Shown here: positions 1 through 39,613 of the stretch, in pieces
How the letters are laid out: each line of letters starts with the position of its first letter
Position numbering within the stretch: the first letter of the stretch is position 1
Origin: Elainellaceae cyanobacterium
GTDB lineage: Bacteria > Cyanobacteriota > Cyanobacteriia > CAZCXK01
DNA: 39,613 bases
NCBI GenBank assembly: GCA_051117555.1
Contig: JBNPEG010000229.1
Location: 1-39,613 of the forward strand
Direction: 5' to 3'
The notes under the pieces: model-generated
Database searches by the model: none
What the model saw: only the letters and a program-made list of their open reading frames with translations
What the model was told of the DNA's origin: nothing
Program-made: the position numbers and the translations under genes

Positions 1-184
1 CTACATTAGAAAGCCAGTATCCTACGACCGTTGACGGAAAGAACCAATCCGGGTAAAACCAGCTCATCAGATAGCCAAACCCATAGGCGATCGGCAAGTT
101 GAAGAATAGGTCATTCCACCACGATAGTGGTGAAAGCATGTAGCCTAACCCAACTAGAAATCCACCGCGAAGTGTTTTGAGCAT
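1..184 (-). CDS. Conserved cyanobacterial membrane protein, partial (runs off the window edge; not in ORF track)
   Basis: Hand translation from ATG at 184: MLKTLRGGFLVGLGYMLSPLSWWNDLFFNLPIAYGFGYLMSWFYPDWFFPSTVVGYWLSNV..., open to the edge. Hydrophobic, with a GAGGA RBS just upstream. Confidence 0.8.
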   Translation of the reverse strand, partial: MLKTLRGGFLVGLGYMLSPLSWWNDLFFNLPIAYGFGYLMSWFYPDWFFPSTVVGYWLSNV

Positions 185-226
185 TGTTCCTCAGCTATTT
201 GCCAGCTATTAGCCTTTAGCCTTAAG

Positions 227-421
227 AACCCGCGTAGGCGGGTTTTGTTTGTGTAGCAGCGATTTTAATCGCCACCTCTCCACGAAGACAGGTTTTATTT
301 GTGTAGGCAGCGATTTTAATCGCCACCTCTCCATGAAGACAGGTTTTGTTTGTGTAGCAGCGATTTTAATCGCCACCTCTCCATGAAGACAGGTTTTGTT
401 TGTGTAGCAGCGATTTTAATC
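227..421. repeat. 50-bp tandem repeat array (~3.6 units) of a GTAG-type REP-like small dispersed repeat
   Basis: Units GGTTTTGTTTGTGTAGCAGCGATTTTAATCGCCACCTCTCCAYGAAGACA at 241-290, 291-341, 342-391 and partial 392-421. Preceded by hairpin AACCCGC-GTAG-GCGGGTT (227-244). Confidence 0.9.
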
Positions 422-430
422 ACTACCCAA

Positions 431-1489
431 TCATTCCTTTATTCCGCTTGTTCCCATTAAGTATAGTAGCGCCATCCTCACCGCCACACCGCTGGTGACT
501 TGCTGAGAAACCAGGCTGACAGCAGGGTTATCCATGAGTTCGGAGCTAATTTCAACGCCCCGATTGGTAGGGCCGGGGTGTAGCACTTTGACAGTAGGAT
601 GGCAGAGCGTCAGGCGATCGCTCGTTAGCCCAAACTGCTGGTGATATTCTCGCAGACTTGGCAACAAATTCTGTGCCATGCGCTCTTTTTGCAGCCTCAG
701 CGTCATGACAAAATCAGCATCTTCAAGGGCAGGTTCGAGCGACCAATGAACCCATAGGTTGGCAGGCGACAGTGAAGAAAGGGGAGACATCGGGGATGGG
801 GACAGCGAGGGCGATAACGTCTGACGTCTGATGTCGTGGCAGTACGTGGCAAATTCTTTGGGTAGTAGGGTTGAGGGCCCAGCCAGATGCACGTCAGCGC
901 CGCTGGCAGTCAAACTCCAGATATTGGAGCGGGCGACTCGCGAATGCAGGATATCGCCGACGATCGCAATTTTTTTGTTGGCTAAAAGCTCGACACGCGG
1001 CTGGTCAACGTCAAGCTGGGTACAAATGGTAAACAAATCGAGGAGGGCTTGAGACGGGTGTTCGTGCTGACCATCGCCCGCATTTAAAACGCCGACATGG
1101 GTGTTAAGCCGTTCCATTTCTTGGGCGATCGCCAAGGGCACTCCTGCTTCACGATGGCGGACTACCATTAAATCAGTCCCCATTGCCAGATAGGTTTTTG
1201 CCGTATCAAGAATCGTTTCGCCTTTAGTCAGCGACGACGAACCCGGCGCAAAATTGAGTGTATCGGCAGAGAGGCGCTTAGCAGCCAGCTCAAAACTGCT
1301 GCGAGTGCGAGTTGACGGCTCGAAAAATAAATTGGTCACCACTTGTCCCTGCAGGGCAGGCACCTTTTTAGTCCGTCTTGACAAGACTTCTCGAAAGTTA
1401 GCGGCCATTTGCAAGACTGTGTTGTATTCGTAAGGAGTAAAGTCAGCCAGCGAAATAATGTGGCGACGAGTCCAAGAGGCAGTTGCCAT
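431..1489 (-). CDS. pyrB: Aspartate carbamoyltransferase catalytic subunit
   Basis: [13 protein letters not shown] carbamoyl-phosphate motif, [31 protein letters not shown]. Confidence 0.97.
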
Positions 1490-1611
1490 GAAGAAACCCT
1501 AATACGACTTAAACATCGCGTTTGACCTGAGTAGAGGCAGAGTAGCCCCAATGATTATTCACCCATGGATGACCCCAATCCGTTACATTCAATGATTTGT
1601 CAATGATTTCA

Positions 1612-1636
1612 AATCGATGATTTCAAATCATCGATT
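1612..1636. promoter_or_regulatory. Perfect 12-bp-arm palindrome in the divergent pyrB / sensor kinase promoter region
   Basis: AATCGATGATTT-C-AAATCATCGATT; function inferred only. Confidence 0.4.
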
Positions 1637-1880
1637 GATCTCAATGCTTTAATAAATAAAGATTACGAGTGGTTACATAATCCTCATATCATGAAACAAA
1701 CTTTTATAAGGTAGACATTTGCGGTTTAGGGTGCGATACGTGCTCCGCAAAGGCAAGCCAACGCCGTTCTCCACTCCTCAATTCAGCGTGCGATCGCCGT
1801 GTCGTATAGACCAAATCGATTCGTTTCTCTCAATTCGTCCCCTCTCACCATAAGGAGATGATAATCATCACCCAGCCATT

Positions 1881-4800
1881 ATGACTGCACAATTTCCTGA
1901 CCGTGAACTGGCAAGACTTGAGACGCTCCGTCGATACAATATCTTAGATACTGAGCCAGAAAAGGCGTTTGACGATCTAACTCAGTTGGCAGCGAACATC
2001 TGTAATGTTCCGATTTCGCTGATTAGCCTCATTGATGAATGTCGTCAGTGGTTTAAGTCAAGAATTGGTGTCGATGTTGCTGAAACTCCACGCGCTATAG
2101 CATTCTGTAGCCATGCGATTCAGCAAACTGATGTTCTCGTCGTTCCCGATACGCTGCAAGATGAGCGCTTTTCCAACAATCCGTTGGTGACGAGTGCGCC
2201 GCATATTCGGTTTTATGCGGGTGCGCCTCTGATTACCTCCGACGGATACGCGCTGGGCACCCTTTGCGTCATTGACCTCGTCCCCAGACAGTTGACTCCC
2301 GATCAGCTTGATTCGCTTCAAATTTTGGCGCATCAGGTCATGGCGCAGTTGGAGCTGCGGCGGACGGTGTCTAATTTGGCGACTGCGGTTATCAATGGCA
2401 AGCAGTCTGAGAGGGCGCTGAAAGAGAGCGAAGAACGATTTCGCCTGATGGCAAATTCGGCACCCGTCCTAATCTGGATGGCAGATACGTCTCAGAAGTG
2501 CTGTTTCTTCAATCAACCTTGGCTTGACTTTACCGGGCGATCGCTCGACGAAGAAATAAATGACGGGTGGCTAGAGGGCGTTCACCCCGATGATCGGCAC
2601 TCCTGTTCCAATGCGTACACGACAGCATTCAACGCCTGTCAACCCTTCACCATCGAATACCGCTTGAGACGGGTGGACGGGGAATACCGCTGGATTTTAG
2701 ACACTGGGATACCGCGCTATGGCTCGGAGGGGCAGTTTAAGGGCTATATCGGCTCCTGCGTCGATATCACGGAACGTCGAAATGCTGAACAAGAGCGCGA
2801 TCGCCTCTTTGAGCTGTCTCTTGATATGCTCTGCATTGCCGGAATAGACGGCTATTTCAAGCGATTAAATCCATCGTTTGAACGAATTTTGGGCTATTCT
2901 CGCGACGAACTCCTGTCTACTCCGTTGATTAACTTCGTGCATCCCGACGATCGCGCTTCGACTCTGGGCGAACTGAAAAAATTGTCTCAGGGGATGCCGA
3001 CTCTCTACTTTGAAAATCGCTATCGCTGTAAAGATGGGTCATATCGGTGGTTTGCCTGGACATCATCGGCTGCGCAAGACGAGGGAGTGCTCTATGCGGT
3101 TGCTCGGGATGTTACCGCAGTGAAAGAAACGCAACAGCAGCGAGATGATCTGCTACACCACGAGCAAGCGATTCGAGCTGAAATTGAAGTGGCCCGAAAC
3201 CGAGTCGCCGATATCCTCGAAAGTATTACCGATGCTTTCTTTGCCCTCGACTTATCCTGGAATTTTACCTACGTCAATGCTCAAGCCGAATATCTTCTGC
3301 AACGACAGCGTGATCAACTGCTCGGTCAAAATATCTGGGAGCAGTTTCCAGAAGCGGTTGCATCAACGTTTTATCACGAATATCATCGGGCGATCGCTCG
3401 TCAAACCCGTGTTGAATTTGAAGCGTTTTTTTCTCCCCTCGATACCTGGTTCCAAGTTCATGCCTACCCATCCGAAAGCGGGCTGTCCGTCTTTTTTCAA
3501 AATATTAATGAACGAAAATATGCGGAGGACGCACTACGCAGTTCGGAAGAGCGCTATCGGTTGCTGTTTGAAAGCAATCCCCATCCGATGTGGGTCTATG
3601 ATCTCGAAACCTTTGCTTTCCTAGCGGTTAATCGGGCTGCGATCGCGCATTATGGGTATTCGCGAGACGAATTTTTATCCATGACGATTTGCGACATTCG
3701 CCCATCTGAAGACGTCCCTGCCCTACTTGAAAATGTGGCTTGTGTCACTGAAGGCATTAACCGAGCCGGGATTTGGAGGCATCGCAAAAAAAATGGCACG
3801 CTGATCGATGTCGAAATTACGTCTCACACCATCCCATTTGCTAAGCGTCGGGCAGAAGTCGTCTTAGCCAATGACGTGACGAAACGTATACAGGCTGAAA
3901 CAGCCTTGCGCCAGAGTAATGACTTGCTCCAGGTCATTAGCTGCGCCCAGTCTCAATTTATTACTGACTCGTCCCCCCACCATCTATTTGATAACCTCCT
4001 TGCAGAATTATTGAACGTCACGAATAGCGAATTTGGGTTCATCGGTGAGGTCTTATGCGACGCTGATGGTGAAGCGTATGTGAAAGAGGCGTATCTGAAA
4101 CGGCGAGGTCATCCTTGCGTAAAAACTCACGCCATTACTAATATTGCTTGGAATACGGAGTCTCGTGATTTCTATGAAGAATATGTGCCTCAGCAGACAG
4201 AGTTCTACAATATGCAGATCCTGTTCGAGGCTGTAATCACCTCCGGAGAACCCGTTATTTCTAATGATCCTATATCTAATTCGAGACGAGAAGGACTGTC
4301 TAACGGGCATCCCCCACTCCAGACATTCTTAGGATTGCCATTCTATGGCGACCATCAAATGATTGGAATGGTGGGTATTGCAAATCGCCCCGGCGGCTAT
4401 AACGAGTTGTTGATAACCTATTTGCAGCCGTTTTTATCGACCTGTGGCAATATCATCAAAGCCTATCGCAGCGATCGCCGCAGACACCAGTTAGAAGACG
4501 AACTCCAGCGCCAAATCGTTCAGTCGCGCCTGTTTTCTGAAATCAGCCTCAAAATCCGGCAGTCATTACAAATCGATGATATTCTCTCAACGTCTGTTCA
4601 CGAAGTTCAAAAAATTCTTGAATCCGATCGGGTGCTGATTTTTCGACTCGAAGCATCCGGCATTGGACAGGTTGTAAAGGAAGCCATTGCACCCGGATTT
4701 TCCTCCGTTCTCAATCTCGAAGTAACCGATGAGTGTTTTGGGTCTGACTACCTCCAAAAATATCGCCAAGGGCGGGTTTATATTCTTCCAGATGTCAGCG

Positions 4801-5735
4801 AGACAGCCGTCGAACCCTGTCTGATCCGTTTCATGGAAAAGATTAACGTCAAATCTAAGCTGGTAATGCCTATTCTGGTCAAACATGATTTTTGGGGATT
4901 ACTGATTGCCCACCAGTGCAGTACTGCCCGCCACTGGCTAGACTTTGAAGTCAGTCTCATGCAGCAGTTGGCTGACCAGGTTGGTATCGCTCTAGCACAG
5001 GCTCAGCTCTTAGAGCAGGAGACCATCCAGCGACAAGAGCTTGCCCGTTCCAATGCTGATTTGCAGCAGTTTGCCTACGTTGCCTCCCACGATCTGCAAG
5101 AACCTTTAAGAATGATTACCAGCTATTTGCAATTAATTGAGCGGCGATACAAAGATCAGCTTGATGACAATGCCAACGATTTCATCAATTTTGCAGTCGA
5201 AGGTGCAACTCGAATGCAAACCCTCATCAATGATTTGCTGAGCTATTCCCGAGTCGGTACGCGGGGCAAATCATTTGAGCAAACGGATGTCGGCACCTGT
5301 CTTAAACGGGCATTAGTCAATCTAAAGATGGCAATCGACGAAACCGATGCCACCATTACCTATGATGAAATGCCCCAAATCATGGCCGATGAAACCCAAC
5401 TCACGCAACTGTTTCAAAACTTAATCGGCAATGCAATCAAGTTCAGGGGGGCTCATTCACCCCATATCCACATTCATGCTCAGCGCAGACAAGATGACTG
5501 GTTGTTTGCGGTTCAAGATAATGGGATTGGTATCGAGCCTCAGTATGCCCAGCGAATTTTCATGATCTTTCAGCGACTCCATGGTCGCAATGAATATCCC
5601 GGTACCGGTATTGGCTTGGCAATCTGTAAAAAAATTGTTGAACGTCACAATGGCCATATTTGGATCGAATCAGAGTTAGGGAAGGGAACGACTTTCTTCT
5701 TTACGATCTCTGATCGGGAGGAGCCACCGTCATGA
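1881..5735 (+). CDS. Multi-sensor histidine kinase: GAF, four PAS, GAF, cyanobacteriochrome GAF, Cph1-type HisKA/HATPase
   Basis: N-terminal GAF ([13 protein letters not shown]...RFYAGAPL), repeated PAS/PAC motifs (VHPDDR, YRW), CBCR GAF at 4554-5006, H-box [40 protein letters not shown]. Confidence 0.93.
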
Positions 5736-6178
5736 GTCATGGAGTACCAAAACGACATATCGAGATTTTGCTGGTGGAAGATAGCCCCGGCGATGTTCGC
5801 TTAACCCAGGAGGTGTTACGAGAAGCAAAGGTTCTCAATCATTTGTATGTCGTTCAAGACGGGGTTGAAGCGATGGCGTTTTTGCGTCATGAGGGTAAAT
5901 TTACGACTGCCCCCAAACCCGATCTGATTTTGCTCGATCTGAATCTTCCCAAGAAAGATGGGCGAGAAGTTTTGATGGATATCAAAAATGATGACACGCT
6001 CAGACGTATTCCCGTGGTGGTATTGACGACATCTCAAGCTGAGGAAGATATTGTAAAAACTTACGAACTCCATGGCAATTGTTACATTACCAAACCAGTC
6101 GATTTGTCTCAATTTATTCGTGTCGTAAAGTCAATTGAAGATTTTTGGCTCTCTATTGTTGAGCTGCCACCGGAGTAA
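5732..6178 (+). CDS. Single-domain response regulator, Rcp1-like (phytochrome-kinase partner class)
   Basis: [32 protein letters not shown] and C-terminal [14 protein letters not shown] overlap with the kinase stop. Confidence 0.92.
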
Positions 6179-6183
6179 CGCAT

Positions 6184-8466
6184 ATGGCAAATGACCCCAT
6201 TAAGGTATTGCTCGTCGAAGATAATTCAGGAGATGCTCGCCTGCTCCGTGAAATCTTAGTTGAGGTTGAGTCTATCCGATTTGATCTGGTTCACGTCGAT
6301 CGCCTCGAGCAAAGTATCTTCCAGCTTCAACACGATACGTTCGACGTGATTTTGCTTGATCTGTCGTTACCGGATAGTCAAGGGTTAGAGACTCTTTCAC
6401 ATATTAAAGATGAAGGATCGGCCATTCCTATCGTCGTACTAACCGGGTTGGACGACAAAATCTTGGCGATTAAAGCCGTTCAAAGCGGAGCACAAGATTA
6501 TCTCATCAAGGGTCGGGTCACCGGAGACATGCTCGCCCGCGCAATTCGCTATGCCATCGAACGTAAGCGAGTTCAAGAAGAACTTAGACAGCAGCGTGAT
6601 TTTCTAGATGCGGTCGTTGAAACCGCGAGTGAGGGCATTGCGGTTAGTGACGAACGGGGACAGTTCATTATCTATAACTCACGACTTCAAGACATTACCG
6701 GATATTCTCAGACAGAAGCGCAGCAGTTTGATTTCTTATCTCAGATCTCCCCAAATTCTGGGCTATCGGCTCAGGCAATGACGGCATTCCAGGACGCGTT
6801 TCAAGGACAGGAAATTAATAACCAGGAGTGGGAAATTGTTCGCAAAGGCGGAGAACGTCGCAATATTCTCGTCTCGACTCGGGTTTTGTCATATAACAAC
6901 CGGAGTTGGCTGCTGAGCATGATTCGCGATATTAGCGATCGCCGTCGTGCTGAGCAAAAAATTCGAGAACAGGCTGCCCTCATTGATATCGCAACTGATG
7001 CTATCTTGGTTCAAGACTCAGAATCCCGCATTCTGTTCTGGAGTAAAGGCGCCGAGCGGCTGTATGGGTGGACGGCAAGCGAAGCGATTGGACACCATAC
7101 TGAGCGTTTACTCAATCAGGGAAACTATCCTGAATACGAACAAATAGAGTCGAGTCTTCTTCGAGATGGAGAATGGCAGGGTGAGCTGCATCATGTCACT
7201 CGTCATGGACAAGATTTAGTGATCGAGAGTCGATGGACGCTGATGCCTGATGACGTAGGCTCTTCCCGCTCCATTTTAGTTGTCAATACTGATATTACGG
7301 AACGAAAACAGCTTGAAGCCCAGTTTCTTCGCGCCCAACGCATGGAAAGTCTAGGCATTCTGGCAAGCGGTATCGCTCATGACCTCAATAACGTGATGAC
7401 TCCTATTCTGGCAGCATCGCAGCTTTTGCAGATGAAGCTGACGGATGACAAAAGCCAGCAGCTTCTCACCATGCAAGAGGAAAATATCAAACGGGGAGCC
7501 GGACTCATTCGACAAGTCTTGTCGTTTGCACGAGGGATTGATGGTAAATTTACGCTGTTGCAAATCCGGCACCTGATTGGAGAAATCAGGCAGATTGTGC
7601 TTCAAACATTCCCCAAATCAATTTCTCTGCGTGCAGATACGCCCAATGATTTGTGGATGGTTTCTGCCGATCCGACCCAACTACATCAGGTATTGATTAA
7701 TCTTTGTGTCAATGCTCGCGACGCCATGCCGTATGGGGGCGTGCTGACGATCTCGGCCCAAAATATTTCGCTGGATGAAGCCTATACCCGCATGCACATT
7801 GATGCAAAAGTTGGCGACTACGTCATGATCCGGGTGGCCGATACGGGCATGGGAATTCCGTTTGATATTCAAGATCGAATTTTTGAACCTTTCTTTACCA
7901 CCAAGGAAGTCGGGAAGGGGACGGGGCTGGGGTTGTCAACAGCGGTCGGTATTATCAGGAGCCACAACGGCTTCATACAAGTGTACAGTGAGATCGAGCG
8001 CGGTACAGAGTTTCGCGTCTATCTGCCTGCCGTGGCGATCGCCCAACCCCAAATTAGTCAAACGATTCGGTCTAAGCTTCCCCCCGGCCATGGCGAACTG
8101 GTTCTAGTGGTAGACGATGAAAAATCGGTATGTGATATTACGAAAACCCTGCTAGAAACCCACGGGTATCGAGTGATAACAGCCCAAGATGGGATTGAAG
8201 CCCTCTCGGTTTACGCTCAAAATCAAAGTCATGTTAATGCTGTCTTAGTAGATATGATGATGCCCAACGCAGACGGCCCCACCACGATCCGATCGCTGCA
8301 AGCAATCAACCCCCAGGTCAAAATTGTCGCAGTCAGTGGCTTATCGTCAAATCGTTCATCTGCTGAATCGGCGGGCACAAGTGTAAAAGCGTTTTTGTCA
8401 AAACCCTACACAGCAGAAACATTGTTAACTACGCTGCATGACATTTTACCCGCACCAACCCTGTAA
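6184..8466 (+). CDS. Hybrid histidine kinase REC-PAS-PAS-HisKA-HATPase-REC
   Basis: N-terminal REC (LLVED, LLDLSLPD), ASGIAHDLNN H-box, NLCVNARDAM, FFTTKEVGKGTGLGL, C-terminal REC (LVVDDE, VDMMMP). Confidence 0.93.
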   Translation: MANDPIKVLLVEDNSGDARLLREILVEVESIRFDLVHVDRLEQSIFQLQHDTFDVILLDLSLPDSQGLETLSHIKDEGSAIPIVVLTGLDDKILAIKAVQSGAQDYLIKGRVTGDMLARAIRYAIERKRVQEELRQQRDFLDAVVETASEGIAVSDERGQFIIYNSRLQDITGYSQTEAQQFDFLSQISPNSGLSAQAMTAFQDAFQGQEINNQEWEIVRKGGERRNILVSTRVLSYNNRSWLLSMIRDISDRRRAEQKIREQAALIDIATDAILVQDSESRILFWSKGAERLYGWTASEAIGHHTERLLNQGNYPEYEQIESSLLRDGEWQGELHHVTRHGQDLVIESRWTLMPDDVGSSRSILVVNTDITERKQLEAQFLRAQRMESLGILASGIAHDLNNVMTPILAASQLLQMKLTDDKSQQLLTMQEENIKRGAGLIRQVLSFARGIDGKFTLLQIRHLIGEIRQIVLQTFPKSISLRADTPNDLWMVSADPTQLHQVLINLCVNARDAMPYGGVLTISAQNISLDEAYTRMHIDAKVGDYVMIRVADTGMGIPFDIQDRIFEPFFTTKEVGKGTGLGLSTAVGIIRSHNGFIQVYSEIERGTEFRVYLPAVAIAQPQISQTIRSKLPPGHGELVLVVDDEKSVCDITKTLLETHGYRVITAQDGIEALSVYAQNQSHVNAVLVDMMMPNADGPTTIRSLQAINPQVKIVAVSGLSSNRSSAESAGTSVKAFLSKPYTAETLLTTLHDILPAPTL

Positions 8467-8736
8467 GTTGGGAGCAATGAGCCGTCAAACGCGAAGCGCC
8501 TTTACTCACAGTAGAAATACGGTAGAAATAGAGAGTCACCCACACCGTAATCTGATAAGATGTACAGTAATATGATAAATCTGTTAATCCTCGTAATGGA
8601 TTGCCTCAGCTAGCTGATTGAGTCGAATCTCTGTTTTGATCAACCGTTCAAATCAACATTTAGCCCATCTAAATCAGAACATCCTGATTTATAGTAACCC
8701 TAAGGCGAGTCTGCAATCACGGACAAGAGCGAATAT

Positions 8737-8859
8737 ATGGATATTAAGTTGATTTTTTTGGCGTTGACTCCGATTTTCATTGTGTCATGTCTTTTCTTTG
8801 GAACCCGCAACGGGTTCTACGACACAGATAAATATCATGGCAATGGCTCAGCCCATTAG
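8737..8859 (+). CDS. ndhP: NDH-1 complex subunit NdhP, 40 aa (not in ORF track)
   Basis: Hand translation MDIKLIFLALTPIFIVSCLFFGTRNGFYDTDKYHGNGSAH: one TM helix plus the NdhP signature GFYDTDxYHGNGSAH. Confidence 0.93.
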   Translation: MDIKLIFLALTPIFIVSCLFFGTRNGFYDTDKYHGNGSAH

Positions 8860-8945
8860 ATTCAGCCCTTCAGCAAGCAGCGGTATCGGCTAATTTACCA
8901 TTCCGGAGCTTGGCTTTACTCTGGTGTCTGCAAGGAATCTAAATT

Positions 8946-10631
8946 GTGATTGAGCTGGAATGCTTGCCGTATGGAGTCGGTCACGCCGACGAAGGCGTTT
9001 GTTTGCAAATGCAAATGGGCCCTCATCAGATATTACTGGACTGTGGGCTGATTGACCCGTTACCCCTCATCAATAAATATGCGAAGGACCCCTGTCCGGC
9101 TGACTTAGTATTTTGTACTCATGCTCATGCTGACCACGCACGGGGATTGCTTGACCTACATCGCGCATGTCCAACTCTGCCAATCTATGCCAGTGAGGTA
9201 ACAGCCCGTCTATTGCCTCTCAATTGGCTTGATCAAGAGGTGCCCCATTTTTGCCAGCCGTTACCTTGGCGATCGCCCATTGAGCTCAAAGATGGTTTGA
9301 CCGCCCAACTGTGGCCTGCGGGTCACCTGCCTGGAGCCGCATCCATCCTGCTTACGTATAAATCAAGAGAACGTGCGTATACCGTTTTTTATACGGGAGA
9401 TTTCTTATTATCAAATTCTCGCTTGGTAGAGGGGCTGCCACTCGAAGAATTGCGCGGCATCAAACCGGATGTTCTGATTGTTGAAGGCAGCTATGGAACC
9501 GGTCGACATCCTCGCCGCCGGCAACAAGAAAATCAGCTTGCCGAAAAAATCAATCGAGCCCTCTCAAACGGGCAGTCTGTATTGTTGCCTACTCCGACAT
9601 TAGGGCTTGCTCAAGAACTGCTGATGCTGCTTCGAAGTCATCATCATTTTACTGGGCGCGATATAGACATCTGGGTAGATGGCAGCATTGCTGCGGGATG
9701 TGATGCCTATCTTGATTTACTGCCATACTTTCCCAGTACCGTACAAAATTTTGCTCGACATCAGCCCCTTTTCTGGGATGAACGAATTCGTCCGCGCGTC
9801 CGACGTTTACAGCCGCCTGATCGCCACGACCCACAGCCCGTTTCTCTGCCTAATGCCCCATGCGTCATTCTGACCGATCGTGGCTCAGAGCTTGAGCACT
9901 ACTGCCGTTCTGATGACATCCCATGGCTGCTGCTGCTTCCCCAAAAGCCAGGACAGATCGGGTCAACTGAAACCTCCGTTCATCACGCAATTCGTCAGTC
10001 TGAGACTCTGCAAACCCAAATCGAATCCAATCATCTCATCCTGGATTCCTATTTTCTAGGCGATCATTGCGATGGTCCGAGTACGACGCAGCTAATCCAC
10101 AATATTCGTCCTCAACATGTCATCTTCATTCATGGAGCGCCTACCTATCTTGCCGATTTAACGAGTCTAGAAGAGCTGCAAAATCGATATCAGCTTCATC
10201 TGCCCTCCGTCGGCAATCGCGTAGAGTTACCCATCGGAGAAATGTTTCTTCAACCGGCGCCTCCAGACGCTAAATATGAAGGAGAACTGACTGAGCTAGA
10301 AACGCTCGCAATGCTTACCCTGCCCGATGCAATTATGTCCGATCCGCGATGGCAAAATTTTGCCGATACCGGGCTCGTTGAAGCGCGTTGGCAAGGGGAT
10401 GAACTGGTTTTGAGGGGGCTACCTCAACAGGAAATTCTCAATCAGGGCGCATCGTTGCCATTGCCAGCGAGTTTAGAGTGCTGCAAAAATTGCCTGCACT
10501 ACCGAGGACAGCGATGCTGGAATCAAGCCTCTCCGCTATTTGGCTTTAAGGTGACGCCGGACGGATATTGCCCTGAATTTGAATCTTTAAGTTCTGCGTT
10601 AGAGCGTCCTCGTATCGAAGCCGATGACTAA
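8946..10631 (+). CDS. MBL-fold metallo-hydrolase, beta-CASP-type putative ribonuclease, with C-terminal Cys cluster
   Basis: LLDCG, THAHADH, AGHLPGAA, YTGDF, VEGSYG, IFIHG motifs; C-terminal CKNC...C...C. GTG start. Confidence 0.85.
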   Translation: MIELECLPYGVGHADEGVCLQMQMGPHQILLDCGLIDPLPLINKYAKDPCPADLVFCTHAHADHARGLLDLHRACPTLPIYASEVTARLLPLNWLDQEVPHFCQPLPWRSPIELKDGLTAQLWPAGHLPGAASILLTYKSRERAYTVFYTGDFLLSNSRLVEGLPLEELRGIKPDVLIVEGSYGTGRHPRRRQQENQLAEKINRALSNGQSVLLPTPTLGLAQELLMLLRSHHHFTGRDIDIWVDGSIAAGCDAYLDLLPYFPSTVQNFARHQPLFWDERIRPRVRRLQPPDRHDPQPVSLPNAPCVILTDRGSELEHYCRSDDIPWLLLLPQKPGQIGSTETSVHHAIRQSETLQTQIESNHLILDSYFLGDHCDGPSTTQLIHNIRPQHVIFIHGAPTYLADLTSLEELQNRYQLHLPSVGNRVELPIGEMFLQPAPPDAKYEGELTELETLAMLTLPDAIMSDPRWQNFADTGLVEARWQGDELVLRGLPQQEILNQGASLPLPASLECCKNCLHYRGQRCWNQASPLFGFKVTPDGYCPEFESLSSALERPRIEADD

Positions 10632-10668
10632 GTCAGCAATTTCCTTAAGCGGAAGGAATGCATCGCTC

Positions 10669-10980
10669 CTAACTCTCGTTAGATTCGGGGCGACGGTTGC
10701 GAATTTGCTCTGCTTCAGGGCAATCATCTGATACGAGCGGTTCGACATCTCCTTTGGGGACGGTCGCAAGCTTCTGCATGACCGCGCCGATACTCTCTAA
10801 ACGAATCATTTCCTCCCAGGAACAGGTTTCGTCTTCTTCTTCAGTTTCATATCGGAGGGTCACCAAATCACCTTCAATGTCAAGGATTCGAGCACGCTCA
10901 ATCCAACGCTGTTGATCCCGCAAGAAGATCCAGACTTCGCGACCATCACAGCAGAGTTGATAAATCTTGCGGTGTAACAT
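10669..10980 (-). CDS. Conserved cyanobacterial hypothetical protein (recalled as DUF6679-like)
   Basis: MLHRKIYQLCCDGREVWIFLRDQQRWIERARI is a familiar conserved cyanobacterial N-terminus. AGGAG RBS upstream. The DUF label is from memory. Confidence 0.8.
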   Translation of the reverse strand: MLHRKIYQLCCDGREVWIFLRDQQRWIERARILDIEGDLVTLRYETEEEDETCSWEEMIRLESIGAVMQKLATVPKGDVEPLVSDDCPEAEQIRNRRPESNES

Positions 10981-11269
10981 GAATCAATTCTCCTGAGCCA
11001 CAGCTCTTCAATACTCAAACATGCAATAGAAGGATTGCGAAACTTAAACGGGTCGGCAAATCTCAACTCAGGCAGGTCAAACATAACAATGATATTAGCC
11101 AAGTTAAGGCAATTAAAGCCTGAGTTGAAACAGTTGTGAAGGGGGGGACGCCGATAATACTAAAGATTTGCATGGATAACGACGATGAATGACTGAGCTG
11201 GGGGGTGGATTCAAAAGTTGTCATTGAGGAGACATCTCACAGGGGTTTCACAATCACCGATGATGTAAC

Positions 11270-11283
11270 GTAATCTGCAATAC
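11270..11283. promoter_or_regulatory. NtcA-consensus box GTA-N8-TAC
   Basis: GTA-ATCTGCAA-TAC in the divergent intergenic region. No TAN3T box at the canonical ~22-nt distance on either strand. Confidence 0.35.
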
Positions 11284-11401
11284 TGAACCTATTCGATTAT
11301 TCTAACGACTGTTGAAGATAGAGTGGGAACTATAATTCGCAACTTCTCCTAAAATCCAAAATTCCCAATTTTTGATGATATGCGATCGCAGGTGATTGAT
11401 A

Positions 11402-12145
11402 ATGCTGCTACATCTCATGACGTGGTGTGAAGTTGAATCCTATCTTAAACAATCGTCGGGGCTAATTTTTCCGATCGGATCGACTGAACAGCATGGCCCG
11501 ACTGGCTTAATCGGGACTGACGCAATTTGTGCAGAGGCGATCGCCAAAGGGGTGGGTGACGCCACTCAAGCAATTGTTGGCCCCACCATTAATGTGGGGA
11601 TGGCGCTTCATCATACCGAATTTCCAGGCAGTATTAGCCTACGTCCCAGCACGCTAATATTAGTGATCCGCGATTATTTAGTGAGCTTAACCAAAGTAGG
11701 GTTTACAAAATTCTTTTTTATCAACGGACATGGGGGCAATATCGCGACCCTCAAAGCGGCATTCTCAGAAACCTATGCGGTTTTGACAGATTTAAAGATT
11801 GAAAATGCAGATCGCGTTCAGTGTCGCTTGGCAAATTGGTTTATGTGTAAATCAGTCTACAGCCGAGCTAAAGAGCTGTATGCCGATCAGGAAGGCTCTC
11901 ACGCCACGCCAAGTGAGGTAGCGCTGACGCAATATGTGTATCCAGACTCAATTAAGCAGGCTCCCTTATCGCCCGATGTCGCGTCTGGCCATCCCATCTA
12001 CAGCGCTGCTGATTTTCGATACCGCTATCCGGATGGACGAATGGGATCTAATCCAGCACTGGCAACCCCTGAACACGGCCAGCAACTATATGAGTTAGCA
12101 GTCAAAGAATTATCCAATCGCTATCTCGAATTCTTAAACGTATAG
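11402..12145 (+). CDS. Creatininase / creatinine amidohydrolase family protein
   Basis: PIGSTEQHGP, GTD, NGHGGN, HA..SE motifs. ATG 11402 preferred over TTG 11396. Confidence 0.9.
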   Translation: MLLHLMTWCEVESYLKQSSGLIFPIGSTEQHGPTGLIGTDAICAEAIAKGVGDATQAIVGPTINVGMALHHTEFPGSISLRPSTLILVIRDYLVSLTKVGFTKFFFINGHGGNIATLKAAFSETYAVLTDLKIENADRVQCRLANWFMCKSVYSRAKELYADQEGSHATPSEVALTQYVYPDSIKQAPLSPDVASGHPIYSAADFRYRYPDGRMGSNPALATPEHGQQLYELAVKELSNRYLEFLNV

Positions 12146-12232
12146 CAATCCCAGATGGGTTGTGAGCGGTGGGGCGGGCGTTGCCTACCCCACCGCTCAC
12201 ACACAATTCACAAGCGATTTAGCATCGCTGTA
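12141..12232 (+). mobile_element. ~92-bp MITE-like element, copy 1
   Basis: TATAGCAATCCCAGAT...GATTTAGCATCGCTGTA imperfect terminal inverted repeats, TA ends, internal GC-rich hairpin. Homologous to 29878-29968, 26882-26973 and 34714-34747. Confidence 0.8.
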
Positions 12233-12329
12233 GATTAATCGTCAAATCTACGGGGACAAGATGTCACAATAAAGATTAGGTAAGTCAGCGTTAGCTGGCA
12301 TGCCTCTAGTGTTCTAGTTTGACTGAAAA

Positions 12330-13211
12330 ATGCCTATGTCCTTTTCTAAGGTCTTCTTGCGTGGGCTTAAGTCTGATCAGTTTCGCCATCCACTCGACTT
12401 GCAGGCAACGCAGACTCTTAAGCAGTTTCCTGGCTTGGATTTACTGATTCGGAACTTTTTAGGACCCGTTGCCGAGCAGTTCTTTTATCTAGAAAATATT
12501 TCGTCTAGCGTTCTCATCAGCGAACAGCAGCTTCCTGATTTATATAAGCTGTTGGTTGAAGCCTGTGAGATTTTAGACCTAGAAGCGCCTCAGCTATACC
12601 TGCGTCAGCATCCCTCACCTAATGCTTATACATTTGCGATTCGCGGCAGACAGCCATTTATTGTGGTTCACACATCGCTGGTTGAGTTGCTGACTCCGAA
12701 TGAAATCCAAGCCGTCATAGCCCATGAGTTAGGACATTTGAAGTGCGATCATGGAGTTTACTTAACGTTGGCGAACATCATTGTGTTGGCAACGGGCCAA
12801 CTCCAACCATTTGGTGATTGGGTCGCTCAGAGCTTGCGAGAACAAATTTTAGAATGGCTCCGGTGTGCTGAATTTACGTGCGATCGCGCTGCTCTTCTTG
12901 TTTCTCAAGATTCTAGGGTCGTAGCCTCTGTGCTGATGAAATTAGCAGGCGGCTCCCCTCGGCTGGCTCCTCAACTCAATCTGGATGCGTTTCTCGCTCA
13001 AGCACGGTCTTACGACGATATCAGTGCCAGCGATGTGGGAGAAATGCTCAAAAAAATCCAGGCATCGCAATTGACCCATCCCCTTCCTGTTTTAAGAGCT
13101 AGAGAGATTGATCGGTGGGCAAGCAGTCAAACATATCAATTTCTGCTGAAAAAGCGCTCAATTGACTATAATGATAAAGCTAATATCCAGGGCGGATGGC
13201 GAAATTGGTAG
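12330..13211 (+). CDS. M48 family (HtpX/Ste24-like) zinc metallopeptidase
   Basis: PNAYT, AVIAHELGH (HExxH), EFTCDRAAL, THP motifs. Confidence 0.92.
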   Translation: MPMSFSKVFLRGLKSDQFRHPLDLQATQTLKQFPGLDLLIRNFLGPVAEQFFYLENISSSVLISEQQLPDLYKLLVEACEILDLEAPQLYLRQHPSPNAYTFAIRGRQPFIVVHTSLVELLTPNEIQAVIAHELGHLKCDHGVYLTLANIIVLATGQLQPFGDWVAQSLREQILEWLRCAEFTCDRAALLVSQDSRVVASVLMKLAGGSPRLAPQLNLDAFLAQARSYDDISASDVGEMLKKIQASQLTHPLPVLRAREIDRWASSQTYQFLLKKRSIDYNDKANIQGGWRNW

Positions 13212-13271
13212 ACGCACCACACTCAAAATGTGGCGACTTCGGTCGTGGGAGTTCGAGTCTCCCTCCGCCCA
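13190..13271 (+). tRNA. trnL-CAA: tRNA-Leu(CAA), CCA not encoded
   Basis: Acceptor stem GGGCGGA/TCCGCCC, discriminator A, D-loop AATTGGTA, anticodon arm CCACA-CTCAAAA-TGTGG (CAA 13224-13226), long variable arm, GTTCGAGTC T-arm. Confidence 0.96.
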
Positions 13272-13463
13272 TGTGGTTTATTTGCGTCAACTGGCCTATA
13301 TTATTAGCCAGCCTATTGGTTCAAATGTTTTCTTGCGCTAAAATCAGAGATAGGGCTAGTTAGGATGTAGGTTTATCGCTCACGTCACAATAGTGTTAGC
13401 GCATCATAATGTCAGCCTATTAGTTCAGCCCATTAATATTATTAAGCATCGCGGAGGTTAACG

Positions 13464-13691
13464 ATGGCTCAACGGCTCAAGCGGTGGGAGTCTCCTCGAA
13501 AAGAAGGACGCAACGCCAAGGGAAAGGGAGGAAGTGCTCGACAGCGTCAAGTTCGCAAGCAAATGCAGGGGTTACGTCAAAAACTTAAGTCGGATGATTC
13601 TCAAAAGGAGCAGTCTAAACCGACACATCAGGGGGAAGAGATTATAACTCTCTTCCCTTATTTTTTTGCGTCTAATTTGGCTTCTAAGTAG
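13464..13691 (+). CDS. Small basic protein; candidate ArfA-like ribosome rescue factor
   Basis: GGAGG RBS at 13453-13457; 15 K/R versus 2 acidic residues in the first 42 aa; KGKGGS motif; terminator inside the ORF. The CDS is well supported, the function is inference. Confidence 0.7.
   Translation: MAQRLKRWESPRKEGRNAKGKGGSARQRQVRKQMQGLRQKLKSDDSQKEQSKPTHQGEEIITLFPYFFASNLASK
13631..13667 (+). terminator. Intrinsic terminator inside the 13464-13691 ORF
   Basis: Stem GGGGGAAGAGA/TCTCTTCCCTT (9 Watson-Crick + 2 GU pairs), 7-nt loop, then A and 7 T. Confidence 0.8.
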
Positions 13692-13904
13692 ATGGACATC
13701 AATAACGGTGCTGTAGTGGCATGGCACAGCTAAAACAGTGCGTTAACTGCCCCCGCTTCTGATGTCTCAAAGACGGGATAGAGATGCTTCAGCTTCACCC
13801 TGCATCTGCCGTCGAAAACTGCCAGACGACCGACCTTTAAAATACTTTTTCCATATGCCAACCTGCGAAATGTGGGGTGTATGGTTACGCTTTTGGGGGT
13901 AACT

Positions 13905-13966
13905 GCAATTCGGGCGATCGCTGGTTAGATTGAGGGGAGTTTTGCAGGGGCGATCGCCCGAATTGC
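13905..13966. repeat. Perfect 17-bp inverted repeat with HIP1 in each arm
   Basis: GCAATTCGGGCGATCGC (13905-13921) and GCGATCGCCCGAATTGC (13950-13966), 28-nt spacer. Confidence 0.8.
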
Positions 13967-14070
13967 TCACCTGATCAGGCAGCACCGGGACACGAAAAAG
14001 ATTCGGATAATCGCTAAACTGTGAACAATTGTCATCAAAATTATCTGCAACATCTCCTCTGTGAGTTGCC

Positions 14071-14772
14071 ATGACCACAGCTCTATTCCCTTCTCCATAT
14101 CAAGATGTGCCACTCCGACAGTGGTATGCCGCCTCCTGGGATGACTATTGCAACCTGCGAGATGCCCTCGTTTCAGAAAAACACGTCAAACTCTCATTCA
14201 ATCAAGGATGGCTTTGGGTCGATATGGGCGGCGAAGGCATTAATCACGCAAGCTACAGCGATTTGTTGACAAGCTTACTGTTCTTATGGGCAATTCAACA
14301 CCCTGACCAATCCTTTAAGTCACTCGGTCGGTGCTTGCTCGAAAAGCCCCAAACCCAAGCCTGTGCCCCTGATTTGGTCTTGTATGTGGGCGATGACTCG
14401 CCTCGCTGGCGTGAGGGCGACCCCAGACGCATCGACCTGTCGGTGTGGCGGGTTCCTGATTTGGTGGGCGAAATTTCAGACACCACCCTAGCCTCCGATT
14501 TGGATGAGCAAAAGCACCTCTGCGAAGCCTTGGGTATTCCAGAATATTGGGTGATTGATATCAAAGGTGAGCGAGTCTTTGCGTTTCAGCTCAATCAGGA
14601 CGGGGAGTATAAACTCTGTGACCAGTCTCGTGCTCTGGCAGAGTTACCTATTGCACTGCTCACTGAAACGGTGCAAAGACTCAGTGCAGATACCAATACA
14701 AGTGCAGCCGCCTGGTTTGCTCAAGAAATTGCCCGCCTGGATGCCTCTGATCAAAGCGCATCTGATCAATAA
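14071..14772 (+). CDS. Uma2 family (DUF820) putative endonuclease
   Basis: PDLV..., PDLVGEISDTT, K...ALGIPEYWVID PD-(D/E)xK-like pattern. Confidence 0.9.
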   Translation: MTTALFPSPYQDVPLRQWYAASWDDYCNLRDALVSEKHVKLSFNQGWLWVDMGGEGINHASYSDLLTSLLFLWAIQHPDQSFKSLGRCLLEKPQTQACAPDLVLYVGDDSPRWREGDPRRIDLSVWRVPDLVGEISDTTLASDLDEQKHLCEALGIPEYWVIDIKGERVFAFQLNQDGEYKLCDQSRALAELPIALLTETVQRLSADTNTSAAAWFAQEIARLDASDQSASDQ

Positions 14773-14819
14773 GCCTCACAACTCGGGATGTGTGAAACAA
14801 CCAATCGAAATCCACCCCC

Positions 14820-14943
14820 GTACGGGCGAAGCATTGCACCAATCTCTTGAAACAACAGCCCCCATCTTGCTGCAATGTACGGGCGAAGCATTGCACTAAT
14901 CTCTTGAAACAACAGCCCCCATCTTGCTGCAATGCTTCGCCCC
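14820..14943 (+). repeat. REP/REPIN-like element, 57-bp tandem duplication
   Basis: GTACGGGCGAAGCATTGCA at 14820 and 14877; inverted arm TGCAATGCTTCGCCC at 14928-14942. Same family as 39397-39613. Confidence 0.85.
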
Positions 14944-15035
14944 GACCCAATTAAAATTACGCGAAAATCGAAACACTCGAGCCTTGCGAAGAATGCTATC
15001 ATTGCCTTCACCCCAGCTTGATTTCAGCTCACCTA

Positions 15036-15281
15036 ATGACTAACGAACAGCCCGATCGTCTAGACATTCTGATTGAACAAGTCGGACACCTCACCGAGGG
15101 GCTGACTGAAATTAAACTCATGATTCGAGAACAAACCGAATTAGTGCGAGAACAGTCAGAAACCGCCAAACAACAAGCCAACAGCATCACGACCTTATCT
15201 CAAGATGTTTCCAGGCTGGTTGGTGTTGTCGAGCGCCAGTCTATCTTGGTCGATCGCCTGCTAGGGGCTGATCGGGATTGA
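15036..15281 (+). CDS. Small coiled-coil hypothetical protein
   Basis: MTNEQPDRLDILIEQVGHLTEGLTEIK... heptad-like, E/Q-rich. ATG 15036 preferred. Confidence 0.7.
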   Translation: MTNEQPDRLDILIEQVGHLTEGLTEIKLMIREQTELVREQSETAKQQANSITTLSQDVSRLVGVVERQSILVDRLLGADRD

Positions 15282-15290
15282 GTCCCTACT

Positions 15291-15324
15291 AAAATAGGGC
15301 CTCAGCGATATGCCAAGACCCTAT
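15291..15324 (-). terminator. Probable terminator of the psaF-psaJ operon
   Basis: Minus strand ATAGGGTCTTGGC-ATATC-GCTGAGGCCCTAT-TTT, 13-bp stem including GU pairs. Confidence 0.6.
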
Positions 15325-15366
15325 ATCCAAACTTTACTTTGGACGGTTAGAAAGAAACCCAACCGA

Positions 15367-15489
15367 CTACGGATGAAATAGCAGGTCTGGGAAAAAGCGA
15401 TTAAACTCAATCAAAATTCCCGCCGTGATAAACATCCAAACTGTCGCCAAGACAGGCGCAGTTGACAGATATTTGAGAAAGTTGTCCAT
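15367..15489 (-). CDS. psaJ: Photosystem I subunit IX, 40 aa (not in ORF track)
   Basis: Hand translation [40 protein letters not shown], directly downstream of psaF, with GGAG RBS. Confidence 0.97.
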
Positions 15490-15590
15490 AGATGACTCCA
15501 AGCTAGATCGACATAAGACAATACCAAGAGACAATGAGCTGAATAGAGGCGACCCGATTGGCAGCCCCTACTCTGTGAAAATTTGTGCCA

Positions 15591-16076
15591 TTAGCGCGGC
15601 GAAATCGGGATTTCAGAATCCTTGGCGGTCAATTCGCCCGTTGTGAATTCTTTCACGGCTGCTAGAGGCCATGCAAACCCACTCAGCATTTTCTTGATTG
15701 CAAGAGGAACATCGATGATGATTTCCTTCTCTTCAGGATTTTTCTCATCCCGAATATCAATCAGATAGGCCCGACCGACCCAGCCAATCCATCCTGCAAT
15801 GTAGAGGAAGAGAATGCTAGGAATTAAGAATTCACCGGCGTGATTTAACCGACCATCGACTACTAGATGAGGAAGCCCATCGCTACCGCACAAAACGTTG
15901 GTGCTGGCATAAAAGTCAAATCGACGTTTTGCTTGGGGAGTAGCCGCCGCTTCGGCACGAGCCTGAAATGCTGGTGATTCGCTGCAAGGAGTTAAGCCTG
16001 CTACACCTGCCGATGCAGGCGAGACGAAACCGATCCACAGAAAAACAGCCAACGCTAGAGCAAACAATCGTCGCAT
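15591..16076 (-). CDS. psaF: Photosystem I subunit III
   Basis: Signal peptide MRRLFAL..., [50 protein letters not shown] end. Confidence 0.98.
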
Positions 16077-16254
16077 AGAAATTGTTTCCCTTTATTACAA
16101 AAAGCAAAGTATTTTGTACAAGGACGTATTAAGTTCTTTGTACACAAAAAGTCAGGATTCAGAGCGATCATACTCTCCTGGGTTTAACCCAGTAAAGTTA
16201 AGCTTAATAAAGTACTCTGATGATTTCTTACCGTACCTGATTTGTGACAAGTTA

Positions 16255-17304
16255 ATGGCGAAAGTTTTAGCAATTGAAACAAGTTGTGATGAAACGGCAG
16301 TTGCAATTGTTCATGATCGTCACGTTTTAAGCAGTATCGTGTCGAGTCAAGTAGCGACTCACCAACTGTATGGCGGCATTGTGCCAGAAATCGCATCGCG
16401 GCAGCACGTCGAGATTGTCAATGTGGCGATCGCCCAAGCACTAGACGATGCCGATCTCGATTGGTCAGCCATTGATGGCATTGCGGCAACCTGCGCCCCC
16501 GGTCTAGTCGGAGCCTTGCTCGTTGGCTTAACCGCCGCAAAAACGCTCGCGTTGGTGCATCACAAGCCGTTTTTGGGAGTTCATCACCTCGAAGGTCATA
16601 TCTACGCCACCTATTTAACTGACCCTACGTTGGAGCCTCCGTTTCTGTGCTTGCTCGTGTCAGGAGGGCACACGAGCCTAATCTATGTCAAAGACTGCGG
16701 GCAGTATGAAACGTTGGGACAAACGCGAGATGACGCAGCAGGGGAAGCCTTCGACAAAGTAGGACGATTGCTGAATCTAGGCTATCCTGGGGGGCCGATT
16801 ATCGACCGATTAGCAGCAGACGGTAATCCGTCTGCATTTAAGCTGCCAGAAGGCAATGTATCGCGTCCAGAGGGAGGCTATCATCCCTATGACTCTAGTT
16901 TTAGCGGCTTAAAAACGGCGGTGTTACGCCTCACCGAAAAGCTCCAAAACGAACCGCACCCCCTGCCGATTCCAGACGTGGCAGCCAGTTTTCAAGACAC
17001 AGTGGCGCGATCGCTCACAAAACGAGCCGTCGCGTGTGCAAGAGACTACGGGCTCACAACAATTGCCGTGGGGGGAGGCGTGGCTGCCAACAGCGGCTTG
17101 AGGCGTCATCTCCAGTCTGCTGCCGATCGCCACGGGCTGCGTGTCGTGTTTCCGCCGCTCAAATTTTGTACTGACAATGCCGCGATGATTGCGTGTGCTG
17201 CCGCAGAGCACCTCAATCGGGGTCACACGTCCCCGCTTACCTTGGGCGTGCAGTCTCGAATGGCGATCGCAGATGTCATGAGTCTTTATCAGGCTGAGTC
17301 TTGA
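16255..17304 (+). CDS. tsaD: tRNA threonylcarbamoyladenosine (t6A) transferase subunit TsaD
   Basis: [42 protein letters not shown]. True start ATG 16255, not 16114. Confidence 0.96.
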
Positions 17305-17328
17305 GGTGAATTTCTGTTGGGTGTGATT

Positions 17329-18228
17329 TTATGCGTGATGTTGCAACGTTTGACGAATATGACGAGTCAAGAGTTCAGGCTGTTCGATCATCGCTAAATG
17401 CCCGCAGTTTGGCAGCTCGGTAACGTTTTCACCCGTGCATTGAAACGAGGGATGGAAACTTGCCAAGTGGTGAACATACTGAGGCTCCATGATGTCATCG
17501 TTTGCACCCGCAATAAAATAAACAGGCTGCTTGATGCGAGACACAACTTGGGGAAGCCGATGAACTTCATGTTCGGTCGTTGAATCGAGCAGTGCACCCA
17601 GGGCAGCTTCTGGATGGGCTAAGACCAAATCGACCAGCCGTTGCCGTCCCCATTGACGGGCAATCGGACGAGCCACATTCATGCGCGTCATAATTAAATC
17701 TAACAGAGGCAACTGGCACAGCCAACGAGGGCGCAGCCTAACCAATTGCTCACCGGCTGCCCGAAACCGTTCGAATTCTTCTTTCAGATAAATTCCGCCG
17801 CCCGAATTAACGCATATTACGCCCTTGATGCGCTCAGGACACCGATCGGATGCCCAGAGTGCAATACTGCCTCCGAGAGAATGCCCCACCAGCCAAGCAC
17901 TTGAAATATTGAGGCAATCAAGGAGCTGAATCAAGTCATCCGCATAGGCGGCAGGGGTATGCTGAAATGCGCCCAACCATTCAACATGACCAGACGGGCG
18001 ATCGCCATTGGAATGAGACGAAAGGCTAGGTGGAATTTGAGAATGCCCAAACCCTCGTAAATCATAGGATAGGCACTGATAATCAGACGATAAATTTTGA
18101 ACAATCGGTTTCCAATAGGCCCGACTGAGGAGCCAGCCATGAATGAAAACCAGAACATCTGGGAACGTTTGCGGGGCAGTTAGCTCGACAGCGTGGGGAA
18201 CGCCCTTTATATCAATGGTTTCGACCAT
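17329..18228 (-). CDS. Alpha/beta fold hydrolase
   Basis: FIHGW, DLRGFGHS, GHSLGG nucleophile elbow, C-terminal GH. Confidence 0.9.
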   Translation of the reverse strand: MVETIDIKGVPHAVELTAPQTFPDVLVFIHGWLLSRAYWKPIVQNLSSDYQCLSYDLRGFGHSQIPPSLSSHSNGDRPSGHVEWLGAFQHTPAAYADDLIQLLDCLNISSAWLVGHSLGGSIALWASDRCPERIKGVICVNSGGGIYLKEEFERFRAAGEQLVRLRPRWLCQLPLLDLIMTRMNVARPIARQWGRQRLVDLVLAHPEAALGALLDSTTEHEVHRLPQVVSRIKQPVYFIAGANDDIMEPQYVHHLASFHPSFQCTGENVTELPNCGHLAMIEQPELLTRHIRQTLQHHA

Positions 18229-18379
18229 ACTACTATCATAATATTTCCTCAGTCGTCTTTGAAATAGGATGGAATAAATATCAGAATTTTTAGGTTGAGC
18301 GGTTTTCTGCCGTTCGATTCTTCGCCCTGATAGGATCTAAAAAGAACATCATTACATCAGCAGGCATTTGGATTGAGCT

Positions 18380-18850
18380 ATGTCTTTAGAGAATCTGCGC
18401 GATCTTTATCAGCAGGTCATTTTAGAGCGATATAAAAAGCCTCGTAACCGCGGCACAACAGACCCAATCGATCGGTACCAGAAAGGGCATAATCCGTCCT
18501 GTGGTGACACGATTGAGCTGACGCTAAAGCTCAACGATGCCAAAGATCGTATCGAAGAGGTGAAGTTTGACGGAGAAGGCTGTGCGATTTCGATGGCATC
18601 CGTGGATCTAATGGCAGATGCCTTGCGAGGCAAAACACCGGACGAAGCGTTGGAGATGATTCAACGTTTCCAAGCGATGATGCGAGGGGAATCAGAATTT
18701 CCAAAAGAGCTTCGCAAGCTCAACGTGATGCAAGGCGTCGCCCAGTTCCCGGTTCGCATCAAATGCGCTAATTTAGGCTGGCATACGCTGAGGGCAGCGC
18801 TCGAACTTGCATCAGACGCGCAGCCCGCTGGCTTTGTCAGCAATGAGTAA
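18380..18850 (+). CDS. sufU: SufU-type (NifU/IscU family) Fe-S cluster assembly protein
   Basis: NPSCGD, GCAISMAS, PVRIKCA; has the SufU-type insertion and lacks the IscU LPPVK motif. Confidence 0.88.
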   Translation: MSLENLRDLYQQVILERYKKPRNRGTTDPIDRYQKGHNPSCGDTIELTLKLNDAKDRIEEVKFDGEGCAISMASVDLMADALRGKTPDEALEMIQRFQAMMRGESEFPKELRKLNVMQGVAQFPVRIKCANLGWHTLRAALELASDAQPAGFVSNE

Positions 18851-18891
18851 GAGAAATGTTGTGATTCAATTAATCGTGTTAGCGAAAAGCC

Positions 18892-19446
18892 ATGCCTACG
18901 ACTGACGATTTTCTGACAGCTGCTCAATGGTCTGGCGGGTTGACCCTGCTCTTTGGTGCGATCGCCCTATTCGGATTTATTTTTAACTGGGGAATCCGAT
19001 TTCGCATGGTCGGCGTGACTGGATTCATGGGAGTGTTGACGGCGGGGCTTTTTGCCTTAGGGCTGGTTCCATTTACCAGAACAGTCGTTCCAGGTTCAGT
19101 TCGATTCTCAACCGTCTATGATTCTGGGGCAGCTCAAGCAGTGATTGCCGTACCTCCCAAGATTACCGAATCTGAACTAGAGGCAACGCTCCGGCAAGCG
19201 GCTAATAATTTGTTTTCTCCGGGACGCTTAGGACAGGGTGAACGCCAATTAACCATTCGTGCCCGAACGGTGTTACATCCCGATGATGGGGTTTCGAATC
19301 CCCTTTATCTAGGAGAAATCAAGCGATCGCTCACGGTTCGCGATGACGAAAATATGGACATCACCCTATATCCAGAGGCGATCGCCCAGCTTCCGTCTCA
19401 ACCGTCGACATCCCCAAACGCGTCATCGCAAGCACCCCAATCATAG
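18892..19446 (+). CDS. ycf51: Ycf51 family membrane protein
   Basis: WGIRFRMVGVTGF...L, VYDSG..QAVIAV, LEATLRQAA pattern; two N-terminal TM helices. Confidence 0.85.
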   Translation: MPTTDDFLTAAQWSGGLTLLFGAIALFGFIFNWGIRFRMVGVTGFMGVLTAGLFALGLVPFTRTVVPGSVRFSTVYDSGAAQAVIAVPPKITESELEATLRQAANNLFSPGRLGQGERQLTIRARTVLHPDDGVSNPLYLGEIKRSLTVRDDENMDITLYPEAIAQLPSQPSTSPNASSQAPQS

Positions 19447-19565
19447 CGATATGCTGGATATCTCCATTCAGGTTAAGGAGCTACCCAGACTGCCGGGTCT
19501 TTCTATGCGTCAGCGTCTTGCTCTGGATGGCACATCCCTGTACTGTTGATGTCTAATGGTCGCCT

Positions 19566-20768
19566 ATGAACTCGTCACCGTTGTCTTCAATTTCTGAACC
19601 TATTGATAGTCCCTCATCGATTGTGATGGCACTGGCTCCGGCGCGAGTGATTCGAGGAGCCGGGGTTTTGTCGGTATCGGGGGATGATATTGCTCGGCTG
19701 GGGCAGCGCCCGTTAGTGATTGGGGGCGATCGCACGCTTCATGCCGTTCAGCCTTTCTTAGCCCCTGCGTTGTCCCAACTTCAGGCACGCTCAGCGGTGT
19801 ATCACCCCGATTGCAGTGAGGCGAGTCTGGCGACGCTACGAGACGGGGCGATCGCCCATGATGCTGATCTCATTGTCGGCGTGGGTGGCGGGAAAGCGCT
19901 TGATACTGCGAAGCTATTAGCGCATCAGCATCAGATTCCGGTGGTGACCGTGCCAACCTCAGCCGCGACCTGTGCCGCCTGGACTGCGCTTTCCAATATC
20001 TATACCGAGGAGGGCGGGTTTCTCTACGATGTCAGTTTGACGCGCTGCCCTGATCTGCTTATTTTGGACTACGACCTGGTGCAAACGGCTGCATCTCGTA
20101 CTCTTATTTCTGGAATCGGAGATGCGCTGGCAAAGTGGTATGAAGCCTCCGTGAGCAGTGGTCATTCTGATCAAGCCCTGATCATCGCAGCCGTCCAGCA
20201 GGCGCGAGTGCTGAGAGATCTCCTGTTCCAAAAATCTGCGGAGGCGCTCCGTTCTCCAGGAAGTAGCAGTTGGCGCGACGTGGTGGATGCGTCAATTCTA
20301 TTAGCCGGTGTTATTGGGGGGCTCGGTGGAGCTCAGTGTCGCACCGTTGCAGCCCATGCTGTTCACAATGGGCTGACCCATCTGCCCGAAAGCCATCACG
20401 CCCTACATGGCGAAAAAGTCGCCTACGGAATTTTGGTACAGCTTCGACTTGAAGAAATGATCCAAGGGAACGGGCTCGCCGCGAGCTCTCGCCAGCAGCT
20501 TCTCAAGTTTTATGGCGACATCGGGCTACCCCGGAATTTGGCAGAACTCGGACTGGCAACCGTCACCATCGAAGGATTACAGCATGCTGCGGAGATTGCC
20601 TGTAGTCCGCATTCAGACATTCATCATCTGCCGTTTGAGGTTACGCCAGCTCACCTGATGGCCGCCATGGTGTCAACGGCGGCACCGTGCCATGTATCTC
20701 GCGCATCTGAACTAGAGTCCTGTTCACCGTCGCTATCCGTCTTGTCAACCGAAGAGGGTCAGCCATGA
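19566..20768 (+). CDS. Iron/zinc-containing alcohol dehydrogenase, glycerol dehydrogenase-like
   Basis: GVGGGKALDTAK, PTSAATCA, GIGDALAKWYE, AHAVHNGLT, HGEKVAYG. Start may be a later Met. Confidence 0.9.
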   Translation: MNSSPLSSISEPIDSPSSIVMALAPARVIRGAGVLSVSGDDIARLGQRPLVIGGDRTLHAVQPFLAPALSQLQARSAVYHPDCSEASLATLRDGAIAHDADLIVGVGGGKALDTAKLLAHQHQIPVVTVPTSAATCAAWTALSNIYTEEGGFLYDVSLTRCPDLLILDYDLVQTAASRTLISGIGDALAKWYEASVSSGHSDQALIIAAVQQARVLRDLLFQKSAEALRSPGSSSWRDVVDASILLAGVIGGLGGAQCRTVAAHAVHNGLTHLPESHHALHGEKVAYGILVQLRLEEMIQGNGLAASSRQQLLKFYGDIGLPRNLAELGLATVTIEGLQHAAEIACSPHSDIHHLPFEVTPAHLMAAMVSTAAPCHVSRASELESCSPSLSVLSTEEGQP

Positions 20769-21964
20769 ACCTAGACTGGATTAGCCCTGCTAAGCGCCTC
20801 AGCGCATTGCCTCCCTATGTCTTTGCTCGCCTCGATGAACTCAAGATGCGTGCGCGAGAACAAGGGTTAGATTTAATTGATTTGGGCATGGGCAATCCGG
20901 ATGGGCCAACGCCTCAACCGGTGGTTGAAGCAGCGACGGCAGCGCTTCAAGATCCGGCGAATCATGGATATCCGCCCTTTGAAGGGACTGCTAGCTTTCG
21001 TCAAGCGATCACCACGTGGTATCAGCGTCGCTATGATGTGGTGCTTGACCCAGATGGAGAGGCGCTTCCCCTGCTTGGGTCAAAAGAAGGGCTGACTCAT
21101 CTGGCGATCGCCTATGTTGATCCGGGTGATCTAGTCTTGGTGCCTACGCCTGCCTATCCCGCTCATTTCCGGGGTCCGCTGATCGCAGGCGGTGAGATCC
21201 ATCCGCTCGTGTTAACGCCCGAACAAGACTGGCTGATTGATCTGGCGGCAATTCCCGATCGGGTGGCAGAAAGGGCCAAAATTCTGTATTTCAATTACCC
21301 CAACAATCCTACGGCGGCTACTGCTCCTCGCGAATTCTTTGAGGAGATTGTTGCGTTTGCTCGCAAGTACGAAATTTTGCTCGTCCATGACCTGTGCTAT
21401 GCCGAGCTTGCCTTTGATGGCTATCACCCCACAAGCCTGCTTGAAATTCCGGGAGCAAAGGACATCGGAGTTGAATTTCATACCCTCTCGAAGACCTACA
21501 ACATGGCAGGATGGCGAGTCGGCTTTGTTGTGGGTAATCGCCACATCATTCAGGGGCTGCGTACCCTCAAAACCAACTTAGACTACGGAATTTTTGCGGC
21601 GTTGCAGTCGGCAGCCGAGACGGCACTCCAACTTCCAGAGGTATATCTTCACGAGGTGCAAGCTCGCTATCGCACTCGGCGCGATTTTATGATTGAAGGG
21701 CTGGCTCGGCTCGGTTGGGAGGTGCCCAAAACCTATGCCACGATGTATCTGTGGGTACCTTGCCCCGTTGGCATGGGGTCCACAGATTTTGCTCTATCAG
21801 TACTGCAGCAAACCGGAGTGGTCGTCACGCCAGGAAATGCATTTGGAGTCGGGGGAGAGGGCTATGTGCGAGTCAGTCTCATCGCAGAGTGCGATCGCCT
21901 CAATGACGCGATCGCTCGACTAGAGAGAGCAAATATTCGCTATCAGGGAGCGCTCGTTTCTTAG
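20765..21964 (+). CDS. Class I PLP-dependent aminotransferase (aspartate / LL-DAP aminotransferase-like)
   Basis: DLGMGNPD, GSKEG, NYPNNPT, HDLCY, SKTYNMAGWRVG. ATGA overlap with the upstream gene. Confidence 0.92.
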   Translation: MNLDWISPAKRLSALPPYVFARLDELKMRAREQGLDLIDLGMGNPDGPTPQPVVEAATAALQDPANHGYPPFEGTASFRQAITTWYQRRYDVVLDPDGEALPLLGSKEGLTHLAIAYVDPGDLVLVPTPAYPAHFRGPLIAGGEIHPLVLTPEQDWLIDLAAIPDRVAERAKILYFNYPNNPTAATAPREFFEEIVAFARKYEILLVHDLCYAELAFDGYHPTSLLEIPGAKDIGVEFHTLSKTYNMAGWRVGFVVGNRHIIQGLRTLKTNLDYGIFAALQSAAETALQLPEVYLHEVQARYRTRRDFMIEGLARLGWEVPKTYATMYLWVPCPVGMGSTDFALSVLQQTGVVVTPGNAFGVGGEGYVRVSLIAECDRLNDAIARLERANIRYQGALVS

Positions 21965-21972
21965 CCTCAAGC

Positions 21973-22920
21973 TCACGTGATGCCAACCGAATGAAATGAC
22001 ACAGATGTCGAATTGGCGATCGCAATATCTGGCATCGATTTGAGCGTGTCTAAAAATGCAAACACCGCTGGAAGATGCATCGCATCCGCTAATACCGCAA
22101 CCCCATTTGTGCGGCTCAAAGGCACGGGTAATGGGTAAATCTGTAAATCAGCAGGAATGGGTTCGGCTGCCATGCGAGGCAAGATAGCCGCACCAAGCCC
22201 CTGTTGCACCATGCTGAGCATTGTCGAATCTTCACTGACCTCATAGGCAATATTCAGCGCCTGATCGTGTTTGGCAAAGTGACTCCGAATCAACACACTG
22301 CAACTATCGTTACCCGGAGACAAAATCAACGGATACTGAGCCAGGTCTTCCCACGTCAGGGTTTTACCATGAATGGGAGCATTGGGAGGCAGGAACACAA
22401 AATATTCGTCGTCAAAGAGTTCCCAGGTTTCAAGTTCTGTTGTCCCCGGAAGATGAAACAGCCCGACATCGGCTTCACCGTGGCGCAATGCCCGCTCAAC
22501 CTCGCCCTGGGTTCGATATTCTCGAATCGAAACCGAAATGCCTGGAAAATTGCTGCGAAATGCAGCGATGACTTTTGGCAAAATGTGAGTGGCTAGACTC
22601 CGAAAGGCGGCAATTCTGACCTGTCCACCCTGGAGCCCTTTGGCAAAGCTCGCTTCCTTTTCGATAACCTCTAGCGACTGCAAAATCTTCTGCGCCTGCT
22701 CGACGATGCGTTCGCCAACGGGGGTCAACCGAGCCCCATAGCGTCCCCTAGACAGCAAAATCACGCCCAGCTCATCCTCCAAGGTGGCGATCGCATGGCT
22801 GACCGCAGATTGTGACATATCAAGCTCTAGCGATGCCTTACCAAAATTATGATGCTCGGCAACTGCAATCAGCGCCCGCAATTGGGATAGCGTCAGACCG
22901 TCTCGACTTCGTCGGGCCAT
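21973..22920 (-). CDS. LysR family transcriptional regulator
   Basis: N-terminal HTH (LSQLRAL...NFGKAS.EL..SQSAVSHAI..LE.ELG..LL.R) and LysR substrate domain. Confidence 0.95.
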   Translation of the reverse strand: MARRSRDGLTLSQLRALIAVAEHHNFGKASLELDMSQSAVSHAIATLEDELGVILLSRGRYGARLTPVGERIVEQAQKILQSLEVIEKEASFAKGLQGGQVRIAAFRSLATHILPKVIAAFRSNFPGISVSIREYRTQGEVERALRHGEADVGLFHLPGTTELETWELFDDEYFVFLPPNAPIHGKTLTWEDLAQYPLILSPGNDSCSVLIRSHFAKHDQALNIAYEVSEDSTMLSMVQQGLGAAILPRMAAEPIPADLQIYPLPVPLSRTNGVAVLADAMHLPAVFAFLDTLKSMPDIAIANSTSVSFHSVGIT

Positions 22921-22987
22921 GGACTTAATCTCCTTGACTATCCGGTGGTTCCTGTCTGGTTATGTGCTCAGTCTACCGAGAACTCGC

Positions 22988-23524
22988 CTACTCTGGTGTA
23001 TTCCACCGAGCGCTTAACGTTAAGACAACGGCTCCCCGCTCACTCGTGAGTTGAGGAACGGGCACGATGCAAGTTTGACGATTATTCTCCCATTGCCCTG
23101 CAAACTGTTGCTCTCCAACCCTGACCTGGCAAAGGGTCGGCTCAAAATATAGCGCCGTTAGCAGCACCTTATCGTCTGCATCACTGTCTGCATCAAAAAT
23201 TCGGACATCAGCTACGATTTCATGCGTTTGCCGCAGCGGATCGAGGGTATATAGAGTGCTCAGCGTCCAGTTGGGTGTAATCCGATCGTTGATGTGCGAG
23301 ATTGTGAGTGTTGGAGTCACAAGACGCTGATTTGCAAGTTGAATGACCGCGTATAGGTCAGGGCGTTGATTGCCTGGCGGCAAATCTAGCGTTGGGCTTC
23401 CCCAAACTTCTTGAATCAAGATATCCACCGATAGGGGAGCTCCAGTTTGAGCATTGGCAGAATGAATCAGCCAGGTAGAGAAAGCCATGCCAGGAAACAA
23501 TACGATGAGCAAGCGACGCAGCAT
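22988..23524 (-). CDS. Predicted secreted hypothetical protein
   Basis: Sec-type signal peptide ending SANA-Q; beta-rich mature part. Confidence 0.7.
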   Translation of the reverse strand: MLRRLLIVLFPGMAFSTWLIHSANAQTGAPLSVDILIQEVWGSPTLDLPPGNQRPDLYAVIQLANQRLVTPTLTISHINDRITPNWTLSTLYTLDPLRQTHEIVADVRIFDADSDADDKVLLTALYFEPTLCQVRVGEQQFAGQWENNRQTCIVPVPQLTSERGAVVLTLSARWNTPE

Positions 23525-23595
23525 AGGAATCTAGTATGGAGGGTTGAGATAGTGAGATATAGGGTGTTGAGAGACGACCCCGACGACATTGGGAA

Positions 23596-26151
23596 CTAGA
23601 GCAAATTCATCGGATCGACATCGATCGTGAGACTGACGCCGCGAGGACAGTGCGATCGCACATTGGCTAAATCGAGCTGAGTGACTAGAGCCTCAACTGA
23701 TGGTTGGATGCTCTTGATCAGCAGATGCCACCGATATCGTCGTGCTACTCGGACGATGCTAGCAGGCGCTGGCCCCAACAACTCATATCCCGCCTGCTGA
23801 GAATCATCTGGACGCAGGCGCTCGGCTAGACGCTCGGCAGTCTGGCAAACCGCAGCTTCATCCAGGCTGCTCAATCGGAGCAAGATGAGATGACTGGCAG
23901 GCGGATAGTGAAGCGCCATACGCTGAGCCAGTTCAGCGTCAATAAATGCCTTATAGTCATTCTGACGCACCGCATGAATGACCGGGTGATCGGGCGAATA
24001 GGTTTGCAAAATGACCCGCCCTGGGTCATCTCCACGCCCAGCTCGTCCCGAAACCTGGGTAAGAGTCTGAAAAGCGCGTTCGCTGGCTCGATAGTCTGCC
24101 AGATGCAAAAGCCCATCTGCCGCAACAACGCCGACGAGGGTGACTTGAGGGAGGTCAATTCCTTTAGTCAACATCTGCGTGCCGACTAGCAAATCGGCTT
24201 CTCCGTGGGCAAACCGACTCAATAGAGTGCGGTGGGCTCCTTTGGTGCGAGTTGTGTCGCTGTCAAACCGGATGCAACGCAAGTCAGGAAACTGGCGAGT
24301 CAGCTCCTGCATGACGCGCTGAGTGCCGCTACCAAAATGCTTGAGATACGGAGACCCACACTCAGGACATTGGCTAGGGTGCGATCGCCCATAGCCACAA
24401 TAGTGACACCGCAAGCGGGGATGAGAGTCTGCCTGAGTCTGGTGGTACGTGAGCGAGACATCACAGTCGAGACACTCTAACACATGCCCACAGCTACGAC
24501 ACGAGACAAACGTGCTGTGCCCCCGCCGATGGATAAACAAAAGCCCCTGCCGTTGAGTGTTTTGAAGTTGCTTCAAAGCGTCCTGGAGCGATCGGCTAAA
24601 AATCGATCGGTTGCCCGATTGAAATTCGTGCCGCATATCTACCACCTCGATGGGGGGTAATGGGCGAGACTGAATACGCTGGGGAAGAGACAGGGAGAGA
24701 CTGGGCAGAGGAGCGTAGACCTGAGAATTGGCGTGAACTTGAACCCATGTTTCAAGGGAGGGAGTCGCAGATCCTAAAACTAGCGGGCACTGGTCAAGTT
24801 CGGCACGCCATTGGGCGACGGTGCGAGCGTGGTAGCAGGGAGCAGGCTGGTCTTGCTTAAAGCTATCGTCATGTTCTTCATCTAAAACAATGAGACCCAG
24901 GTTTGGAAGGGGAGCAAAAATCGCTGAGCGGGTGCCAATCACGACCTGCGAATTTCCCTGGAGCATCAGCCGCCAGGTGTCGTATCGCTCTCCATCAGAT
25001 AATCCGCTGTGATAAACCCTAACCCGAGATCCAAATCGTGCCCGAAACCGATCGGTCAGTTGAGGAGTCAAGCCAATTTCGGGAACGAGGACTAATGCCG
25101 ATTCCCCCCGCTCTAGAATAGGGGCGATCGCCTGGAGATAGACCTCGGTTTTTCCTGACCCCGTAATTCCGTGCAATAAAACCTGATGCGGTCGATTCAG
25201 GGAGGCGATCGCTCGGACAGCCTGTACCTGGGCATCTGTCAGTGCCTTGGGCTGGTCGGGGGGAGGGAACGCTGAATCATCCGACCGCAACACTTCTCGC
25301 TGCTGCACAATAATCCATCCCTTTCGCTCAAGGGCTCGAATCACAGACGAACTGGTTCGGCAGGTTTGCAGCAGCTCTTGGAGCCACATGTCTCCCCCCC
25401 TCCGCTTGAGCACGTCTAAAATCTCTTGCTGGCGGGGGCTGGCGGGGTCTGCCTGAGGAGAATGAACAAGAATGACGACCCGCTGCTGCTTTGGGCGAAT
25501 GCTCTCGGGAGGTTCGAGATAGCTTTCGACCCATCCTCGCTGAAGCAAATCTCTGAGTCCACGCTGCGCGCCTCGCACCTGTCGTTGTAAATACGTCCAG
25601 GTGTAGTTTCCCTGCTTTTGGGATTGCAACCGCTCGAGAAGTTGCCGCGCGGCGGGCTGTAAAAACTCCTCGCCATGGGGCGGAATGGCCTCGGGCTTGA
25701 GCTGAATCCGCCGCTGCGATCGCCCCAATAACCCAGGTGGGAGAGCAGTTCGCACCACTTGCATCACAGAAGTGCAGTAATATTCAGCAATTCGGTGCAG
25801 CAGAGCCCAGTACCGTGGCGAAAAAAAACCCGAACTGATGATGTCCTCAACCTGCCGCACAGATTGGGGATCTAAGTCGGCGGGCAAATTCGCAACCCAT
25901 CGAATGGCGATCGCCCCAACCTGCTGGCTGCCAAACGGAACGCTGAGAATGTCTCCCAGCTCTACCGATAGATTGGACGGGCATTGATAGGTATAGAGCC
26001 CTTGGGTGCCACGGCAGTCGACTAGCACCTCGATCCACCGCTGAGAGACGTTAGGGGGATACGATCGGCTAGGCTCAGCTAGCGCGGATGCGAATGGGGC
26101 GATCGCTCCATTCGCAGCGGATGATGAATTGAATGACACACGTGGGCTCAT
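23596..26151 (-). CDS. priA: Primosomal protein N' (replication restart helicase)
   Basis: GITGSGKTEVY, VPEIGLTPQ, DEEH, SATPS, four CxxC pairs, QVSGRAGR. Confidence 0.97.
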   Translation of the reverse strand: MSPRVSFNSSSAANGAIAPFASALAEPSRSYPPNVSQRWIEVLVDCRGTQGLYTYQCPSNLSVELGDILSVPFGSQQVGAIAIRWVANLPADLDPQSVRQVEDIISSGFFSPRYWALLHRIAEYYCTSVMQVVRTALPPGLLGRSQRRIQLKPEAIPPHGEEFLQPAARQLLERLQSQKQGNYTWTYLQRQVRGAQRGLRDLLQRGWVESYLEPPESIRPKQQRVVILVHSPQADPASPRQQEILDVLKRRGGDMWLQELLQTCRTSSSVIRALERKGWIIVQQREVLRSDDSAFPPPDQPKALTDAQVQAVRAIASLNRPHQVLLHGITGSGKTEVYLQAIAPILERGESALVLVPEIGLTPQLTDRFRARFGSRVRVYHSGLSDGERYDTWRLMLQGNSQVVIGTRSAIFAPLPNLGLIVLDEEHDDSFKQDQPAPCYHARTVAQWRAELDQCPLVLGSATPSLETWVQVHANSQVYAPLPSLSLSLPQRIQSRPLPPIEVVDMRHEFQSGNRSIFSRSLQDALKQLQNTQRQGLLFIHRRGHSTFVSCRSCGHVLECLDCDVSLTYHQTQADSHPRLRCHYCGYGRSHPSQCPECGSPYLKHFGSGTQRVMQELTRQFPDLRCIRFDSDTTRTKGAHRTLLSRFAHGEADLLVGTQMLTKGIDLPQVTLVGVVAADGLLHLADYRASERAFQTLTQVSGRAGRGDDPGRVILQTYSPDHPVIHAVRQNDYKAFIDAELAQRMALHYPPASHLILLRLSSLDEAAVCQTAERLAERLRPDDSQQAGYELLGPAPASIVRVARRYRWHLLIKSIQPSVEALVTQLDLANVRSHCPRGVSLTIDVDPMNLL

Positions 26152-26881
26152 CCAGCAACTCTACCCAGCACAACATGACGATTCAGCAAATCGTACCCGA
26201 TCTACGCTTGAACTAGTGTAGACCAGGTATTGAACGTAAGCCATTGATCTGATTGCCGATCTGAATTGTAAAAAGCCACTGCCCCTGATAGGAGGAAATT
26301 TTAAGGGGCCTGTTCTTCATTGACCTGATGACTATAACGCTCTTTGAGCAGAGACACATGCGCTATATGTCGCTTATGAAACGCTGCAACGCGTCTAAAG
26401 CTGATTGACTTACAAAACTCTAAACGCCGTTGCAAAAGTTCTACAAAACTAAAATCTTTGAATATAGCAAAAAACGCTCATCAAATTCACCGTAGATACA
26501 CAGAAGATTTTTCGGTTTCCCTCCAGTAAACCAAAATCTTTCCGTAAAAGCATGGACGTGAAAGTACGGAGTGTTTGATAGGCTCATGCTGTGTTTATTA
26601 ACATGACATATTTCATGATATTTCGGCGTTCTTTCGACCGTATGTGTTGAGACTTTTCCGTTCAATTGATTGGTCTGGAAAAGAAGATAGTTTCTCATTT
26701 GAATTAAGACGTTAAATAGACAATCTTGATGGATTGATTTCATTATATTGCAGAGAATTAAGCATTTTGCTTCAAATACATTGATGAAAACAGATGATTT
26801 TAGGGCTATATTCATAACAGGATTAGAATATTTTATTTTATAAATATCTTGATGACTCCTGAGAAGGAATAAAGCGCTTCT

Positions 26882-26973
26882 TATCGTGATCCTAAATCGC
26901 CTGTGAATTATGTGTGAGCCGTGGGGCGAGCGGCGACCGTCCTAACACTCACAACCCATCTGGGATTTCTATG
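26882..26973 (-). mobile_element. MITE-like element, degenerate inverted copy
   Basis: GATCCTAAATCGCCTGTGAATTATGTGTGAG...CTCACAACCCATCTGGGATTTCTAT aligns to the reverse complement of 12141-12232. Confidence 0.75.
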
Positions 26974-27284
26974 TGCATCTATTATTTATCTTGTCTTTTA
27001 AGTAATATACTGTGATTAAATTTGCGATAAAGATGAATTTAAATCGTGTATATAGTTCATTTAGAAATGATATTTTGGATTTTTACAATCTAAACTTAAT
27101 TGTAAAATATTACTTGGTAGTCATGAATGATCTTACTGAAGATACTAATATCAAAGTCACCATATTTAACGATTACAGAAATTGATTCATGCGTCATAAA
27201 TTTGATTATCAATACGAAAACTCGCCTCAATAAATAATTTCTTAAATATCGTCGACTCCATATTGTTTATTTTGAATTTGCACG

Positions 27285-28499
27285 ATGCAAGAATTATTTG
27301 GAACTTTTTCTGCTGACAAAACTGAAACCTGGTCGTTACGTTCAAGCATGTCTGCATCTCTACCCTCAACGGTCGCAGATGAATTGCATCCAATAGCTGA
27401 TCATCATCTCGATCACGATGAATTTGAATATGCAGACAATCTGCGTTCCGAGTCATCAGATTCGGATCAAATAGAGATGTTGGCCTTAGCTCGCTCTGAT
27501 GAAGTCGTCGCAGAATTTGCGTCCCATTCGACTGACTATCAAAAAAATCTTTCTGATGATGCGGTGGGCGCGTTTTTCAAAAAGATGGCTCGGTATCCTC
27601 TGCTGCAGCCCGATGAAGAAATTGAGCTAGCACGTCAGGTTCGGTTTCTTGTCGAGGTTGACCAATTGCGCGATCGCCTCAGGAAGGAATTAGGTCGGGA
27701 GCCGCTTCACAGCGAGATCGCGAATGAGTATCAGCTCACTAGCCATCAGCTTAATCAGCATCTCCACACTGGGCAGATTGCTAAGCGAAAAATGATTCGC
27801 TCTAATCTGCGACTCGTCGTGTCGATTGCCAAACGCTACCTAAATCGCGGAGTACCCTTTTTAGACTTGATTCAAGAAGGCGCGCTGGGTCTCAATCGTG
27901 CGGCAGAAAAGTTTGACCCCGATAAGGGCTATAAGTTTTCCACCTACGCCTACTGGTGGATTCGCCAAGGCATCACCCGGACAATTTCTAATGATGCTCG
28001 AACCATTCGACTGCCGATTCACATTGTTGAAAAGCTCAACAAAATCAAGAGAGTTCATCGAGAGTTGCGCCGAGGTCTGAATCGCAATCCGTCAGACGCG
28101 GAACTATCGGAGGCACTTGAGATACCAGTCAAGCAACTTCGCAGTCTTCAGCAGATGCGCCACCACGCGCTATCGCTCAATCGCCGAGTCGGCAAGGGAG
28201 AAGACACAGAGCTGCTAGAACTGTTAGAAGATGACCAGACCCAAACGCCAAACGGGCAAATCGGTGATGCCATGATGCGCCAAGATTTGGAAATGGTGCT
28301 GGCAGATGTATTGACTGAGCGGGAAAAAGATGTAATTGCGTTGCGATATGGCCTGACAACGGGCGAACCCCGCACCCTTGAGGAAGTTGGAAGAATATTC
28401 AACTTGTCACGTGAGCGAGTCAGGCAAATTCAAACAAAGGCCATGCGCAAGCTCCGTCGTCCTCCAGTGGCTGCCCGTCTGAGAGAATGGTTGCGGTAA
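27285..28499 (+). CDS. sigE: Group 2 RNA polymerase sigma factor, SigE type
   Basis: DDAVGAFFKKMARYPLL region 1.2 (SigE-type), NLRLVVSIAKRY, KFSTYAYWWIRQ, SRERVRQIQ. ATG 27348 is an alternative start. Confidence 0.85.
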   Translation: MQELFGTFSADKTETWSLRSSMSASLPSTVADELHPIADHHLDHDEFEYADNLRSESSDSDQIEMLALARSDEVVAEFASHSTDYQKNLSDDAVGAFFKKMARYPLLQPDEEIELARQVRFLVEVDQLRDRLRKELGREPLHSEIANEYQLTSHQLNQHLHTGQIAKRKMIRSNLRLVVSIAKRYLNRGVPFLDLIQEGALGLNRAAEKFDPDKGYKFSTYAYWWIRQGITRTISNDARTIRLPIHIVEKLNKIKRVHRELRRGLNRNPSDAELSEALEIPVKQLRSLQQMRHHALSLNRRVGKGEDTELLELLEDDQTQTPNGQIGDAMMRQDLEMVLADVLTEREKDVIALRYGLTTGEPRTLEEVGRIFNLSRERVRQIQTKAMRKLRRPPVAARLREWLR

Positions 28500-28526
28500 T
28501 CTACTCTGACGAAACAACTGTTCGCT

Positions 28527-29495
28527 ATGCCTCAAATTACGCCTGCGCGCACTCGTCTGGCAACGCAGTCAGACGTATCGGTTTTGTTTAAATTGATCTG
28601 CGATCTAGCAGAGTATGAAAAGCTTGCCCACGAAGTCGTCGGATCAGTCGATGCGCTAGCCGATCATTTATTTGGCGATCGCCCCTGCATTCAGGCATTT
28701 ATCGCAGAACATCAGCACCATCCGCTCGGCTTTGCGTTGTTTTTCCCGATTTATAGTACGGCTGCTGCTCAAACAGGATTCTATCTAGAAGATTTGTTTG
28801 TGACGCCAGAAGCGCGAGGTCAAGGCGTTGGCAAAGCGCTGTTGTCTCGGCTTGCCCAGTATTCTCTAGAGCAGAGCGATGGCGTTTTGGAGTGGAGTGT
28901 CCTTGATTGGAATGCCCCGGCGATCGCCTTTTATCAGCGCATCGGTGCTTCCATTTCTGATCAGGATCGCGTGTGCCGACTCACTCACCCTCAACTGCAA
29001 TCGGTAAGCGCGCTGACCATTCCATCAGACTGGACAGTTCGTTTCGCAACCGTGAATGATAGTCTGGCGATCGCTCAACATCTGTGTGAAAAAGATAATT
29101 TAAGCGAAGCCAAGCAGCTATTCGAACGATGGCTAACCCCAACCCTTGCCTATAAATCAGCTCCCTGCTCTCAACTGGAGGTAGCCGTTGTTGTACATGG
29201 CGATCGCATCATTGGGTGTGCGCCCGTGTCCCAAAGCTATTCTACGTTTTTAACCCAGCCCGGGTTTCTCATTGAGCGCGTTGTCGTTGTGCCAGGCTAT
29301 TCTTACGAGTCAGTCCATCAGGTGCTAATTGCTTACTTAGCAAAGGTTGCCCTCGAACGCCAGTATGGGCGATTAGAATGGCGTGAGACCCTCCACCGTC
29401 CCCAGGCGATCGGCCACGCTCATCAACTGGGTGCAACGGTGTTAGACGACTGGCGAATTTGTCGGGGTAGCGGAGAGGTGATTGCCTCACCCTAA
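28527..29495 (+). CDS. Tandem GNAT acetyltransferase (SSAT/PaiA-like)
   Basis: LAEYEK, YLEDLFV..EARGQGVGKALL, LEWSVLDWN..AIAFY; degenerate second repeat (YSTFLTQPG...GRLEW). Confidence 0.85.
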   Translation: MPQITPARTRLATQSDVSVLFKLICDLAEYEKLAHEVVGSVDALADHLFGDRPCIQAFIAEHQHHPLGFALFFPIYSTAAAQTGFYLEDLFVTPEARGQGVGKALLSRLAQYSLEQSDGVLEWSVLDWNAPAIAFYQRIGASISDQDRVCRLTHPQLQSVSALTIPSDWTVRFATVNDSLAIAQHLCEKDNLSEAKQLFERWLTPTLAYKSAPCSQLEVAVVVHGDRIIGCAPVSQSYSTFLTQPGFLIERVVVVPGYSYESVHQVLIAYLAKVALERQYGRLEWRETLHRPQAIGHAHQLGATVLDDWRICRGSGEVIASP

Positions 29496-29603
29496 CTCCC
29501 CTCACTGGGAGTCGCATCCCTATGCGCTAATGAGCAAGTCCCGATGTCAGTCGAGGAACGATCGGTTTAACGATAGGATGAGAATGAATTTGGAGCAATA
29601 GTC

Positions 29604-29810
29604 GTGACTATCTGGATAAACGAACAGGTTGATCCATCTGGTATCATTCATGCCTGCATCGCCTGCTGCGATCAAACTCAGGCAGAAGAATGCCATGTTG
29701 AGTTTCAAGCGAAGCTAACCCCTAATCAACGGCAAGCGGGCTGGTTAGCTCGGCTGCGGACGGTTGATTCATGGGATGATGTTCCAGTCACTGCTCTGAA
29801 GCTCAGCTAG
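29604..29810 (+). CDS. Conserved cyanobacterial small hypothetical protein
   Basis: MTIWINEQVDPSG...CIACC...LRTVDSWDDVPV.ALKL is a familiar conserved pattern. GGAG RBS, GTG start. Confidence 0.75.
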   Translation: MTIWINEQVDPSGIIHACIACCDQTQAEECHVEFQAKLTPNQRQAGWLARLRTVDSWDDVPVTALKLS

Positions 29811-29877
29811 AGATATCAACGACAGGGCGATCGCCCCTCGGGTTAAATTTGCTCATCCTAAAAAAGTGCAAATTGAA

Positions 29878-29968
29878 TATAGCCATCCCAGATGGTGTGT
29901 GAGTGGTGGGGCAGGCGACGCCCGCCCCACCACTCACACACAATTCACAAGCGATTTAGGTCACTATA
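29878..29968 (+). mobile_element. ~91-bp MITE-like element, copy 2
   Basis: TATAGCCATCCCAGATGG...CAATTCACAAGCGATTTAGGTCACTATA; TATA at both ends, long internal hairpin. Confidence 0.82.
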
Positions 29969-29995
29969 TGCAGATCGAAGTAAGGAGACCCGGAC

Positions 29996-30856
29996 TTGAG
30001 TAATTCAGCCTCTCAAAATACGCTTGCTCTAATTCTCGGCGTGATTTCAGCCGCGGTGCTGCTGATCATCTTGAATTCTTTTATCATCATTTATCCAGGT
30101 CAAGCAGGCGTGGTCAGCATCTTGGGTAAAGCTCAAGATGGCGCCCTCTTAGAAGGAGTTCACTTTAAGCCTCCGTTCATATCCAAAGTTGACGTATATG
30201 ACCTGACGGTGCAGAAATTTGAGGTGCCAGCCCAAAGCTCTACCAAAGATCTGCAAGATTTAAAAGCAAGCTTTGCAATTAATTTTCGCCTCGATCCTGA
30301 GCAAGTGGTGGCGGTCAGACGACAACAGGGAACGTTAGAAAATCTGGTGTCAAAAGTCGTGGCTCCTCAAACCCAAGAATCATTCAAAATTGCGGCAGCA
30401 AGGCGAACGGCTGAGCAAGCGATTACTGAACGGACAGAACTAAAGCGCGATTTTGATACCGCCCTTAACGAACGGCTCGAAAAATATGCCGTCATCGTGC
30501 AAGATACCAGCGTCGTCGATCTAGAATTTTCGCAAGAATTTACTCGCGCCGTCGAAGATAAACAAATCGCAGAACAGCGGGCTCAGCGAGCCGTCTATGT
30601 AGCCCAGGAAGCAGAGCAGCAAGCCCAGGCAGACATTAACCGCGCACGGGGTAGAGCCGAGGCCCAGCGATTGCTCGCTGAAACGCTAAAAGCGACTGGA
30701 GGAGAGCTTGTGCTTCAAAAAGAGGCGATCGCCGCTTGGCGTAAAGGTGGTTCTCAGATGCCGCGCGTGTTAATTATGGGAGATGAAGGCTCAGGTGGCG
30801 GCATTCCGTTTCTGCTCAACCTCAATGATTTTCAACGAAAATCGCTGGCTCGCTAG
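29996..30856 (+). CDS. Prohibitin / SPFH (band 7) domain protein
   Basis: N-terminal TM, EGVHFKPP, SSTKDLQ, AVEDKQIAEQRAQRA, A.GRAEA. TTG start with AAGGAG RBS. Confidence 0.92.
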   Translation: MSNSASQNTLALILGVISAAVLLIILNSFIIIYPGQAGVVSILGKAQDGALLEGVHFKPPFISKVDVYDLTVQKFEVPAQSSTKDLQDLKASFAINFRLDPEQVVAVRRQQGTLENLVSKVVAPQTQESFKIAAARRTAEQAITERTELKRDFDTALNERLEKYAVIVQDTSVVDLEFSQEFTRAVEDKQIAEQRAQRAVYVAQEAEQQAQADINRARGRAEAQRLLAETLKATGGELVLQKEAIAAWRKGGSQMPRVLIMGDEGSGGGIPFLLNLNDFQRKSLAR

Positions 30857-30860
30857 CCCT

Positions 30861-31922
30861 TTACACCCGATTCACATCAGACAGTTTGATGCGCGGGTCA
30901 ACTCCTTTTAGCATCAAATCAGCAATCAAATTACCGAGAATTAGCATAACGGCACCCATCATCAAGCTCGCCATGACGAGGTACAAATCTTGAGCGGTCA
31001 CGGCCTGAAGAATCAGGCGTCCAAGCCCAGGCCAGTTAAAGAAATTCTCGGTAATAAACGCGCCACTCAGGAGATTGGAAAATTCAAAGCCAAGCAGCGT
31101 AATCAACGGGTTGACCGCATTTCTCAAGGCGTGAACGTAAATCACTCGATTTTCAGGCAGCCCTTTCGCACGGGCTGTCTGGATATAGTCTTGGCGCAAC
31201 ACATCTAGCAGTTCGCCGCGAGTAATCCGTTGTAAACCGGCATATCCGGTGATGCTCAAGGCGAGGGTTGGTAAGATCAAGTGCCAGCCAATATCAATGA
31301 CTTTCCCGATAGGCGTCAAATCGGCATGATCGATGCTCGTCATCCCCCCCACTGGGAAGAGAGGAGACGTGTTTTGGGCAAGAAACAGCAGTAGCAAACC
31401 TGTAATCAGGGTGGGGAACCCCTGCCCTACATAACTAAACACCCGTAGCACGCGATCAATCCATCTGTTTTGGTGGACGGCTCCCAAAATGCCAAAAGGG
31501 ATGGCGATCGCCCACGTCACGATAATCGATGCAATTGACAGCAGCAGCGTTGCCGGAATGCGTTCTAGCAAAATGGACGTAACGGACCGTTGATAGGCAA
31601 AACTAATCCCAAAATCCCCTTCAGTAATGATGTTTTTGAGCCATAAAAAATATTGTTCGATGGCGGGGCGATTGAGACCAAATCTTTCTTCGTAGTCTTG
31701 AATAGTTTCTGGGGCAATCTGAGGATTTTGCCTGAGCGTATCGAGAAAATTGCCCGGTGCGAGCTGAATAATAAAAAAGCTCAGCGCAGATGCAAGAAAC
31801 AAGGTCAACAGAGCTTGAAGTAATCGTTTAACGACGTAGCCAAACGTTTCACTGGTAACTAAATTTGCCAACCAATCAAAGAAAGGCTTTAGCCGCTGTT
31901 GTGCCGAGCGAACGTTGGTCAT
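30861..31922 (-). CDS. Peptide/nickel ABC transporter permease (OppB/DppB family)
   Basis: GDFGISF, QDYIQTARAKGL, HALRNA, TENFFNWPGLG, DPRI. Confidence 0.93.
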   Translation of the reverse strand: MTNVRSAQQRLKPFFDWLANLVTSETFGYVVKRLLQALLTLFLASALSFFIIQLAPGNFLDTLRQNPQIAPETIQDYEERFGLNRPAIEQYFLWLKNIITEGDFGISFAYQRSVTSILLERIPATLLLSIASIIVTWAIAIPFGILGAVHQNRWIDRVLRVFSYVGQGFPTLITGLLLLFLAQNTSPLFPVGGMTSIDHADLTPIGKVIDIGWHLILPTLALSITGYAGLQRITRGELLDVLRQDYIQTARAKGLPENRVIYVHALRNAVNPLITLLGFEFSNLLSGAFITENFFNWPGLGRLILQAVTAQDLYLVMASLMMGAVMLILGNLIADLMLKGVDPRIKLSDVNRV

Positions 31923-31924
31923 AA

Positions 31925-32437
31925 TCAATACTCAATCAGCGTAAAGATAGGAACATCAGGTAGTTTTGCGCGCCCGTCTAAGTCTCTTAGCTCAATCACA
32001 AAGGCAAATCCTGCGAGCTCGCAGCCTGCTTGTTCAACCAGTTTAGCGGTTGCCGCCGCAGTTCCCCCGGTGGCAATGAGGTCATCCACAATCAAAGCAC
32101 GACTTGGAATTTGAAACGCATCCTGGTGAACTTCTAGCCGATCCATGCCGTATTCCAATTCATATTCAACCGCATGGACAGCAGCCGGCAGCTTCCCCGG
32201 TTTCCGCACCGGAATAAATCCGGCCCCCAACTTACACGCAAGGGGGGGGCCAAAAATGAATCCTCTAGACTCCATCCCGATCACGTAGTCAACGGGCAAG
32301 TCAGCACATTGATCGGCCATGCGATCGATAGTAAACCTGAGCCCGTCTGGATCACGCAGCAAGGTGGTGATGTCTCGAAAGATGATGCCAGGTTTGGGAA
32401 AGTCTGGTATGTCCCGAATCAGAGACTTCAAATCCAT
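31925..32437 (-). CDS. apt: Adenine phosphoribosyltransferase
   Basis: [43 protein letters not shown]. Confidence 0.97.
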
Positions 32438-32518
32438 ATCAAAATGGAATAAATAGAATGATGTCCTAGAAATCCTATCATTTTGTATCGAGATACCAGC
32501 GCGATCGCCCCGTTATAT

Positions 32519-33775
32519 TTATGAATCGTCGCTACGAGGAGGTTTGGAAAAATCTTGAAACCAGCCTTTGCGCCAGAAGAAAAAAATCAGGAACAGGGCG
32601 ATCGCCCCCATACCGAGCAACACAGCCGGATATCCCCAATACCAGTCGAGTTCTGGCATATTCCAGGGTGACGCATCCGGGTCAAAGTTCATGCCGTAGA
32701 CCCCGGCAATAAACGTTAAAGGGATGAAAATGCTCGACACCACAGTCAGCAATTTCATGACTTCATTCATGCGATTACTCACCGACGACATATATACATC
32801 CATCATCCCTGAGGTGAGTTCTCGGTATGATTCCACCATATCCATGACCTGCACCGCATGGTCATAACAGTCTCGCAGATAAACCCGCACCTCCGGGCTA
32901 ATTAAATGACTCCGATCGCGAATAAGTTGGTTAATTGCATCTCGCTGCGGCCAAATTGCGCGTCGCAGAGCAAGCAATTCTCGTTTGAGATTATAAATTT
33001 CTTGAATGGTCTTCCGGGTAGGCCGAAGAACAACCTCATCTTCCAAATCTTCCAGCCGTTCTCCATAGTCTTCTAGAACCGGATAAAATCCGTCGATGAT
33101 CGTATCAAGCAAGGCATAAGCCAAATAGTCTGCCCCGTGTTTGCGAATCATCCCTCGGTTATAGCGAATGCGATCGCGCGCCGACTGAAACGTATCAGAC
33201 TCGGTTTCTTCTTGAACAGTCAAGAGATAGTGCCTGCCTAAAATAAAGCTTACCTGCTCACTCAAAAATCCTCGCTCATCCTCGGTCGGAACCACCATGC
33301 GCGCAATGATGAGGAGCTGATCCTCGTATTCTTCGACCTTAGGACGTTGGGGCACATTCACGATATCTTCTAAAACCAGGGGGTGGAGTGCGAATACCTG
33401 CCCCAATCGTTTCAAAACGTCTTCACTGCCTAACCCCTGGACGTCAACCCATGAAACTGATTCGGTGTCGAGATAGGGCACACAGCTCTCGGGCGTGGCA
33501 AGATGCACTCGGTCAGCCCGTGCGGCGTTGTAATCGATTAGATGAATACACGGAAATGTAGCGCCGGGAGGAATGTTTAGCGTTCCAGGAATGCTACCCG
33601 GTTGGTCAGAAAAGTAGTCATCAATGTAGGATGTTTCCTCCCGTTCATCGTCTTTGTCTAACGTCATTGAGTCTGAATCAGAGGGGGGAAAACTAGGACG
33701 ATTCATAGGAATAGGACTTGAAAAAAAGTGATCTGACATACGTAAGTTCTTACGCGAGTTAACGAATGGCCGCAT
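32519..33775 (-). CDS. corA: Magnesium/cobalt transporter CorA
   Basis: HPLVLEDI, QRPKVE, MNEVMKLLT, YGMNF, MPEL. True start probably a later Met (33739 or 33706). Confidence 0.94.
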   Translation of the reverse strand: MRPFVNSRKNLRMSDHFFSSPIPMNRPSFPPSDSDSMTLDKDDEREETSYIDDYFSDQPGSIPGTLNIPPGATFPCIHLIDYNAARADRVHLATPESCVPYLDTESVSWVDVQGLGSEDVLKRLGQVFALHPLVLEDIVNVPQRPKVEEYEDQLLIIARMVVPTEDERGFLSEQVSFILGRHYLLTVQEETESDTFQSARDRIRYNRGMIRKHGADYLAYALLDTIIDGFYPVLEDYGERLEDLEDEVVLRPTRKTIQEIYNLKRELLALRRAIWPQRDAINQLIRDRSHLISPEVRVYLRDCYDHAVQVMDMVESYRELTSGMMDVYMSSVSNRMNEVMKLLTVVSSIFIPLTFIAGVYGMNFDPDASPWNMPELDWYWGYPAVLLGMGAIALFLIFFFWRKGWFQDFSKPPRSDDS

Positions 33776-34098
33776 CGAAATGAAGAATAATCTTCCGAGA
33801 ATGCCTTAGAAATAGAATTAAGGCAATTCAGATGCAATGCCTACTCCATCATTAGAACGCGTGTTGCTCCGCTACGATCTGCGAGTACGTATAGCCTGCG
33901 TTTCGTAAGCGACATGCAACGCATCGTCTCTGTCAAGAAAAATTTAGTCGCTAAGGCAACTCAGAACAATACGTTGTAAATCATCCACTTATGACTAAAT
34001 GCAACGAAATTGATGAAAAAGTTAATCAAATATCGCTCTAAACTTAAGAACTTGTTAAAGGAATGGAAAAAAATGACGTCTGCCGATACCGTGTATTT

Positions 34099-34175
34099 CA
34101 AGATACCTCCTAACTGCGTCTACAGCCTCATCGACTTGCGTTAAGCGGAACGGTCAATGAGGCTGATATTTTTTT
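34099..34175 (+). ncRNA. Candidate small RNA (boundaries approximate)
   Basis: TACCGT -10-like box at 34087-34092, ACCTCCT at 34105-34111, strong terminator with no plus-strand gene upstream. Confidence 0.45.
34123..34175 (+). terminator. Orphan intrinsic terminator
   Basis: CAGCCTCAT.GAC...GTC.ATGAGGCTG stem followed by ATA and 7 T. Confidence 0.7.
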
Positions 34176-34223
34176 GGCATTTCTAGCGGCATTTCTGAAA
34201 AATGGGAGCACGCACAGACATAC

Positions 34224-34247
34224 AAAAACAGCCCCGTGTCAGGGCTG
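34224..34247 (-). terminator. Intrinsic terminator downstream of the 34329-34649 gene
   Basis: Minus strand CAGCCC-TGACACG-GGGCTG-TTTTT. Confidence 0.7.
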
Positions 34248-34328
34248 CTAGAGCATGATTCAGTTCAAAAAGACTATACCACGCCATAATACGTCTGAAC
34301 TATACAAGCCGAGACTGCCCTAGGGAAA

Positions 34329-34649
34329 CTACACGTCGTCAGGCTCTAAACGGGCGGCAGTAATTGCACCAAGCGCAAACGCCGCCATGAGAGGCATAGG
34401 AGATTTAAGAAGATAGCTGGCGATCGCCAACATAACAGCGATTCCAGTTGACGCTATCGACCACCGCTTCTCGTGTGGACTCAGTCCCTTCTGTGCTTTG
34501 ATAATTCTCAAAATTTCAGATGGAATTGGCTGTGGCATCACTGCCCCCGGTGGAAACGCCCAATAGTGGTTAAGGGGTTCCATAACAGGCTCAGTCCACC
34601 CATTCTCCTGACACCATTCCAAAATCCACTCATCCGAATAACGTTTCAT
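34329..34649 (-). CDS. Conserved cyanobacterial membrane protein
   Basis: MKRYSDEWILEWCQENGWTE...YWAFPPGAVMP.PIP with C-terminal hydrophobic hairpin. ATG 34649 preferred. Confidence 0.8.
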   Translation of the reverse strand: MKRYSDEWILEWCQENGWTEPVMEPLNHYWAFPPGAVMPQPIPSEILRIIKAQKGLSPHEKRWSIASTGIAVMLAIASYLLKSPMPLMAAFALGAITAARLEPDDV

Positions 34650-34713
34650 AAGCTGAAAACTAATCAAACAACAGATAGAAACACACACAAAACCTGCTAC
34701 ATCTAAATTCAGA

Positions 34714-34747
34714 GATGGCGATCCTAAATCGCGTGTGAATTGTGTGT
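34714..34747 (-). mobile_element. Truncated end of the MITE-like element
   Basis: GCGATCCTAAATCGCGTGTGAATTGTGTGT matches one terminus of the other copies. Confidence 0.65.
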
Positions 34748-35008
34748 AAACTTGAGAAATAATTAAGAAATTTTGAAAATTCTACAGTCTAAATCAGTCG
34801 GAATCTTCTACATAAAAAGAAGATAGCAGACCAAAGAATATAACAGCGGGCAAGGCAATTAAAGTTTACGATCAAACAGTACCTTAAAGTCGTGTTCTAA
34901 TCGTCTACTGATCGACATAAATTACATCAATTTCTGTACGGGTTAAATTGACATGACCAGTCATTTTTTTAGCTTTTCTAAAGAATTTGATGCCTTACGA
35001 AGGGAGCA

Positions 35009-36994
35009 TCAAAATAAGAGCTTCGCTGCTCCTTGAATTTGCTGCATAGGCTGAACTCCGCGTGGCAGCAGTGGTAGATGGACAATGGTTTGTTTCCCGA
35101 AGCGTTCTTGGATATCAGCATGATGAGGTTCAAAGCGATTATGAACGATATACCGTTGATGAACGTTCATCTGTTCAAGTGACTGAGTTAATCGCTGCGC
35201 CTCCGCCAAAATAGCAGACTGAGACTGAACCACGCCGACAAATTCGCTATAAGTTGCATCTGTTAGTTTTTTATGGGCATTCATAACATGCTGACGCAGC
35301 ACTCTTAACCGTCCCATTAACTCGATTCGTCCGGCAATATCTTGATACTTAATCCACAGTTTGAAAATCCAAGCAAGCCAATCACCCAGAGCAGTAGGCA
35401 TTTCAAGAAATCGGAGTAAATGCCCGGTCGGAGCGGTATCCAAAATAATTAGCCTGGGTTCTCCGTGTTCAAGTAAATCAATGATGGTAAGCAACGACAG
35501 CATTTCATCGATGCCAGGGAGGGCTTGGGATACAATCTGTCGCCATGCCTGGGGGCCATACGCAAGCTGAAGCGTTTCGTCGCTCATGTCGCCGCTCATC
35601 ATATCAGCGAGTTCCCATAAATAATCATCTCGGAACTGTTCGAGCACCTGATTGGCATCAATTTCTTGAGCACTTAAGTTTGGAGTGATTGCCACGGGAT
35701 TGTGCCCTAGCCGCTTCCCAAACGCATCCCCCAAGGAATGAGCCGGATCGATTGAGATGATCCGAACCTTATGGTTAGGATGACGCTCTGCCATTGCCCA
35801 GGCGATCGCCGCTGAGACAGTTGTTTTGCCAACGCCTCCTTTTCCACCCACCAAAACGAGCCGTCGTCCTGTGTCGATAAAGTCGTCGAGGCTGGGTAAA
35901 ACCTTCTCAGGAAACTGAACGGAATAGGTTGACGAAATAGGTGTGAGTTGGCAGTTCTCAATCGTCGTAATTTGGCTCATTAGATGATTGAGCAGATCAG
36001 AGCCCACGGGTTCTTTGCTCTGCTGAGGAACTAAAAAGACGGGTTGATCTCCCGCTATCGCAAGAAATGAGGATAAAAGACCTTGCTGTTCTGCATAGCG
36101 ATCCGAGTATCCTGAGGAGACTGGCTGCTCATGAGATGCAGGTATATTAGAACCTGGTAATCCAATGATGCGATTGATGAGTAATCCGCTGGATGGAATC
36201 TGGAGATCATTTAGGGATTTAATAAATCGCTGGGTTTCAAGCAGACTCATGGGTTCAGCGATCGCCACCACCAAACACGCCGTATGCTCAGCATCCTGTA
36301 ACAACTGTCGCCCAGCCGCTAAGTCAGCACGAATCTCCGCCAAACATTCATCCGCTTGGTCAGCAAGATGCCGTCCGGTCAATCGTTCGCTGATCACGCG
36401 ATGCTTCTCTTGAAACAGGTCTAATGCATCTAGAAAGCCATCTAAAAAGTCCATTAGCCCAAACAAGTTGAGCGTATGCCCGCTAGGAGCCATGTCTACT
36501 ACCACGCGATCAGCATCGTGTTCGCGCAGCAGCCGCTGAATTTCCAAAATGCCCATGAGTTCATCTAAGCCAGGCCAGCTTAAGTCCCATACCGGACTCA
36601 GATCTTCGCCCTGCACGAAGCTGCCCCGCTCTACTAAAAGCTCTAAAACACTCCCATAGCGTGCTTTGAAGTTCTGCAACAGTGTTTGGGCATCCAACGC
36701 CCTCACCTGAACATTCGGCAAATTGGCGATCGCACAGGGACTATCATTAACACTCATTTGCAAGACGTCTCCCAGCGAATGAGCGGGGTCGGTCGAAATC
36801 AATACAATGCGCTCATCGGGAAACCGCTGTCCCCAATATTGAGCAAAGCCGCAGGATAAGGTGGTTTTACCAACACCTCCTTTGCCACTAAACATAGCAA
36901 GCTGAAGGGCATCGTATCGGTTCAAACTCTCCCTGTCAGAATGTTGGTCAATACGGCTCTGATATCGTGTTCCGAATGCCTGATCAATAACCAT
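35009..36994 (-). CDS. Tandem-domain ArsA/Get3 (TRC40) family ATPase
   Basis: Two GKGGVGKTT P-loops, two DPAHSLGD switch I motifs, DMAPSGH and DTAPTGH switch II motifs. Confidence 0.92.
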   Translation of the reverse strand: MVIDQAFGTRYQSRIDQHSDRESLNRYDALQLAMFSGKGGVGKTTLSCGFAQYWGQRFPDERIVLISTDPAHSLGDVLQMSVNDSPCAIANLPNVQVRALDAQTLLQNFKARYGSVLELLVERGSFVQGEDLSPVWDLSWPGLDELMGILEIQRLLREHDADRVVVDMAPSGHTLNLFGLMDFLDGFLDALDLFQEKHRVISERLTGRHLADQADECLAEIRADLAAGRQLLQDAEHTACLVVAIAEPMSLLETQRFIKSLNDLQIPSSGLLINRIIGLPGSNIPASHEQPVSSGYSDRYAEQQGLLSSFLAIAGDQPVFLVPQQSKEPVGSDLLNHLMSQITTIENCQLTPISSTYSVQFPEKVLPSLDDFIDTGRRLVLVGGKGGVGKTTVSAAIAWAMAERHPNHKVRIISIDPAHSLGDAFGKRLGHNPVAITPNLSAQEIDANQVLEQFRDDYLWELADMMSGDMSDETLQLAYGPQAWRQIVSQALPGIDEMLSLLTIIDLLEHGEPRLIILDTAPTGHLLRFLEMPTALGDWLAWIFKLWIKYQDIAGRIELMGRLRVLRQHVMNAHKKLTDATYSEFVGVVQSQSAILAEAQRLTQSLEQMNVHQRYIVHNRFEPHHADIQERFGKQTIVHLPLLPRGVQPMQQIQGAAKLLF

Positions 36995-37172
36995 AGTTTG
37001 CGCCTAATGAGAGCCGTTTTACTTCCTTAGACTGCCCAGCGATTTAGATTCAGAAACGGTGTCGTCCTCGTAATTTATATCCTGCAATGAATGTTAAGAA
37101 TTTTTCGTGAGTGATACCAACCTACTGCAACTGGGATGACTAACGGGGTAATGCCCGAATCGGTACGTACGC

Positions 37173-39026
37173 ATGAGTGATTTATTCAAGGGATTTGAAC
37201 AGCTTCTCGAATTGGCAAAAGCGCTCGAAGAAAAGGCTGAGAAGGGAGAGCTAAAGGCTGATGTGCAAATCAATAGTCGCAATCTCAGCAGCATTCCTCG
37301 TCAGGGCAATATCCCGACCGACATTGGTACAAGCCGATTTCAGCCCAAATCATCTGATCCGAATGCACCTACTCATACCTCTGCATCCGCTGACGACGTA
37401 ATCATTACACCACCTCCCGCTGATGCCGAATCTGACATTTCGTTGAGTGAAGTAGGCGGATTGGCCGACGTGCTTCGAGAGTTGCGAGAACTGGTCGAGA
37501 TTCCACTCAAGCGTCCAGATTTGCTGCAAAAGCTCGGACTCGAACCCACTCGCGGCGTGTTGATGGTGGGTCCTCCAGGAACTGGAAAAACATTGACGGC
37601 TCGCGCACTAGCAGATGATTTAGATGTGAGCTACATCGCCATTGTCGGGCCGGAAGTAATGGGCAAGTACTATGGTGAAGCCGAAGCCCGCTTGCGAGGC
37701 ATCTTTGATAAAGCCGTGAAATCTGCACCCTGTGTGGTGTTTATTGACGAAATTGATAGCCTGGCTCCCGATCGCAGCAAAGTTGAGGGAGAGGTTGAAA
37801 AGCGGTTAGTTGCTCAGTTGCTCAGCCTTATGGACGGCTTTGCCAAAACCAACGGGGTGATTGTGCTAGCAGCCACCAATCGTCCCAATCATCTCGATCC
37901 AGCACTTCGGCGTCCAGGACGATTTGATCGAGAAGTACAGTTTCGTGTCCCTGATCGGAATGGACGATTCGAAATTCTGACCATTTTGACGCAGAAGATG
38001 CCCCTCGACGATACTGCTGATTTGGGAGTTGATTTGGGGGCGATCGCCGACATGTCAGTCGGTTTAGTAGGAGCAGATCTCAAAGCGGTCTGCCAAAAGG
38101 CCGCATACAGCGCCTTGAGGCGGTTGATGCCATTGTTGGATGCGCCCCTACCTGAAACGATGACCATTACCCAACACGATTTTCTGCTAGCCATCACGGA
38201 GGTGAAACCGTCGGCACTACGATCGGTAGAAGTCGAATCTCCGAATGTAGCGTGGGATGATATTGGCGGGCTAGACACCGTCAAGCAGACGCTCCAAGAA
38301 TCCGTCGAAGGAGCCCTGCTCTATCCTGACCTGTATCAGCGCACGGGAGCCCAAGCACCCCGAGGAATCTTGCTGTGGGGGCCTCCTGGCACTGGAAAAA
38401 CGCTGCTGGCAAAGGCGATCGCCTCTCAAGCCCAGGCCAATTTCATTGGAGTGAATGGGCCTGAGCTGTTGAGCCGCTGGGTCGGATCTGCAGAACAGTC
38501 AGTGCGCGAACTGTTCGCAAAGGCTCGACACGCGTCTCCATGCGTCGTGTTTATTGATGAGATTGATACGCTAGCGCCTGCTCGCGGCACATTTAGCGGA
38601 GATTCTGGAGTGAGCGATCGCGTTGTCGGGCAACTCCTCACTGAGCTTGACGGATTGCAAGGCTGCAATAATGTGCTGCTGGTCGGTGCGACTAATCGAC
38701 CTGAAGCCCTTGACCCAGCTCTACTTCGTGCAGGGCGCCTCGATTTACAGATCACCGTTGATCTGCCTAATGCGAATAGCCGCTTGGCGATTCTCAACGT
38801 TCATAATCAGGATCGCCCCTTAGCAGACGTCAATCTGGCAGACTGGGCAGCCCAAACCGAGGGGTGGAACGGCGCCGACCTAGCTCTCTTCAGCAACCAA
38901 GCGGCGTTAGAAGCAGTCCGTCGGTATCGTGCTCAAGGACTGGATGATCCCTCTACGATTCAAATTACAGTAGATGACTTTACATCGGCGTACGAACGTC
39001 TGATGAGCCAGCGACAGCGCCATTAA
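37173..39026 (+). CDS. Cdc48/VCP-like double AAA+ ATPase lacking the canonical N-domain
   Basis: Two GPPGTGKT Walker A, two FIDEID Walker B, KYYGE and RWVG pore loops, ALRRPGRFDRE SRH, WDDIGGL linker. Confidence 0.92.
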   Translation: MSDLFKGFEQLLELAKALEEKAEKGELKADVQINSRNLSSIPRQGNIPTDIGTSRFQPKSSDPNAPTHTSASADDVIITPPPADAESDISLSEVGGLADVLRELRELVEIPLKRPDLLQKLGLEPTRGVLMVGPPGTGKTLTARALADDLDVSYIAIVGPEVMGKYYGEAEARLRGIFDKAVKSAPCVVFIDEIDSLAPDRSKVEGEVEKRLVAQLLSLMDGFAKTNGVIVLAATNRPNHLDPALRRPGRFDREVQFRVPDRNGRFEILTILTQKMPLDDTADLGVDLGAIADMSVGLVGADLKAVCQKAAYSALRRLMPLLDAPLPETMTITQHDFLLAITEVKPSALRSVEVESPNVAWDDIGGLDTVKQTLQESVEGALLYPDLYQRTGAQAPRGILLWGPPGTGKTLLAKAIASQAQANFIGVNGPELLSRWVGSAEQSVRELFAKARHASPCVVFIDEIDTLAPARGTFSGDSGVSDRVVGQLLTELDGLQGCNNVLLVGATNRPEALDPALLRAGRLDLQITVDLPNANSRLAILNVHNQDRPLADVNLADWAAQTEGWNGADLALFSNQAALEAVRRYRAQGLDDPSTIQITVDDFTSAYERLMSQRQRH

Positions 39027-39129
39027 ATTGTGCTCGATTACTCATATAGCACTGTGCAATTGCGTCAAGTACAGAATCGTGTCTATTCCACATTTCTAGC
39101 CATCATCAACATCCACGTCGGAGGAAAAA

Positions 39130-39393
39130 ATGCTCTCAGGTCAAACCCCTGATCCAGTTCGTCAACACGCCCTTTCAGCGCTAACGGTTCAGCTCGTAAA
39201 GCAAGGACACCCTGAACAGTATGCTCAACACATGGCAACGGCTGTCATTTTCCAGACGGATTTAGAGCTTCGAAATGCTCAACTGGCGCGACTGCTGAGT
39301 TGGCTGAAGCAAGAACATACCGAAATCTATGACGAAGCAACATCATTAGTTGAGGCAACCCGCGCGGAGTTTGAACGACGAGTTCAGGAGTAG
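39130..39393 (+). CDS. Hypothetical protein, 87 aa, helical
   Basis: GGAGG RBS, clean ORF downstream of the AAA gene. Confidence 0.75.
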   Translation: MLSGQTPDPVRQHALSALTVQLVKQGHPEQYAQHMATAVIFQTDLELRNAQLARLLSWLKQEHTEIYDEATSLVEATRAEFERRVQE

Positions 39394-39396
39394 TTC

Positions 39397-39613
39397 TGCT
39401 GCAATGCTTCGCCCGTATAGGGTAATCATTGAGGGCTGCTGGGCGATCGCTGGGAATCGTTTGGATTGTTGGGGCGAAGCATTGCAGCAAGATGGGGGAT
39501 TGGTCTTTCGAGTGGTTGGCGCAATGCTTCGCCCGTACATTGCGGCAAGATGGGGGATTGGTCTTTCGAGTGGTTGGCGCAATGCTTCGCCCGTACATTG
39601 CGGCAAGATGGGG
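39397..39613 (-). repeat. REP/REPIN-like cluster with 58-bp tandem units (continues past the window end)
   Basis: 18-bp perfect inverted repeat 39397-39414 / 39472-39489; GCAAGATGGGG recurs at 39487, 39545 and 39603. Same core as 14820-14943. Confidence 0.88.

Follow-up and report, generated by a model that had tools for sequence, protein, structure and literature searches.

A short open reading frame with a terminator inside it

The window (the whole stretch of DNA analysed, 39,613 nucleotides of an Elainellaceae cyanobacterium) carries a short ORF downstream of a tRNA-Leu(CAA) gene and of a gene for an HtpX-like M48 peptidase (Table 1). The GGAGG ribosome-binding site and the 75-codon ORF lie exactly where a preliminary description of this DNA had put them, and what it had said about the product was borne out by counting on the translation: residues 1–42 comprise 15 lysine or arginine and only two acidic residues (both glutamate), KGKGGS occupies residues 19–24, and IITLFPYFF residues 60–68. 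The intrinsic terminator that had been described inside the ORF, an 11-bp stem with a T-run ending about 21 nt before the TAG, was recovered both by a terminator scan and by folding. RNA corresponding to positions 13622–13672 folds with −17.2 kcal/mol (z = −4.41), and 0/200 shuffled sequences were as stable. From the way intrinsic terminators work, the mRNA's 3′ end would be expected at the T-run, near codon 67–68, leaving a message without a stop codon.

Over the locus, Rfam matched the tRNA and no other family. When public sequencing runs were searched for the locus, none contained it; the best share was at most 0.06 of the sampled words, and this is probably the tRNA.

Table 1. Features of the locus in window coordinates
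Feature	Position	Strand	Remarks
HtpX-like M48 peptidase gene	12330–13211		upstream of the ORF
tRNA-Leu(CAA)	13190–13271	+	ARAGORN and Rfam; 192 nt 5′ of the ORF; probable co-transcribed partner
Shine-Dalgarno sequence GGAGG	13453–13457	+	6 nt 5′ of the ATG at 13464; read from the sequence
Nominal ORF	13464–13691	+	75 codons, then TAG at 13689–13691
Conserved basic domain, codons 1–42	13464–13589	+	presumed functional part; MAQRLKRWESPR.EGRN.KGKGGSARQRQ..K....LR.KLK
Variable polar linker	13590–13630	+	sequence and length not kept, never with an in-frame stop (alignment, 78/78 loci)
Terminator hairpin within the ORF	13631–13659	+	11-pair stem with 7-nt loop, then ATTTTTTTGC (terminator scan); 5′ arm purines only, 3′ arm pyrimidines only
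Terminator T-run	13661–13667	+	read as Phe codons; ends 21 nt 5′ of the TAG
Tail codons and TAG	13668–13691	+	expected past the transcript end; in-frame stop distances resemble off-frame ones

A single-copy protein family of the Cyanobacteriia

Neither Pfam nor NCBIfam contained a match for the window protein. Among 38 family members, Pfam matches to Syntaxin (15/38), DUF6800 (11/38) and DUF4202 (10/38) fell on the basic helix and below the respective cut-offs; they were read as compositional and rejected. Relatives of the protein are nevertheless numerous. A word-indexed protein search yielded 394 of them, with nominal lengths of 64–123 aa, and those that carry a name are all cyanobacterial “hypothetical protein” entries. 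When 1.84 billion representatives were searched exhaustively with a family profile, 448 clusters scored at E ≤ 0.001, and 387 of these also reached E ≤ 1e-10. Nominal lengths among the top 150 of the 448 clusters are 70–172 aa; all 150 match from profile position 1–5, and among them no remote link to another family emerged. The ESM Atlas added only unnamed clusters, several of them cyanobacterial (mean pLDDT of the Atlas model, 0.47). Ten singleton proteins of 134–287 aa, devoid of Pfam domains, were considered as fused forms and set aside; judged unaligned, they resemble chance long frames.

A genome scan placed relatives in at least 583 species genomes, and the best 80 loci were analysed. 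Species of Nostoc, Anabaena and Cylindrospermum are among the carriers. In an even sample of the phylum, 117/401 genomes carried the family, all of them within the window's own class, the Cyanobacteriia, which by family tallies accounts for ∼186 of the 401 genomes. Thus, ∼63% of the sampled Cyanobacteriia carry the gene, and its copy number is one in the window's own genome as well as in each of the 117 positive genomes. The small-genome family f18 stands apart, with the gene present in 0/33 genomes.

The 38 aligned members are almost invariant over residues 1–42, which include 22 invariant columns. Beyond residue 42 follow a polar linker of variable length and then a patch resembling “G-E ... 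L-F-P-x-F-F”; past this patch, the tails comprise between 0 and ∼50 residues and have nothing in common. This partition into a nearly invariant N-terminal part and a remainder that varies after about residue 42 agrees well with what the preliminary description had anticipated for homologues. At the DNA level, column entropy over codons 5–42 of 77 distinct sequences is 0.52 at the first, 0.29 at the second and 1.31 at the third codon position, and 70% of the codon differences are synonymous. The variation at third positions and the large synonymous share indicate selection on the protein rather than on the RNA. A Shine-Dalgarno core (GGAG, GAGG or AGGA) is found at −16 to −4 in 39/79 related loci. 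Judged from such sequence comparisons, the ORF is a real protein-coding gene.

The terminator precedes the first in-frame stop codon

For each locus, the reading frame was set by the conserved peptide, the first in-frame stop codon was taken, and the region downstream of the conserved part was scanned for a single hairpin with a T-rich run behind it. This was done for a close set, comprising the best 80 loci plus the window and hence the nearest relatives, and for a diverse set of 40 of the 117 positive genomes, picked to span families and to include the weakest matches (the other 77 were left out). In the close set, hairpin and T-run lie ahead of the first in-frame stop in 81/81 loci: 78 directly, one on rescan (L017, the hairpin of which ends 8 nt before a TAA), and two from the first parse (L056 and L062). 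All 79 parsed frames contain a hairpin at ΔG ≤ −12 (median −16.3), whereas the same scan, at the same threshold, was positive in only 31/580 equal-sized flank windows on both strands (5.3%). In the diverse set, the terminator precedes the first in-frame stop in 38/40 loci. The opposite case that the preliminary description had considered, homologues generally ending at a stop codon before the hairpin, was encountered only in two divergent members. One (L133) has a 51-codon frame ending in TAA with no terminator nearby; the other (L139) has lost the KGKGG motif and reaches its stop first, with a hairpin following 140 nt further on.

The individual hairpins differ considerably. Among the 78 related loci parsed, 67 different hairpin strings were found, each of them self-complementary, and when 46 hairpin segments were aligned, RNAalifold returned no consensus pairs, the stems being of differing length and sequence and out of register; the evidence for the hairpins is that of per-sequence folds and of the flank control. 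The phase of the hairpin relative to the frame also varies (32, 25 and 21 loci). Because of this variable phase, the “GE..LFP.FF” patch of the alignment is not a protein motif; it results from translating the hairpin and T-run.

These data bear on whether the gene simply encodes an ordinary small basic protein. The terminator would then be leaky or act only behind the passing ribosome, the full-length product would be made, and the hairpin would lie within the ORF simply owing to the compactness of the gene. L133 and L139, which lack an in-frame terminator and have an ordinary stop codon, fit such a scenario, as do 5/113 loci in which no more than 9 nt separate the stem from the stop, so that the stop could sometimes be transcribed. 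In the remaining 108/113 loci, however, the distance from the core stem to the stop exceeds 9 nt. The tails encoded beyond the hairpin vary in sequence as well as in length (the nominal proteins range from 64 to 172 aa), and the distance from the hairpin to the first stop resembles that in non-coding frames (median 52 nt in frame, compared with 37 nt and 51 nt for the two alternative frames), which argues that the tail is under no coding constraint. Upstream of this point, the situation is the reverse: from codon 43 to the end of the hairpin, not one in-frame stop occurs in 78/78 distinct loci, whereas the +1 and +2 frames are open in only 50 and 14 of 78, respectively. Because the loci share descent and are not independent trials, these counts, like the preceding ones, overstate the number of independent events. 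Linker and hairpin together span 9–35 codons (mean 21), and the rate of off-frame stops in this region is 5.2% per codon; compactness leaves a stop-free stretch of ∼21 variable codons unexplained. The composition of the hairpins points in the same direction. In the related loci, 5′ arms are 96% purine and 3′ arms 96% pyrimidine, so that the arms cannot hold a stop codon in any frame. Stop triplets in one phase or another are present in 58 of 79 hairpin strings, for the most part within the loop, but never in the phase of the gene, an avoidance for which compactness offers no explanation either. Full-length synthesis of an ordinary basic protein is therefore considered improbable, and the stop-less architecture of the gene is very probably a conserved trait across cyanobacteria.

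Linkage to tRNA-Leu(CAA)

In 39/79 close loci, a tRNA-Leu(CAA) gene lies upstream on the same strand, in 21 of them within 240 nt; in the diverse set, it was found within 142 nt in 8/35 script-parsed loci. The distance between the tRNA and the ATG is just 21–36 nt in 11 of the 79 close loci, which leaves no space for a promoter of the gene's own. In those species, the gene would thus have to be transcribed together with the tRNA, its mRNA forming the 3′ portion of that transcript. A gene for an HtpX-like M48 peptidase is likewise common, being shared by 36/79 loci. One genome of the window's own genus (G141), the RF2 of which is 98% identical, has no family gene; since its assembly also misses the tRNA-Leu(CAA) and the neighboring peptidase gene, this absence is uninformative.

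With the tRNA closely upstream in many loci, the terminator would end the tRNA transcript as well, and the whole element could be nothing but the 3′ spacer and terminator of a tRNA-Leu(CAA) unit, a non-coding RNA, or the leader peptide and attenuator of a downstream gene. No downstream gene is conserved among the 79 loci, the best cluster (18/79) being encoded on the opposite strand, which disfavors attenuation. Nor is a mere spacer or a non-coding RNA easily reconciled with the strong protein-level selection on residues 5–42 or with the fact that Rfam recognized no family besides tRNA. Explanations of this kind are accordingly regarded as very improbable.

Likeness to known ribosome-rescue factors

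To our knowledge, back-up rescue factors that depend on a release factor (RF) are known only from narrow groups: ArfA from some beta- and gamma-proteobacteria, ArfT from some gamma-proteobacteria, and BrfA from Bacillus. The authors who described BrfA predicted that further, unidentified rescue systems exist (PMC6881298). The preliminary description had proposed an ArfA/BrfA-like factor expressed from a non-stop mRNA.

The gene design is indeed similar. In arfA, which has ∼72 codons, a stem-loop within the ORF gives rise to non-stop mRNA, through either premature termination or cleavage by RNase III, and the tail of the full-length protein is hydrophobic, poorly conserved and unstable (PMC8012679); judging by sequence, the cyanobacterial genes share the internal stem-loop and the unconserved tail. 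The two differ in that the E. coli arfA hairpin is mainly an RNase III site, whereas the cyanobacterial one, with its T-run, has the form of a canonical terminator. The latter arrangement is that of brfA (yqkK) from Bacillus subtilis, which encodes a basic, RF2-dependent factor of ∼70 codons and carries an intrinsic terminator inside its coding region; BrfA receives the SsrA tag and undergoes degradation, whereas smpB mutants accumulate it (PMC6881298). BrfA is a protein of Bacillaceae, the family described here belongs to cyanobacteria, is often linked to tRNA-Leu(CAA), and has its conserved part at the N terminus.

The proteins, by contrast, show no detectable homology. The Pfam ArfA family (PF03889) did not match the window protein at E ≤ 10, nor any of the 38 members (0/38), and BLASTP against E. 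coli ArfA gave no alignment. An hhalign comparison with an 18-row ArfA alignment reached 3% probability over 13 columns, in which “reGRNdKGKGGSA” was paired with “RvEKnkKGKGSy”. A short N-x-KGKG-(G)S motif is the sole sequence resemblance. KGKGS is invariant in the 18 ArfA sequences; within KGKGGS of the cyanobacterial family, the columns of K19, G20, G22, G23 and S24 show no variation, and that of K21 shows hardly any. The KGKG string occupies residues 19–22 in the family and 34–37 in ArfA, and owing to this offset, the RF2-contacting N-terminal part of ArfA has no evident counterpart. A match of five residues may reflect convergence towards the same contact rather than homology.

No relation to BrfA was found either: when the family profile was compared with all PDB chains, presumably including that of BrfA, a cryo-EM structure of which has been reported (PMC6881298), the single match was unrelated (E = 0.64). 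The one similarity between ArfA and BrfA noted in a review is a Lys-His motif, for which the mRNA channel provides a binding pocket (PMC8012679). A counterpart of it is not apparent in the cyanobacterial family, as there is no histidine among the invariant or nearly invariant columns of residues 1–42 in the 38-member alignment.

What the proteins do have in common is their basic character. On the ribosome, only 46–48 residues of ArfA are ordered, and its basic residues make redundant contributions to binding of the mRNA entry channel (PMC8012679); BrfA possesses a positively charged segment suited to the mRNA channel (PMC6881298). The tails of SmpB and ArfB are also basic, disordered in solution but helical on the ribosome, and probe the empty mRNA channel (PMC8012679). 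An AlphaFold2 model of the window protein, computed from the 38-row alignment, has no regular structure in residues 1–24, followed by a helix comprising residues 25–49 (pLDDT of the two blocks, 75 and 91, respectively). This predicted helix could be a basic segment of the type that ArfB, SmpB and BrfA insert into the mRNA channel. ArfB contains a GGQ domain, which the cyanobacterial family lacks. The family protein is therefore unable to hydrolyze peptidyl-tRNA by itself, and release would need RF1 or RF2. A predicted complex of residues 1–50 with the genome's own RF2 (26-row alignment, run without controls) scored 0.00, a value that speaks neither for nor against binding. ArfB genes end at normal stop codons. 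Descent of the family from the tail of ArfB was considered and rejected, since hhalign against 16 cyanobacterial ArfB sequences gave 0.5% probability and aligned only the basic tail.

Thus, by sequence, the family is neither ArfA nor BrfA, yet it shares their gene design. As far as the preliminary proposal is concerned, the conserved stop-less design stands, and so does the presence of tmRNA and SmpB in the genome (see below); the likeness to ArfA does not reach beyond a short motif, so that “analogous”, the term originally chosen, is the right word. What is new is a protein family unrelated to ArfA and BrfA and from a different phylum; the regulatory design itself was known already. For the linkage to a tRNA and for hairpin arms proof against stop codons, no counterpart was found in the portions of the ArfA and BrfA literature covered here. 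The full-text literature searched, comprising main texts and few subscription journals, contained neither a cyanobacterial ArfA/BrfA-like factor nor a description of the gene, which conforms to the earlier impression that none had been reported from cyanobacteria.

Ribosome rescue in the window's genome and in cyanobacteria

The window's own genome, which is 100% complete by markers, encodes tmRNA (141.6 bits; tag ANNIVPFARKAAPVAA) and SmpB (212.7 bits). It contains exactly two genes with an RF-1 domain, prfA and prfB; for ArfB, nothing exceeded the cut-off. A genome-wide search for ArfA resulted in 0 matches, with the E. coli control being positive. A homologue of RqcH is present, and the need for a back-up factor is therefore not evident. 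Table 1 of PMC11633108 lists, for the 162 cyanobacteria among 15,259 genomes surveyed, RqcH in 161, arfB in 90 and arfA in none.

Across the ∼186 genomes of the class, 58 encode both ArfB and the new family, 59 the family only, and 42 ArfB only, of which 33 belong to f18. A complementary distribution is ruled out by these numbers, as 58/117 carriers also hold ArfB. E. coli has ArfA and ArfB together, and because it does, co-occurrence with ArfB does not contradict a role in rescue.

Proposed function

From gene design and composition, we infer that the family may act as a tmRNA-gated back-up rescue factor that works like ArfA and BrfA while being unrelated to them, an explanation that we prefer and to which we assign about an even chance. 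Transcription of the gene, which in many species would start at the promoter of the tRNA-Leu(CAA) just upstream, would stop at the in-frame intrinsic terminator, yielding an mRNA without a stop codon. Ribosomes would then reach the 3′ end of this mRNA. As long as tmRNA-SmpB has spare capacity, the product of ∼67 residues would be marked with the tag ANNIVPFARKAAPVAA and degraded; once tmRNA is saturated, untagged peptide would build up. Its residues 1–42, with the disordered N-x-KGKGGS stretch and the basic helix that is predicted to span residues 25–49, would bind non-stop ribosomes in their empty mRNA channel, and the bound peptide would recruit a class I release factor, whereby the nascent chain would be freed. 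Termination at the hairpin, tagging by tmRNA, binding to the ribosome and recruitment of a release factor are thus the predicted steps of the pathway.

These steps are not equally secure. With the terminator ahead of the stop codon, the mRNA should lack a stop codon and tmRNA should gate the product; as a consequence of the stop-less architecture, such gating is considered likely. For RF-dependent rescue as the function of the peptide, the arguments on either side are about balanced. The peptide could instead be made from a non-stop mRNA under the control of tmRNA and do something other than RF-dependent rescue, for example, serve as a ribosome- or RNA-binding regulator that signals overload of trans-translation, through slower translation, hibernation or RNA chaperoning. 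The evidence from gene architecture fits such a role equally well, no homologue among rescue factors was found, and RqcH, often together with ArfB, already provides back-up; a basic, mostly disordered peptide with one helix, as predicted by the model, would also suit generic RNA binding. On the other hand, arfA and brfA, the sole genes known with such a design, are rescue factors, the simplest task for a sensor of tmRNA capacity is to act on the very problem that it senses, and the N-x-KGKG-S motif resembles that of ArfA. A role other than rescue is therefore held to be rather unlikely, although appreciably less so than full-length synthesis of an ordinary protein.

Taken in its most specific form, the rescue explanation would make the family a third, independently evolved and cyanobacterial class of RF-dependent rescue factors, the stop-less mRNA of which, in many species, is simply the 3′ portion of the transcript from tRNA-Leu(CAA), and the terminator of which has evolved purine-only and pyrimidine-only arms such that indels in the linker never bring a stop codon into frame. 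We advance this combined proposal tentatively, at somewhat less than an even chance.

Implications

As it stands, the family is a strong candidate, on the basis of its sequences, for a cyanobacterial ribosome-rescue factor. A conserved single-copy candidate of this kind, carried by well over half of the sampled Cyanobacteriia, would fill the ArfA gap for a phylum of primary producers. If the proposal is true, the gene would be the third independent one to sense tmRNA capacity through its own missing stop codon, and it would provide an example of an mRNA riding on a tRNA transcript. For the half of the carriers that have no ArfB, it would constitute a back-up route for non-stop ribosomes. Non-stop expression gated by tmRNA would then be a solution arrived at repeatedly, in three phyla at the least. 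Irrespective of function, the locus suggests a rule by which more such genes may be searched for: a reading frame that stays open through a terminator, a tail that is unconstrained, and hairpin arms that are unable to hold a stop codon.

Family members and carriers at the margins

In two divergent members of the family, L133 (genome G233) and L139 (G375), an ordinary stop codon closes the frame after 50-51 codons, and no in-frame terminator was found at either locus. These two may be variants with constitutive expression, or else copies of the gene that are decaying. The small gene was also seen on two contigs, L002 and L046, whose labels are 'Candidatus Sericytochromatia' and 'Tatlockia', the latter being a relative of Legionella. 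Because the small gene occurs in none of the roughly 215 sampled genomes outside the class of the window's genome, both look like mis-binned contigs of cyanobacteria; a cyanobacterial tRNA-Leu(CAA) is also present on L046, 29 nt upstream of the small gene.

Comparison with a same-genus genome

The assembly of G141, a genome of the same genus as that of the window, is 99% complete, and its release factor RF2 is 98% identical. When this assembly was searched, the small gene, tRNA-Leu(CAA) and the 2.4-kb segment were all without a match, and the closest counterpart of the peptidase was a paralogue of only 37% identity. The 2.4-kb segment is either unassembled in G141 or lost from it.

Downstream of the small gene, about 50 nt at window positions ∼13910-13963 have copies on three G141 contigs (87-93% identity), which suggests a short dispersed repeat. 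At ∼14766-15011, the peptide ARWGLLFQEI.AMLRPY occurs twice in minus-strand ORF translations; this pattern suggests that the underlying DNA contains a direct repeat of about 50 bp.

As for RF2 of the window's own genome, its frame (L083) has a TTG start and was matched by the prfB model from position 22 onward only. A programmed +1 frameshift is usual at the start of prfB, and judged from this start codon and the extent of the match, the frame is consistent with such a frameshift near the start of the gene.

Features of the window and of its own genome
Feature	Position	Remark
HtpX-like M48 peptidase ORF	window 12330-13211	nominal end inside the tRNA-Leu gene
tRNA-Leu(CAA)	window 13190-13271	small gene ATG at 13464
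RF2 (prfB) frame	L083:1390-2427	own genome, contig C95

Linkage of the small gene to tRNA-Leu(CAA)

The block of peptidase, tRNA and small gene is kept in 36 of the 79 related loci; in the window, the peptidase ORF nominally extends into the tRNA gene and covers its first 22 nt. At 11 related loci (L003, L007, L008, L012, L013, L027, L040, L041, L044, L046 and L079), the gap between tRNA-Leu(CAA) and the ATG of the small gene is only 21-36 nt. Judged from this spacing, the small-gene mRNA at these loci must be excised from the tRNA precursor, and its 5′ end would therefore be fixed by tRNA 3′ processing.
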